Of a stretch of 24,322 nucleotides of DNA, positions 1-24,322 are shown piece by piece. Source of the stretch: a virus; IMG/VR virus record IMGVR_UViG_3300014911_000466; one strand, written 5' to 3'. How positions within the stretch are numbered: position 1 is the first letter of the stretch; each line of letters begins with the position of its first letter. Below the pieces are notes generated by a model that did no database searches, had not been told where the DNA came from, and was given only the letters and a program-made list of their open reading frames with translations. The translations under genes and the position numbers were made by a program.

Positions 1-123
1 CACTATAAATGGGTTAGTGCCCCGCAGTGGGTTTGGGACGGCTCGGCTTATGTTCCATACATTTTTAAGGATAGATATGCAAGTGAAGGCTATTATCAGG
101 TTCAGACTGGATTGATAGGAGCG
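1..123. repeat. Terminal direct repeat, left copy (circular assembly overlap)
   Basis: 1-123 is identical to 24200-24322. Confidence 0.97.
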
Positions 124-2127
124 AGAATCTACGATTATTATGCCACATTCTATGACCCTAACATGAGTGAGGTTAGGCTTTACGATGAAAGATGGGAAGT
201 TCAACGCTACAGAAATGGGAAATGGAATGATATAGGTGCTCAGTCAGGCGCTCCAATCTTCAAAATCTCTCAATCTGAAACTTGCATTAACATCACGAAG
301 AGCTTTCATTCATGGGCTGGCTGGCTCAATATAACCTATTGTTTCCGTGAAGGCTCTCCATTAAAACATACTGTAGTTTTTAAGTCTGAAATTGCTGAAG
401 CTACGACTTTTAGAATTATTCAGAAGTGGGCTGGAATAGTCGCGGCGAAGGTTAAGCATGCTAAAGGCGAGGATACAATAACTTCAGCTAAAACGATAGA
501 TAGCCCGTGGTTTAGGTTTGAGAAGGCGGATGGAAGCCTCAGCGTCTATGAGAATCAGTGGAGCATGTATTATGGCTTCAACGAGACGACTGGCGAGGTC
601 TACGTTCTCAGCAACCATAACTTGAAGCCCGTGGAGATTGACGTTCACGCTCGGGGATTGAAGGCGGATTTTGTGTTTGGAAACTGGACTTTGGCGAGTG
701 GAGAAAGATTAATTATTGACCCTGAAACAGCAACATTATCGCCTCCGCTAAGAGATACGTTTGCAGATGAATACAACCCTGACCTTGATAGGGAAAGCGA
801 AACTTACCTTTTAGTTGCCAACAAAACAGGCTACAGTGGACGGGCATATATTCTATTTAACTTGTCAAGTATCCCTTCGGATGCTTGGATTTCATCTGCA
901 CTACTGAAACTTTATCATTATGGTGGAACGGGGACGGTTGGTGAGCAGGCAACGATTCAGGCTCGCAGAGTTACTTCAAACTGGACAACAATAACATGGA
1001 ACAACCAGCCGTCTTTCTCCAGTGAGATAACAGCTGAAACCACTGTCACGTTTGGCAATTATGACTGGTATTCATGGGAGATTAAGAGTGATGTTCAGAT
1101 GTGGGTGAACGGTTCCTGCCCCAATTACGGAACTGTTCTGCTGATAAATGTTGCCAACAGCCCAGAGTTTTACTTTTACAGCCAAGAATATGACGGCTAT
1201 GACCCGCAGCTTGAAGTAACTTACACAGCTAACCAGCCTCCTAACGGTCCTACGCTTGACAGCCCAGCCAACGCCACACGCTTCAATCCTTCAGCAAACG
1301 TAACGTTCAACTGGACATTTAGCGATGCCGACGCTGGCGATTCGCAATCAGCCTTCCAGTTCCAGCTTGATGATAATTCGGATTTTTCCTCGCCGATAAT
1401 AGACACGGGCAAAGTCAGCAGTTCAACCTCAAGCACCACGCAGACTCTGCCCTCAACTGTCGGCTTATATTATTGGCGCGTCAAAACATGGGACAGTTAT
1501 GATGCTGAGGGTTCCTGGAGTAGCAGTAGAACATTAATTGTGGACAAACTTAACGTTACGTTTACAGTTTCGCCTGAAAATCCGCAGGCAGGAGACAAAA
1601 TCACTTTAAGCTGGACGATAAAACGGGAATATGACGGTTCAACCGTAACTAACTTTACAATTGACATTGCAAGAGACGGTGCCTTATGGATGGAAGACTT
1701 AACCGTGAATAATATAACGGACTACGAGGAGGAGGAGATGAGCCATACATATGATGTTTATGCGGGCACAGTAGTTGACTTGGATTACGGCTTAAACACA
1801 TGGGACAGCACTCCAATAACTGTAACTTGGACTGGAACCGGCGGAGGAGGAGGCAGCCTGCCTCCTGCTCCAGAGGAAACGCCGGCTCCAACTCCGACGT
1901 CTGAAGTAACGCCGCCTATGGCTCCATCTAACCTTGTTGTTGTCGGCGTCTTAATTATTGTTGGAATAGTTAGTTTCGCTGTGGCGAGCAGTGAGGCTAA
2001 GCCTAAGATTAGTGTTAGCCGTAGGAAATGGAGTTCGTCTCGTAGACGGGCTTTGAAGAAGAGGGTTAAATGGAGGAAGCCTAAGACGAAGGCGGTTAAG
2101 TGGAGGAGGGAGAAAACGTGGGAGTGA
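1..2127 (+). CDS. Large membrane-anchored adhesin (3' part; begins near 24050 across the junction, about 758 aa): N-terminal domain ending IIDP, DNRLRE-type domain, Fn3/Ig domains, G/P linker, TM helix, basic tail
   Basis: Frame is open from base 1 (HYKWVSAPQW...). DNRLRE-like motifs RAYILFNLSSIP, TWNNQP and NYG; Fn3-like YYWRVKTWD; C-terminal TM followed by a K/R/W-rich tail. Confidence 0.85.
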   Translation, partial: HYKWVSAPQWVWDGSAYVPYIFKDRYASEGYYQVQTGLIGARIYDYYATFYDPNMSEVRLYDERWEVQRYRNGKWNDIGAQSGAPIFKISQSETCINITKSFHSWAGWLNITYCFREGSPLKHTVVFKSEIAEATTFRIIQKWAGIVAAKVKHAKGEDTITSAKTIDSPWFRFEKADGSLSVYENQWSMYYGFNETTGEVYVLSNHNLKPVEIDVHARGLKADFVFGNWTLASGERLIIDPETATLSPPLRDTFADEYNPDLDRESETYLLVANKTGYSGRAYILFNLSSIPSDAWISSALLKLYHYGGTGTVGEQATIQARRVTSNWTTITWNNQPSFSSEITAETTVTFGNYDWYSWEIKSDVQMWVNGSCPNYGTVLLINVANSPEFYFYSQEYDGYDPQLEVTYTANQPPNGPTLDSPANATRFNPSANVTFNWTFSDADAGDSQSAFQFQLDDNSDFSSPIIDTGKVSSSTSSTTQTLPSTVGLYYWRVKTWDSYDAEGSWSSSRTLIVDKLNVTFTVSPENPQAGDKITLSWTIKREYDGSTVTNFTIDIARDGALWMEDLTVNNITDYEEEEMSHTYDVYAGTVVDLDYGLNTWDSTPITVTWTGTGGGGGSLPPAPEETPAPTPTSEVTPPMAPSNLVVVGVLIIVGIVSFAVASSEAKPKISVSRRKWSSSRRRALKKRVKWRKPKTKAVKWRREKTWE

Positions 2128-4082
2128 AAGTTTTTAGGATTGTTGCAACTGCATCTTTGATTTTGCTGATTTTACTTAGCCAATTTGCGGTTTTTCGGTT
2201 TATTCCGAAAGTGAAGGCTCAAGAGGAATGTCTTAAGATTTATTATGATTCTGAGAAGGGCTATTATTATTTCTGGACTTTGAATAGGGAAAAGGTTGTG
2301 CTTGAAAAGAATGGTTTTGCAGTTTTGAATAGATGGGATGGCGAAGCATGGATAAAATTTGGCTCGCTTCCTTCTGTGGGCGAGATTGAAATTGAGGTTG
2401 AGGCGGAGCTTGTAGAGAACAAGTTGAAGTGGAAAGGTAAATGGAAAATTGGAATAGAAGAAGTTGAAGTTGAAATAGAATTGGAGCCTAAGAACATTAG
2501 CGAGTATGGCGATTTAGAATGGAGCATGAAATTAACAGATAAACCGCCGATAAATGCTTTCTCTATGCCTATTCAAAGTGAAAATCTCAAATTTTATTAT
2601 CAGCCTCCGCTTTATGAGGAATATGGCTTTTCTTTGCCTTTCAGCAATAGCACTTTCTTTGTTAATGCTACTCATGTTATGGAATTTAATGGGACAGATT
2701 GGATAACGACAACTTATAGACCAGAAAACGTTGTTGGCTCTTATGCTATCTATCATGCCTATAAAATGCATAATGAATATAAGACTGGAAAAGCATTCCA
2801 CATTTACCGTCCCAAAATCATAGATGCAGAAGGAAATGAAGCTTGGTGTAACCTTAACATTTCTAATAATCTTTTGAAAATTGAGATTCCACAAGAATTT
2901 TTGGATAAGGCTGTTTATCCCGTAACCATTGACCCGACATTCGGATACACTACTAAAGGTGCAAACCAAGCATTAACTCCTGGAAATCGTATTTTTGCTT
3001 CATGGTATACATGCCCAGAGAATGGGCAAGCAAACAGCATAACCGTTTACTTAAAGCAATATAGTAGCTACACACCGAAAATTAAATGTGCCATTTATAG
3101 AAAATCTGATGGTTCTTTAATTGGTTACACAGAAGAGTGGCAATTGACAAGTGGATGGGACGGCTGGAGAACTTTTAGTATTATTTCGGGAGGAAACCTT
3201 CAAGCTGGCACGGATTATTGGTTAGCTATGTGGGGGAATGAATTCTATTACCGTTATTACGATTCAGTGTCAGACAAGGGCTGCCAAAAATCAGCTACTT
3301 ACAATGATTGGCCTGACCCCTTAACTGGTATTACCACAACAGACAACAAAAATAGCATTTACTGCACCTACACGGCTGGAGGCGGAGGTGATACTACACC
3401 GCCAACCTACGACGCTAACACTTTAGGAACAAACACTACCGCAGCTGGACAGCCATGCCTATTCCACTGCAACTGGAGCGACGATACTGGCTTGTCGGGC
3501 TTCATACTTGAACACAACAACACTGGCGTTTTAACAAACGAGACTTGGACAAGCTTTGACAGTTTAGGCACAGGCAACACATGGAGCAACATCACATTAA
3601 CTTTGAACAACACTGTAGGAGTTGTCATTCAATGGAGAATCTACGCTAACGACACAAGCAACAACTGGAACGTAACAGACATACAATATTTAACCACAAC
3701 ATTCTACGCTGAAATCACCATTCAAACAACAAGCCATTCCTGGAACATTATGCCTGGACAGTCTAACGTTCTCATAAACGAGGGAAACATCACAATCACG
3801 GTTACTGCAAACGCCAATTTCACAATTCAAGTTAAAGGAAGCGGAGATTTAACTTGCGGCTCCCATTCCATCCCGCTAAGCAACGTGAAAGTTCATAAAG
3901 ACACGTTAGCTTCAGCCATTAGCCTTTCAACCAGCTGGCAAGACGTGCCCGGCTTAGTTAATGTGGCTTCTGGAACAGATATCACGTTAAAGTTTAAGCT
4001 TTGGCTAAGCGTGCCGGATGGAACTCCGGCTGGAGATTACACCTATACGCTTTACATTCAGGTGGTGCAGTATAATGGCTAA
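2118..4082 (+). CDS. Secreted multidomain adhesin (signal peptide, YPVTIDP domain, beta-sandwich domains, C-terminal pilin-like domain); putative fibre tip
   Basis: Signal peptide and no C-terminal TM; last ~120 aa are paralogous to the C-terminus of 4162..5136; SD GGAGGAGG precedes GTG 2118. Confidence 0.8.
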   Translation: MGVKVFRIVATASLILLILLSQFAVFRFIPKVKAQEECLKIYYDSEKGYYYFWTLNREKVVLEKNGFAVLNRWDGEAWIKFGSLPSVGEIEIEVEAELVENKLKWKGKWKIGIEEVEVEIELEPKNISEYGDLEWSMKLTDKPPINAFSMPIQSENLKFYYQPPLYEEYGFSLPFSNSTFFVNATHVMEFNGTDWITTTYRPENVVGSYAIYHAYKMHNEYKTGKAFHIYRPKIIDAEGNEAWCNLNISNNLLKIEIPQEFLDKAVYPVTIDPTFGYTTKGANQALTPGNRIFASWYTCPENGQANSITVYLKQYSSYTPKIKCAIYRKSDGSLIGYTEEWQLTSGWDGWRTFSIISGGNLQAGTDYWLAMWGNEFYYRYYDSVSDKGCQKSATYNDWPDPLTGITTTDNKNSIYCTYTAGGGGDTTPPTYDANTLGTNTTAAGQPCLFHCNWSDDTGLSGFILEHNNTGVLTNETWTSFDSLGTGNTWSNITLTLNNTVGVVIQWRIYANDTSNNWNVTDIQYLTTTFYAEITIQTTSHSWNIMPGQSNVLINEGNITITVTANANFTIQVKGSGDLTCGSHSIPLSNVKVHKDTLASAISLSTSWQDVPGLVNVASGTDITLKFKLWLSVPDGTPAGDYTYTLYIQVVQYNG

Positions 4083-4083
4083 A

Positions 4084-4139
4084 TTCCGTCCAGAATCCGT
4101 CTTTAGGCGCATGCTTGCCTAAGACGGCTGGAAACGGAA
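4084..4139 (+). other. Intergenic RNA hairpin with bulge-helix-bulge-like geometry
   Basis: TTCCGT/ACGGAA outer stem, CCAG/CTGG 4-bp helix, AAT and AA bulges on opposite strands, 11-bp inner stem with one bulged T. Confidence 0.65.
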
Positions 4140-4161
4140 AATGGAAAGGAGAGATGGAAAA

Positions 4162-5136
4162 ATGAAACGTGAAATATTGGCTGTATCCCTGCTGTTAACG
4201 TTAGCCTTGGCTTTAACAGTGTCTATGCCTTTAGCTTTGGCTGCCACTGAAGGTTCAAGCTCAGGCACGGCTACTGTAGGAAACGCTGCACCCACAGTTT
4301 CTAATCCCGGCCTGTTTGACAGCGCAGACTCTACAAACTTGAACAATACAAACTTGGATGTCTGGGTGGAATATCATGTTAACTGCACCGTTTCAGACAG
4401 CAACCAGCTTATAGACTTAGTGAATGTAACTTTCATCATTTGGGAAACAACCTATGCAACCGAGTCTTCAGCCGACAATAACGTTAACCACTACACTTTT
4501 GCATGGATAAACAGCACCGACACTTGGGACGAGATTGGGCCGGATGGTTCTGGAGACAGTCACTTGGTGGCTGCAAGCTGCAGTGACCCCGCAGATTTGA
4601 CGGCTACAAGTGGAACCTGGAAGTTAGCGTTTAAACTTCATAAGACAGCAAACTACACCGCCAGCAAAACTTGGACTGTTAAAATAATTGCTTATGACAA
4701 CGCCGGAAACACTGGAACCGTTCAAACGTTATGGTTTGGAGTCAACTTCTACTTGGAGTTGACTGTGGATGACGCTTCCCATGGATGGAGCAGCCTAAGC
4801 CCAGGCGACACAGACGTTCTGATAGATACGCCAGCAGATGGAGATATTGACGTTACCGTAACGGCTAATGCGCCATTCACTCTGCAGGCAAAGGGAAGCG
4901 GGAACTTAGCTGATGGAAACGGAAACGAGATTCCTTTAAGCAACGTGAAAATCCACAAGGACACTCTGGCAAGCGCAACTTCTCTAAGCACAACCTACGC
5001 CGACATTGGAGGCTTAACAAACCTTCCAGCCGGCGAATCTCAAACATACTCGTTTAAACTTTGGATAAGCGTTCCTTCAGGGCAGCCAAGCGGAACCTAC
5101 ACGTACACGCTATACGTGCAGGGAATACAAGCCTAA
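4162..5136 (+). CDS. Secreted two-domain pilin-like protein, 324 aa; putative fibre shaft
   Basis: Signal peptide ending ALA; mature N-terminal strand ATEGSSSGTATVGN; Ig-like domain; C-terminal domain with IPLSNVKIHKDTLASA and GTYTYTLY; no membrane anchor. Confidence 0.75.
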   Translation: MKREILAVSLLLTLALALTVSMPLALAATEGSSSGTATVGNAAPTVSNPGLFDSADSTNLNNTNLDVWVEYHVNCTVSDSNQLIDLVNVTFIIWETTYATESSADNNVNHYTFAWINSTDTWDEIGPDGSGDSHLVAASCSDPADLTATSGTWKLAFKLHKTANYTASKTWTVKIIAYDNAGNTGTVQTLWFGVNFYLELTVDDASHGWSSLSPGDTDVLIDTPADGDIDVTVTANAPFTLQAKGSGNLADGNGNEIPLSNVKIHKDTLASATSLSTTYADIGGLTNLPAGESQTYSFKLWISVPSGQPSGTYTYTLYVQGIQA

Positions 5137-5151
5137 ACTGAGGGATAACCC

Positions 5152-5745
5152 ATGAGAGTCCTGCCTCTCGTTTCCCTACTTGTTTTCTTAGCGGCAGCCA
5201 TGCCGGTTGTTTATGCGTTGCCCAGTATCGGCGTAAGCCACTACAACACGGAAGCCATTATATATATTGGAGAAACCAAAGAGTTTCCGGTTGGAAGAAT
5301 CTACAATACTGGAGACGCGGTTTTAAACGCTTCATGCAATTGGATTCCAGATGGAAACTGCAGTTTAACCGTGAAGGTTAAGCCGGAAAGTTATCTGTTG
5401 AAGCCGGAAGACAGTTTCCAAGTTATCGTAGTTGTTGAATCTCCAAGCGAAGAGCAAATAGGTAACTATTCTGGAATAGTTGAGGTTCTATGTAAGCCAT
5501 TAAACATTACTGGGAATCCCGTTTCTCCCGCTGGGTCGTTGCAGATTAAAATACGCGTTCTACCTTTAACGGATCAAGCAGAGTCCGCAGGAAAAGAAAC
5601 AGGCGGGACTACATTCAATTATGGTTTGGTGGTTATTGTTTGTTTGGCTTTAGGTTCAATCGCTGTCTCTGCAGTTTGGTTCAAGAGAAACAAGAAGCCA
5701 ATTAAGAAGGTTGCTCCTACACGTTTTTTATTGTTTCATTATTAA
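5152..5745 (+). CDS. Signal peptide, Ig-like domain, C-terminal TM and basic tail (chaperone/anchor-like)
   Basis: Ig-like motifs IYNTGD and GNYSGIVEV; TM GLVVIVCLALGSIAVSAVWF; KRNKKPIKK. Confidence 0.75.
   Translation: MRVLPLVSLLVFLAAAMPVVYALPSIGVSHYNTEAIIYIGETKEFPVGRIYNTGDAVLNASCNWIPDGNCSLTVKVKPESYLLKPEDSFQVIVVVESPSEEQIGNYSGIVEVLCKPLNITGNPVSPAGSLQIKIRVLPLTDQAESAGKETGGTTFNYGLVVIVCLALGSIAVSAVWFKRNKKPIKKVAPTRFLLFHY
5724..5730 (+). other. Candidate -1 ribosomal frameshift heptamer T TTT TTA
   Basis: Correctly phased in the 5152 frame (CGT TTT TTA); the -1 frame is the downstream ORF. Confidence 0.5.
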
Positions 5746-6119
5746 TTGTGGTTTTTCTGGCTGGAATCAACGTAAACTATGCTTATGGGCTTGAAAGTTC
5801 CGAAGGGCAAGCAACAGTAATAAAGAAAGGCTCATACTCTACTGGCAACGCAACCATAATTGAAACTTTAGCATACTCTATTGGTGAAGCAATAATAAGG
5901 CTTGTTGGCGGCCCATGGGTTCCCCCAGTTCCTCCTGCTCCTCCAAGCCCAGTTCCTCCTATAGCCATTAGATTTCCGATTGAAAGAATTGTCATTGCCC
6001 TAATCATCATCGTTGCAACCTTGATTGTCATGGGCGTAAGCGAGAAACAACATAGGAAGCCGAAACTTAAACGCAGCAGAAAAAAATGGAGAAAAAAGAT
6101 TAGGCAGCCTTTAGATTAA
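5724..6119 (+). CDS. Membrane anchor with three 13-aa repeats, Pro-rich linker, TM and basic tail (track start 5748)
   Basis: The hydrophobic segment FFIVSLLIVVFLAG begins upstream of GTG 5748 with no canonical start; repeats follow S-x-G-x-A-[TI]-[VI]. Confidence 0.7.
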   Translation, partial: FFIVSLLIVVFLAGINVNYAYGLESSEGQATVIKKGSYSTGNATIIETLAYSIGEAIIRLVGGPWVPPVPPAPPSPVPPIAIRFPIERIVIALIIIVATLIVMGVSEKQHRKPKLKRSRKKWRKKIRQPLD

Positions 6120-6553
6120 GGTTGCAGGTTCAGATGGATTGTGAAGCTTTTTGTTCCGACTGGTTCTCCGCCGTACACATGTAAAGTTAACGTTCCATTA
6201 AGCCATTCTCCGGGCTGAACTGTGGCTCCCTGCCTGTCGTAGGTTAATGTCCAGCCTGAAGGCAAAGCCTCATAGGTTAAAGTCACGTTGAAAGGCATGT
6301 TTCCAGCGTTAAAAATGTTTAGCGGCTTTGAAGTGTCGCTTCCCGGCTCCACGTTTCCCCAATCATAAATGTTTAGGGTTGTGCTGTTCATTCTCTTTCC
6401 ATCCAAGTATACTTCAGCCTCCACTTTCTCGACGACATTCACGCTGACCTGAATGTCATAAACCAGAGAAGTGACGGCGTAGGCAATGCTTGCACACGCC
6501 AAAACGATTAGAACAGCCAACACAAAGCTTACACGCCTACTTCTCCTCAACAT
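6116..6553 (-). CDS. Secreted TasA/AbpA-like fibre subunit (signal peptide, N-terminal beta strand, single beta-sandwich)
   Basis: SD GGAGGTGA; signal peptide ending AYA; motifs DWGNVEPG, NAGNMP and TVQPG; no anchor. Confidence 0.6.
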   Translation of the reverse strand: MLRRSRRVSFVLAVLIVLACASIAYAVTSLVYDIQVSVNVVEKVEAEVYLDGKRMNSTTLNIYDWGNVEPGSDTSKPLNIFNAGNMPFNVTLTYEALPSGWTLTYDRQGATVQPGEWLNGTLTLHVYGGEPVGTKSFTIHLNLQP

Positions 6554-6574
6554 TTCTCACCTCCGTTTAAATTT

Positions 6575-7000
6575 TTATTTTTCATTTAGAAGCCTCCATT
6601 TTGGATGATTCTTTAATTCCTCCGCGTGCCTGCTACATACTGGATATTCCCTGTTTGTCGGCGCAAAAATGGCTGTGGTTACGGCTATGTTCTCGCAGAA
6701 ATGGCATTTCGGCGCCGAAACTTTATTTTGAATTAGAACTGTGCTGTGCGGCTCTGCCTTGATGAATTGGATGAGTGTAGGCTGTTGCTTTCTTTCTTCA
6801 CATTCCTGGTTGAACCTTTCTATGAGCATGTCGATGGCTTGAGAAAGAGATAGCCTCGTGTATTTGCGGACGTTATCCTTGAAAAGTTCCATTTGTCCTA
6901 CGCGAAGATAGAAAGTGTAGCATTTACGGTATTCATTATTTAAATTATTTAAATTATTTAATGACTCTTTAACATTATTATTATCTGGAGTGTAGGACAT
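6575..7000 (-). CDS. Hypothetical DNA-binding protein (RHH-like segment plus C-terminal CxxC...CxxH Zn finger)
   Basis: YTFYLR...SLSQAIDMLIERF; CHFC...CSRH. Confidence 0.55.
   Translation of the reverse strand: MSYTPDNNNVKESLNNLNNLNNEYRKCYTFYLRVGQMELFKDNVRKYTRLSLSQAIDMLIERFNQECEERKQQPTLIQFIKAEPHSTVLIQNKVSAPKCHFCENIAVTTAIFAPTNREYPVCSRHAEELKNHPKWRLLNEK
6935..6961. repeat. 3 x ATTATTTAA tandem repeat
   Basis: Exact copies at 6935, 6944 and 6953. Confidence 0.9.
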
Positions 7001-7169
7001 TTTCTTTCCTCCTATTTCTTAACATTTCATAAATGGAATAGCGAACCAGCTCGCTAACTGTTCTGCCAGAAGATTCGGCTAACTGCTCCAGCTGCCTTTT
7101 AATACGCGGCTCAACTCTAACTCTTAAAACGCAGTCTTTACGCTCACGAAAAACTCCAGCCTTACTCAA
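6981..7169 (-). CDS. Ribbon-helix-helix (CopG-like) protein
   Basis: VLRVRVEPRIKRQLEQLAESSGRTVSELVR. Confidence 0.85.
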   Translation of the reverse strand: MSKAGVFRERKDCVLRVRVEPRIKRQLEQLAESSGRTVSELVRYSIYEMLRNRRKENVLHSR

Positions 7170-7371
7170 TTTTTTCCGCTCCTATTTTGCCTGTTTCTAT
7201 TGTGTGGTTTATCCAGCAGAAGCTTCCGTCAAACATGGCATGACACTTGCCTTGACGGTTGCACGCCGCAACTTTCCCTTTAAAAGTCAACTCGGTTTCC
7301 GTTACGTCTTTAAGCGTTAACTCAACGCATTCCTTAACTTTTGGGCAATACTGCAAAACCTTAACCTTCAT
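7162..7371 (-). CDS. Small Cys-rich protein
   Basis: Five Cys plus His residues; coupled overlaps with neighbouring ORFs. Confidence 0.6.
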   Translation of the reverse strand: MKVKVLQYCPKVKECVELTLKDVTETELTFKGKVAACNRQGKCHAMFDGSFCWINHTIETGKIGAEKIE

Positions 7372-7628
7372 TTTTCCGCTTCCCTCTTTCGTTTTGCTAA
7401 AATTTCAAAGATTTTCTTTAATCTCTCAAACTCACCATAAATTTCGACAAGTTTTTCACTCGTTACCTCGTTTTCAGTCATTTTTTCTAAACCTTCAATA
7501 ACTTCCATCATCTCTTGGCAAAGCCATTCCATACTGGTTGGTTCGCTTGGTGAGATGTTGCCTTCTTCCAAATTTTTTATGATTAAATTCAAAGAATACA
7601 TCACACGACGAAAGTGTCTATCTTTCAT
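7368..7628 (-). CDS. Hypothetical helical protein
   Basis: Overlap-coupled ORF in the operon. Confidence 0.6.
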   Translation of the reverse strand: MKDRHFRRVMYSLNLIIKNLEEGNISPSEPTSMEWLCQEMMEVIEGLEKMTENEVTSEKLVEIYGEFERLKKIFEILAKRKREAEK

Positions 7629-7906
7629 TCCTTCAACAACTCCTCTAATTCATTAACCCATCTCAAAAGTTGTTCCCGATTTCTTCCACCATAATTAAGG
7701 TTAATATTTCCTTTTAACCAGCCAAATAAATGCACAAATTTCTCTTTCTCGGTTAGAACATATTTTTGTTTTAGTTGTTGGAGTATGCTTAGAACGTCCT
7801 CAAGCCTAACCCATTTATGTCTGCGTAAAACCCATTCTGGAAGCTCATAACGCTCAAAGGCTTTTTGTTTGAGCCTCTCCTCCAATCCTTTCCAAACATC
7901 ACTCAT
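7625..7906 (-). CDS. Hypothetical protein, 93 aa
   Basis: ATG 7906 lies next to the upstream stop; SD-like GGAGG upstream. Confidence 0.6.
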   Translation of the reverse strand: MSDVWKGLEERLKQKAFERYELPEWVLRRHKWVRLEDVLSILQQLKQKYVLTEKEKFVHLFGWLKGNINLNYGGRNREQLLRWVNELEELLKE

Positions 7907-8078
7907 GGTTTGTTTTCCTCCTTTTTCTTTTGTCATGCGGTTTTGTCCGGAGCTTCCGATGGCATTTCGGGCAGACTGGCAAGCCTTTTCCGTTGATTTT
8001 ATGCTCGCCTTTCCTTATCCAGATTCCACACCAAGGACAATAATAATACCAGGCGTAACGGCTAACAGCCACAGGCAA
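7899..8078 (-). CDS. Zinc-ribbon protein, 59 aa
   Basis: CPWC...CPKC; TTG start immediately after the upstream stop. Confidence 0.7.
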   Translation of the reverse strand: MPVAVSRYAWYYYCPWCGIWIRKGEHKINGKGLPVCPKCHRKLRTKPHDKRKRRKTNHE

Positions 8079-8079
8079 C

Positions 8080-8253
8080 TCATCTACGCCTCCTTTTCTT
8101 TCTTTTCGGCCTGAAATGTTCACATTCCACTATGGAATCGCGGTGGATAAGCGGATTGTTAAAGTGAGCGTTTGGGTTGACGCATTCAACATGTAACTCG
8201 TCAAAGTATCGGCTAAAACAGCATTTCCAGCATAAAACCTTAGCCTTAGGCAA
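8080..8253 (-). CDS. Small Cys-rich protein, 57 aa (not in ORF track)
   Basis: MPKAKVLCWKCCFSRYFDELHVECVNP...ECEHFRPKRKKRRRR; GGAGG SD; fills the operon gap. Confidence 0.6.
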   Translation of the reverse strand: MPKAKVLCWKCCFSRYFDELHVECVNPNAHFNNPLIHRDSIVECEHFRPKRKKRRRR

Positions 8254-8392
8254 TTCTTTTCCTCCGCTTTTTTATTACTCGAAAAGTCAAATCGCGAATG
8301 TTATCGAGGTAATTAAGCAAAAGCTGAAAGCCATACCTTCCGCCCTTGTATAGGATGCGTTTACCCCTAAAAATCAAATAAACATCACTCAT
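8246..8392 (-). CDS. Small basic protein, 48 aa (not in ORF track)
   Basis: MSDVYLIFRGKRILYKGGRYGFQ...; ATGA overlap with the upstream stop. Confidence 0.55.
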   Translation of the reverse strand: MSDVYLIFRGKRILYKGGRYGFQLLLNYLDNIRDLTFRVIKKRRKRIA

Positions 8393-9180
8393 TTTTGGAC
8401 AGCCTCCAGCAAAGTTTTTTGGCTTAAAATCTCATCTAACCGACTAATCCAAGCCTTAAAGAATCGTTTTCTTTCCTCAGAGTTTTTACAGCTCCAATTT
8501 CCCAGCTTTGAGTTTACTGGGCGTGTCCATGCTGTGCTATCGAAACTGTCAATAAAGCCTTTAACAAGCCTCAAAGCTCTAAGCTTCAAACCAAAAACAT
8601 GAAGTTTCTTGTCTGGGAGTAGTTTTCTTGCAAGCCAGCATGTAGCGTAAATAATCATTATTTCCGGCTCAACACATAACATTCCAATTGCAAAATAGTC
8701 AAATTCAGAAAGAATGCCACTTCCCTGATACAGCTTTATGCATCTTTCTATGCTTTTCGGCTGTTTATTCCATCCCTGAACCGGAATAAGCCAATTAACA
8801 TAATCAAACTTCTCCGTATATTTAACGACATTCTGAAATGTCCTTTCAATATTAGTAACTTCTGTGGAAAGCCAAAGATTGCCAGGATGATAGTCATCGC
8901 AGTAATCTGGAACTGTAGCGTAAACTTCAGCATCCGGAAGAATACGCCTCAAATAATTATGAAGCTTAACAATCCTGTAGATATGTCCTTTCGGATAGTC
9001 TTTAACTTGTGGATTTCTGAAAATCTCAATGCCACTGTCAACTATAACGCTTTTAATAGCCTTTCTATGCCTGTGGATGTAGCCTAAAGCAGGATTATTA
9101 GCGTTAATCAATATATATGGCCAATCCACATCGGAAGGAGGCAAAGTATAAAATCTAATCACGGCTACATCAGCTCCCAA
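8389..9180 (-). CDS. tRNA-guanine transglycosylase / DpdA-like enzyme
   Basis: Motifs VDSG, PDY, IPVQG, AIG, LHVFG and DSFDSTAW in TGT-barrel order; the start may be GTG 9162. Confidence 0.75.
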   Translation of the reverse strand: MGADVAVIRFYTLPPSDVDWPYILINANNPALGYIHRHRKAIKSVIVDSGIEIFRNPQVKDYPKGHIYRIVKLHNYLRRILPDAEVYATVPDYCDDYHPGNLWLSTEVTNIERTFQNVVKYTEKFDYVNWLIPVQGWNKQPKSIERCIKLYQGSGILSEFDYFAIGMLCVEPEIMIIYATCWLARKLLPDKKLHVFGLKLRALRLVKGFIDSFDSTAWTRPVNSKLGNWSCKNSEERKRFFKAWISRLDEILSQKTLLEAVQK

Positions 9181-9497
9181 AGCTTAAAATACGGTCTTTT
9201 CCCGTGAAACCAGCCGTGCCCAAGCAGCCTATGCGTTAACTCATCGCTTCTATTCATGGCTTTCTGGATTGCTTCAAGCTGTTCCTGCGTGAGGAAAAGC
9301 GTTGGAACCCCAAAATCCTCATCGACTTGTGAAGGCTTTAGGATTAGGGCTACTCCCCAGCCATTCCCAGGATACTTAGCCTTGACTTTTCTGTTTCCAA
9401 AGCCGTTCCAGCCATCATAAGAGCGGACAATGCGAGCTTCACCTAAATGGAAATATCCGTCCTTGCGAAGAATCAAGACTATCGCCCTCAGCCTCAT
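9165..9497 (-). CDS. Hypothetical protein
   Basis: Coupled ORF in the operon. Confidence 0.6.
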   Translation of the reverse strand: MRLRAIVLILRKDGYFHLGEARIVRSYDGWNGFGNRKVKAKYPGNGWGVALILKPSQVDEDFGVPTLFLTQEQLEAIQKAMNRSDELTHRLLGHGWFHGKRPYFKLWELM

Positions 9498-9745
9498 TGA
9501 ATCACTTTAAGCGATTTCGTAATCTCATCAAATTCGAGAGTTTTAACTTGGAATCCTTCGTTGCGGATTAGTTTAGCGAGTTCTTCGGGTAATTGCTCTC
9601 CTTCATACAGTACGATGCGTGAACCGCTAAAGTAGGCTACTTTCTCAATGTTGCCTTTCTCGTCTATCGTGTAAAAGATGGTTCCCAATTCGTGAAGCGA
9701 ATGCTTAAGCAATTCCGGATTCTTAATCCGAGCAAACAAGCTCAT
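9494..9745 (-). CDS. Hypothetical protein
   Basis: ATGA-coupled ORF. Confidence 0.6.
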   Translation of the reverse strand: MSLFARIKNPELLKHSLHELGTIFYTIDEKGNIEKVAYFSGSRIVLYEGEQLPEELAKLIRNEGFQVKTLEFDEITKSLKVIQ

Positions 9746-9852
9746 TCTTTTGCCTCCTTTAGGATTTGGTAGATTATCATCGCTCTAACCTCCGGATTCT
9801 CCTCTTTTGCTATTGCACGACGCAACCAGCGAATCTTAGCCCTATTCACCAT
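9742..9852 (-). CDS. Small protein, 36 aa
   Basis: ATG 9852 with SD GGTGAGG; the longer track start overlaps the upstream gene. Confidence 0.5.
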   Translation of the reverse strand: MVNRAKIRWLRRAIAKEENPEVRAMIIYQILKEAKE

Positions 9853-10117
9853 TTTCCTCACCAAAAACTCCGAGTATTTTTGCAAGATAGAAATCGTGAA
9901 GACGTAAGGTAACAAACTCGCCTGGATGAACACGGCCAGAGTGAATAGCTAACCCATGTTTACTCGCAAATTTTCTCTTACAAACGATGCAATATGGATG
10001 TTTATCTACAAGTTCCCATGCTTTGCGATACGCTTCTATAAGTTCTTCTTTGCTCAAGCTTTTAATTTTCTCTCTAAGGACAAATCTCTCCATCTTATTC
10101 AAATCTCGCGGAATCAT
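9842..10117 (-). CDS. C2H2 zinc-finger protein
   Basis: CIVCKRKFASKHGLAIHSGRVH = C-x2-C-x12-H-x4-H. Confidence 0.85.
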   Translation of the reverse strand: MIPRDLNKMERFVLREKIKSLSKEELIEAYRKAWELVDKHPYCIVCKRKFASKHGLAIHSGRVHPGEFVTLRLHDFYLAKILGVFGEENGE

Positions 10118-10314
10118 AGCTTCTTCACCTCGTCGTATGCTCTTGGAACAGAAACAAGCTTTTGAGCATGAAACAGCCACGCCAAAATCCTATAGAATTT
10201 AACCGGCTTAGGCTTCATGGCAATTCTCAAACAAGAATTCTTCCATGGACATTCATGGCATACACTATCGTTAGGCTGCCAATCGCCAAAACACCAAGGA
10301 TACCCTTTAGGCAT
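10114..10314 (-). CDS. Small 4-Cys metal-binding protein
   Basis: CFGDWQPNDSVCHECPWKNSC. Confidence 0.6.
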   Translation of the reverse strand: MPKGYPWCFGDWQPNDSVCHECPWKNSCLRIAMKPKPVKFYRILAWLFHAQKLVSVPRAYDEVKKL

Positions 10315-10516
10315 GGCTTTCCAACCTCTTCTTATTTCCTTCATTAACAACTTCGGGCTTCAAAATTGGCTCAACAATTATCGTTTCATCTTTAATTGTC
10401 ATAAGAACCTCTTTGGGCGGGCTTCCTGTCATCCTCTGAATCCAATCAAGCCAACCTTTAGGCAGCACAATTGCCTTGCTTGTTCCTACTTGGATAATTT
10501 TGCGAATTATCGGCAT
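10307..10516 (-). CDS. AbrB/SpoVT-like DNA-binding protein
   Basis: RKIIQVGTSKAIVLPKGW...IIVEP. Confidence 0.8.
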   Translation of the reverse strand: MPIIRKIIQVGTSKAIVLPKGWLDWIQRMTGSPPKEVLMTIKDETIIVEPILKPEVVNEGNKKRLESHA

Positions 10517-10521
10517 GGCTT

Positions 10522-10683
10522 TCATCTCCTCCTTGGAAGCTCTATTCCGACGGCTTCAGCCAACTCGCGGATAACACGCTTCATGTATTCAGGCCAATAC
10601 TCATGATAGCCAATTTCACGGCAGGCTTGGCAGAGTCTGCGTAAAAGACGGTTATCCCAAATAACAGTTCCAGCCCTAACCAT
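10522..10683 (-). CDS. Small protein, 53 aa, possibly RHH-like (not in ORF track)
   Basis: MVRAGTVIWDNRLLRRLCQACREIGYHEYWPEYMKRVIRELAEAVG...; fills the operon gap. Confidence 0.55.
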   Translation of the reverse strand: MVRAGTVIWDNRLLRRLCQACREIGYHEYWPEYMKRVIRELAEAVGIELPRRR

Positions 10684-10852
10684 TCCTTTCCATCTCCTTT
10701 ACCTTTTCATCAAGCCTTTTGATTGCAAGCAAACACTCCTTGGCGAGACGCCAGCACCTCGCCTCATTCTCCAATCGACGCTTCTTTGCAGCCAGAAGCT
10801 CCAGCTCAATCTTCCGCAGTAGCCTATTAGCAAAACCAGCACCACAACTCAT
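10676..10852 (-). CDS. Small coiled-coil protein, 58 aa (not in ORF track)
   Basis: MSCGAGFANRLLRKIELELLAAKKRRLENE...; ATGA overlap. Confidence 0.55.
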   Translation of the reverse strand: MSCGAGFANRLLRKIELELLAAKKRRLENEARCWRLAKECLLAIKRLDEKVKEMERNG

Positions 10853-11232
10853 TCAGAACCCTCCTTCTTTTCTTGTGGCGGAGCCATAACCGTTCCAATT
10901 TGGCTTGTAACTTGCTTGGCTATCTGCTTGGCTTCCTCAATCTGCTTCTCCAAAATCTCACGATACTCTTTAGTGGCGTAAGGTAATCTTGCAGAAGGAG
11001 TCAATAGCTGCCATTGCTCCCACAAATAAACAAGCGGACTACAAGTTTTGTTCAAAAGTTCTCTTAGAACAACCTGACCAAGCTGAGTTGTTGTAGAGCC
11101 AGCGCCACAATTCGCCAAAGTAACATTAACAGCTATTCTAACCGCTTCATTATAATGCTTCTCCGCAAACTTCAGAAAGCTCTCCCATTCGGGCGTGCCA
11201 AGAGGATAAGGAACCTTCTGGTAACCTCTCAT
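10849..11232 (-). CDS. Hypothetical protein
   Basis: Coupled ORF in the operon. Confidence 0.6.
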   Translation of the reverse strand: MRGYQKVPYPLGTPEWESFLKFAEKHYNEAVRIAVNVTLANCGAGSTTTQLGQVVLRELLNKTCSPLVYLWEQWQLLTPSARLPYATKEYREILEKQIEEAKQIAKQVTSQIGTVMAPPQEKKEGSE

Positions 11233-11453
11233 TCCTCAAAAGCCTCCTCCCATTCCTCCAGAAACATCTTCTTCAGAAACTTCTCTATCCGCTCTACTCG
11301 CCTTTCCAGCTCCTCAAACTCCGCGTAGGTAATGTGCTCCTCACTTCTGGCTTGCAATTCAGCAAGCTCATTGTCCAGAATATTCAGCGCACGGTTAAGC
11401 TCATCATTATTCGTGACAGACTTGAATCTGGAACGGCTACACATCCAACTCAA
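11229..11453 (-). CDS. Short coiled-coil protein
   Basis: Heptad pattern LERRVERIEKFL. Confidence 0.55.
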   Translation of the reverse strand: MSWMCSRSRFKSVTNNDELNRALNILDNELAELQARSEEHITYAEFEELERRVERIEKFLKKMFLEEWEEAFEE

Positions 11454-11456
11454 ACC

Positions 11457-11951
11457 TCAAAAACCCCCCCCTTTCCGTTCGAGAATTTCCTTCCTCAGGT
11501 TGTAGAGGAATACGTCGAGTTCTTCAATTGGAACAATCATTAATTCAGGAAATTTTCTCAGAAACGGTTCCAGATACAACAATCGTTTACGTTCAAAGTT
11601 TGGTGTTACAGCACAAATAAGCCTATACACCCTATTCTTTGTTGTTTCCTCTACAAATGCCTTGACTACCAGAAGCCCAGCAACGTCTCTCAAAACTGAG
11701 TCTCTACTGTTAACCACATCTATAATTACCCAACCAGACGAAGTCCCATCAAGATTTGTGACAATATCTGGAACGAAACCTTTACTGAAGGCTCCAGAAG
11801 CCCTATAAACTATCAAACCCATACCACGAATAATTTTCTTAGCCCAATTCACCAACTCATCAGGAGAAAGTTCCTTGAACAACTTGAATCTCCTGAAAAT
11901 CACAGAAGGCTTAATACACTCACTGGGGACAGAGAGAAAATCAACACTCAT
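11457..11951 (-). CDS. Possible PD-(D/E)XK-fold protein
   Basis: FVPDIV...VIIDVVN; the catalytic Lys is not apparent. Confidence 0.4.
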   Translation of the reverse strand: MSVDFLSVPSECIKPSVIFRRFKLFKELSPDELVNWAKKIIRGMGLIVYRASGAFSKGFVPDIVTNLDGTSSGWVIIDVVNSRDSVLRDVAGLLVVKAFVEETTKNRVYRLICAVTPNFERKRLLYLEPFLRKFPELMIVPIEELDVFLYNLRKEILERKGGGF

Positions 11952-12136
11952 TCTATATCTACCTCATCTTGAAGTTCAATGCCGGAAATCTCCAAGTTGA
12001 GAGAAGGATAGTTGTTTTTCCATTCTTTCGCCTTTTTCACAGCTTCATCAAAATTTTCCGCTAAAACCGTCAATTCCTCAAATACACTATCAAGGGTATC
12101 ATGGCTTTCTCTGAAGTAAACCTTCCATATCTTCAA
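11948..12136 (-). CDS. Small acidic protein
   Basis: ATGA-coupled ORF. Confidence 0.6.
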   Translation of the reverse strand: MKIWKVYFRESHDTLDSVFEELTVLAENFDEAVKKAKEWKNNYPSLNLEISGIELQDEVDIE

Positions 12137-12137
12137 C

Positions 12138-12335
12138 CTAAGAACCAGCCTCCTTTTCTCTGTGCTTTTTGAGAAATTCTTTAATCGCTTCAGTTACTAC
12201 ATCGCTTTTGCTTCTGTATTTTGGCAATCCAAATTCATCGATTTGGCTTTTCATGAATTCATCGATAGCCTTTAGAAGCTCTGTAGGTACTCTGACCGTT
12301 GTCCATTTATCTTGGTTTTGTGACATCCTCATCAC
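12138..12335 (-). CDS. RHH regulator, paralogous to the integrase N-terminal domain (Cro-like position)
   Basis: TTVRVPTELLKAIDEFMK...KSDVVTEAIKEFL versus ATVRIPRELLNSIEEFLK...KTDVVTAAVREFL. Confidence 0.85.
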   Translation of the reverse strand: MMRMSQNQDKWTTVRVPTELLKAIDEFMKSQIDEFGLPKYRSKSDVVTEAIKEFLKKHREKEAGS

Positions 12336-12436
12336 AAACTCTCTTCTGTAACCTACCTATATATATAAAATTTGTGACCATGATGTTACAAATTTTAGAG
12401 TAAAATTATTATAGATTTTGTCACATTTATGTAACA
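12319..12436. promoter_or_regulatory. Divergent promoter region with repeated TGTNACA operator-like heptamers
   Basis: TATA-like runs near 12358-12370 and 12405-12413; heptamer pairs at 12319/12330, 12373/12384 and 12419/12430. Confidence 0.7.
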
Positions 12437-13749
12437 TGGAGTTTCGCATGCAGAAAAAATATCCTGAAGAAAAAGAAGATAAACATGCAACAGTGAGAAT
12501 TCCGAGAGAACTCTTAAATTCCATAGAGGAGTTCCTCAAAACAAACGATGCAAAAAATAGAGGATTACTTCACAAGACAGATGTAGTTACAGCAGCAGTA
12601 AGAGAATTCTTAGAGGAGAGAGGATTCTTTCCAAAACCATCGAAGCCACCATTAGAACATTTCAATTTAAACGAAGACGGAGTCATAATTATTGACAGAA
12701 TAATAGAGCCCGGAAAAGAAAGACTTATCCAAGTTTACTTTAAGCCACAAGGCATACTATGCGAATATCACAACTCAAACGACTGTTATCACATTCGCTA
12801 TGCATACACAAAAGAGGACATCAAAAAAGTATTAAGAAAACATTACAAAGAAGGTTGGAAAATTCCAGACCCAGACAATCCAGAAGAATGGTGGGGCTGC
12901 CCGGATTTGAACCGGGGTCCCGAGAGCCCGAGTCTGCTTGTTGATTGGCGAAAACTCCGTAAAGATTTTCTTGTTTGGTTGAATAGTCGAGATTTGGCTT
13001 TTGATTATAGGCGTAGTATTGTCAATTATTTGGATAGGTTTGCGCCGAAACTTCGTAATGGTATGGATGTTGTCCGTTTGTTTGATAGTTTATCGGCGGG
13101 CCAGAAGCATTGTTTATTGTTTTCGCTTAGGAACTTGTTTAATTTTTGTGAGTTGGCTGGTTTTGATTCTGCTTTTATTGATGGTTTGCGTAAGGCTTTG
13201 CCTAAGGATTCTCGTTTTGTGGATAGTTATGTTCCGAGTGAAGAAGTTGTTAGGCAGAGTATAGGGAAGTTGCGGCGCATTCCAGCCAAGTATAAGGCGG
13301 TCTATAGGCTATTGTTGGAGTCTGGGTTGAGGCTTAGGGAGGCTGTTAGGCTAAGTAATGAATTTCATGAATTATATGAAAAATCTGAAATGTATGAAAG
13401 GTTTGTTTGTGTTCCGCTTTTCTGGGTTCGAGCAAGCAAGAAAAGCTTTTATGCCTATTTTATGCGTGAAACCGCAAAAATGCTATGGAATAACGGAGAA
13501 AAGCTTAGTGCAGATGCTACAAGTAAGGTTTGTAGGCGGTATGGGTTGGTGGCTCCAAAATATTTGCGGAAATTCGTTTTCCATAAAATGCTTGAGTTGG
13601 AAATTCCAGAGGGAGTAGCCGACTTCATTCAGGGAAGGGCTCCCAAAACGGTAGGTGAAAGACATTATGCCAATCTTAAACGTTTAGCAGACAAATACTA
13701 TCCAAAATATGCGGAATACTTGGAGAGGTTAAGGAATTCTGTTCTATAG
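12436..13749 (+). CDS. int: SSV1/pTN3-type tyrosine integrase with N-terminal RHH and Zn-binding domain, interrupted by attP
   Basis: Catalytic motifs SGLRLREA, KYLRK, IQGR and HY; tRNA-antisense peptide WWGCPDLNRGPESPS inside the ORF. Confidence 0.9.
   Translation: MEFRMQKKYPEEKEDKHATVRIPRELLNSIEEFLKTNDAKNRGLLHKTDVVTAAVREFLEERGFFPKPSKPPLEHFNLNEDGVIIIDRIIEPGKERLIQVYFKPQGILCEYHNSNDCYHIRYAYTKEDIKKVLRKHYKEGWKIPDPDNPEEWWGCPDLNRGPESPSLLVDWRKLRKDFLVWLNSRDLAFDYRRSIVNYLDRFAPKLRNGMDVVRLFDSLSAGQKHCLLFSLRNLFNFCELAGFDSAFIDGLRKALPKDSRFVDSYVPSEEVVRQSIGKLRRIPAKYKAVYRLLLESGLRLREAVRLSNEFHELYEKSEMYERFVCVPLFWVRASKKSFYAYFMRETAKMLWNNGEKLSADATSKVCRRYGLVAPKYLRKFVFHKMLELEIPEGVADFIQGRAPKTVGERHYANLKRLADKYYPKYAEYLERLRNSVL
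12889..12935 (-). other. attP core: 3' half of tRNA-Pro(CGG) including CCA (47 bp)
   Basis: Minus strand AGA CTCGGGC TCT CG GGAC CCCGG TTCAAAT CCGGG CAGCCCC A CCA; anticodon CGG, T-arm and acceptor 3' strand present; 5' half absent. Confidence 0.9.
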
Positions 13750-13796
13750 CTTTGCTCTATCAAAATTTTTATGCCAAAACGACAACTTTACTTTAG

Positions 13797-14045
13797 GTGA
13801 CAAACTTGAAGGTTTGGCTGTTTCTGTTATGGCTTGTAATAGTAGGATATCTGTTCGCCTTTATAACAATGAATTCGCCATACTCGCAAGGATTCGAGAT
13901 CAATATAGGTGGTGACAGATTATATGTTACCGCATACAATTGCTTCCTCCTCATATTAACGTTCGCTATTCCTTGCCTTATCGCCTCAATACTCACTGAA
14001 CTTACAGAATTGGCATATCGAAAAATTAAAAAGCAAAAGCCGTAA
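13797..14045 (+). CDS. Small two-TM membrane protein
   Basis: Two hydrophobic helices and a basic C-terminus; lies downstream of the integrase. Confidence 0.6.
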   Translation: MTNLKVWLFLLWLVIVGYLFAFITMNSPYSQGFEINIGGDRLYVTAYNCFLLILTFAIPCLIASILTELTELAYRKIKKQKP

Positions 14046-14192
14046 CTTCACCATTTTCTTTCTATCCAGTCTGAAAAATCGAAATTTATATTACCTGATA
14101 TTTTTCGTATCTTCTTCTTATGTATTGCTGGAGTTGCAGTGGCGCGCGCTATAAAAATTTGACACGACGACGAGTGGTAACAATCTACAAAG

Positions 14193-14528
14193 TTACCATC
14201 TGAACTTCATCATAGGCCGTAATTTTGAAGCGTCTGGCAAATCATCTACTGTTTTTCCTATCTTATTTAGCCACCTTTGAATAACCCCCCAATCGTGAAT
14301 GCGCTTATGGCATTCATAGCAATAAAGATGCAAGTTTCCTTGTGCATCATGATGGAATTCGCCACCTCTACAAGAAACTTGGTAAGCTCTACCATTTTTG
14401 GAAACCCTTAAACTGCCTTGAAGCTTCTTTCCACAAAATTCACATGCAGTTTCGAATTGGTTAAATCCAGTATGGAATTTTAACCCTTGCTTCTCCAAAT
14501 ACTTCAACTTTTCATCGTCTAAGCCCAA
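14193..14528 (-). CDS. HNH-type Zn-binding endonuclease-like protein
   Basis: CEFC...HH...GNLHLYCYECHKRIH. Confidence 0.65.
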   Translation of the reverse strand: MGLDDEKLKYLEKQGLKFHTGFNQFETACEFCGKKLQGSLRVSKNGRAYQVSCRGGEFHHDAQGNLHLYCYECHKRIHDWGVIQRWLNKIGKTVDDLPDASKLRPMMKFRW

Positions 14529-15205
14529 AGCTTATCGGCCTCCCTTATTTTTGAAAGTATTTTCCTTGGTGACTTATGAACATAATTCAATGCTGTTTCA
14601 ATCCTTGCGAATTTCGCGAAGTCTTGCAGCTCAAATGGATCCATTACATCGCTTAAATGAGTAAGCCTTTGATGCCTAAACCAGTGAACCCAAATATTTG
14701 GATCCAACTCATGCAGTATCTGCCATGCTCTTTGACGAGTTAAATTGAACGGTTTTCTAATGCCTTTCTCTTTACAATAATTTAGCCAGTCAATAATGTA
14801 TTTGGATAATGGATCCAACAAGCGAATGTCAACGTGATCCATAACCACTTTTAGTCCATTCTTAGCTCTGCCCCTTTTCAGAACTCTTATTCGCATTCTC
14901 ATAATCTTCTCATTTTCGACTTCTCCAAATTGGAAGTCATCGAGAGTTACTCCTTCCCACACATCCACGGATCCGTCCGGTAACTTTTTCACACGGCCGA
15001 CAATCTCGCTGATACGTCTCGCACTTAAATAGAGCAGAGCAATCAAAGCCTTATTTCTCATCTTCTGCTCTTTGGGCGTTAATCCACTCTTCAAACCAAA
15101 GCCATAATCCATCATATCAACACGGGAAATCAAACCTTCAATATAGTTCCTTCTAACAGCCATCAAACCCTCAGTAGTTCTACGTTTAGCTCCCCCCTTC
15201 TTCAT
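14519..15205 (-). CDS. Second tyrosine recombinase (catalytic domain only, Xer-like)
   Basis: SARRISEI, HWFRH and C-terminal NY; the usual LGH is replaced by AKF. Confidence 0.85.
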   Translation of the reverse strand: MKKGGAKRRTTEGLMAVRRNYIEGLISRVDMMDYGFGLKSGLTPKEQKMRNKALIALLYLSARRISEIVGRVKKLPDGSVDVWEGVTLDDFQFGEVENEKIMRMRIRVLKRGRAKNGLKVVMDHVDIRLLDPLSKYIIDWLNYCKEKGIRKPFNLTRQRAWQILHELDPNIWVHWFRHQRLTHLSDVMDPFELQDFAKFARIETALNYVHKSPRKILSKIREADKLWA

Positions 15206-15226
15206 ATTCCCACCATCTAATGGCTT

Positions 15227-15254
15227 ACTTAACCTTATTAGCGTAAGGTAAAAT
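15227..15254. other. dif-like 11-6-11 inverted-repeat site
   Basis: ACTTAACCTTA TTAGCG TAAGGTAAAAT; the arms match at 9/11. Confidence 0.6.
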
Positions 15255-15264
15255 AAACATTATT

Positions 15265-16254
15265 TCACCCTTGAAAGGCTGTTTTCTTTTCTTTTTTAGG
15301 TTTTGTCTTAATTAAAGAATATATGGCTTGGTTTCTGGGGACGTTTTGGAGCGCTTGCCGTTTGTCGATTGCTTCTAAGACTTCTAAGCCTAAGTCTGTT
15401 AGGTCATACCAGTAGGTTGATTTTTTCCTTATTGGAACGATGAGGTCTCTTGCTTTGCATCGCGTTAATGCATCTTTGTATTTTTGAGGGAGCGCGTCAG
15501 GGTTTCGCTCACGGAACCGTTCATACGAAATCATGCCTTTCTCTCGAATAAGCTCCATTAGTTCGATGTCTTCTGGCTTCAGCCTTTTAATGATGTAGTC
15601 CACTCTTGACTCTGCAAGGGCATCTTTCACTCTTACTATTACCTCGTCGACTAAGGCCATTCTCATCTGGTCGTATTCTTGGTAGACATCTTTGGGTACA
15701 GGTTCAAACACGTTGGTTTCAATCCATTCTTTACGTCTTTTAGGTTTCCAGCCTTTATAGTCCTGGTCCCACAGTACTCTGTCATATTTGTAAACGCCTC
15801 TTTTAGGAATGAAAACTTCATGTGTGTATTTCTGCATGATCTGATAGGTTGGCTCGGTGGGATCCACCATAGTAGCTATTAATACAGCTAAGCGAGTGGC
15901 CAAAACGTCGAATCCTCCTTTAAACGCGTCCCAAGCTCTGTCATATTGGGTTTCAGCCTTGTTGCTGTGGGCTCCGAAATCATCGTAAATCAAGATTGGC
16001 ACTCGCATGTGAAGCTTGTTTAAGGTAGGCACTCTTTCAGGCTCGCCTTTCTCAACTTTATACATTAGCCCCGAAAGATTAAATACGAAGCTTTGCAGAA
16101 CCTTGTCCCAGTCTTTATACCATGTATATGCAAGCTGCATGGCAAACGTTGTTTTTCCGCCGCGCTGCACGCCCCAAACCACAATCCACATCCATTCATC
16201 ATTAAGAATAGCATTCCATATGTCCCTTACTACACGCGGCCTTCTCTCCGTCAT
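15265..16254 (-). CDS. P-loop ATPase with C-terminal winged-helix-like domain
   Basis: Walker A GVQRGGKT, Walker B ILIYDD; C-terminal wHTH-like region ending YDLTDLGLEVL. Confidence 0.8.
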   Translation of the reverse strand: MTERRPRVVRDIWNAILNDEWMWIVVWGVQRGGKTTFAMQLAYTWYKDWDKVLQSFVFNLSGLMYKVEKGEPERVPTLNKLHMRVPILIYDDFGAHSNKAETQYDRAWDAFKGGFDVLATRLAVLIATMVDPTEPTYQIMQKYTHEVFIPKRGVYKYDRVLWDQDYKGWKPKRRKEWIETNVFEPVPKDVYQEYDQMRMALVDEVIVRVKDALAESRVDYIIKRLKPEDIELMELIREKGMISYERFRERNPDALPQKYKDALTRCKARDLIVPIRKKSTYWYDLTDLGLEVLEAIDKRQALQNVPRNQAIYSLIKTKPKKEKKTAFQG

Positions 16255-16985
16255 GGCTCCCTTTCCTCCCTTTTACCTAAAGGAGCTGGCCAAGGCTCCC
16301 TTGGACTAACATAAGGCGCACCAAAGTTCTGTACGATTGTGGTGTAGCTTGGCGCCACATCCTTATCGTAGTAGCTTATATCCATGATTAGAAACGCGTA
16401 TGGAAAAACTTCTATTTGCAGAAAGCTTTCAAGTTTACGTTCAAGCTCCCTCACGTCAATCTTAAAAGTTGTAGCAAAGAACTCTTGTTCTTCACTGTTT
16501 TCCGTTAAAGAATCAACAATTTCTTCGGTGTCGACGTTTCCATTGTCGAGTAACTCTTGAACTTGTTTTACTGCTTGTTCGGAATCTAACATGGCGACTT
16601 CAAACTGTTCCTGTTGACTTGCAGCCTTCACCATGGCTTCAACCGTGTTGATTATGTCCATGGCCACGCTGTAGAGTATCTCCCATCCTTGCATGGCTTG
16701 GCGGTACGTTAATTGTTCTCCAGCCCTCCCATAGGGGACAGCGACAACCTTTAAGGTGCGGTTAACCCACTGCAAACGGTTGCGAAGCTCAGCTATGCGC
16801 TCCAACGGCTCATCAGACAAAATTGGAGACTCAATTAATTCGTGTAAGTCGTTAATCAGCCTAATTCTTTCCTCAAGCTTCTTGTCGCTGACAACATCAA
16901 TGCCAAGCTTGCTCAGCGATTCCTCAACGCTTTTCTCCTCTTCCTTCTTTTTAAAGAAGCTTTTAAATTTCTTGGATAATCCCAT
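16251..16985 (-). CDS. Acidic helical hypothetical protein
   Basis: Long ORF coupled to the ATPase gene. Confidence 0.7.
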   Translation of the reverse strand: MGLSKKFKSFFKKKEEEKSVEESLSKLGIDVVSDKKLEERIRLINDLHELIESPILSDEPLERIAELRNRLQWVNRTLKVVAVPYGRAGEQLTYRQAMQGWEILYSVAMDIINTVEAMVKAASQQEQFEVAMLDSEQAVKQVQELLDNGNVDTEEIVDSLTENSEEQEFFATTFKIDVRELERKLESFLQIEVFPYAFLIMDISYYDKDVAPSYTTIVQNFGAPYVSPREPWPAPLGKREEREP

Positions 16986-16989
16986 TCAT

Positions 16990-18009
16990 TTACCTCCTTT
17001 TGTATATGTAGTAGGCTGTGGCTCCAGCTATACCAGCAAGCAGCAGCACAAAGAACTGGTTTTCGCGGATGCTTAGCCACTGCAATATCTGCGGGTTAAA
17101 CCATAAAGTGGCTATTGCAGCCAATCCTAAAACCATAACGGCTAAAGCCTTCGTAATGGCGATTCTCGGCCCCCTCAACTGCTTAAGGGCGTTTTCAATT
17201 TTAAGTTGGGCTTCCCTGATGGTAAGCATATACTCGACTACGGCTGCTTTAAAGTCTGCCTTGCTTCGGAGAACAGCCAATAACTCATTCTTAAGCTGGT
17301 CCACAACCTCCTCCAACCGCACAGCTTTTTGATGCCAATCCAAAGCTTGACGTTTCAACTCTACAACTTGACTGCGCAGCTTCTCATTTTCCAACGCCAA
17401 ATTCTTAAGTTCAAACACGTCTTCTGCACTGGCTCCATTAACCATCAAAGCCTGAGAAGCCAAAGCTTCAGTAGGCAAATAATAGTCGCCCGGAGCCTCC
17501 TTAAGCCAGAAAACAGGAATAGGCGAGAGATGATCCACATCAAAGCTGCCTTCGTAAGGCTCGTAAAGTATTATCTTGGCGGTTTTAGGATGCTCCACAA
17601 CAATGCCCTTATAGACAGCTTTTCCCTTAGTGAAATGCATACGATCCTCCCAGGTTAACTCATGCTTGATCACAAGGTATTCCAGCTCCTGATAGAATGG
17701 ATGTTTAACTTTTTGAGCCAGGTTTAGTTTTGTGGCGTAAACGCCAGGTTCTATCTCCTGCGTTTCCAAATCCTTGACGAAAAGATGTAATCGTGTGTTG
17801 CTTGGTCTGCAAACGGCATCTATATATGTGTAGCTGGCTGCCTGCCACTTAAGAATTTCATCAACCATTATCATGCCTACGAGGCAGATGGCTAATCCTC
17901 CAATGCCAGCTACATTTCGAATGTTAGAGGGGAACAGGGGAACAATGATGTTTAACCAAACGAACAAGGCGATAATCCACAGGAAGCCGTACAAATCAGA
18001 TTTTTCCAT
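16990..18009 (-). CDS. Membrane protein: 2 TM, soluble domain, coiled coil, 2 TM
   Basis: Hydrophobic pairs at both ends; heptads LALENEKLRSQVVELKRQ. Confidence 0.75.
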   Translation of the reverse strand: MEKSDLYGFLWIIALFVWLNIIVPLFPSNIRNVAGIGGLAICLVGMIMVDEILKWQAASYTYIDAVCRPSNTRLHLFVKDLETQEIEPGVYATKLNLAQKVKHPFYQELEYLVIKHELTWEDRMHFTKGKAVYKGIVVEHPKTAKIILYEPYEGSFDVDHLSPIPVFWLKEAPGDYYLPTEALASQALMVNGASAEDVFELKNLALENEKLRSQVVELKRQALDWHQKAVRLEEVVDQLKNELLAVLRSKADFKAAVVEYMLTIREAQLKIENALKQLRGPRIAITKALAVMVLGLAAIATLWFNPQILQWLSIRENQFFVLLLAGIAGATAYYIYKRR

Positions 18010-18606
18010 TTACGCCACTCTCCTTCGGGGCTTACCGAAAAACGCTTCTAAAGGCTTAGTCTGCGTAGGCTTAGGCTTACGAGTTCTAATTCTGCTTTTC
18101 GCCTTGGTAATCTTCCATTTTCCGCCTTCACGCTCAACAATAATGTTAACGCTTACATCCGCCCTACTCAAACTTTCCAATATCTTCTGTTTAACCAAAT
18201 CGTCGAAAGACACTCTTTGACGTTCGGGCTTTGTTAAAGTGCGAGTTTCTATTTCACGAATTAAAGGCGGATTCGGAGGATTCGCCTCTGTAAGTTGCGT
18301 CTGCAAGCTTGTGGAATTAGGATTACTGCTTATCTGTGAAAATAATGATAAGCTTGGATTTTGTTTTAGTTTGTTCCAGGAGAACTCTTGCTTATTAGAC
18401 GGCTCTGTCTCGGGCAAGTTGCTGTATTGCCATCTAACCGTAAACAAGCCTATAAACCAAACGAAGCTTACGGTTATCCATCTGTAAGAGAAAAGCAGAT
18501 GAGCAGGAGCGAAAAAGCCAACCATATAGTAGGCGATGATGCTACACGCGAAAATAACTGCAAAGCGAACGCCAAACCATCTAACTGCTTCTCCGTTTAT
18601 CGTCAG
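18010..18606 (-). CDS. Two-TM protein with low-complexity and basic C-terminal region (track start 18525; possible CTG start 18606)
   Basis: Frame is open back to 18633; the first TM lies upstream of ATG 18525; AAGGAGG precedes CTG 18606. Confidence 0.6.
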   Translation of the reverse strand: MTINGEAVRWFGVRFAVIFACSIIAYYMVGFFAPAHLLFSYRWITVSFVWFIGLFTVRWQYSNLPETEPSNKQEFSWNKLKQNPSLSLFSQISSNPNSTSLQTQLTEANPPNPPLIREIETRTLTKPERQRVSFDDLVKQKILESLSRADVSVNIIVEREGGKWKITKAKSRIRTRKPKPTQTKPLEAFFGKPRRRVA

Positions 18607-18832
18607 ATGGAACAGCCTCCTTTTTGGGTTTACTTATCAAGATGCAGGTTTCTCCATCCTCATCTCGAATAAGGCTTATTTCAACTATGGGAGTGCAGAA
18701 AAGCCGCTTCCACCAGGCCGGAATACTCACATGATTACTTGTGCCTATACGTGTAACCTTACGTGTTTCATTGTCTAAAACAATACCTTTAATCTCTAAA
18801 GGCTCATTTGGAACCTTAGATTTTTTCGGCAA
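18581..18832 (-). CDS. AbrB/SpoVT-like protein
   Basis: RKVTRIGTSNHVSIPAWW; TTG 18832 follows SD GAGGTGG. Confidence 0.7.
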   Translation of the reverse strand: MPKKSKVPNEPLEIKGIVLDNETRKVTRIGTSNHVSIPAWWKRLFCTPIVEISLIRDEDGETCILISKPKKEAVPSDDKRRSS

Positions 18833-18969
18833 AATGCCACCTCGATTTAAACGTTCATATAAATAACAACGCAAACACATATTTAAATTCTATTTAAATG
18901 TATCAAATGCGCCCATTTCTAATGTAAACGAAAATGGAAAGAAGTCAAAACGCGAGGTGGTGAATTAAA
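18833..18969. promoter_or_regulatory. Divergent promoter region for the structural and ATPase operons
   Basis: ATTTAAAT at 18881 and 18892, further TTTAAA and TTTATA boxes, SD GAGGTGGTGA before TTG 18970. Confidence 0.6.
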
Positions 18970-19923
18970 TTGGCTGGCTTTAGACTGAAGACTTGGCACA
19001 TCCTCGTTATAATACTGATACTGGCATGGTACTTCGGCTGGATAAGCTTCAAATTCACGCCAGAGCAGGGGGCAATTACTCCACCGGGAACCCAGCCAAG
19101 CGAAGAGGGGCTTATAGCAGTTACGAGGCAAATCAAATTTACGGTTACGGACAAATATGCTGGTTCACCTGCTTCCGGCACAATCTACATTTACGCCGAT
19201 GACGGTAAAACGCTTTTAGAGTCGGGTTCACTAAGCTCGGGGGCCTACACGACTTCAGACAGCTACACAAGCGGCACAGTCTTATGGGTTAAAATCGACG
19301 ACGGAGCAAACAGCATTCTATGGAAGAAGATTACTGTCCCTAAAATGAGCGAGGCAGATGCTCAGTCACTAACTACCAATCCAGTTAAAATCGAGTTCTT
19401 CGACATTTGCAGTTTAACGGATACTCTACAAGACAGCCTGGGCAACAGCTACGCCGACAACGCCAACTGGAACAAGACTTCAGGCGGAAATCCAGGGCAA
19501 ACCATTGCAACAGCAACCTACAGCGTATACGTTTCCTCAGACAATGACGGCTTCATGAGCAGCTATGACCCAATTTACGGATACGACTTTGGAGCATGGC
19601 TCGTCGTAAAAGTAAGCGGAACAAACTATGAAAACGTGCTGTTAACAGGGTTTGACTATGCCTATGAGAAGGGCACATCCATGTACTACTGGGTGCAGAT
19701 ACCGGACACTGGCATAACAAAGTGGAAAGTAGGCAACGACTACGTTTATCCAGGCGCATGGAGCCACAGCTGGACAGTTGACTTAACAGGCTACTCTGGC
19801 GACGCTGCAGACATGCAAATATACGTTTACGCCTACGCTAACCCGCAGTACCATCAAACATACGGAAGCTTTGGGCCGTACGCCGTACAACTGGCAGAGC
19901 AGACAATCAATCTCGTAGATTAG
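18970..19923 (+). CDS. N-terminally anchored beta-rich protein; candidate major virion/envelope protein
   Basis: First gene of the structural operon; strong SD; N-terminal TM; S/T/Y/G-rich. Confidence 0.6.
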   Translation: MAGFRLKTWHILVIILILAWYFGWISFKFTPEQGAITPPGTQPSEEGLIAVTRQIKFTVTDKYAGSPASGTIYIYADDGKTLLESGSLSSGAYTTSDSYTSGTVLWVKIDDGANSILWKKITVPKMSEADAQSLTTNPVKIEFFDICSLTDTLQDSLGNSYADNANWNKTSGGNPGQTIATATYSVYVSSDNDGFMSSYDPIYGYDFGAWLVVKVSGTNYENVLLTGFDYAYEKGTSMYYWVQIPDTGITKWKVGNDYVYPGAWSHSWTVDLTGYSGDAADMQIYVYAYANPQYHQTYGSFGPYAVQLAEQTINLVD

Positions 19924-19936
19924 GAGGGGAAAACAG

Positions 19937-20131
19937 ATGAAGTTTGACCTGAAAGAGTTGATTGTATTCTTCGTAGTGTTTGTTATTGGCAGCTGGATAG
20001 GAAACTGGGTAAACTCAATGTTCAATCTGCAGCCGAATGACATGCTGAGCACAATACTTGTGATGTTCGTGCCAGTGCTCATAATTTATCTGCTATGGAA
20101 GAACTTCGGAGAGAAAGCGGCGGCAACCTAA
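19937..20131 (+). CDS. 64-aa hydrophobic helical hairpin; candidate spindle-type capsid or matrix protein
   Basis: Two hydrophobic helices, Asn-rich loop, basic C-terminus; strong SD. Confidence 0.55.
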   Translation: MKFDLKELIVFFVVFVIGSWIGNWVNSMFNLQPNDMLSTILVMFVPVLIIYLLWKNFGEKAAAT

Positions 20132-20145
20132 AATTTTAGGTTGCC
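20122..20145. other. Perfect 24-bp palindrome over the stop codon (possible attenuator or mRNA stabiliser)
   Basis: GGCAACCTAAAATTTTAGGTTGCC. Confidence 0.7.
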
Positions 20146-20163
20146 CTCCAAGGAGGTATCAGC

Positions 20164-21000
20164 GTGAACGGCAACACGCTAATCTACTTAGGCTTAGCAT
20201 TGATACTGTTAAGCTTCGCTTATCCAATGGTAACTGTTATTGTGGATGATACGCCTCCGAAATGGATTATTGCAAGTGACGGTGAAGTGGCAATATTCCC
20301 GAGGGACGGACAGACGTACCAGTCTGTATCTAAAATTACGGCCGGAGTTGAAGACTTTGAAAGCGGAGTAGCCAGCGTAACCGCCGTGATTGACGGGCAA
20401 ACTTTTTATTTAAAGTCTATATCGGGCGGTAGTGGAGGCGGTGGAGCTAAGATTCAAATGTTCTCTACAGTCGTACATAGCGGATATTGGCAGTGTGATA
20501 TCCCCCCTCTTTCAGCTGGACAACACACTATGACTTTGACGGCGGAAAATGGCAATGGATTAAAAACAATCTATAAGGCAACTTTCACCGTTTACACCAA
20601 CTTACAGGGAGACTGGTATATTAACGGTGAAAAGGTTACAGGTTCAGATCAAATCTTAAGGTTTACTACAAGGACGTTAACCTTCAAATTCGTTAAGACT
20701 CAGGGAGTGGACGATTCAAAGATTAGGTGCTCTGTTTGGGAAGGAAATGCTAAGCTTTTAGAGTTGAAGAATGTTGCCGCCGGCACTTGGGAGGGAACCT
20801 ACACCTTCACTGGTGGAAAGCACGCGTTAACGTTAAAGGCTAACGATGGAACAAACACTGTGACTTTCGCTGTTGTAACAGTTGATTTCGGCGGGGAGCA
20901 ACAGCCCAGCATAGAATGGTTAACGATGCCGAATATACTGCTGTTTTCAGGTATCCTACTGGTGTTTTTCGGCTGGTTTAGCGGTAGGAGGCGATCTTAA
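20164..21000 (+). CDS. Ig-like surface protein with N- and C-terminal TM
   Basis: DDTPP start of Ig domain; Gly-rich loop; C-terminal TM followed by GRRRS. Confidence 0.7.
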   Translation: MNGNTLIYLGLALILLSFAYPMVTVIVDDTPPKWIIASDGEVAIFPRDGQTYQSVSKITAGVEDFESGVASVTAVIDGQTFYLKSISGGSGGGGAKIQMFSTVVHSGYWQCDIPPLSAGQHTMTLTAENGNGLKTIYKATFTVYTNLQGDWYINGEKVTGSDQILRFTTRTLTFKFVKTQGVDDSKIRCSVWEGNAKLLELKNVAAGTWEGTYTFTGGKHALTLKANDGTNTVTFAVVTVDFGGEQQPSIEWLTMPNILLFSGILLVFFGWFSGRRRS

Positions 21001-21332
21001 TGTTCGATGTCATCATAAGTTTAATTGTCAGCTTTATTGTTTCAATGGTTGTGCTTAAGCGTAGCCATGGCTGGCAAGCATTCATTATTGCAGTGGCAAT
21101 CGGAGCCTTGGTTGGATGGCAAGCGCTGAATGTTTTTCCAGCCGACAAAACAAGTCTTGGCTATTTGCTTTCAACCAATCCAGAGTTAAAGATCATTTGG
21201 GAACAGACGCATGACATTCGAACTGTAGTTGCATACGCCGAACATGCCTATTTGATTCTGGTAGGATTCAATGTGATAGGAGCCGCCATAGGCTATTTCC
21301 TTGCAAGGAAACTCAGTAGATGGCGCACTTAA
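21000..21332 (+). CDS. Three-TM membrane protein
   Basis: Three hydrophobic segments; basic C-terminus. Confidence 0.7.
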   Translation: MFDVIISLIVSFIVSMVVLKRSHGWQAFIIAVAIGALVGWQALNVFPADKTSLGYLLSTNPELKIIWEQTHDIRTVVAYAEHAYLILVGFNVIGAAIGYFLARKLSRWRT

Positions 21333-21395
21333 CTTTCCCCATTTTTAGGATGTGCCAAGTCCCCTTACAGTTTAAAGTTTAGGAGAAAACCGTGT

Positions 21396-21980
21396 ATGAT
21401 TCGGCAAGACACCATAAGCCGTACACTCATAATCTTAGCCATAATGATAACCATTTACTTGAGTACTTTTGAAACTACAACTATTGTTCTTTTCCCGGCT
21501 GTTCTGCTTATTACAGGCTTAATCATGGAATTTTATCTGGAAAAGAAAAGGGAAGTTACAGACCACATAACTGAAGAGTCAACAATTAAAAGCGTAGGCT
21601 ATTACACTGTAATTGCTTTATTCGGCATTTTCCTCGCCGGCTACACAATTGAAAAGTTCCGGTTTCCAATGGAGCTTACAGGCTATGACGCTTTGCTTTA
21701 CAGCATGCTCATCGCCGTAGCTGAAGAACAGTTCTTCAGAGGATTCATCACCGACTGGCTTTTAACAAAAATCAGACAGCCGCACATGGCATTGCTGGCC
21801 TCCGCACTTGTCTTTACAATTTATCATTTCGCAAGATACGGCACCAAACCCGAAGCTTTACTCTACGTGTTCGCAGGAGGTTTCATTCTAAGCTGGGCAG
21901 CCTACAAAAGCCGAAGGCTAAGCCCATGCATGCTCGCACACATAATCAACAACGCAATAGCCGTAATAGGAGGAGCATGA
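21396..21980 (+). CDS. CPBP (Abi / type II CAAX) intramembrane metalloprotease
   Basis: AEEQFFRG, FTIYH and AHIINN motifs in a multi-TM protein. Confidence 0.9.
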   Translation: MIRQDTISRTLIILAIMITIYLSTFETTTIVLFPAVLLITGLIMEFYLEKKREVTDHITEESTIKSVGYYTVIALFGIFLAGYTIEKFRFPMELTGYDALLYSMLIAVAEEQFFRGFITDWLLTKIRQPHMALLASALVFTIYHFARYGTKPEALLYVFAGGFILSWAAYKSRRLSPCMLAHIINNAIAVIGGA

Positions 21981-21981
21981 A

Positions 21982-23181
21982 ATGAGCTTTCTAACAGAAT
22001 TTGAGGGCTTCTTAAGGAAAAACCGTAAGTTAATAGCCGTTCTGGCCATAGCCATATTGCTGTTTTATCTTGGAAATTTCATAAGCCTTCAAACAGTAGG
22101 ATATTTAACTGGAACGCAGGGCTTACAGGCCGAATTTAACAGCCTATACTTTAATAACACTTGGTGTTCAGCGTCTTCAAGGCCGGATTGGGCTTCAGAC
22201 GCCGGCAATTGGCAGTTCGGTTTTGAACTCAACTTTGACCCTGATGAAAGCGATGACGGCTGGCCGAACCTATGCGCTACACAGCAGCCTTTCACGATTG
22301 ACACGCAAGTTGAACCTAAGCATTACGCCTGGCAGGTGGAAAAGGGAATAGTTACGCTTTCTAACGGAACCAGAGCCAAGAAAGTCTATCAATTTGAAAT
22401 GTGGAGGTATCGAATGGAATGGGCCGTTAACATTTGGCTTTCAGGTCCAGAAGCAGAATCCTGCGATAGAGCATGGCATGGAGGCATAAGCTGGGAGCCA
22501 AACTATGGCGGCTCGCAGATTTGGATAAAGCTTGTTCCGCGAAGCTTCGTTTACTTTGAGGATAATCCAGACGAGGTTTATTTTGCGCCAGCCTACATTG
22601 GACTTGAAAGCTACGAAATCATGTCTATAGACAAGGACAACAAGGAAACAACAAACGATCCAGACATATTTTCATGCGTTGATTTAATTCCGAAGGCTTC
22701 AGGCGAAACTTTAGGAATCTACTATGAAAGAGGCGGGAACCCCATAGATGTTGAAGAGACGCTGCTTAGCTACCAGGGAATGGAGCTTGACCCAGAAATC
22801 TTCAGAAACGAATATTGGATTCACATTGACCTTTTAACTTTCAAGCCTTGGAATCACGTTGACTTCTGGACTAAAGCCCATAGCTATAAGTGGCCGAGCG
22901 TCAACCTGAAATTTGTCGTTTACGTTTTCGTAGTCGGAAAATGGACAGTTTATTTCACTGAAGACGAGGTTCCAAGTTTAAGACCTCACAGGCCTCCAAG
23001 CCTCGTCCGCAGGCCTTGGAGCTGGCTTACAGACTGGTGGAGCAACCCGTGGACGCTTCTCTGGACAGGAATCTTCGGCTTCTTCGTGCTGCTCATAGTT
23101 ATCGCTATCCTGGCAATCTTTGCCCCCGGAGCCCTAACCGCCATCACAAGAACCTTGTTCGGTAGGAGGCGCGAGACATGA
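21982..23181 (+). CDS. Candidate spike protein (N-terminal signal/TM, ectodomain, Trp-rich juxtamembrane region, TM, GRRRET)
   Basis: Topology read from sequence; WSWLTDWWSNPW precedes the TM. Confidence 0.6.
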   Translation: MSFLTEFEGFLRKNRKLIAVLAIAILLFYLGNFISLQTVGYLTGTQGLQAEFNSLYFNNTWCSASSRPDWASDAGNWQFGFELNFDPDESDDGWPNLCATQQPFTIDTQVEPKHYAWQVEKGIVTLSNGTRAKKVYQFEMWRYRMEWAVNIWLSGPEAESCDRAWHGGISWEPNYGGSQIWIKLVPRSFVYFEDNPDEVYFAPAYIGLESYEIMSIDKDNKETTNDPDIFSCVDLIPKASGETLGIYYERGGNPIDVEETLLSYQGMELDPEIFRNEYWIHIDLLTFKPWNHVDFWTKAHSYKWPSVNLKFVVYVFVVGKWTVYFTEDEVPSLRPHRPPSLVRRPWSWLTDWWSNPWTLLWTGIFGFFVLLIVIAILAIFAPGALTAITRTLFGRRRET

Positions 23182-23189
23182 CATATGAT

Positions 23190-23209
23190 AAGGTTTCACG
23201 TGAAACCTT
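23190..23209. other. Perfect 20-bp intergenic palindrome
   Basis: AAGGTTTCACGTGAAACCTT. Confidence 0.75.
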
Positions 23210-23230
23210 GTTGCTGGGAGGGTTGGGAAG

Positions 23231-23440
23231 GTGGGTTTGAAAAAAGCCATCATTCAAGGAGCCGTCTTAAGTCTTGCTTTGGCGTTTTACAGTGCGCTTT
23301 TCCAGCCTCAATATGAGGCTTGGCTGAAAAGTATGGGGCGCAGCATTGGAATTGGAGAAACCGCGCTTGGATACTTCATTGTTTTCTGCATCAGCTATTT
23401 TGTAACGCATATTTTAACGAGGAAACTGGAGGTTGAATAG
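23231..23440 (+). CDS. 69-aa two-helix membrane protein; second hairpin structural candidate
   Basis: Two hydrophobic helices. Confidence 0.6.
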   Translation: MGLKKAIIQGAVLSLALAFYSALFQPQYEAWLKSMGRSIGIGETALGYFIVFCISYFVTHILTRKLEVE

Positions 23441-23534
23441 GCTTGAGTTTAAGGGCACAATTTACTGTCCCTGTTGCCGTGCCAAATTCAAATTGGAGGA
23501 GGTGAAAAAGCGTGGCAAGAAGGAAAACTCGTAG
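23433..23534 (+). CDS. Possible 33-aa Cys-containing microprotein (not in ORF track)
   Basis: MNRLEFKGTIYCPCCRAKFKLEEVKKRGKKENS; fills the operon gap. Confidence 0.35.
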   Translation: MNRLEFKGTIYCPCCRAKFKLEEVKKRGKKENS

Positions 23535-23640
23535 AAGAAAGAGCGGAAGAAAAAGAAAGAAATGGGGCAAGATTGGGCCTCCCCATTCGGCTAAGCGTAG
23601 AAGGTGGCTTGCGAAGATTAGGCGTAAAAGAAAGAGGTGA
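23512..23640 (+). CDS. Protamine-like 42-aa protein (not in ORF track)
   Basis: SD GGAGGAGGTGA; MARRKTRRRKSGRKRKKWGKIGPPHSAKRRRWLAKIRRKRKR; 24 of 42 residues K/R, none acidic. Confidence 0.8.
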   Translation: MARRKTRRRKSGRKRKKWGKIGPPHSAKRRRWLAKIRRKRKR

Positions 23641-23645
23641 AAAAA

Positions 23646-24038
23646 GTGGCGAGAAAAATTAGAGTTAGGCGAAGAGGCTATTGGCGCGGGCCCTATGTGT
23701 ATCGTCGCCGAGGCAAGCTGATACGGGTTAAACGCCACTATGTCGGTCCAACAACCTACATGGCGAGAGACGTGGGCAAGCCTGGGCGAGGCAAAAAGCT
23801 GATAGAGATAGAGCCCGGAAAACTTAAGAAGTACGGTTATTCAACTGACAAGAATGCGAGGGCTCGACGTAGGGCTTTAGCCAAGGCGGTTAGGGCGTAT
23901 GGCGCAACATCTGTGTTCAGAATGCTTAACGCGCAGGTTGTGCTGCGTAAATCTGCCAGAACCGGAGAGAGAGCCAGAGACAAGCGCATTTTCAAGGCTG
24001 ACCGAGACTGGGTTAAAAGACGGTACATGCAGAGGTGA
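23646..24038 (+). CDS. Highly basic 130-aa putative nucleoid protein
   Basis: SD GAGGTGA before GTG 23646; R/K-rich; DVGKPGRG, GKLKKYGY, VFRMLNA and IFKADRDWV motifs. Confidence 0.75.
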   Translation: MARKIRVRRRGYWRGPYVYRRRGKLIRVKRHYVGPTTYMARDVGKPGRGKKLIEIEPGKLKKYGYSTDKNARARRRALAKAVRAYGATSVFRMLNAQVVLRKSARTGERARDKRIFKADRDWVKRRYMQR

Positions 24039-24049
24039 ATGACTCACTC

Positions 24050-24322
24050 TTGAAAATACGTAAGTTAGCCTCCACTTTTCTGATTATTTGTTTAGCTTTG
24101 CTTCTCTTTCGCGCTTTACCCAACTTTGCGGGTGCTCGGCCCGCAGAGTGGGTTTTGGTTGAGAGAGGAGCTAATTTTGAGCGCTGGTTTAACGGGACGC
24201 ACTATAAATGGGTTAGTGCCCCGCAGTGGGTTTGGGACGGCTCGGCTTATGTTCCATACATTTTTAAGGATAGATATGCAAGTGAAGGCTATTATCAGGT
24301 TCAGACTGGATTGATAGGAGCG
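24050..24322 (+). CDS. 5' part (signal peptide) of the junction-spanning adhesin
   Basis: TTG 24050 (or GTG 24035, overlapping the upstream TGA) gives MKIRKLASTFLIICLALLLFRALPNFAGA..., in frame with 1..2127. Confidence 0.85.
   Translation, partial: MKIRKLASTFLIICLALLLFRALPNFAGARPAEWVLVERGANFERWFNGTHYKWVSAPQWVWDGSAYVPYIFKDRYASEGYYQVQTGLIGA
24200..24322. repeat. Terminal direct repeat, right copy (circular assembly overlap)
   Basis: Identical to 1-123. Confidence 0.97.

Follow-up and report, generated by a model that had tools for sequence, protein, structure and literature searches.

The window, that is, the whole 24,322-nt stretch of DNA that we analyzed, is a complete circular integrative element of 24.2 kb, archaeal and from vent sediments; bases 1-123 are the same as bases 24200-24322, and the window is thus circular. 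Its fibre genes lie on the plus strand, in an operon that begins upstream of them with P0001, the first gene of the plus-strand block (1..2127, with the 5' part at 24035-24322). This gene runs from 24035 across the circular junction to 2127, where it overlaps the start of P0002, and encodes a membrane-anchored surface protein of 763 aa with a signal peptide, a DNRLRE/CBM96 domain, an Ig_Rha78A_N-like domain, a Gly/Pro stalk, a transmembrane (TM) helix and a basic tail (NF033679, 2.2e-28; PF24517, 7.5e-20); the 763-aa gene was also called in a sister contig (L010). The donor motif described below is absent from P0001, and its link to the fibre is therefore uncertain. The sequence features of the four genes that follow, P0002-P0005, are not due to chance.

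The shaft subunit, P0003 (4141..5136, plus strand), is 331 aa long if read from 4141 and 324 aa from the ATG at 4162. A hydrophobic signal sequence ending ALA|A is followed by ATEGSSSGTATVGN and by two beta-rich domains, and the protein has no C-terminal anchor, in agreement with the preliminary description, which had assigned to 4162..5136 a signal peptide, a free N-terminal strand and a C-terminal beta-sandwich. The donor strand (4243..4290, plus strand; mature residues 35-50, ATEGSSSGTATVGNAA) is coil in the monomer model (AF2 pLDDT 93), and conservation at its G42 and A44 is 90% or higher. It leads into a V-set-like beta-sandwich domain (4291..4752, plus strand; residues 51-204), which found generic Ig structural matches (Z about 10), and then into the acceptor domain (4753..5133, plus strand; residues 205-331). 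Homologues of P0003 fell into 45 clusters in a word-indexed search and into 991 representative clusters (E <= 1e-3) in an exhaustive one.

Two copies of P0003 residues 35-331 were modelled as a complex, together with three controls. The homodimer scored an ipSAE of 0.77 (0.76-0.78 between runs), versus 0.00 in the best of the three controls, with at least 97% of contacts in agreement among runs and a partner pLDDT of at least 94. Of proteins solved as pairs, 20 of 30 attain the ipSAE mark, and of those solved as single chains 1 of 23; these counts are only rough because the alignment made for this analysis was used, and the share of single-chain proteins that pass could be as high as about 19 in 100. 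The modelled interface is an asymmetric one, in which copy 2 contributes residues 35-49 and copy 1 residues 205-222, 256, 264 and 313-329, giving a head-to-tail arrangement that is not reciprocal. The donor strand is flanked by the first (205-222) and the last (313-329) strands of the acceptor, running antiparallel to the last (contact pairs 37-325, 40-323, 42-321 and 46-320/315) and parallel to the first (40-209/213, 42-214 and 45-219). Insertion of the N-terminal strand in trans, on which the earlier proposal had been staked, is thus what the homodimer model predicts. Read against general Ig topology, the contact list suggests that the docked strand would take the place of a missing G strand; the acceptor domain was modelled without a donor (pLDDT 97), and an open groove is therefore not directly visible.

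Chaperone-usher pilins or pilin domains made up about half of the top 50 matches of the acceptor domain in two independent structural searches. They included the Csu pilus (Z 8.1), CupE (7.2), the FimH pilin domain (7.1), CS17 (7.1), FimA (6.9) and CfaB (6.8), beside the TasA-like protein TLP-1b (Z 8.1), and an SCPU/Csu-type fimbrial cluster aligned at TM 0.53/0.55. These scores are middling (Z 6-8, up to 8.1), within a range that the search tool calls common; at the level of fold they agree with the suggested likeness to chaperone-usher and TasA-type subunits.

Upstream of the shaft gene lies P0002 (2100..4082, plus strand, from a GTG at 2100 or 2118), a putative distal tip subunit composed of a signal peptide, an N-terminal region of about 400 aa that matched no known family, an Ig-like spacer and a C-terminal, pilin-like acceptor domain (3696..4079, plus strand). 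This domain is a paralog of the C-terminal domain of P0003 (51% identity between the C-terminal 150 residues of P0002 and P0003 residues 181-330; E 3e-42), and no SSGTATV-like strand follows the P0002 signal peptide, both as the preliminary description had claimed. P0002 retains every one of the predicted groove residues (E206, H214, W216, G222, I236, L256, I264, G318, Y320, Y322 and L324), and all except G318 and Y320 are kept in five of the five tip domains compared. Tip proteins of other loci have the C-terminal module alone in common, with unrelated N-terminal payloads. When the 150 best representatives of the family are sorted by form, 84 are short and have the donor core in their first 60 residues, and 41 are long, lack a donor and carry the module at the very C-terminus. 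The existence of an acceptor-only tip protein is therefore upheld by the layout of P0002, by its groove residues and by the long forms across the family, with the rule of a donor-less tip blurred by 10 of 51 long forms with a C-terminal module, which retain an internal donor-like strand.

Two membrane-anchored ORFs follow the shaft gene, as had been noted, each ending in a hydrophobic helix and a basic tail. The second, P0005 (5748..6119, plus strand, in a frame open from 5706), is the putative base: it has a signal-like h-region, three tandem donor-like strands (SSEGQATVI, STGNATIIE and SIGEAIIRL; 5796..5903, plus strand), a Pro-rich stalk, a TM helix (5988-6038) and a basic tail, and no acceptor domain. 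The three strands share with the shaft donor strand the pattern S-x-G-x-A-[TI]-[VI]. The protein is conserved in related loci L005 and L013 despite 15% nucleotide divergence, and the triple repeat recurs in its L005 orthologue and in a fused protein of L006. A membrane-anchored neighbour carrying the locus's own donor motif occurs in five lineages, always with a C-terminal TM helix, so that the anchor proposed for the window has equivalents in four others. These include a 223-aa protein in L009 (SSGTATVSN, identical at 9/9 positions to that locus's own shaft motif), a 294-aa protein in L001 (SKGTATVGN) and a 478-aa protein in L004 (SSTGIAGVGN). The h-region of P0005 starts before any canonical start codon, and a T TTT TTA heptamer in the P0004 frame (5724..5730, plus strand), conserved in L005 at 85% nucleotide identity, is a candidate -1 frameshift site leading into the P0005 frame; L006 has a natural in-frame fusion of the P0004-P0005 type.

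The first of the two anchored proteins, P0004 (5152..5745, plus strand), has a signal peptide, a NEW3/ASH-type Ig ectodomain and a TM helix at about residues 154-175. In all close loci that were examined, the gene immediately after the shaft gene is a homologue of P0004; in L006 it is fused to the anchor, and P0004-like genes adjoin shaft-like genes even in a distant Hadarchaeota locus (L008, 29% identity). This conservation, together with analogy to ElrE (see below), points to assembly factor or chaperone as the most likely role of P0004. The preliminary designation as a chaperone found no direct support: no chaperone fold could be demonstrated in the Ig-like ectodomain, and its match to a fimbrial (StcB) chaperone model was marginal and below threshold (E 0.035).

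Taken together, the models and gene layouts argue that P0002-P0003-P0004-P0005 probably encode a membrane-anchored fibre built by donor-strand complementation. All four proteins would be exported by the Sec pathway. After cleavage of the signal peptide, residues 35-49 of P0003 would slot into the Ig-like domain at the C-terminus of the preceding subunit, antiparallel to its last strand and parallel to its first, resulting in a head-to-tail polymer. P0002, having an acceptor and no donor strand, could occupy only the distal end, where its variable N-terminal region would be displayed as an adhesin; P0005, having donor strands and no acceptor, could occupy only the proximal end, where it would fill the last groove and, by way of its Pro-rich stalk, TM helix and basic tail, fasten the fibre to the membrane. 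P0004 would serve as an obligate partner, most likely in assembly. An Rce1-like (CPBP) intramembrane protease (21396..21980, plus strand; PF02517, 1.7e-19) is a candidate maturation factor of the anchored proteins, and such a gene is found near the module in L001 (two copies), L003, L007, L009 and L010. L006 and L007 each have, directly upstream of the tip and shaft genes, a gene for a dedicated signal peptidase of type I (S26/S24). Of the self-contained fibre system claimed previously, the fibre is thus supported in silico, and its self-containment is doubtful because relatives retain the protease, and one lineage also a dedicated signal peptidase, beside the module.

The fibre would stand on whichever membrane holds P0005, be it that of the host cell or a virion envelope derived from it. 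The virion location is a sub-case of the donor-strand fibre, differing in location only: an archaeal virus of pleomorphic or spindle-like form would carry P0005 in its envelope and use the fibre as an adsorption organelle for host recognition. Several properties of the element are in keeping with this, including its circular form, obtained at the same size in three assemblies, its SSV-type integrase (PF16795, 2e-35), an AAA+ protein that matches a phage 'DnaA-like' PHROG (1.1e-14) and shares ~25% identity with a protein from pleomorphic proviruses of Geoglobus and Archaeoglobus, and the placement of the fibre genes in a conserved block of membrane proteins alongside a very basic DUF5771 protein. 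However, no capsid, VP3-like, VP4-like or other virion protein was recognisable in the window, the ATPase was the sole match to GacPV1, and searches with P0003 returned nothing from IMG/VR or from the phage and archaeal-virus records of GenBank. In addition, relatives of the module occur in chromosomal-looking contexts, with BREX, TBP and RNase III genes as neighbours and within a large MAG contig, and one lies near a DUF87 ATPase, a protein typical of conjugative elements. We therefore regard the virion location as a tentative option, and the genes as possibly rather than demonstrably virus-encoded.

It is rather unlikely that the donor strands tether P0002 and P0003 to the anchor P0005 without forming a fibre, in short complexes of, for example, at most three adhesins per anchor. 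The three strands of P0005 could directly hold three acceptor domains, the dimer model describes a pairwise contact and is silent on polymer length, and the long forms having both donor and acceptor would suit mixed short assemblies. Yet the capacity to polymerise is inherent in a protein that carries donor and acceptor together and has a non-reciprocal head-to-tail interface. The shaft form outnumbers every other class in the family, and the same layout yields a polymer in the Elr system. Least probable of all is that P0002 and P0003 are ordinary adhesins, secreted or associated with the S-layer, whose Ig domains are complete; the conserved N-terminal segment would then serve as a linker or be a site of processing, and the predicted interface would be an artefact arising from beta-strand augmentation. 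In favour of this reading, the complete-Ig family NEW3/NPCBM_assoc is matched by 4 of 34 family members (best E 7.8e-07), DUF4625 is matched as well, the N-terminal domain of P0003 has a generic Ig fold and both domains are confidently modelled without a partner, but this leaves unexplained the locus-specific donor motif that starts unrelated membrane-anchored neighbours, the lack of the N-terminal segment in most long forms and the dominance of pilins among the matches of one P0003 domain only.

The proposed donor-strand fibre can be compared with several known systems. Archaeal threads (Saci_0406), bundling pili (AbpA, TasA-like), cannulae and Tat-dependent tafi/ABP filaments are likewise built of subunits exported by Sec or Tat and cleaved by signal peptidase I, whose N-terminal strand completes the sheet of a neighbour; these filaments have no known usher, and a paralogous minor protein has been suggested to cap or nucleate them. 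A profile of the P0003 family found no solved structure by sequence at E <= 10, so that no relationship of the family to Saci_0406, AbpA, CanA or TasA is detectable. The subunits of threads differ in having one head domain and extra isopeptide links, AbpA is a jelly-roll, and neither a donor-only TM anchor nor a location on a mobile element is described in the publications consulted on such filaments. [quoted passage not shown]

Bacterial chaperone-usher pili (archaic Csu/SCPU and alternate CFA/I CfaB) provide the best structural matches of the acceptor domain and share an N-terminal donor strand with small or hydrophobic residues alternating inward (G42, A44 and V46 in P0003) and a tip with a pilin domain only. 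In their donor-strand exchange the donor runs antiparallel to the last strand of the acceptor, as in the P0003 model. However, the element has no usher and no two-domain PapD-like periplasmic chaperone, its shaft subunit has two domains, its anchor lies in the cytoplasmic membrane, and DUF4402 matches fell far below threshold (E 0.057-0.66).

The closest analogue is the Gram-positive Elr/WxL pilus of Enterococcus faecalis, in which a four-part logic of tip (ElrA), shaft (ElrD), base (ElrB) and membrane-anchored chaperone (ElrE) was experimentally shown (bioRxiv 10.64898/2026.10.17.759780). The likeness is one of layout, with no sequence relationship, as WxL, DUF916 and DUF3324 found no match in sequence searches. 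Both systems belong to single-membrane organisms and have the same four roles: a tip with a variable N-terminal payload, a C-terminal acceptor domain and no donor strand; a shaft with an N-terminal donor and an acceptor; a small base that has a donor at its N-terminus, a TM helix and a basic tail but lacks an acceptor; and a membrane-anchored Ig protein encoded alongside. In both, the chaperone-pilin pair is the conserved core, and tips and anchors vary. They differ in that the P0003 shaft has two domains, that the chaperone role of P0004 is that of a candidate, that the host is archaeal and the genes lie on a mobile element, and that P0005, with three donor strands in tandem, lacks an LPXTG, so that anchoring would be by the TM helix rather than by sortase. 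If this reading is true, a gene set that was unannotated before builds a fibre much as bacterial adhesive pili are built.

The N-terminal strand of P0003, the putative shaft subunit (4141/4162-5136, + strand), is probably a donor strand that inserts into the neighboring subunit, as indicated by four independent lines of evidence: sequence conservation, a dimer model, the fold of the acceptor domain, and comparative genomics, the last being the strongest of the four. The protein is organized as the preliminary description had it, with a signal peptide followed by ATEGSSSGTATVGN and then by two beta-rich domains, and with no membrane anchor. Its mature N-terminus reads ATEGSSSGTATV, and across 34 P0003 homologues the pattern S-x-G-[TS]-A-x-[VI] occurs immediately after the signal-peptide cleavage site, with G42 and A44 conserved in at least 90%. 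In the putative tip protein P0002 (2100/2118-4082, +) nothing like this strand follows the signal peptide, and the C-terminal domain is paralogous to that of P0003 (51% identity over 150 residues; E = 3e-42). The two proteins encoded downstream, P0004 (5152-5745, +) and P0005 (5748-6119, +), both finish with a transmembrane (TM) helix and a basic tail; the paralogous domain, the missing strand and the two membrane anchors, too, were read correctly at the outset. N-glycosylation sequons were not enriched in P0003 (5 observed vs 5.2 +/- 1.9 in shuffles), a result that is uninformative either way.

In the AF2 monomer of P0003 the donor segment is modeled as coil (pLDDT 93). Modeling the mature protein as a homodimer supported, in silico, the insertion in trans that had been proposed: the strand of one copy is predicted to dock in the acceptor domain of the other, with an ipSAE of 0.77 (three runs, 0.76-0.78), whereas the best of three controls scored 0.00. 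In calibration, the ipSAE mark was reached by 20/30 proteins solved as pairs and by 1/23 solved as single chains, and it serves here as a rough guide, our own alignment having been used. At least 97% of contacts agreed between runs, with a partner pLDDT of at least 94. The modeled interface is head-to-tail and non-reciprocal, residues 35-49 of one copy contacting residues 205-222, 256, 264 and 313-329 of the other, and the docked strand is flanked by the last strand of the acceptor domain, to which it runs antiparallel (pairs 37-325, 42-321/323 and 46-320/315), and by the first, to which it runs parallel (pairs 40-209/213, 42-214 and 45-219). From Ig topology, we take this position to be the place of the G strand. 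Donor-strand exchange in chaperone-usher pili has the same geometry.

The acceptor domain of P0003 (residues 205-331), modeled alone, reached a pLDDT of 97, and when it was compared with solved structures in two independent searches, about half of the top 50 matches were chaperone-usher pilins or pilin domains. The fold comparison proposed in the preliminary description thus placed such pilins prominently among the matches, at Z scores of 6-8: the Csu pilus (8.1), CupE (7.2), the FimH pilin domain and CS17 (both 7.1), FimA (6.9) and CfaB (6.8), with FimG, PapA/F/H/K, EcpA, Caf1, CsuE and CfaE also present. TasA and TasA-like fibre proteins were listed as well (TLP-1b, Z 8.1; TasA fibre, Foldseek E = 4.1e-3), and a structure search of the ESM Atlas returned an SCPU cluster annotated 'Csu type fimbrial protein' (TM 0.53/0.55 over residues 49-330). 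This specific pattern was given only by the isolated domain; searches with the whole chain were uninformative, yielding generic tandem-Ig and antibody matches and, at the top, a CfaB fusion with a TM of only ~0.3. Because the scores are middling, we read them as a likeness of fold and not as membership of a pilin family.

In all close loci we found a conserved trio of genes, in which a large variable protein with a P0003-like C-terminus is followed by a P0003 homologue and then by a P0004-like Ig-TM protein. The payloads of the tip proteins are wholly different between loci (for example, DUF2341 in L001), and the predicted groove residues E206, H214, W216, G222, I236, L256, I264, Y322 and L324 are identical in 5/5 tip domains compared. 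An exhaustive profile search recovered 991 representative clusters (50% identity) at E <= 1e-3, 160 of them at E <= 1e-30; the shaft family has no Pfam family of its own, and its profile found nothing among PDB sequences at E <= 10. We aligned the best 150 of the 991 representatives to the family HMM and scored the donor by HMM position. Short forms (up to 380 aa) with the donor positions within the first 60 residues accounted for 84/150, and long forms with the module at the extreme C-terminus and no donor match for 41/150. The remainder comprised short forms lacking a donor match (11/150, several of them short fragments), long forms with a C-terminal module and an internal donor-like strand (10/150), and forms in which the module is N-terminal and followed by a C-terminal extension (4/150). 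Among these best 150 representatives the split between shafts and donor-less tips is therefore general but not absolute.

The ten long members with an internal donor-like strand are P0085, P0119, P0122, P0128, P0136, P0158, P0186, P0190, P0198 and P0203. In these proteins the strand sits between the N-terminal payload and the two-domain module; it is clear in several, e.g. SIPGTLTVGYSPPEV, and doubtful in others such as P0198. They may be adhesins able to sit inside the fibre as well as at its tip.

In five lineages we detected an additional membrane-anchored protein that bears the donor motif of its own locus. P0005 (123 aa), the putative base, carries three copies (SSEGQATV, STGNATII and SIGEAIIR), all of which are retained in its orthologue in L005, a locus with 85% nucleotide identity to the window. 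A 327-aa fused protein in L006 likewise has three (ISSGSAVV, TSSGSAVV and TNQGKAVV), the shaft of that locus carrying TSSGSATV, and a 223-aa protein in L009 has SSGTATVSN, the same as in its shaft and with the unusual S included. Near their N-termini, the L001 (294 aa) and L004 (478 aa) proteins contain SKGTATVGN and SSTGIAGVGN, respectively. All these anchored proteins have a C-terminal TM helix, joined by an extended basic tail in those of the window, L004, L006 and L009, and in four of the loci the donor-like strand directly follows a signal-like sequence. Since anchored proteins that are otherwise unrelated have the strand in common, it is hard to explain unless it is a docking element. 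We found no description of a triple-donor anchor in other donor-strand systems, and no LPXTG motif precedes the TM helix in the P0005 sequence.

The signal-like h-region of P0005 begins upstream of any ATG, GTG or TTG codon (window 5706-5750). The heptamer T TTT TTA (5724-5730) lies in the P0004 frame, its -1 frame being that of P0005; it is retained in L005, and the close P0004 homologues all finish in TRF(L)LFH-. Because the h-region precedes the available start codons, the heptamer is kept and the homologues end in this way, it is plausible, though unproven, that P0005 is made by -1 frameshift fusion or starts at a non-canonical codon. In L006 the P0004 part and the triple-donor anchor form one ORF, ordered as an Ig domain, a TM helix, a basic loop, a signal-like TM segment ending CVA|DPTG, the three strands, a Pro-rich stalk, a TM helix and a basic tail. 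The open frame of P0005 reaches further upstream in L005, where an in-frame TTG would give a normal signal peptide.

P0004, the candidate assembly factor, consists of a single Ig ectodomain and a TM helix. Structure searches of the Atlas with the ectodomain returned NEW3, HYDIN-VesB and Cep192 (ASH/PapD-like) Ig domains, and the match to the StcB fimbrial chaperone model was marginal (E = 0.035; model cut-off 500 bits); a profile of the P0004 family, compared by sequence with solved structures, gave no meaningful relative (sole match, E = 1.5). In every close locus the gene that directly follows the shaft gene encodes a P0004 homologue, and this gene context shows that P0004 is important to the system. 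In L008, a Hadarchaeota MAG contig at 29% identity, three shaft-like genes (310-340 aa) with donor-like EEIPVVAYIQNAEP and similar strands lie among four P0004-like genes (1027-8525), possibly a locus for several fibres in a remote branch of the family.

The operon starts upstream of the span at 2118-6119 to which the preliminary description had assigned it, as an anchored 763-aa DNRLRE/CBM96 protein spans the circular junction. Immediately upstream of this first surface-protein gene, at 23637-24038 (+), lies a gene for a very basic 133-aa protein with a DUF5771 domain (PF19075, 1.2e-10), found also in L010. At the other end, the gene at 6116-6553 (-) runs toward the end of P0005 and overlaps it by 4 bp; its product, 145 aa long, starts with a TM helix and contains an Ig domain resembling NEW3 (PF10633, E = 0.0013). 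It has a weak match to an archaeal pilin N-terminus (E = 0.058), adjoins the module in L005, L010, L011 and L013, and may be a further fibre component. The element in L005 and L013 is a variant form, with 85% nucleotide identity across window 3422-6577 and an extra insert (L005 4783-6913; L013 5383-7220) encoding a GT2 glycosyltransferase and a phosphodiesterase-family protein; there is nothing at the corresponding window position (~6572-6577).

An Rce1-like (CPBP) intramembrane protease is encoded in the window at 21396-21980 and also near the fibre module in L001, L003, L007, L009 and L010. Together with a 317-aa and a roughly 380-400-aa membrane protein, it belongs to a larger block that recurs, rearranged, in L003, L009 and L010. 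The protease may mature the anchored proteins. In L006 (2416-4911) and L007 (395-2890), a lineage with a 67%-identical shaft, the genes upstream of the tip gene encode a DUF5305 protein and a 155-aa type I signal peptidase (S26/S24), an arrangement that recalls tapA-sipW-tasA; in L007, an Rce1-like protease additionally lies between them.

These components suggest a model for fibre assembly. The fibre proteins would be Sec-exported and processed by signal peptidase I, and P0003, judging from the dimer model, would polymerize head-to-tail via donor-strand complementation. P0002 would cap the distal end and display its variable payload, P0005 would close the proximal end with one strand and fix the fibre in the membrane, and P0004 would act at the membrane as a chaperone or nucleator. 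The conserved Rce1-like protease nearby and the dedicated signal peptidase of L006/L007 may mature the components.

The genes reside on a circular element. Bases 1-123 of the window are identical to 24200-24322, and because the ends overlap exactly over 123 bp, the window is a closed circle with a true length of 24,199 bp. Its gene order is matched by contigs of 24,276 bp (L010) and 24,463 bp (L011), assembled independently from other samples, and near-identical DNA is present in metagenomes from sediment and hydrothermal vents. Among the genes of the element are those for an SSV-type integrase (PF16795, 2e-35), for another, short tyrosine recombinase, and for an AAA+ protein (15265-16254, -) matching phrog_5484 'DnaA-like replication initiation protein' (1.1e-14); no tRNA gene was found in the window. 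Many small ORFs occupy the minus strand, and the plus strand holds a block of membrane and secreted proteins that closes with the genes of P0002-P0005. The element is certainly mobile and episomal. Named relatives are limited to an Archaeoglobales MAG protein and the Hadarchaeota MAG contig, and a related-locus search with a closer P0003 alignment yielded one locus, in Hadarchaeota.

The fibre system had been described as putatively virus-encoded, a claim that the analysis did not establish: no capsid or spike homologue was recognizable, and relatives of the module adjoin BREX, TBP and RNase III genes, one lying near a DUF87 ATPase and one deep inside a large MAG contig. The integrase and ATPase of the element have viral affinities. 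Of the marks expected of Fuselloviridae-like spindle viruses (an SSV-type integrase, a DnaA-like ATPase and a small hydrophobic VP1-type capsid protein), the integrase and the DnaA-like match were observed, and Pfam and PHROG scans of the window revealed no capsid protein. At ~25% identity (E in the range of 3e-6 to 1e-4), the AAA+ protein matches gp07 of Geoglobus acetivorans pleomorphic virus 1 (GacPV1) and proteins of two related pleomorphic proviruses of Geoglobus and Archaeoglobus. It was the only match to GacPV1 in the window; for the other proteins characteristic of Pleolipoviridae, tblastn of all window ORFs detected neither a VP3-like membrane protein nor a VP4-like spike, a comparison that divergent structural proteins could escape. 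When P0003 was compared by tblastn with PLSDB plasmids and with the phage and archaeal-virus records of GenBank, nothing matched, and a related-locus search of viral contigs was likewise negative. It is doubtful that the fibre is located on a virion. We also consider it unlikely that the element is a virus of archaea in vent sediments, enveloped and pleomorphic or spindle-like in form, with host-recognition fibres built by donor-strand exchange, in which each P0005 in the envelope would hold as many as three polymers of P0003, each ending in a P0002 adhesin. If the fibre were nonetheless virion-borne, pilus-assembly chemistry would have been co-opted as a virion adsorption organelle; our literature search found no description of a donor-strand fibre borne by a virus or an archaeal plasmid.

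Donor-strand fibres outside Gram-negative bacteria have been recognized only recently, in TasA, archaeal threads, bundling pili, cannulae and the WxL/Elr pilus. The large family described here (991 clusters) displays the full logic of tip, shaft, base and membrane partner in archaea, with an Ig fold like that of chaperone-usher pilins. If this is confirmed, single-membrane cells of both prokaryotic domains would have one assembly solution in common, whether it arose in them or was retained; a function could be given to hundreds of archaeal surface proteins that are now anonymous; and a class of modular adhesins would be defined in which the N-terminal payload is exchangeable. It is unusual for fibre genes to lie on a small circular integrative element, and a mobile element that gives an adhesive fibre to its host, or to its own particle, is relevant to the spread of archaeal elements through sediments.

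Among known systems, chaperone-usher pili possess the pilins nearest to the acceptor domain at the level of fold. In sequence, the best fimbrial pilin family was DUF4402 (E = 0.66 for P0003 and 0.057 for the 34 members), far below the 25.2-bit cut-off, and Pfam scans of P0002-P0005 and the 34 members gave no SCPU/Fimbrial match. Chaperone-usher pili have an usher and a PapD-type two-domain chaperone, neither of which was recognized in the window; no usher family matched any window ORF scanned. The integrase is of an archaeal type and the named homologues come from archaea, hosts in which we know of no outer membrane. The structural likeness to TasA fibres (TLP-1b) is no better than that to chaperone-usher pilins, and scans of P0002-P0005 and the 34 homologues gave no TasA/M73 Pfam match. 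Archaeal threads, AbpA, cannulae and tafi have the principle in common with P0003 but are not detectable relatives (family profile vs PDB sequences, E <= 10); the mature threads (Saci_0406, arCOG10215) begin with D-x-YYY, and P0003 begins with ATEGSSSGTATV instead. WxL, DUF916 and DUF3324 were likewise not detected in Pfam scans of P0002-P0005 and the 34 shaft homologues. As sequence relationships to pilins, WxL/Elr, TasA and threads are all absent or far below thresholds, we file the P0002-P0005 system as a variant of donor-strand fibre belonging to no named family. In working, its closest analogue is the Elr/WxL pilus, a likeness of architecture and not homology. The window system differs in having no LPXTG, no sequence relationship, a two-domain shaft and a triple-donor base, but the same four roles are present: a tip with an acceptor only, a shaft with donor and acceptor, a base with donors only, a TM helix and a basic tail, and a membrane-anchored Ig partner. 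The exception posed by the ten long forms with an internal donor-like strand is described for Elr as well, where some adhesins act as both donor and acceptor and can therefore lie inside the fibre (10.64898/2026.10.17.759780).

Follow-up and report, generated by a model that had tools for sequence, protein, structure and literature searches.

The best explanation for the overlap of two neighboring genes for membrane-anchored surface proteins in the 24,322-nucleotide stretch of archaeal-type mobile-element DNA analyzed here (the window) is a programmed -1 ribosomal frameshift at a U UUU UUA heptamer. The shift, to which a probability of about 0.6 is assigned, would produce a 322-amino-acid (aa) fusion in which the third hydrophobic segment is a predicted internal signal peptide. 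This interpretation is computational, with no read, transcript or peptide evidence, and the slip itself is inferred as the most likely event. The site, its phase and conservation, the missing start codon, selection on the -1 open reading frame (ORF) and a natural in-frame fusion are directly observed. An X XXY YYZ site should combine phase, a long -1 ORF without conserved initiation signals and a conserved heptamer, and these criteria are satisfied. The relevant features are as follows.

5152..5745, plus strand: upstream ORF, 197 aa, with signal peptide, PapD/ASH-like Ig beta-sandwich, transmembrane (TM) helix and basic tail
5703..5705, plus strand: TAA in the -1 frame, six codons ahead of the run of six T's (T6), leaving the -1 frame open from 5706
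5724..5730, plus strand: slippery heptamer T TTT TTA, in X XXY YYZ phase with the upstream ORF; proposed -1 shift site
5743..5745, plus strand: 0-frame stop TAA, four codons past the heptamer, ending the 197-aa product
5748..5750, plus strand: GTG, the sole canonical start in the window's -1 ORF, inside the h-region
5730..6119, plus strand: -1 ORF as read after the slip, 129 codons plus stop, part of a 131-codon open frame ending at 6119
5730-5768, plus strand: hydrophobic h-region of the -1 ORF (from translation)
Between 5789 and 5790, plus strand: cut of the signal peptidase-like site AYG/LE of the -1 ORF (slash, here and below, marks the cut)
About 5796-5903, plus strand: three S/T-x-G-x-A-T/I-V/I strand repeats in the -1 ORF (from alignment)
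About 5913-5963, plus strand: Pro-rich stalk of the -1 ORF
About 5979-6038, plus strand: TM segment of the -1 ORF, then basic tail (from hydropathy and charge)

The upstream ORF crosses the T6 tract (5724-5729) as CGT(5722) TTT(5725) TTA(5728), and the -1 frame across the junction reads ...ACG TTT TTT ATT..., i.e., TFFIVSLLIVVFLAGINVNYAYG/LESSEG. The signal-like hydrophobic segment of the downstream ORF starts exactly at the heptamer, ahead of any start codon, and the TAA at 5703-5705 shuts the -1 frame, so no start further upstream is usable. A sequence-only reading had already described an in-phase U UUU UUA whose -1 frame is the downstream ORF, with a signal-like h-region preceding any start; all coordinates were confirmed, and the only canonical start, GTG 5748, does fall inside the hydrophobic stretch. 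The ~7,136 putative codons of the window contain 23 in-phase X XXY YYZ heptamers. Only that at 5724-5730 has a long -1 ORF behind it (129 codons, compared with ≤25 codons for the others), and its combination with a 0-frame stop four codons on is unique to this 1 of the 23. The tract is also the sole sense-strand T-run of ≥6 within any of the 34 putative genes, and the dicodon TTT TTA was observed once versus ~4 expected, an estimate from window codon counts.

Under the proposed frameshift, most ribosomes would continue for four codons and stop, yielding the 197-aa membrane-anchored PapD/ASH-like Ig protein, and a minority would move back by one base while carrying P-site tRNA-Phe and A-site tRNA-Leu, to resume at AUU 5730. 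The tandem slip would give a fusion of 193 + 129 = 322 aa, in which the hydrophobic segment FLIVSLLIVVFLAGI would use KRNKKPIKKVAPTR, the basic tail of the first protein on the cytoplasmic side, as its n-region or inside loop. This segment would re-cross the membrane and end in a signal peptidase-type site (AYG/LE; VYA/VE in relatives), and a small ectodomain with three copies of the strand motif on a Pro-rich stalk would be exported, followed by a TM anchor and basic tail. Cleavage of the internal signal peptide is inferred, as is the purpose of the arrangement, a fixed low ratio of fiber anchor to Ig protein. Hydropathy and charge calculation identified four hydrophobic segments in the fusion, and its topology follows the positive-inside rule (loop KRNKKPIKKVAPTR, +7; tail, +11), in keeping with the earlier suggestion that a ~322-aa fusion would be topologically coherent.

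Behind its signal peptide, the upstream protein carries an Ig beta-sandwich at residues 26-137 and a TM helix at 157-179, and it ends in the basic tail KRNKKPIKKVAPTRFLLFHY. Foldseek comparison of its AF2 model (pLDDT 85) with the PDB gave PapD-like/ASH/MSP fold matches (E of 1e-5 to 1e-7; target-normalized TM-score of 0.4-0.66), among them CEP192 ASH, HYDIN PapD-like and the fimbrial chaperones FaeE, FimC and DraB (E of about 1e-5 to 1e-6 for the chaperones). Atlas look-alikes carry HYDIN_VesB_CFA65-like_Ig, and the upstream protein matches no Pfam or NCBIfam family at E ≤ 0.01. As modeled, the protein qualifies for the PapD-like/ASH/MSP fold, defined by a beta-sandwich of seven to nine strands that superposes on PapD-like domains, but the resemblance is one of fold only. 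A role as the periplasmic chaperone of a chaperone-usher system was rejected: the protein has one Ig domain plus a TM anchor, not the two Ig domains that in such chaperones form a subunit-binding cleft and donate a G1 strand, and there is no usher-like gene among the window's Pfam matches. Most of 80 distant homologues terminate right behind the TM helix and basic tail, and the 0-frame product therefore represents a complete architecture.

Purifying selection acts on the mature part of the downstream ORF (dN/dS of 0.16-0.28 at dS up to 1.3), which is therefore translated rather than a pseudogene remnant. The frame is open for 128-131 codons in all lineages, and indels are multiples of three. 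Its product has no Pfam or NCBIfam family match, and a profile search with the downstream ORF recovered only the known lineages and P0041, a fused relative described below. The h-region and AXA-like site (VYA/V, VCA/V or AYG/L) of segment FLIVSLLIVVFLAGINVNYAYG are conserved among relatives, and a basic n-region for this segment is present only when the frameshift joins the upstream tail. The strand motif, with three copies in the ectodomain, is also found at the mature N terminus of the neighboring 331-aa fiber subunit, for which the AF2 model (pLDDT 50) was too poor for use. Gene callers have overlooked or shortened the downstream gene in several assemblies.

Conservation of the heptamer and overlap in homologues had been proposed as a check on the frameshift, and both are kept in all close metagenomic lineages (L001, L005, L010, L009/L012 and L013; upstream proteins 68-97% identical, dS of 0.57-1.3) and in L023, the start-less -1 ORF recurring alongside the in-phase heptamer in every case. 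All close lineages keep CG T TTT TTA in phase, and their -1 frame reads FFI(V)S(L/S)LI... onward from the heptamer. The 0-frame stop is a TGA three codons past the heptamer in L001 and L005 and a TAG immediately past it in L023. Identical codons are common at invariant residues in the close lineages (52%), and heptamer conservation within the close clade alone is therefore weak evidence; 6 of 24 junction columns vary among four close lineages, versus a mean of 9.4 (P of about 0.14), so that the junction is only moderately conserved there. Scans with two profiles each gave no matches in the GTDB genome collection or in IMG/VR.

L023 is syntenic with the window, and its pilin is 57% identical, its Ig protein about 30% and its convergent gene 26%. 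The upstream ORF of L023 ends ...ACC CAT TTT TTA TAG, with the in-phase heptamer at 1855-1861, and the -1 frame reads FFIAVSIVLLIASSIFYAPSNA/GNSSTGT without a canonical start and without a called gene. This TTTTTTA is the only copy on either strand of the L023 contig; with a background of 1.3e-4 per position, chance occurrence within the last 10 codons has a probability of ~1e-3. The junction flanks of L023 and of the window clade have nothing in common beyond TTTTTTAT. The heptamer may reflect shared ancestry, i.e., one conserved event rather than two origins.

In the orthologous operon of L017 (pilin 67% identical), both parts form a single in-frame ORF, P0041, in the order Ig domain, TM, basic loop, MLKLCSLLIFLFTLTPLCVA/DPTG, strand repeats, Pro-rich stalk, TM and basic tail. 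No Shine-Dalgarno (SD) motif precedes the internal ATG of P0041, and the fused topology therefore exists in nature. In the more distant L028 and L029, the operon runs from pilin to Ig-anchor and then to a -1-frame gene (signal peptide, pilin-like strand motif, TM and basic tail), which is a separate gene with its ATG in an ATGA overlap, an SD-like motif, an MKK or MKR n-region and no heptamer. The ectodomains are longer than that of the window (184-220 aa), and similarity is weak (HMM E of 0.02-0.05). As judged by comparison of the sequences, the ATG, SD-like motif and basic n-region of the L028/L029 type have been lost from the window's downstream ORF, and three apparent evolutionary states, coupled genes, frameshifted genes and a fused gene, survive in relatives. 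Separate starts without a heptamer had been named in advance as grounds for refuting the frameshift; they occur in the distant L028 and L029 only and not in the close lineages or L023. L020, L024, L026 and L027 are without a comparable downstream gene and have no bearing on the frameshift question. L027 has an ordinary overlapping ATG start, an SD motif and a basic n-region.

The coupled genes of L028 and L029, positional equivalents with an ATGA-coupled start, lend support to an unlikely but not negligible alternative, namely, that the downstream ORF is initiated separately to give an independent 120- to 130-aa protein and that the heptamer is incidental. Initiation could be at the near-cognate AUU 5730 (AUA in L023) or, by termination-reinitiation, at a TTG or GTG by the upstream stop. 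Three lineages do carry TTG or GTG beside that stop (TTG overlapping the TGA as TTGA in L001 and L005; TAA-TT-GTG in the window), and AT(T/A) is conserved past the T-run, including in L023, where ATAG is analogous to ATGA. However, both AUU and AUA initiate very poorly, and a canonical start is missing from both L013 (none in 80 codons of the -1 frame) and L023. Initiation at GTG 5748 would give MVFLAGINVNYAYG, without an n-region and with an h-region of six residues; L013 has GCG and L010 has GTA at the equivalent codon, with TTG at other positions in other lineages. GTG 5748 is probably not the functional entry point. The TTG start of L010 leaves MVGQNLNCVYA, i.e., no hydrophobic region and no signal peptide, and canonical starts across lineages yield h-regions of 5-8 residues without a basic n-region, unlike the MKK/MKR proteins of L028 and L029. 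No conserved SD motif was found ahead of the downstream ORF in the close lineages compared, and none lies at a useful distance, although other genes of the element are preceded by one (GGAGGTGA for the gene ending at 6553 and GAGGG for that starting at 5152). Separate initiation also leaves unexplained the six T's and the phase shared by L023 and the window clade.

Two further candidate entry points were rejected. An ACG start at 5721 after AAGAAGG, raised as an alternative in the sequence-only reading, does not survive comparison: L001 has GCG at this codon, L023 has CCA, and the AAGAAGG motif is not conserved. A longer overlapping -1-frame gene starting upstream is possible only in L001 and L010 (TTG 18 codons before T6); the -1 frame upstream of T6 is closed by TAA in the window and L005, so such a gene is not general.

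The earlier reading had found no convincing downstream stimulator, and structure searches agree. There is no conserved downstream structure (RNAalifold, -9.8 kcal/mol; single-sequence z-scores of -1.05 to +1.25), and the window and close relatives fold no better past the heptamer than shuffled sequences. An 8-bp hairpin in L023 only is 1-2 nt past the site, too close for a stimulator, for which a spacing of 5-9 nt downstream is expected. As an upstream SD-like stimulator, GAAGG 13 nt ahead of the heptamer is not conserved. Window codon counts reveal no rare codons at the shift site, TTA being the commonest Leu codon, and rare-codon pausing is unsupported. Nascent-chain pulling of the Sindbis type remains speculative and was also set aside, with the TM segment ending about 15 residues before the site, where it would be inside the tunnel. 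Some known -1 frameshift sites have no stimulator, and its absence here therefore lowers the expected efficiency rather than excluding this class of event. With no stimulator found, slip efficiency is inferred to be low.

The lack of a ribosomal stimulator also fits transcriptional slippage, in which the polymerase would add one U on T6 to give the same fusion with a junction of RFF-IV instead of RFL-IV, and the site is a homopolymer and the window's only intragenic sense-strand T6. Slippage is nonetheless very unlikely: the X XXY YYZ phase and the A at position 7 are kept in L023 too, and a polymerase needs neither. Efficient bacterial realignment takes runs of about 9 or more, and T6 is shorter.

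It is harder still to maintain that there is no recoding and that the downstream ORF was recently disabled, by a 1-nt deletion in a P0041-like fused gene or by loss of the ATG from an L028/L029-like gene, or that T6 is an assembly error or phase-variable tract. Relatives do show both intact forms (the fusion of L017 and the separate ATG-initiated genes of L028 and L029), but the open frame, indel pattern and dN/dS described above are not those of a disabled gene, and the same arrangement persists in L023. The homopolymer error suspected in the sequence-only reading is contradicted by T6 in every contig read at the junction (L001-L016, with no T5 and no T7) in a survey of ENA, JGI and Logan covering four diverged lineages and at least a dozen sample accessions. 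No more credible is a role of the T-rich element as a transcription signal. In its favor, TTTTTTATT looks like an archaeal TATA box, archaeal transcription terminates at oligo-T, and the window's genes otherwise avoid T-runs on the sense strand. Against it, a leaderless mRNA starting ~25 nt downstream would begin past the TTG of L001 and L005 and leave L013 and L023 startless, an oligo-T terminator limiting downstream read-through would leave non-stop transcripts by acting within the upstream ORF, and the translated, conserved hydrophobic segment beginning at the T-run would be unexplained.

The programmed frameshift may have a further consequence, proposed only tentatively and at slightly less than even odds: a conserved, stimulator-less frameshift may fully replace translation initiation for a secreted membrane protein of an archaeal mobile element, so that one U UUU UUA sets both topology and stoichiometry (rare fiber anchor and abundant Ig protein). 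The downstream gene would have given up its start codon and basic n-region and would borrow the upstream basic tail through the slip. To our knowledge, U UUU UUA has never been shown to be functional in any archaeon. If the frameshift is real, the site would join a very small number of conserved frameshift signals known from Archaea and would put recoding to an unusual use, the frameshift providing the n-region and membrane topology for an internal signal peptide. One operon family gives a comparative series of an ATGA-coupled pair, a frameshifted pair (to a depth of ~30% identity) and an in-frame fusion, and a short construct from the locus would make it possible to test cleanly whether U UUU UUA alone, with no RNA stimulator, makes archaeal ribosomes shift.

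The fucA1 alpha-L-fucosidase of Saccharolobus solfataricus is described as the sole case of a -1 frameshift demonstrated by experiment in a cellular archaeon (PMC8211752, PMC1616953), and use of -1 frameshifting by other archaeal genes was considered an open question in a 2021 review (PMC8211752). The fucA1 site has rare codons and a putative stem-loop, and the frameshift is known from only two S. solfataricus strains (PMC8211752). Both loci have an archaeal context, an overlap of a few tens of bases, a second ORF in the -1 frame, an X XXY YYZ heptamer in the overlap and full-length in-frame orthologues in relatives (P0041 for the present locus). The fucA1 heptamer, however, is of the A-run type, and its rare codons and stem-loop are absent here. 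FucA1 is a cytosolic enzyme, and no function is known for its upstream product on its own, whereas the 0-frame product here is complete and the shift would append an ectodomain and two further passages through the membrane. The present site is also kept down to about 30% protein identity, compared with two strains for fucA1.

The alphavirus structural polyprotein is processed by signal peptidase. In Sindbis virus, the 6K/TF shift uses the identical heptamer, U UUU UUA, and falls, as here, within a run of membrane-spanning segments of the structural polyprotein; the shift is promoted in part by properties of the nascent membrane protein (PMC8682741). Unlike the present site, 6K/TF belongs to a eukaryotic RNA virus and has a defined downstream stem-loop. 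The force-generating TM segment of Sindbis virus is about 44 residues ahead of the site and has left the exit tunnel, whereas the TM segment of the present protein ends about 15 residues before the site and would still be inside, so the pulling-force mechanism is not simply transferable.

Within the operon family, the coupled pair of L028 and L029 has the same position and gene order as the window's pair, but the window has the heptamer and lacks the ATG, SD-like motif and n-region. Tail assembly chaperone frameshifts of the G/GT type occur in tailed phages and in the haloarchaeal viruses HVTV-1, HCTV-1, HCTV-2 and HCTV-5 (PMC8211752). The G/GT proteins are cytoplasmic chaperones considered unrelated, without sequence comparison, to the present product, a membrane protein with a putative internal signal peptide. 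The two systems share a setting in the structural operon of a mobile element, the addition of a C-terminal module to a complete short protein and, for the present locus by inference, a long product made at a constant low ratio to the short one.

The upstream ORF, encoding the Ig-anchor protein, and the anchor ORF that follows it are arranged around a heptamer as follows.

5152-5745, + strand: upstream ORF (197 aa), ending ...AAG AAG GTT GCT CCT ACA CGT TTT TTA TTG TTT CAT TAT TAA
5703-5705, + strand: TAA in the sequence, closing the -1 frame upstream
5706 to 6119, + strand: open -1 frame, EGCSYT-FFIVSLLIVVFLAGINVNYAYG-LESSEG...
5724-5729, + strand: T6 tract in the sequence
5724-5730, + strand: heptamer T TTT TTA, in X XXY YYZ phase with the upstream ORF
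5748, + strand: GTG, the sole canonical start of the -1 ORF, in the middle of the hydrophobic stretch

A sequence-only reading had proposed that a -1 frameshift joins the two genes. Its coordinates for the T6 tract, the in-phase heptamer and the -1 ORF were exact on checking, and its fusion of ~322 aa matches the computed translation of a tandem slip (193 + 129 = 322 residues). This product has four hydrophobic segments (1-24, 157-177, 193-207 and 277-296), with a charge of +7 in the loop between the second and third and +11 in the C-terminal tail. Computational evidence supports -1 ribosomal frameshifting as the most economical interpretation (probability roughly 0.6); it accounts at once for the heptamer together with its phase, the persistence of both in a distant relative, the absence of a start and of a basic n-region in the downstream signal peptide, selection on the downstream ORF and the existence of a fused orthologue.

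Within the window, 23 in-phase X XXY YYZ heptamers occur across ~7136 putative codons. The -1 ORF after T TTT TTA is 129 codons long, versus ≤25 codons after each of the others, and the 0-frame stop lies 4 codons past it. The TTT TTA dicodon was observed once, against an estimated ~4 expected from codon counts. Two further in-phase heptamers, A AAA AAA and A AAA AAG (6080-6086 and 6092-6098), lie where the downstream ORF encodes its Lys-rich tail. Their -1 ORFs have just 5 and 1 codons, so that a slip would only cut the tail short, and the two heptamers probably arise incidentally from Lys codons.

A large protein collection contains four homologue clusters of the upstream protein (97, 73, 70 and 68% identity, each 195-197 aa), and the close metagenomic contigs that carry the locus (L001-L016) originate from twelve or more sample accessions (ENA, JGI and Logan). 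CG T TTT TTA is in phase, with exactly T6, on all close contigs; conservation of the heptamer and overlap in homologues, which the sequence-only reading had named as a check, thus holds here and also in the more distant L023. From the heptamer, the -1 frame reads FFIS(L/S)LI..., followed by signal-peptidase-like VYA↓VE, VCA↓VE or AYG↓LE. Taken alone, heptamer conservation inside this clade is weak evidence, because the lineages are close, the same codon is used in all four at 52% of invariant residues, and the junction is only moderately conserved (6/24 columns variable versus a mean of 9.4). Conservation is also mosaic: compared with L001, L005 and L009, the neighbouring fibre subunit (pilin; 331 aa; 4141-5136) is 97-98% identical and both anchor genes (5152-6119) only 60-73%, while the Ig gene is nearly invariant over its first ~160 nt, a pattern suggestive of recombination, or of diversifying selection acting on the anchors.

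The canonical start of the downstream ORF varies between lineages, and gene callers consequently miss the ORF in L001, L002 and L005 and shorten it elsewhere. The window's GTG lies 8 codons past the first TTT. L013, which belongs to the same 94%-identity lineage as the window, has GCG there instead and lacks ATG, GTG and TTG throughout its first 80 codons; L010 has GTA, and its first TTG yields MVGQNLNCVYA, without any hydrophobic core; in L001 and L005, a TTG overlapping the TGA stop leaves hydrophobic h-regions of only 5-8 residues. A near-cognate or reinitiation start could still account for expression of the downstream ORF, but this is doubtful, as the resulting signal peptides are poor and the six conserved T's and their phase are left unexplained. 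Elsewhere in the element, good Shine-Dalgarno-like (SD) motifs do precede genes (GGAGGTGA upstream of the one ending 6553; GAGGG upstream of 5152). An ACG start after AAGAAGG, suggested earlier as an alternative, was rejected: the codon is GCG in L001 and AAGAAGG is not conserved.

Transcriptional slippage would give nearly the same protein but seems improbable. dN/dS is 0.16-0.28 for the mature part of the downstream ORF, at dS 0.3-1.3 (0.23-0.28 for the upstream gene), and all indels in the downstream ORF are multiples of three. Because of this pattern, the ORF is inferred to be translated, and no decaying remnant. A pseudogene, or the phase variation and homopolymer assembly error that had also been considered, is very unlikely, since exactly T6 is present in every assembly and dN/dS is well below 1. 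The T6 tract is the sole sense-strand run of ≥6 T within the window's 34 putative genes, a scarcity in keeping with genes avoiding the oligo-T signals of archaeal termination. A purely transcriptional role for the run has very little in its favor, as the start-codon spacing does not fit.

In the model of the upstream protein (pLDDT 85), a signal helix precedes a sandwich of nine strands (residues 26-137) and a TM helix (157-179). Foldseek assigned the sandwich to the PapD-like/ASH/MSP fold, with matches to CEP192 and HYDIN PapD-like domains and the fimbrial chaperones FaeE, FimC and DraB, and Atlas look-alikes were mostly archaeal proteins with HYDIN/VesB/CFA65-like Ig domains. Neither the upstream nor the downstream protein matched a Pfam or NCBIfam family. 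The downstream ectodomain consists of three short (S/T)-x-G-x-A-(T/I)-(V/I) repeats, and the mature fibre subunit starts with the same strand motif in the window (SSGTATV), L017, L023, L028 and L029; this sharing is confirmed only at the sequence level, without binding data. The element encodes an archaeal-type integrase (PF16795, E 2e-35). A 96-codon ORF runs off the 3' end (24035-24322) in a frame matching an ORF open at the 5' end (1-2127); joined, they give ~804 aa, near the 815-aa gene upstream of the fibre subunit in L017, which fits a circular 24.3-kb record. On the minus strand, 6116-6553 encodes a convergent 145-aa secreted protein with weak NPCBM_assoc/NEW3 and choice-of-anchor-D matches; its stop overlaps that of the anchor gene, and it is syntenic in L001, L005 and L023.

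With the upstream profile, a full HMMER search yielded 80 homologues, and nine loci were inspected and sorted into four states. Because most homologues (180-230 aa) combine a signal peptide and an Ig-like domain with a TM and a short basic tail, the 0-frame product represents a complete, common architecture. L023 (NCBI GCA_012974725.1) is syntenic with the window, at identities of 57% (fibre subunit), ~30% (Ig protein P0010) and 26% (convergent small gene). P0010 ends ...GAG ACC ACC CAT TTT TTA TAG, with heptamer and phase unchanged and the stop following immediately. Its -1 frame reads HP-FFIAVSIVLLIASSIFYAPSNA↓GNSSTGTCTV..., with ATA after the T-run where the window has ATT; this ORF has no canonical start and occupies a 363-nt gap without a called gene. 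The flanks share nothing with the window except TTTTTTAT. TTTTTTA occurs only once on the contig (3086 nt, both strands; background 1.3e-4 per position), and the chance of an in-phase copy within the last ten codons is estimated at ~1e-3. An 8-bp hairpin (UAGCAGUA...UACUGCUA; 1862-1884; local fold -9.6 kcal/mol, z = -2.55) starts 1-2 nt past the heptamer in L023 only, nearer than the usual 5-9 nt spacer.

L017, whose fibre subunit is 67% identical to the window's, carries both parts in one ORF (P0041, present on seven contigs): Ig domain, TM, loop RKHEKTKLNPKPKPKAKA, then MLKLCSLLIFLFTLTPLCVA↓DPTG, SGSAVVL-type repeats, Pro-rich stalk, TM and basic tail, with no SD motif ahead of the internal ATG. 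The fused topology therefore exists in nature. The P0041 call is N-terminally short; its frame extends further 5', across a signal-peptide-like stretch, as far as a TTG near 3896 (3890-4001). The L017 operon opens with a signal-peptidase-like Peptidase_S26/S24 gene (1-203); in the window, the single ORF scanned just ahead of the operon (23637-24038) belongs to DUF5771 rather than to a peptidase family. L028 and L029 have a conventional gene in the -1 frame directly after the Ig gene, with ATG in an ATGA overlap, SD-like GAGG upstream and signal peptides with a basic n-region (MKKLHLVSL..., MKRWIHMAIF...), followed by the strand motif (SSSGSAVVV, SQGTAEV), a longer ectodomain, TM and basic tail. 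Separate canonical starts without a heptamer, put forward earlier as a refutation, are thus found only in the more distant L028 and L029, whereas the close lineages and L023 keep the heptamer without a conserved start. A comparable gene is missing from the anchor position in L020, L024, L026 and L027; L027 has an ordinary overlapping ATG with SD motif and basic n-region. The family thus contains all three states next to each other: coupled, frameshifted and fused. Relative to L028 and L029, the window clade and L023 have lost exactly the ATG, SD motif and basic n-region, and have an in-phase heptamer exactly at the h-region start, directly past the upstream protein's basic tail.

With -1 frameshifting, this tail would become the inside loop of the fusion and the segment after it would cross the membrane again; signal peptidase could then free the same mature anchor for which L028 and L029 have a separate gene. 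No conserved stimulator was found for the heptamer, in line with the earlier failure to identify a convincing downstream one, and there is no rare codon at the site. Slip efficiency is therefore probably low, a level that, by inference, would be adequate for a protein of which each fibre requires a single copy.

According to a 2021 review, fucA1 is the sole cellular -1 frameshift demonstrated in Archaea, and predicted archaeal cases comprise haloarchaeal tailed viruses and a chelatase (PMC8211752). Alphavirus 6K/TF uses an identical heptamer, likewise in a membrane-polyprotein context (PMC8682741), but the geometry of TM and slip site differs, and its mechanism is therefore not transferable. 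The kind of signal is already known; the outcome of the shift is unusual here, as is the comparative series surrounding the site.

Follow-up and report, generated by a model that had tools for sequence, protein, structure and literature searches.

A candidate base anchor with three tandem donor strands in a putative chaperone-assisted pilus operon of an archaeal mobile element

The ORF at positions 5748–6119 of the record IMGVR_UViG_3300014911_000466 probably encodes the base subunit of a pilus that would be assembled by donor-strand exchange with the help of a chaperone and is borne by an archaeal mobile element; the subunit would both terminate the fibre and anchor it in the membrane. The best reading of this protein, which is made by analogy, is that it follows the logic of ElrB and PamR, the proposed base subunits of two bacterial pili discussed below. 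The new element with respect to the known base subunits is the tandem triplication of the donor strand, and the most plausible benefit of having three strands is a better chance of capture, or a choice of alternative docking registers.

The gene belongs to a co-directional row of five ORFs on the + strand of a stretch of 24,322 nt (24.3 kb), which was analysed as a whole and is called the window in what follows. The features of this region are:

1–2127, + strand: ORF upstream of the tip gene, open at its 5′ end
2100–4082, + strand: candidate tip adhesin, 660 aa, with a C-terminal domain paralogous to the pilin
4141–5136, + strand: major pilin candidate, 331 aa, with a signal peptide and two Ig-like domains preceded by a free N-terminal extension
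4246–4293, + strand: presumed donor strand of the pilin, residues 36–51, with alternating conserved positions
5152–5745, + strand: candidate membrane-anchored PapD-like chaperone, 197 aa, from its predicted fold and TM helix
5724–5730, + strand: T_TTT_TTA heptamer in the chaperone frame, found by inspection of the sequence
5748–6119, + strand: probable anchor or base subunit, 123 aa, GTG start, with repeats, a Pro-rich stalk, a TM helix and a basic tail
6116–6553, − strand: convergent gene, 145 aa

The ORF at 1–2127 was also considered as a second tip, and this was ruled out as it has no similarity to the tip or to the pilin module. The window encodes an SSV-type archaeal integrase (PF16795, E 2e-35), together with another tyrosine recombinase and an initiator that resembles DnaA, and the pilus operon is most likely carried on an archaeal mobile element, which is fusellovirus-like in one reading. 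The host is presumably a single-membrane archaeon; no usher-like ORF was found in the operon or in the whole window.

In the proposed mechanism, the tip (which has an acceptor domain and no strand) and the pilins would be secreted and then held at the membrane by the TM-tethered PapD-like protein. The N-terminal strand of each pilin, S-x-G-x-A-x-V/I, would complete the C-terminal Ig-like domain of the next distal subunit, until the pilin nearest the cell has its groove occupied by one of the strands of the anchor, which carries no acceptor domain of its own; growth would stop there. The fibre would then be tethered to the membrane by the Pro-rich stalk, the TM helix and the basic tail of the anchor. 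Because the tip appears to be acceptor-only and the anchor donor-only, the latter is expected to be a terminator at the base of the fibre and not a nucleator. The possibility that it nucleates fibres, raised in a preliminary description of this DNA, is therefore unlikely, the polarity being that of chaperone–usher and Elr pili, in which the donor-only subunit is located at the base.

The AlphaFold2 (AF2) model of the pilin (pLDDT 92) shows a signal peptide and two Ig-like domains. In the monomer, residues from about 30 to 50 have no secondary structure (pLDDT 62–76), and the strands begin at residue 52. A Foldseek search with the model gave, as the best PDB match, the CfaB–CfaB chaperone–usher pilin fusion 3f84 (E 4e-7, TM 0.33), and SafDAA and FimH were also in the list amid many generic Ig matches; the structure match lists obtained from the PDB with VIA-align were taken up by matches to the N-terminal V-type Ig domain. 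Among the named clusters of the ESM Atlas, the closest were WxL (TM 0.55) and SCPU, the archaic chaperone–usher pilins (TM 0.53). At the sequence level, a PDB search with the pilin returned chance matches only. The Pfam models of WxL (PF13731) and SCPU did not match it, nor did WxL match any of 42 pilins at E ≤ 1, and there was no Peptidase_M73 (TasA-like) or TapA-like Pfam match to a protein whose model consists of two Ig-like domains. The family to which the pilin belongs comprises 266 representative clusters at E ≤ 1e-3 and occurs in two forms, one of about 320 aa and one of 600–1500 aa with the pilin module at the C-terminus.

Among 42 homologues, conservation in the free extension of the pilin falls on alternating columns, namely S40 (40/42), G42 (42/42), A44 (41/42) and V/I46 (42/42), followed by N48 (35/42) and P51 (40/42), while the positions in between vary freely. 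Neighbouring subunits of the pilus probably plug into one another by this short N-terminal strand. As for the tip, its C-terminal 150 aa or so are 51% identical to the C-domain of the pilin (pilin 181–330, tip 513–657; BLASTP E 5e-42), and neither the S-x-G-x-A motif nor a pilin-type N-terminal strand is present in the tip.

The product of the gene between pilin and anchor is predicted to contain a signal peptide, one Ig-like domain (residues 26–137), a TM helix (157–179) and a basic tail (AF2 model, pLDDT 84). PapD-like folds head the VIA-align ranking for this model, which was matched to the PapD-like domain of CEP192 (Z 12.4) and to the chaperones YadV (11.8), SafB (11.4), FimC (11.3), FaeE (11.1), CsuC (10.8), EcpB (10.8), CfaA (10.6) and PapD (10.1), as well as to the WxLIP of E. 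faecium (9i1y, Z 10.7), and by Foldseek to FaeE, PapD, FimC and CsuC at E values from 1e-5 to 1e-4. In profile searches, the HYDIN/VesB/CFA65-like Ig family, which is of the PapD-like type, was matched by 7 out of 15 homologues of the candidate (best E 4e-5), and WxLIP_PGBD weakly by two of the 15 (E 0.079). The likeness to the PapD-family chaperones concerns their domain 1; the candidate differs from them in having one domain rather than two, and a TM anchor in addition.

The anchor itself can be divided as follows:

5790–5828, + strand: repeat 1, residues 15–27, the closest of the three to the pilin N-terminus
5829–5867, + strand: repeat 2, residues 28–40, a 13-aa unit
5868–5906, + strand: repeat 3, residues 41–53, the most hydrophobic of the three
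5907–5969, + strand: Pro-rich stalk, residues 54–74, with 10 Pro
5988–6038, + strand: predicted TM helix, about residues 81–97 (best 19-residue Kyte–Doolittle window 81–99, mean 2.7)
6039–6116, + strand: predicted basic cytoplasmic tail, 13 K/R versus 2 D/E

Starting from the GTG codon, the protein begins with 14 weakly hydrophobic residues without a basic n-region, which do not form a convincing signal peptide. Considering the basic tail and the positive-inside rule, the repeats are expected to lie outside the cell. Stalk, TM helix and tail account for the rest of the protein, and the repeats are thus nearly the entire predicted ectodomain (39 out of about 63 residues, the remainder being Pro-rich). 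This architecture was already recognized in the preliminary description, which had also placed three 13-aa repeats sharing the N-terminal motif of the pilin within positions 5775–5915; both points hold, the repeats occupying nt 5790–5906. Neither Pfam nor NCBIfam contains a family that matches the protein, a pilin (acceptor) domain is absent from it, and a feature search of the ESM Atlas was uninformative (scores ≤ 0.79). It contains no LPxTG (LP.TG) and no PGF/PEF motif. Since LPxTG is missing, the anchor presumably stays in the membrane and is not linked by a sortase; a C-terminal signal of the archaeosortase type was considered and rejected, there being no PGF/PEF motif.

The internal repetition exceeds chance. 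The 39-residue stretch scores 33 against itself at a lag of 13 residues (BLOSUM62), a value reached by none of 5000 shuffles of the same residues, for which the score at the best lag averaged 1.0 (sd 6.3, maximum 31). All the repeats are present, each with invariant S, G and A, in four variants of the anchor which share 58–72% identity (the homologues being P0002, P0195 and the L003 copy). Tandem Repeats Finder detected no tandem repeat at the DNA level, which indicates that the repeats are old and diverged. As for their relation to the pilin, a single repeat compared with the pilin 10-mer gives a score of 20, which ties with random six-frame 10-mers and is not exceptional. The pattern S-x-G-x-A-x-[VI], which was derived from the pilin alignment alone, turns up at exactly four places when the whole window is translated in six frames, namely at residue 40 of the pilin and in the three repeats of the anchor, against expected counts of 1.3 per window and 0.0009 per stretch of 39 aa. 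Each of the three repeats keeps exactly those four alternating positions that are most conserved in the pilin strand.

A shared motif of this kind could in principle be a processing, sorting or glycosylation signal located near the signal-peptide cleavage site, in which case the small protein would have nothing to do with anchoring of the fibre. In the pilins, the predicted cleavage site is indeed followed immediately by the motif, and the presence of a signal-peptidase-like gene (S26/S24) and of Rce1-like proteases in related loci would suit such a role. However, three internal copies of a cleavage-site motif within 39 aa would have no obvious use, conservation that alternates along one face is of the β-strand type, and the tip is secreted without the motif. 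Operon logic and the fold evidence favour strand exchange as well, and we regard a processing signal as highly improbable. That the protein looks like a membrane anchor displaying copies of the pilin strand, as first proposed from the ORF translations, is supported by its setting: a pilin with a free extension, a tip without a strand, a PapD-like neighbour, and fourth genes that follow one plan in related loci.

The docking of the anchor to the pilin was modelled with pilin residues 50–331, i.e. with the pilin's own strand removed, and anchor residues 13–60, both supplied as alignments. The predicted complex reached an ipSAE of 0.47 (0.33, 0.58 and 0.47 in the three runs) versus 0.02 for the best control. 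This is a weak value: in the calibration, 58 of 80 solved complexes scored that high, as did 2 of 110 mismatched pairs, and passes at ≤ 0.60 were rated weak. The pLDDT of the anchor was 44–47 beside the pilin versus 31 beside an unrelated protein. Contact agreement among the three runs was 0%, and the prediction reported no interface. The prediction fits docking, for which it provides weak support, and the lack of shared contacts may reflect the docking of different repeats in different runs.

Relatives of the pilin were found on many metagenomic contigs, and almost everywhere their gene is followed by one for a PapD-like TM protein. Where a fourth gene is present, its product follows one plan, in which a signal peptide and a pilin-like strand are succeeded by a spacer that leads to a TM helix with a basic tail behind it. 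The number of strands among homologues, which the preliminary description had suggested checking, does vary: seven locus types have one strand, which is the common state, and two clades have three. These counts cover the loci fetched through the pilin, and they rest on them, since a profile search with the four anchors added only one variant (P0195). The locus types are:

L033: one strand; the spacer is a Pro-rich stalk only
L034, L035: one strand; the spacer is an Ig-like domain
L013/L017: one strand; the spacer is an Ig-like domain, and the anchor gene comes directly after the pilin gene, with no separate chaperone ORF between them
L014/L028: one strand; the spacer is an FN3-like domain, and the strand tracks the motif variant of its own pilin
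L026, L018: one strand; larger ectodomains
Window clade, four variants: three strands; Pro-rich stalk, 13-residue period
L005/L006/L031/L032: three strands; Pro-rich stalk, 16-residue period

The anchor gene comes after the chaperone gene in L033, L034, L035, L026, L028/L014 and L018. Four loci, L029, L030, L011 and L012, have the pilin and the chaperone and no anchor gene of this kind. Two of the homologues can be compared directly with the anchor of the window: that of L005 aligns with it over the whole length, and that of L033 aligns end to end, lacking repeats 2 and 3 and having the same stalk, TM helix and tail. Because this homologous anchor is one-stranded, three strands do not appear to be strictly required, and one should be sufficient for the anchor role.

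This comparison bears on the possibility, put forward when the repeats were first noticed, that the anchor is a trivalent hub, in which the three repeats would simultaneously occupy the grooves of three separate pilins. One anchor would then hold three fibres, or a stack of three acceptor domains, and tufted or bundled appendages would result. Several observations are consistent with it. The S, G, A and V/I positions are kept in all three repeats and are invariant in the four variants; the second clade is three-stranded too, with its period of 16 aa; the 13-aa unit has roughly the length of a donor strand (14 residues in ElrD); and the zero overlap of contacts among the prediction runs is what would be expected if different repeats docked in different runs. 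On the other hand, there is no linker between the 13-residue units, and three pilins of about 30 kDa would have to sit end to end. Moreover, the homologous anchor of L033 has one strand, as do those of other locus types, and a literature search found no published terminator with several strands. We consider such a hub unlikely, and the branched or bundled fibres that were first envisaged are unsupported so far.

The repeats might instead fold on themselves, forming a three-stranded β-meander or an oligomeric sheet in the place of the spacer domain, so that repeat 1 at most would act as a donor strand. Most one-strand anchors (L034, L035, L013, L014, L026) do have a folded domain after the strand, and nothing else in the anchor of the window could occupy that place; turns could be formed by the short K-G and T-L junctions that join the units, and repeat 1 is the closest to the pilin while repeat 3 is the most hydrophobic. 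Yet the ectodomain was of low confidence in every run, at the pLDDT values given above for either partner, and the L033 anchor, with one strand and a Pro-rich stalk alone, implies that a folded spacer is unnecessary. In addition, the small-residue S/G/A face is kept in all three units, as it is in the pilin strand. Self-folding is, in our judgement, distinctly improbable, and a terminator that carries three donor strands remains the preferred reading.

How the anchor is translated deserves a separate comment. Its frame is −1 relative to that of the chaperone at T_TTT_TTA and is open from position 5706, and the hydrophobic segment in this frame begins upstream of any ATG, GTG or TTG. The sequence CGTTTTTTA at the heptamer is invariant in three diverged variants whose DNA identity averages 76%. 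One continuous ORF spans the chaperone and the triple-strand anchor in L005/L006/L031/L032, whose four contigs come from different samples. These three observations, together with the poor quality of the N-terminus of the stand-alone anchor as a signal peptide, would agree with the anchor being wholly or partly produced as the C-terminal part of a chaperone–anchor fusion, through a −1 frameshift at the heptamer (5724–5730). The product would be a protein with three TM segments whose PapD-like domain would lie outside the cell, as would the three strands. Instead of acting as a free terminator, it might be a platform for priming or hand-over, or determine the ratio of terminator to chaperone. 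Several points count against this. No stimulatory RNA structure was found downstream of the heptamer (folding z +1.9 in the window, −0.3 and −1.1 in relatives), and conservation of the heptamer may stem solely from the presence of two overlapping coding frames. Overlap of stop and start with re-initiation is commonplace, and a separate protein could arise in L005 from an internal Met, after which comes a good signal peptide. The fusion thus seems doubtful, although it would be compatible with the anchor acting at the pilus base.

The most far-reaching version of the model combines these elements: all three strands would be used, giving three shafts or acceptor domains per anchor, the fusion to the chaperone would possibly set their ratio, and the system would be the first chaperone-dependent donor-strand pilus of archaea. 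Taken as a whole, we hold this combination to be quite improbable. If it were true, a single membrane anchor would seat three pilus shafts, and tufts or bundles would arise from a single base. If the fusion occurs in the three-strand clades, in frame in one of them and by a −1 frameshift in that of the window, the element would fix the terminator-to-chaperone ratio and thereby the length of the fibre. The pilus may then remodel the surface of the host, or possibly decorate the envelope of the element itself.

The base-anchor reading can be set against what is known of comparable systems. PapH and FimI are the cell-proximal last subunits of chaperone–usher pili; they donate the N-terminal strand to the last subunit of the rod and stop its growth. 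They are complete pilin-fold subunits that chaperone and usher hold at the outer membrane, whereas the anchor of the window has no pilin domain and the window has no usher. Closer counterparts are provided by the Elr/WxL and Pam pili, both described in 2026 preprints; each component of the operon of the window (candidate tip, pilin, TM chaperone and anchor) has its match there.

The Elr/WxL pilus of E. faecalis comprises the acceptor-only tip ElrA, a strand-plus-acceptor pilin and the anchor ElrB (10.64898/2026.10.17.759780). The chaperone ElrE is a membrane-anchored DUF916 protein with a fold like that of CsuC, CfaA, Caf1M and EcpB, and ElrB, which combines a donor strand with a TM helix and a basic tail and lacks an acceptor domain, was proposed to be the base terminator (10.64898/2026.10.17.759780). 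Like ElrB, the anchor of the window has a strand of the type of its cognate pilin, no acceptor domain, and a C-terminal TM helix with a basic tail. The donor consensus of the Elr system, [S/T]-x-[G/A]-x-[V/I]-x-F, with a donor strand of 14 residues in ElrD (10.64898/2026.10.17.759780), has the same alternating form as the pilin motif of the window. The differences lie in the strand number and in the mode of attachment, ElrB having one strand and an LPxTG for covalent linkage to the wall, in contrast with the three strands and the Pro-rich stalk without LPxTG seen here, and in the pilin, which in the window consists of two Ig-like domains and has no WxL Pfam match. The Elr partners are a WxL pilin and a DUF916/DUF3324 chaperone, to which the proteins of the window show the structural and weak profile likenesses given above (WxL cluster of the ESM Atlas, WxLIP, WxLIP_PGBD). 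The system was found only in Bacillota by its authors (10.64898/2026.10.17.759780).

The Pam pilus, described in CPR bacteria, has PamC and PamD as TM-anchored chaperones resembling PapD and FimC. Its PamR starts with a β-strand, predicted to enter the last pilin, and continues with two FnIII domains and a TM helix; termination and tethering of the fibre are its predicted roles (PMC13278184). It shares with the anchor of the window an N-terminal strand and a C-terminal TM helix beside TM-anchored proteins of PapD-like fold; with its two FnIII domains and single strand, it is nearer to the anchors of L014/L028, L034 and L035 than to the stalk-only, triple-strand form of the window.

The archaeal donor-strand filaments (ABP, threads, cannulae and Tat-fimbriae) have been described as chaperone-free, and the ABP loci are without a chaperone; archaeal Tat-dependent pili in particular were described as assembling without chaperone or usher (10.64898/2026.10.17.759780). 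In the thread of Sulfolobus, Saci_0405 has a donor strand and no acceptor site and was proposed to be a cap (PMC9715654). It is unlike the anchor of the window in having a globular pilin-like domain and one strand, no TM anchor, and no chaperone in its locus. TafF, the proposed membrane anchor of the haloarchaeal Tat-fimbriae, receives the strand of the pilin, and the tip TafC donates one (PMC11821415, PMC12337348). TafF resembles the anchor of the window in being a membrane protein of archaea for which a role in ending and anchoring a strand-donation fibre has been proposed, but the polarity is opposite, since TafF accepts and TafC donates, whereas in the window the anchor would donate and the tip would accept.

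A literature search yielded no description of this archaeal pilus family, nor of a chaperone-assembled type in archaea, and nothing relevant on multi-strand terminators or branched donor-strand pili. The operon of the window, along with the roughly 266 representative pilin clusters, suggests that the four-part design of a chaperone pilus exists in archaea and in their mobile elements. The anchor would offer a handle on how a fibre is ended and tethered where cell wall and sortase are absent, and the natural anchors with one and three strands provide a comparison for the effect of strand number on capture, fibre length and bundling.

As regards the distribution of the family, a scan of viral contigs with the pilin alignment found no relative, and a scan of genome contigs found a single distant locus. 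The related loci include one Hadarchaeota MAG, a protein from an Archaeoglobales MAG, and contigs with typical archaeal housekeeping genes. An S26/S24 signal-peptidase-like gene and Rce1-like proteases also occur in related loci.

The gene next to that of the pilin codes for a PapD-like protein that is a candidate membrane-tethered pilus chaperone.

Window 5152-5745, + strand: PapD-like Ig domain followed by a C-terminal TM helix, 197 aa.

In most related loci, a copy of this gene is conserved beside that of the pilin, and no description of an archaeal membrane-tethered PapD-like pilus chaperone was found in the literature. Where the chaperone gene meets that of the anchor, the candidate base subunit, the anchor reading frame is open 5' of its start codon (window 5706-5750), and a -1 shift at a T_TTT_TTA heptamer (5724-5730), which is unchanged across three variants, takes the chaperone frame into the anchor frame. 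A stimulatory RNA fold was sought 3' of the heptamer, and none was found. Four contigs of another clade have the chaperone joined to a triple-strand anchor in a single continuous ORF; they include the following related loci.

L005:6553-7671: continuous chaperone/triple-strand-anchor ORF.
L031:6123-7106: continuous chaperone/triple-strand-anchor ORF.

At the fifth alternating position of the presumed donor strand (pilin residue 48, window 4282-4284), Asn is found in 35 of the 42 pilins, while the three anchor repeats carry Lys 26, Glu 39 and Leu 52, and Asn is rare in the anchors of other loci. The anchors depart systematically from the pilin Asn, a difference resembling those noted between ElrB, the base subunit of the Elr/WxL pilus of Enterococcus faecalis, and the pilin consensus.

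Two further genes of the window adjoin those of the operon.

Window 6116-6553, - strand: convergent 145-aa gene, its stop overlapping the anchor stop.
L001:2060-2497, - strand: the same position in a 66%-identical relative, also occupied by this gene.
Window 1-2127, + strand: large protein gene, open at its 5' end, directly upstream of the tip gene.

In the 145-aa protein, the N-terminus carries a hydrophobic segment, and there is an Ig-like domain with weak NPCBM_assoc and CARDB-type matches; because the gene occupies the same position in L001, it may be part of the pilus system. The large protein contains CBM96/DNRLRE and Rha78A-like Ig domains, with no pilin module, and does not resemble the tip protein. 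Its gene may span the ends of the contig, which would then be circular.

In related loci, the region 5' of the tip gene repeatedly holds genes for Rce1-like (CPBP) intramembrane proteases. L031 and L032 additionally have a small gene of S26/S24 signal-peptidase-like type, reminiscent of SipW in TasA operons. Neither type was present among the window ORFs scanned.

Protease genes (Rce1-like/CPBP or S26/S24-like):
L026:2980-3681
L027:1833-2522
L028:709-1302
L031:1217-1750
L031:1858-2325

The window also encodes the following three proteins.

12418-13749, + strand: SSV-type archaeal integrase (PF16795).
14519-15205, - strand: second tyrosine recombinase.
15265-16254, - strand: DnaA-like initiator.

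Therefore, the element that carries the pilus operon is archaeal and fusellovirus- or plasmid-like. By contrast, ordinary cellular genes surround relatives such as L029 and L030. Among GTDB species representatives, the sole match was a Candidatus Hadarchaeota MAG contig (L025), whose distant pilin-like genes differ in their N-terminal motif.

L025:2932-9687: several gene pairs in succession, each with a distant pilin-like and a PapD-like-type member.

Follow-up and report, generated by a model that had tools for sequence, protein, structure and literature searches.

The open reading frame (ORF) at 12436-13749 on the plus strand of the window, the 24,322-nt stretch of viral record IMGVR_UViG_3300014911_000466 analysed here, is the gene for a suicidal SSV-type tyrosine integrase with attP in frame. 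What is new, as judged from sequence, is that the detachable half of this suicidal integrase is a genuine regulator-family protein. The locus as a whole is best explained by a suicidal integrase whose detachable N-terminal product, Int(N), regulates the divergent promoters upstream, a reading to which we assign a probability of roughly 0.6. A previous sequence-only reading had proposed a repressor-like domain joined to an integrase and released by integration. The structural half of that idea, a detachable regulator-family unit on an integrase, stands because of the evidence from family, linker, junctions and palindromes set out below; the regulatory half is one that we infer.

Counted from ATG 12436, the ORF encodes 437 aa (Table 1). 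TTG 12418 and ATG 12448 are possible other starts, and both ATG codons are kept in the relative L085. The element is a complete 24.2-kb circular mobile element of Bathyarchaeia. The ends of the window overlap exactly over 123 nt, and the sequence is therefore a complete circle of 24,199 bp, which bears an intact integrase gene. The same in-frame junction of N-terminal domain, attP and integrase is found in independent sequences (P0124/L085, P0001/L003, P0014 and P0017), so that the fusion is no assembly accident. That the ORF is a chimera assembled from integrated and episomal forms of the element is hardly credible: the change in base composition at attP would suit such an origin, but the contig closes via its exact terminal overlap, and the same continuous ORF occurs on the independent contigs L085 and L003. 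A blastn search with 11000-15300 against a phage collection gave no match, and a search with the full protein against a collection of viral contigs found no relative.

Table 1. Features of the integrase gene and its divergent neighbour (window coordinates).
Feature	Position	Strand	Basis or remark
65-aa RHH gene, divergent, paralog of the integrase RHH	12138..12335	-	
Three palindromic operator-like sites, TTTGTSAC-N6-GTNACAAA	12317..12438		pattern found only here in the window
O1 candidate operator	12317-12338		overlaps start of leftward RHH gene
AT-rich TATA-like run	12356-12368		between O1 and O3
O2 candidate operator	12371-12392		
O3 candidate operator	12417-12438		overlaps int ATG
Whole ORF, from RHH and metal-site domain via attP-encoded linker to SSV-type integrase	12436..13749	+	
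RHH domain, residues about 13-66	12472..12633	+	model, structural matches, paralog
Recognition strand HATVRIP of the RHH	12484-12504	+	
Beta-rich domain with putative metal site, residues about 70-145	12643..12870	+	
CEYHNSNDCYH motif, residues 109-119	12760-12792	+	
attP core, 47 nt	12889..12935	-	tRNA sense on minus strand; identity to tRNA-Pro(CGG) 3' part
Int(C): helical core-binding region and catalytic domain	12940..13746	+	PF16795, phrog_5127, PDB, consensus
Catalytic motif SGLRL	13321-13335	+	
Catalytic motif KYLRKF	13558-13575	+	
Catalytic motif IQGR	13627-13638	+	
Catalytic motif RHY	13660-13668	+	

The integrase assignment is carried by the C-terminal part, Int(C). Residues 265-427 match PF16795 (Phage_integr_3; E 1.9e-35; 122.6 bits, the cutoff being 27), and the C-terminal 269 residues match the integrase family phrog_5127 (E 1.7e-53). 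Int(C) also matches solved catalytic-domain chains named 'Probable integrase' (3uxu/3vcf/4dks, E about 1e-19), which we take to be SSV1 Int. The motifs SGLRL, KKSFYAY, KYLRKF, IQGR and RHY all fall within residues 296-411 and agree, in a motif-level comparison, with the consensus of 70 aligned relatives; by motif, the SSV-type catalytic set of Arg, Lys, xxR, Arg/His and Tyr nucleophile is present. In most intact members of this integrase clade, a short RHH precedes attP at the N-terminal end. In the window, going by the sequence, a complete member of a free-standing protein family, in which an RHH is followed by a domain with a putative metal site, stands in place of this usual short RHH.

Nucleotides 12889-12935 are the reverse complement of the anticodon stem, CGG anticodon loop, T-arm, acceptor and CCA of a tRNA, and Rfam detects the T-arm, acceptor and CCA in attP; a tRNA gene was sought in the window, and none is present. 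An exact 33-nt attP search over one genome per prokaryotic species returned 46 loci, 43 of them labelled Bathyarchaeia, Bathyarchaeota or Bathyarchaeales and the other three 'Thermoproteota archaeon' or 'uncultured archaeon'. At eight of the 46 the gene is tRNA-Pro(CGG) and the match extends over 47 nt, the identity running from the CCA end into the anticodon stem, where it is lost in the 5' strand. The earlier proposal of tRNA-Pro as the target is thus borne out by identity to the 3' part of tRNA-Pro(CGG) at eight Bathyarchaeia loci. The anticodon base inside attP varies among relatives: the window has CGG, whereas L085 and the four junctions described below have UGG. Two genome bins with related sequences carry discordant labels, P0004 as Methanomethylicota and P0124 as Archaeoglobales; they probably represent mis-binned mobile DNA.

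Read on the plus strand, attP encodes the linker WWGCPDLNRGPESPS. The full-length model has a pLDDT of 90.9, and its sole segment below 50, residues 153-165, is encoded by attP, which therefore supplies the flexible linker that joins two independently folding units. The in-frame attP and catalytic integrase of the sequence-only reading both reappear here, the former as the 47-nt tRNA match and the latter as the PF16795 domain.

The N-terminal unit was modelled with AlphaFold on an alignment of 40 family members, with a mean pLDDT of 91.8. Residues 13-69 of this model align structurally almost only to RHH proteins, among them Omega, PutA, ParD, NikR, pRN1 ORF56, SIRV1 SvtR and Arc; the Z scores are low (3.2-4.7) because the domain has only ~45 residues. 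Of the 40 family members, 6 have a Pfam RHH_1 hit, and a Foldseek search of the N-terminal model against the PDB gave no match at E<=0.001. The RHH of the integrase is 47% identical to the divergently encoded 65-aa RHH. Prediction of a homodimer of the N-terminal unit (two copies, family alignment) scored 0.38, the mark being 0.42, and speaks neither for nor against a dimer. The N-terminal RHH named at the outset is accordingly confirmed by the confidence of the model, its structural matches and the RHH_1 hits in the family.

At residues 70-145 the model shows four strands and two helices, at pLDDT above 90. D87, C109, C117 and H119 are invariant across the family alignment, whereas at position 112 Cys predominates and the remaining members have His or Asp. 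The family motif, CxxCx4CxH with a helix following, takes the form CxxHx4CxH in the window and CEFCQTNDCYH in the closest relative; from the invariant residues, CxxCx4CxH is therefore a conserved putative metal site, of which the window carries a His variant. The Cys/His domain that had been read from CEYHNSNDCYH is upheld, since these residues lie within a family-wide motif. The domain has no Pfam match at E<=0.01 in any of the 40 family members, no match in PHROGs or the PDB and, when searched as part of the N-terminal unit, no clear structural relative; Atlas searches yielded nothing beyond unnamed 'hypothetical' clusters of this same RHH-metal-site family. Neither a SWIM zinc finger nor a NikR-type domain is adopted as the identity of the Cys/His domain. 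The SWIM signature, CxCxnCxH, is spaced differently from CxxCx4CxH, and the sole sequence signal, a NikR match at E 0.002, probably stems from the RHH.

Queried exhaustively by HMMER, residues 1-151 recovered 231 cluster representatives at E<=1e-3, 58 of them at E<=1e-10. Most members are stand-alone proteins of 120-140 aa that span query residues 5-145 and terminate in ...GW(K/R)IPxx, right before the point at which attP starts in the fusion. The N-terminal 150 residues of the integrase are, so, a whole and independently viable protein. The family is present in 41 of 401 sampled Bathyarchaeia genomes, its genes lying mostly away from tRNA or integrase genes. An ORF of L002 (9591-10058), considered as a frameshifted second N-domain, turned out to encode a hydrophobic protein unrelated to the family. 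An uncharacterised family composed of an RHH and a CxxCx4CxH domain is thereby defined, occurring in about a tenth of the sampled genomes of this class.

Junctions left by integration show how relatives of the gene are divided. In the attL of one relative, on L001, 93 nt of unrelated sequence with stops precede a tRNA-Pro-like 3' part and then Int(C). Most database homologs begin at or near the tRNA-derived peptide, as would be expected of int(C) fragments from integrated copies. The attR junctions of relatives occur on four short metagenomic contigs (L004, L095, L096 and L097; 551-795 bp), all at tRNA-Pro(UGG). The Int(N) ORF is intact in all four, encoding 150-156 aa with the RHH-metal-site architecture; it crosses the complete tRNA-Pro(UGG) gene antisense and ends in ...WWGCPDLNRGPESPSLGA* or ...EEWWGCPDLNRGPESPSLGA. 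The stop is a TAG on the strand opposite the D-loop, and this TAG occupies the same place at the 46 Bathyarchaeia tRNA-Pro loci bar five, of which two read TGG and three have fetched sequence that ends too early. The split at attP that had been anticipated by comparison with SSV-type integrases is therefore seen on both sides in relatives, as attL in L001 and as attR on the four contigs.

For the element of the window, in-silico joining of 12888 to tRNA-Pro(CGG) at four host loci yields a product of 169 aa with the same tail, compared with 437 aa before integration, and each of the four joins has in-frame stops ahead of its int(C) side. Recombination with the tRNA gene thus cuts the ORF inside the linker, as the junctions of relatives show and as the in-silico joins predict for this element. 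On the same two grounds, int(N) keeps its promoter and start after integration, and Int(C) loses both promoter and N-terminus. Integrated copies were also sought directly. In the fetched flanks of the 46 Bathyarchaeia tRNA-Pro loci, tblastn with the N and C parts found no copy of the exact element at tRNA-Pro(CGG), and four complete genomes yielded antisense-tRNA matches only. Among five genomes with the N-family, Int(C) appeared as one contig-end fragment (G194), with no complete provirus. The check that the sequence-only reading had called for, translation of Int(N) across the junction of an integrated form, is thus answered by the junctions of relatives and by the in-silico join, with no copy of the exact element among the sequences searched. 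Its expectation that integration would remove the recombinase and leave a stand-alone regulator holds in part: the four junctions encode a free RHH-metal-site protein, and a regulatory role for that protein is suggested by the promoter region.

A divergent region of 100 nt separates int from the 65-aa RHH gene, which heads a long leftward operon of small genes. The 65-aa protein matches PHROG repressor families and, weakly, 56B_RHH, RHH_1 and Arc-like PHROGs. The palindromic pattern TTTGTSAC-N6-GTNACAAA that marks this region occurs nowhere else in the window, at a chance expectation of 0.11, a figure that is optimistic because the pattern was derived from this locus. In the relative L085 (83% identical), O2 and O3 are unchanged, in contrast to a diverged spacer between O1 and O2. 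The 438 kb of retrieved loci hold the motif five times, only in L005, L060 and L084. All five occurrences lie directly upstream of RHH genes with an (A/M)TVR(I/L)P strand, two of which are stand-alone members of the RHH-metal-site family. The candidate operators lie 450-570 nt from the attP core, and no half-site was found within about 450 nt of it, which speaks against a role as arm sites. L003 has an integrase RHH of a different subtype, whose paralog is the divergent 55-aa neighbour (40% identity); the intergenic palindrome pair there also differs, as AATCA-N7-TGATT. Regulator, partner and sites thus change together and the layout remains constant.

These observations are best accommodated by a detachable Int(N) that regulates the divergent promoters. 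The RHH would bind the three promoter palindromes as a dimer, and these sites would probably be common to the Int(N) RHH and the paralogous 65-aa RHH. Because its RHH would occupy promoter palindromes, the full-length enzyme would autoregulate int before integration. After the split, Int(N) would be read through the antisense tRNA to the D-loop TAG, giving a free protein of ~169 aa, and this freed protein would persist and regulate its own and the leftward promoters in the integrated state. By analogy with the integration-dependent immunity of BPs phages, the regulatory state would then follow the physical state of the genome.

The RHH may also, and perhaps first, serve recombination, as is suggested by the common short RHH of the clade, which would suit such a role as well as a regulatory one, and by the multimerisation described for SSV1 and SSV2. 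The N-terminus of IntSSV1 and IntSSV2 mediates dimerisation/tetramerisation (PMC8371274), and the RHH here probably also provides the multimerisation needed from the N-termini of SSV-type integrases. A stricter form of this argument would make the RHH-metal-site unit a recombination accessory only, which multimerises the enzyme and tethers it to DNA in the manner of the SSV1/SSV2 N-terminal multimerisation region or the arm-binding domain of lambda Int, with Int(N) a functionless by-product of integration. That account agrees with the rule of short RHH N-termini among intact clade members and with the published view of int(N) and int(C) as inactive pseudogenes, for which the evidence on int(N) transcription is mixed (PMC8371274); an RHH at the Int N-terminus is mentioned neither there nor in PMC7253208. 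We nevertheless consider it unlikely, because the unit belongs to a family that is mostly stand-alone and away from integrases and tRNAs, its matching palindromes lie in the promoter and none lies nearer the core, the same palindromes precede stand-alone homologs, and the Int(N) ORFs are intact at all four attR junctions. A recombination role and a regulatory role of the RHH unit are in any case compatible and not exclusive.

How the fusion arose can be traced in part from its modules. L005 has the two as separate genes: immediately upstream of its int(N), which bears a short RHH and adjoins tRNA-Thr, stands a free-standing member of the family with these same operators. The gene of the window looks like such a regulator gene joined to attP-int(C), the short RHH having been displaced. 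Each of its three modules has nearest relatives of its own: for the RHH these are P0124 (82% identical) and P0125 (60%), and for the metal-site domain P0273 (93%), whose RHH is unrelated. For Int(C) they are P0001 and P0007 (91%), although P0001 shares only 30% identity in the metal-site domain. AT and GC skew shift abruptly at attP. Hybrid suicidal integrases formed by att exchange between co-integrated or tandemly integrated elements are documented (PMC7253208), and in this group regulators and recombinases are likewise combined anew, through exchange both at attP and between domains.

Such a history invites a neutral account, in which recombination between att sites or deletion between adjacent genes produced a mosaic that is merely tolerated, with no designed coupling of integration to regulation. 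The mixed ancestry of the modules, the skew change at attP, the documented hybrids from tandem integration (PMC7253208) and the separate, adjacent regulator and int genes of L005 all agree with it. The in-frame arrangement of RHH, Zn domain and attP is found, however, with no fewer than four RHH subtypes, and its ...P(D/E)P...EEWWG junction is conserved, which argues for retention by selection; a mosaic origin is itself compatible with function. Neutrality of the whole arrangement is accordingly rather improbable.

A detachable Int(N) acting on the divergent promoters might extend to immunity. In this more ambitious form, integration would free Int(N), silence the leftward operon and confer immunity to superinfection, so that one gene would provide an archaeal form of integration-dependent immunity. 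The one polypeptide made from the free genome would be both recombinase and autoregulator and would be cut at the attP linker. This extension is tentative, and the odds are somewhat against it. Were it true, the int(N) 'pseudogenes' of suicidal integrases would be functional, at least in Bathyarchaeia. The arrangement would also be the first candidate for a lysogeny switch in elements of this very abundant uncultured archaeal class.

Suicidal integrases have been seen as an 'all-in-one' combination of gene, att site and directionality control, with int(N) as a pseudogene. The int(N) remnant described here is a complete protein of a conserved DNA-binding family with its own candidate operators. 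Int(N) thereby acquires a concrete, testable candidate function, one that suggests a minimal way for an element to sense its own integration.

The catalytic family, PF16795, is that of IntSSV1, IntSSV2, IntpTN3 and IntpT26-2. As in other SSV-type integrases, attP within the ORF is the 3' part of a tRNA, integration splits the gene into int(N) and int(C), and hybrid integrases arise by att exchange. Two differences set the present gene apart. Its int(N) is a complete protein of a free-standing family with candidate operators and not a short integrase-specific segment, and its host belongs to the Bathyarchaeia and not to the Sulfolobales or Thermococcales.

BPs phages also place attP inside the gene of a DNA-binding regulator whose integrated and free forms differ (PMC4557955, PMC3694055). 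There, however, attP lies in the repressor gene and the integrase has a gene of its own, whereas here regulator and integrase are one polypeptide that integration splits. Truncation in BPs removes a degradation tag, whereas neither a tag nor a difference in stability is known for the present protein, which has an RHH fold and comes from an archaeal host. Because the integrase resides in the same ORF, the BPs system is an analogue and no relative.

The RHH fold is shared with regulators of archaeal viruses and plasmids such as SIRV1 SvtR and pRN1 ORF56/CopG, and palindromic sites overlap promoters there as they do here. F55 of SSV1 is likewise an RHH transcription regulator. NikR likewise joins an RHH to a C-terminal metal-binding domain, and the family profile matches it weakly (E 0.002). 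The C-terminal domain of the unit described here is without a detectable PDB or Pfam relative. None of NikR, SvtR, ORF56/CopG and F55 is known to be fused to a recombinase, whereas the RHH-metal-site unit of the window is.

The termini overlap exactly over 123 nt, positions 1-123 being identical to 24200-24322; the window is therefore a circular genome in its entirety, 24,199 bp in length. Across the closure of the circle, the open reading frame at 24035-24322 runs on into 1-2127, and the resulting large protein contains CBM96 and Ig-like domains.

Between positions 12400 and 13400, base skew changes abruptly at attP. The AT skew is +0.25 upstream of this site versus -0.24 past it, and the GC skew goes from approximately 0 before attP to +0.43 after. 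This break is in keeping with the finding that the modules of the integrase (RHH, metal-site and Int(C)) each have different nearest relatives.

Comparison of window positions 12889-12940 with 3479-3530 of L085, a locus from an 83%-identical relative, reveals that the anticodon position within attP is occupied by G in the window (CGG) but by A in L085 (UGG). All four natural junctions, found in integrated copies of relatives, lie in tRNA-Pro(UGG). Because of this difference between the two attP sequences and the location of the junctions, a single base may decide which of two proline isoacceptors serves as the target. Exact matches to attP were found in tRNA genes at 46 loci, 43 of them labelled Bathyarchaeia or Bathyarchaeota and three carrying a broader label only. 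Methanomethylicota and Archaeoglobales are the NCBI bin labels of two relatives, P0004 and P0124, whose mobile contigs have probably been mis-binned.

A related 27-kb element (L002) carries an intact int gene, immediately downstream of which lies a 31-residue copy of the integrase C-terminal end (11464-11556; 77% identity); the duplicate may be the leftover of an earlier exchange. At 1408-2192 of another locus, L084 (contig G207:C1), two small RHH genes stand in tandem, both with the same MTVRIP strand, and one copy of the operator palindrome is located upstream of them. L084 looks like another element with the same pairing of RHH protein and operator, lacking the metal-site domain.

Other genes of the element
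Feature	Coordinates	Strand	Remarks
Small second tyrosine recombinase, 228 aa	14519-15205	-	PF00589, 27.0 bits, marginally below the 27.1-bit cutoff
Cys/His HNH-like protein, 111 aa	14193-14528		Comes after the 228-aa recombinase
P-loop ATPase	15265-16254	-	Matches 'DnaA-like replication initiation protein' families of PHROG (E 1e-14 for phrog_5484)
Queuine tRNA-ribosyltransferase-like	8389-9180	-	Weak PHROG match, E 3e-4

The P-loop ATPase may act as the replication initiator of the element and may provide a link to the spindle-shaped viruses.

Follow-up and report, generated by a model that had tools for sequence, protein, structure and literature searches.

A catalytic-domain-only tyrosine recombinase and an adjoining 28-bp palindrome as a candidate multimer-resolution module of an archaeal element

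Recombinase genes located next to their own target site constitute known resolution systems of large plasmids (PMC5357621), and in XerS/difSL of streptococci and lactococci the recombinase gene likewise adjoins its own near-palindromic site, the two forming a single module (PMC5357621), as we propose for the locus described here. An earlier sequence-only reading of this locus had drawn the parallel with the site-next-to-gene arrangement of XerS/difSL, and the published account bears it out. The available sections of a 2021 review of archaeal tyrosine recombinases list several families in which PF00589 is the sole Pfam domain or none is recognised, and report neither activity nor site for them (PMC8371274). 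In the literature that we searched, we found no description of a mini recombinase paired with a site, and no multimer-resolution system of an archaeal plasmid or virus. To our knowledge, no plasmid- or virus-encoded multimer-resolution system has been characterised in archaea. Here we analyze such a pairing in a stretch of 24,322 nucleotides (the window), which is probably a metagenomic archaeal element, its host being assigned from homologues. The features that concern us are collected in Table 1.

Table 1. Coordinates of the recombinase, its site and neighbouring features in the window
Feature	Position	Strand	Basis or remarks
SSV-type integrase, 443 aa, first recombinase of the element	12418-13749	plus	PF16795, 2e-35; phrog_5127, 4.9e-53
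HNH-like zinc-finger protein, 111 aa	14193-14528	minus	translation motif EFHH...N...CYECH..IH
P0001, mini tyrosine recombinase, 228 aa	14519-15205	minus	ATG at 15205; R64, K110, H174, R177, Y208 invariant
Core site, 11-6-11 inverted repeat	15227-15254	.	matrix score and homologous sites
Left arm of site, ACTTAACCTTA	15227-15237
Spacer of site, TTAGCG, asymmetric	15238-15243
Right arm of site, TAAGGTAAAAT	15244-15254
Upstream flank	15255-15271	minus	BRE/TATA-like element; third half-site-like arm 15261-15271; AAA+ stop codon overlap
AAA+ ATPase, fusellovirus B251 / 'DnaA-like' type	15265-16254	minus	phrog_5484, 1.1e-14; directly upstream of P0001

By its catalytic residues and its fold, P0001 belongs to the tyrosine recombinase superfamily (PF00589 / DNA_BRE_C). 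The catalytic residues listed in Table 1 are invariant across an alignment of 31 homologues that extends down to 31% identity. Position 199, which aligns with XerD H270, is Phe in the P0001 subclade and Trp in most other members; Phe at this His/Trp position is tolerated in Flp. In the AF2 model (pLDDT 88, pTM 0.84), a disordered basic N-terminal tail and a single helix (residues 19-31) are followed by the catalytic domain; the β-sheet of this domain is enlarged, with five strands, and Y208 is followed by a C-terminal helix. The core-binding domain, which other tyrosine recombinases use to clamp DNA, is absent, as judged by the lack of any N-terminal Pfam domain and by the one helix that precedes the catalytic domain in the model. 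The alignment and the model together confirm the earlier description: R, HxxR and Y are present, the His/Trp position is occupied by F, and a core-binding domain is lacking. The best Foldseek matches are the XerH-difH, Cre-loxP and XerA complexes (E ~1e-5, probability 1.00), and they cover the catalytic domains alone. At the sequence level, XerD is the best match among solved structures (2e-5), and PF00589 is borderline for P0001 (27.0 bits against a cut-off of 27.1, at the C-terminal end of the domain only) and is passed by its relatives.

We considered two established families for P0001 and rejected both. Membership of the Xer family fails on profile cut-offs (NCBIfam XerD, 21.5 against 329.6 bits; XerA_Arch, 19.6 against 220 bits), on domain architecture and on the housekeeping distribution of Xer. 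An SSV-type (suicidal) integrase is excluded by the absence of PF16795 from P0001 and by the location of the site outside the ORF, the attP of such integrases being inside their gene; nor does P0001 share any sequence similarity with the element's own SSV-type integrase, and it is therefore a genuine second recombinase. In a database search, close homologues of 200-285 aa numbered about 50, almost all of them metagenomic and a few from Bathyarchaeota assemblies; one homologue, P0023, is encoded on a Bathyarchaeota contig of 1.68 Mb. When 1.8 billion representatives were searched with a profile, 409 relatives were recovered at E < 1e-10, many of them 170-230 aa long, and the longer ones have no recognisable core-binding domain. 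Of 301 Bathyarchaeia species genomes sampled, only 5 carry a member of the family, and we therefore regard the mini recombinase as accessory and not as a replacement for Xer. In the phage collection the window had no DNA match and neither P0001 nor P0023 a protein match, while a distant relative, P0074, matched only full-length (374-aa) integrases of archaeal pleomorphic viruses; a scan of a viral contig collection recovered no relative.

Some members of the family (P0010, P0012 and the L001/L008-L010 homologues) carry a CxxC...CxxC zinc-ribbon insertion (PF13240/PF13248) in the β-hairpin region after the catalytic Lys, at alignment columns ~165-200. The insertion may provide additional DNA contacts and in this way make up for the absent core-binding domain. 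A conserved small partner gene able to supply that domain in trans was not found beside the homologues.

The core site lies 21 bp from the ATG of P0001, within the 59-bp gap that separates this gene from the AAA+ gene, and its two arms, ACTTAACCTTA and TAAGGTAAAAT, agree at 9/11. The 28-bp 11-6-11 repeat that had been reported 21 bp upstream of the recombinase start is thus exact in its coordinates. The sequence-only reading had also matched both arms at 8/11 to the E. coli XerD arm; the arithmetic is correct, but a match of this kind is too weak in AT-rich DNA to serve as evidence of homology. The window palindrome alone is not significant, since the 24-kb window contains 18 palindromes that reach 9/11 or better with arms of 11 nt and spacers of 5-7 nt; the significance of the site comes from its conservation in relatives. 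A half-site matrix scores it at 23.4, against 14.3 for the next best candidate in the 24-kb element, and when the matrix is trained without the window the scores are 22.3 for the site and 12.1 for the runner-up. The element holds one strong copy.

Further palindromes were observed near and away from the site. One of them (15245-15271, 9/11) overlaps the right arm and the AAA+ stop codon, which creates a third half-site-like arm, and in several relatives (L005, L018, L014, L002) the sequence just upstream pairs with the left arm as a further palindrome, AACGTTTA-T-TAAACGTT. Such an overlapping palindrome could offer an additional place for binding, or could merely reflect the TATA region. Two other strong palindromes of the window are found at 12368-12395 (10/11, AAATTTGTGAC ... 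GTTACAAATTT), between divergent genes at the integrase start, and at 20120-20147 (9/11, GC-rich).

The conservation of the site was analyzed in 54 loci encoding P0001 homologues. Almost every homologue is preceded, at 10-160 bp from its start codon, by an 11-N5/6-11 palindrome, and the consensus across loci is ATTWAACGTTA-N-TAACGTTWAAT. In a leave-one-out scheme, where the half-site matrix applied to a locus was trained on the remaining lineages and the locus was scanned over its full length (1-24 kb), the best full site of the locus fell no more than 200 bp upstream of the gene in 18/18 non-redundant loci, including L049 with only 25% identity; the joint probability of these positions by chance is ~1e-22. 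Two distant loci outside the training set behave in the same manner, L059 with a perfect 11-6-11 palindrome ~25 nt before the start codon and L058 with a near-perfect 11-5-11 palindrome upstream of the gene. Conservation beside homologues had been named with the sequence-only reading as a check on the site, and the site passes it. No other conserved repeat accompanies the recombinase gene.

The inner arm bases differ between lineages, and do so symmetrically: CGTTA/TAACG, GGTTA/TAACC, TGTTA/TAACA, CGATA/TATCG and CATTA/TAATG. We read these paired changes as the signature of a symmetric dimeric binder co-evolving with its site. The spacer measures 6 bp in the window and 5 bp in many relatives, and the spacers cacag, gacag, ttgtg and gtgtc recur between lineages in either orientation; the polarity of the site relative to the gene is not fixed. 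A separate observation concerns one closely related group, in which L010:3684-3710 and its counterparts in L008 (1680-1706), L001 and L009 are identical over 127 nt but for three spacer positions in L010 and one base in L001 and L009. The three changes in L010 convert CAATC to its exact reverse complement, GATTG, between perfect arms. This core flip could have arisen by hairpin template switching or could be a footprint of the recombinase.

The AAA+ gene, the recombinase gene and the HNH-like gene are co-directional on the minus strand, and the HNH-like gene overlaps the recombinase stop by 10 nt and is translationally coupled to it. The 111-aa HNH-like protein has no Pfam or NCBIfam match, and almost nothing matched when Pfam was run on the neighbouring genes of the homologues; tRNA genes were found neither in the window nor in 15 loci. 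We compared vent metagenomes (runs), as assembled contigs, with the window. In runs X2 and X5, from two independent studies, there is a relative that is ~97% identical over the AAA+ gene from 15256 rightwards, and its homology to the window breaks off precisely at the site's outer boundary (15255/15256). The 30 nt past the break form a different 11-6-11 site with symmetrically changed inner arms (CAGTA/TACTG versus CCTTA/TAAGG in the window), and over the recombinase region the only cover comes from pieces that differ by 10-14%. More generally, the related contigs of X2, X3 and X5 give no cover, or only divergent cover, of 14072-15255. The HNH-like ORF is not conserved beside homologues, yet in these contigs it is replaced together with the recombinase and the site; the three therefore travel and diverge as one cassette. 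These contigs give the clearest sign that the site follows the recombinase and not the neighbouring AAA+ gene.

Two other observations bear on how the elements are related to one another. Two small ORFs at 6575-7169 (minus) of the window recur in L010:7925-8513 (141 aa at 94% and 62 aa at 69% identity). The mini recombinase on this contig of 17.8 kb shares just 44% identity with that of the window, and the pattern points to mosaic exchange among elements. The 3' half of the integrase gene (13000-13750) is covered in all four runs at several-fold higher summed contig depth, and by many diverged contigs; this pattern suggests that many related integrase alleles, or att-bearing host copies, are present in the samples.

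The site also overlies a probable promoter. Read in the direction of the gene, a purine-rich run and ATGTTT in the upstream flank run into the left arm and create the BRE/TATA-like sequence TTTATTTTA; when 21 loci are aligned on the site, most of them show a purine-rich run followed by (A/G)TGTTT or TAT entering the AT-rich outer left arm. The flank and the left arm together are likely to be the BRE/TATA-like promoter of the recombinase gene, and the conservation of the left arm could be partly due to this role. Transcription starting ~25 nt past the TATA-like box is predicted to begin at the outer end of the right arm, with a leader of 10-40 nt that often contains GGAG or GGTG. Because the site spans the TATA-like box to the predicted transcription start, a bound recombinase would occlude its own promoter. 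An autoregulatory site, one of the options raised by the sequence-only reading, would fit this layout.

Based on the observed anatomy of the site, its conservation, arm co-variation, single copy and cassette inheritance, we propose, at about an even level of confidence, that P0001 and the palindrome form a self-contained single-recombinase/site module that resolves episome multimers and represses its own gene. The 228-aa protein would be an active tyrosine recombinase that consists of the catalytic domain alone, and would recombine DNA at its own 28-bp palindrome. Each 11-bp arm would be occupied by one of two monomers, with cleavage and strand exchange taking place over the asymmetric spacer, which is 6 bp long here and 5 bp in many relatives. 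Since there is one site per element, two circular episomes joined by replication or by homologous recombination would hold two sites as direct repeats, and recombination between these would restore the monomers, as in Cre/loxP, XerS/difSL and the resolution systems of large plasmids. Recombinase bound at the site would shut off its own promoter. The invariant catalytic residues and the likeness of the fold to XerH, Cre and XerA support this proposal. A private dimer-resolution system had been suggested from the outset, and agrees with (i) the single site per element and the inheritance of enzyme and site as a unit, and (ii) an integration function already supplied by the SSV-type integrase, together with a site that stays intact and internal in a chromosomal remnant (L011, see below).

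Several points weigh against resolution. Lacking a core-binding domain, the enzyme may need a partner or may only bind, and in the P0001 subclade Phe replaces the His/Trp residue. Resolution systems usually include something that imposes directionality, and none was recognised here. A second, gene-less copy of the site in one host genome (G040) hints at other uses. For Huangdivirus_16, a Bathyarchaeia provirus, a published supplement calls the 208-aa recombinase beside the same AAA+ gene the integrase (PMC10848311).

In a possible but unlikely alternative, the module serves integration or rearrangement: the palindrome would be attP-like, and the recombinase would insert the element or an island at a similar chromosomal site, or would recombine two chromosomal copies. 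A recombinase of this kind is the only integrase listed for Huangdivirus (PMC10848311), and the family is found in chromosomal contexts at L011, L058 and L059. The window element, however, already has an SSV-type integrase, and at L011 the details argue against insertion at the palindrome. There the gene has chromosomal neighbours (M32 carboxypeptidase, PPIase fusion, MFS transporter) and belongs to a remnant of ~2 kb, where an intact site is flanked by an AAA+ fragment and the recombinase; since the site is internal and in the episomal arrangement, insertion did not occur through it.

The sequence-only reading had also suggested a second integration route through the host dif, and had named the chromosomes of candidate hosts as a place to look. 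In the host assemblies G001, G002 and G046 the gene-adjacent site is the sole match and no second site with ≤3 arm mismatches is found, and G002 has a separate, ordinary 323-aa Xer-like gene; the suggested route through host dif is not upheld. The site is thus single-copy in three of the four host genomes tested, G040 being the exception. In G040 (L062:2745-2905 and L063:7861-8021) a gene-less second site region of 161 bp and 89% identity lies on another contig, includes the first 5 recombinase codons and adjoins GIY-YIG and type I R-M genes. The copy that bears the gene occupies a defence island, between GmrSD and RelA/SpoT-like genes on one side and UvrD-like and Cap4 nuclease genes on the other. 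Both copies speak for an integration or rearrangement module, and they may represent a site pair linking two defence islands; but because homology extends on both sides of the site, the duplicate is not an attL/attR hybrid.

It is rather improbable that the palindrome is an operator only, bound by a dimer that represses its own promoter and recombines other DNA or none. Such an operator would account for a site that reaches, in most loci, from the BRE/TATA-like element as far as the predicted start of transcription, and symmetric co-variation of the arms proves only a dimeric binder. Against this, all catalytic residues are invariant, the Tyr nucleophile included, an argument that catalysis is under selection; recombinase core sites have this same 11-5/6-11 geometry; and the recurrence of spacer sequences in either orientation between lineages is not needed by an operator. 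That the gene is accompanied by no second conserved repeat also counts against recombination elsewhere.

The AAA+ neighbour enters into two further readings. In one of them, the mini recombinase might dispense with a clamp because a B251-type AAA+/wHTH ATPase loads or activates it at the site, an idea framed by analogy that we consider quite doubtful. FtsK controls XerD, and AAA+ partners control transposases. Through a partnership of this kind, a gene conserved in spindle-shaped archaeal viruses would gain its first assigned function, and an ATPase-dependent recombinase would be defined. Alternatively, and very unlikely, the palindrome could be the origin or loading site of the upstream AAA+/wHTH protein and be linked to the recombinase by adjacency alone. 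The B251/DnaA-like gene is indeed directly upstream in four lineages, the window included, and as a truncated remnant in a fifth (L002/L011), besides Huangdivirus; in the L001/L008/L009/L010 group, L047 and L049 the upstream AAA+ proteins match phrog_1979 and, in two cases, phrog_5484 as well. However, the palindrome is present without an upstream AAA+ gene in six loci (L004, L006, L012, L039, L041, L059), it is perfect in L002/L011 although the AAA+ gene is truncated, and the X2/X5 relative keeps the AAA+ gene while its site has been replaced with the recombinase.

The same tracking of the recombinase, and not of the AAA+ gene, speaks against a role in replication initiation, the remaining suggestion of the sequence-only reading. 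Tyrosine recombinases leave a 5'-OH and a 3'-phosphotyrosine, and since their nick leaves no 3'-OH, it cannot prime rolling-circle synthesis; a rolling-circle nickase was rejected on this chemistry. The chance that the palindrome is accidental, or a hairpin terminator of the upstream gene, is negligible in view of the leave-one-out positional test and of sites that occur without a co-directional upstream gene, the 18 comparable palindromes of the window notwithstanding.

Two other activities of tyrosine recombinases were considered and set aside. Telomere resolvases act on linear genomes, at targets that are fully palindromic including the centre, and are ruled out by spacers that are asymmetric (TTAGCG) and often of odd length (5 nt). 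An invertase is ruled out by the single copy of the site in the element.

With the resolution module as our preferred reading, one catalytic-domain-only archaeal family is now paired with a defined, co-varying site of 27-28 bp, and a small protein and a short oligonucleotide now suffice for a direct test of function. The family amounts to a natural set of orthogonal enzyme/site pairs, and raises the structural question of how a catalytic domain alone holds and synapses DNA. Our analysis also suggests that 'integrase' labels on ~200-aa recombinases of Bathyarchaeia viruses may need revisiting. The nearest case is Huangdivirus_16, a Bathyarchaeia spindle-shaped provirus that, according to the supplement, encodes a 208-aa tyrosine recombinase 117 bp from a B251-like AAA+ gene (PMC10848311). 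It has the same gene pair and belongs to the same host class, a likeness drawn from the listing and not from sequence; the recombinase is annotated there as an integrase, and the listing describes no site (PMC10848311).

Finally, we compare the locus with characterised systems. It has two properties of a single-recombinase/site module: the gene is linked to a cognate repeat, as seen in 18/18 loci and in the co-replacement of the cassette, and the 24-kb window holds one site. One site per replicon is also found in XerS/difSL. XerS, however, is a chromosomal, housekeeping protein of 356 aa with a core-binding domain, is controlled by FtsK and acts on a difSL with an 11-bp centre, whereas P0001 has 228 aa and no core-binding domain, and is sporadic and carried on a mobile element; a sequence relationship of P0001 to XerS beyond the superfamily was not found. 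FimB and FimE are tyrosine recombinases of ~200 aa with a very small N-terminal part, and so resemble P0001 in size, but they are bacterial invertases whose two target sites lie in inverted orientation on either side of a promoter, in contrast to the one site per element here. The archaeal XerA/dif system shares with our locus one homodimeric recombinase and an 11-6-11 site, and Xer models give the best, though weak, sequence matches; XerA differs in having a SAM-like N-terminal domain, in being chromosomal and near-universal, and in a dif that is not beside its gene (PMC2958812). Cre/loxP of phage P1 and the plasmid-borne resolution recombinases resemble the module in being encoded by a circular element with a simple symmetric site beside the gene, although the site of Cre is 13-8-13 and the enzyme carries a large clamp domain at its N-terminus. 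On our best reading, which proceeds by analogy, the module would work like the known single-recombinase systems, with an enzyme that lies outside Xer and is uncharacterised in archaeal elements.
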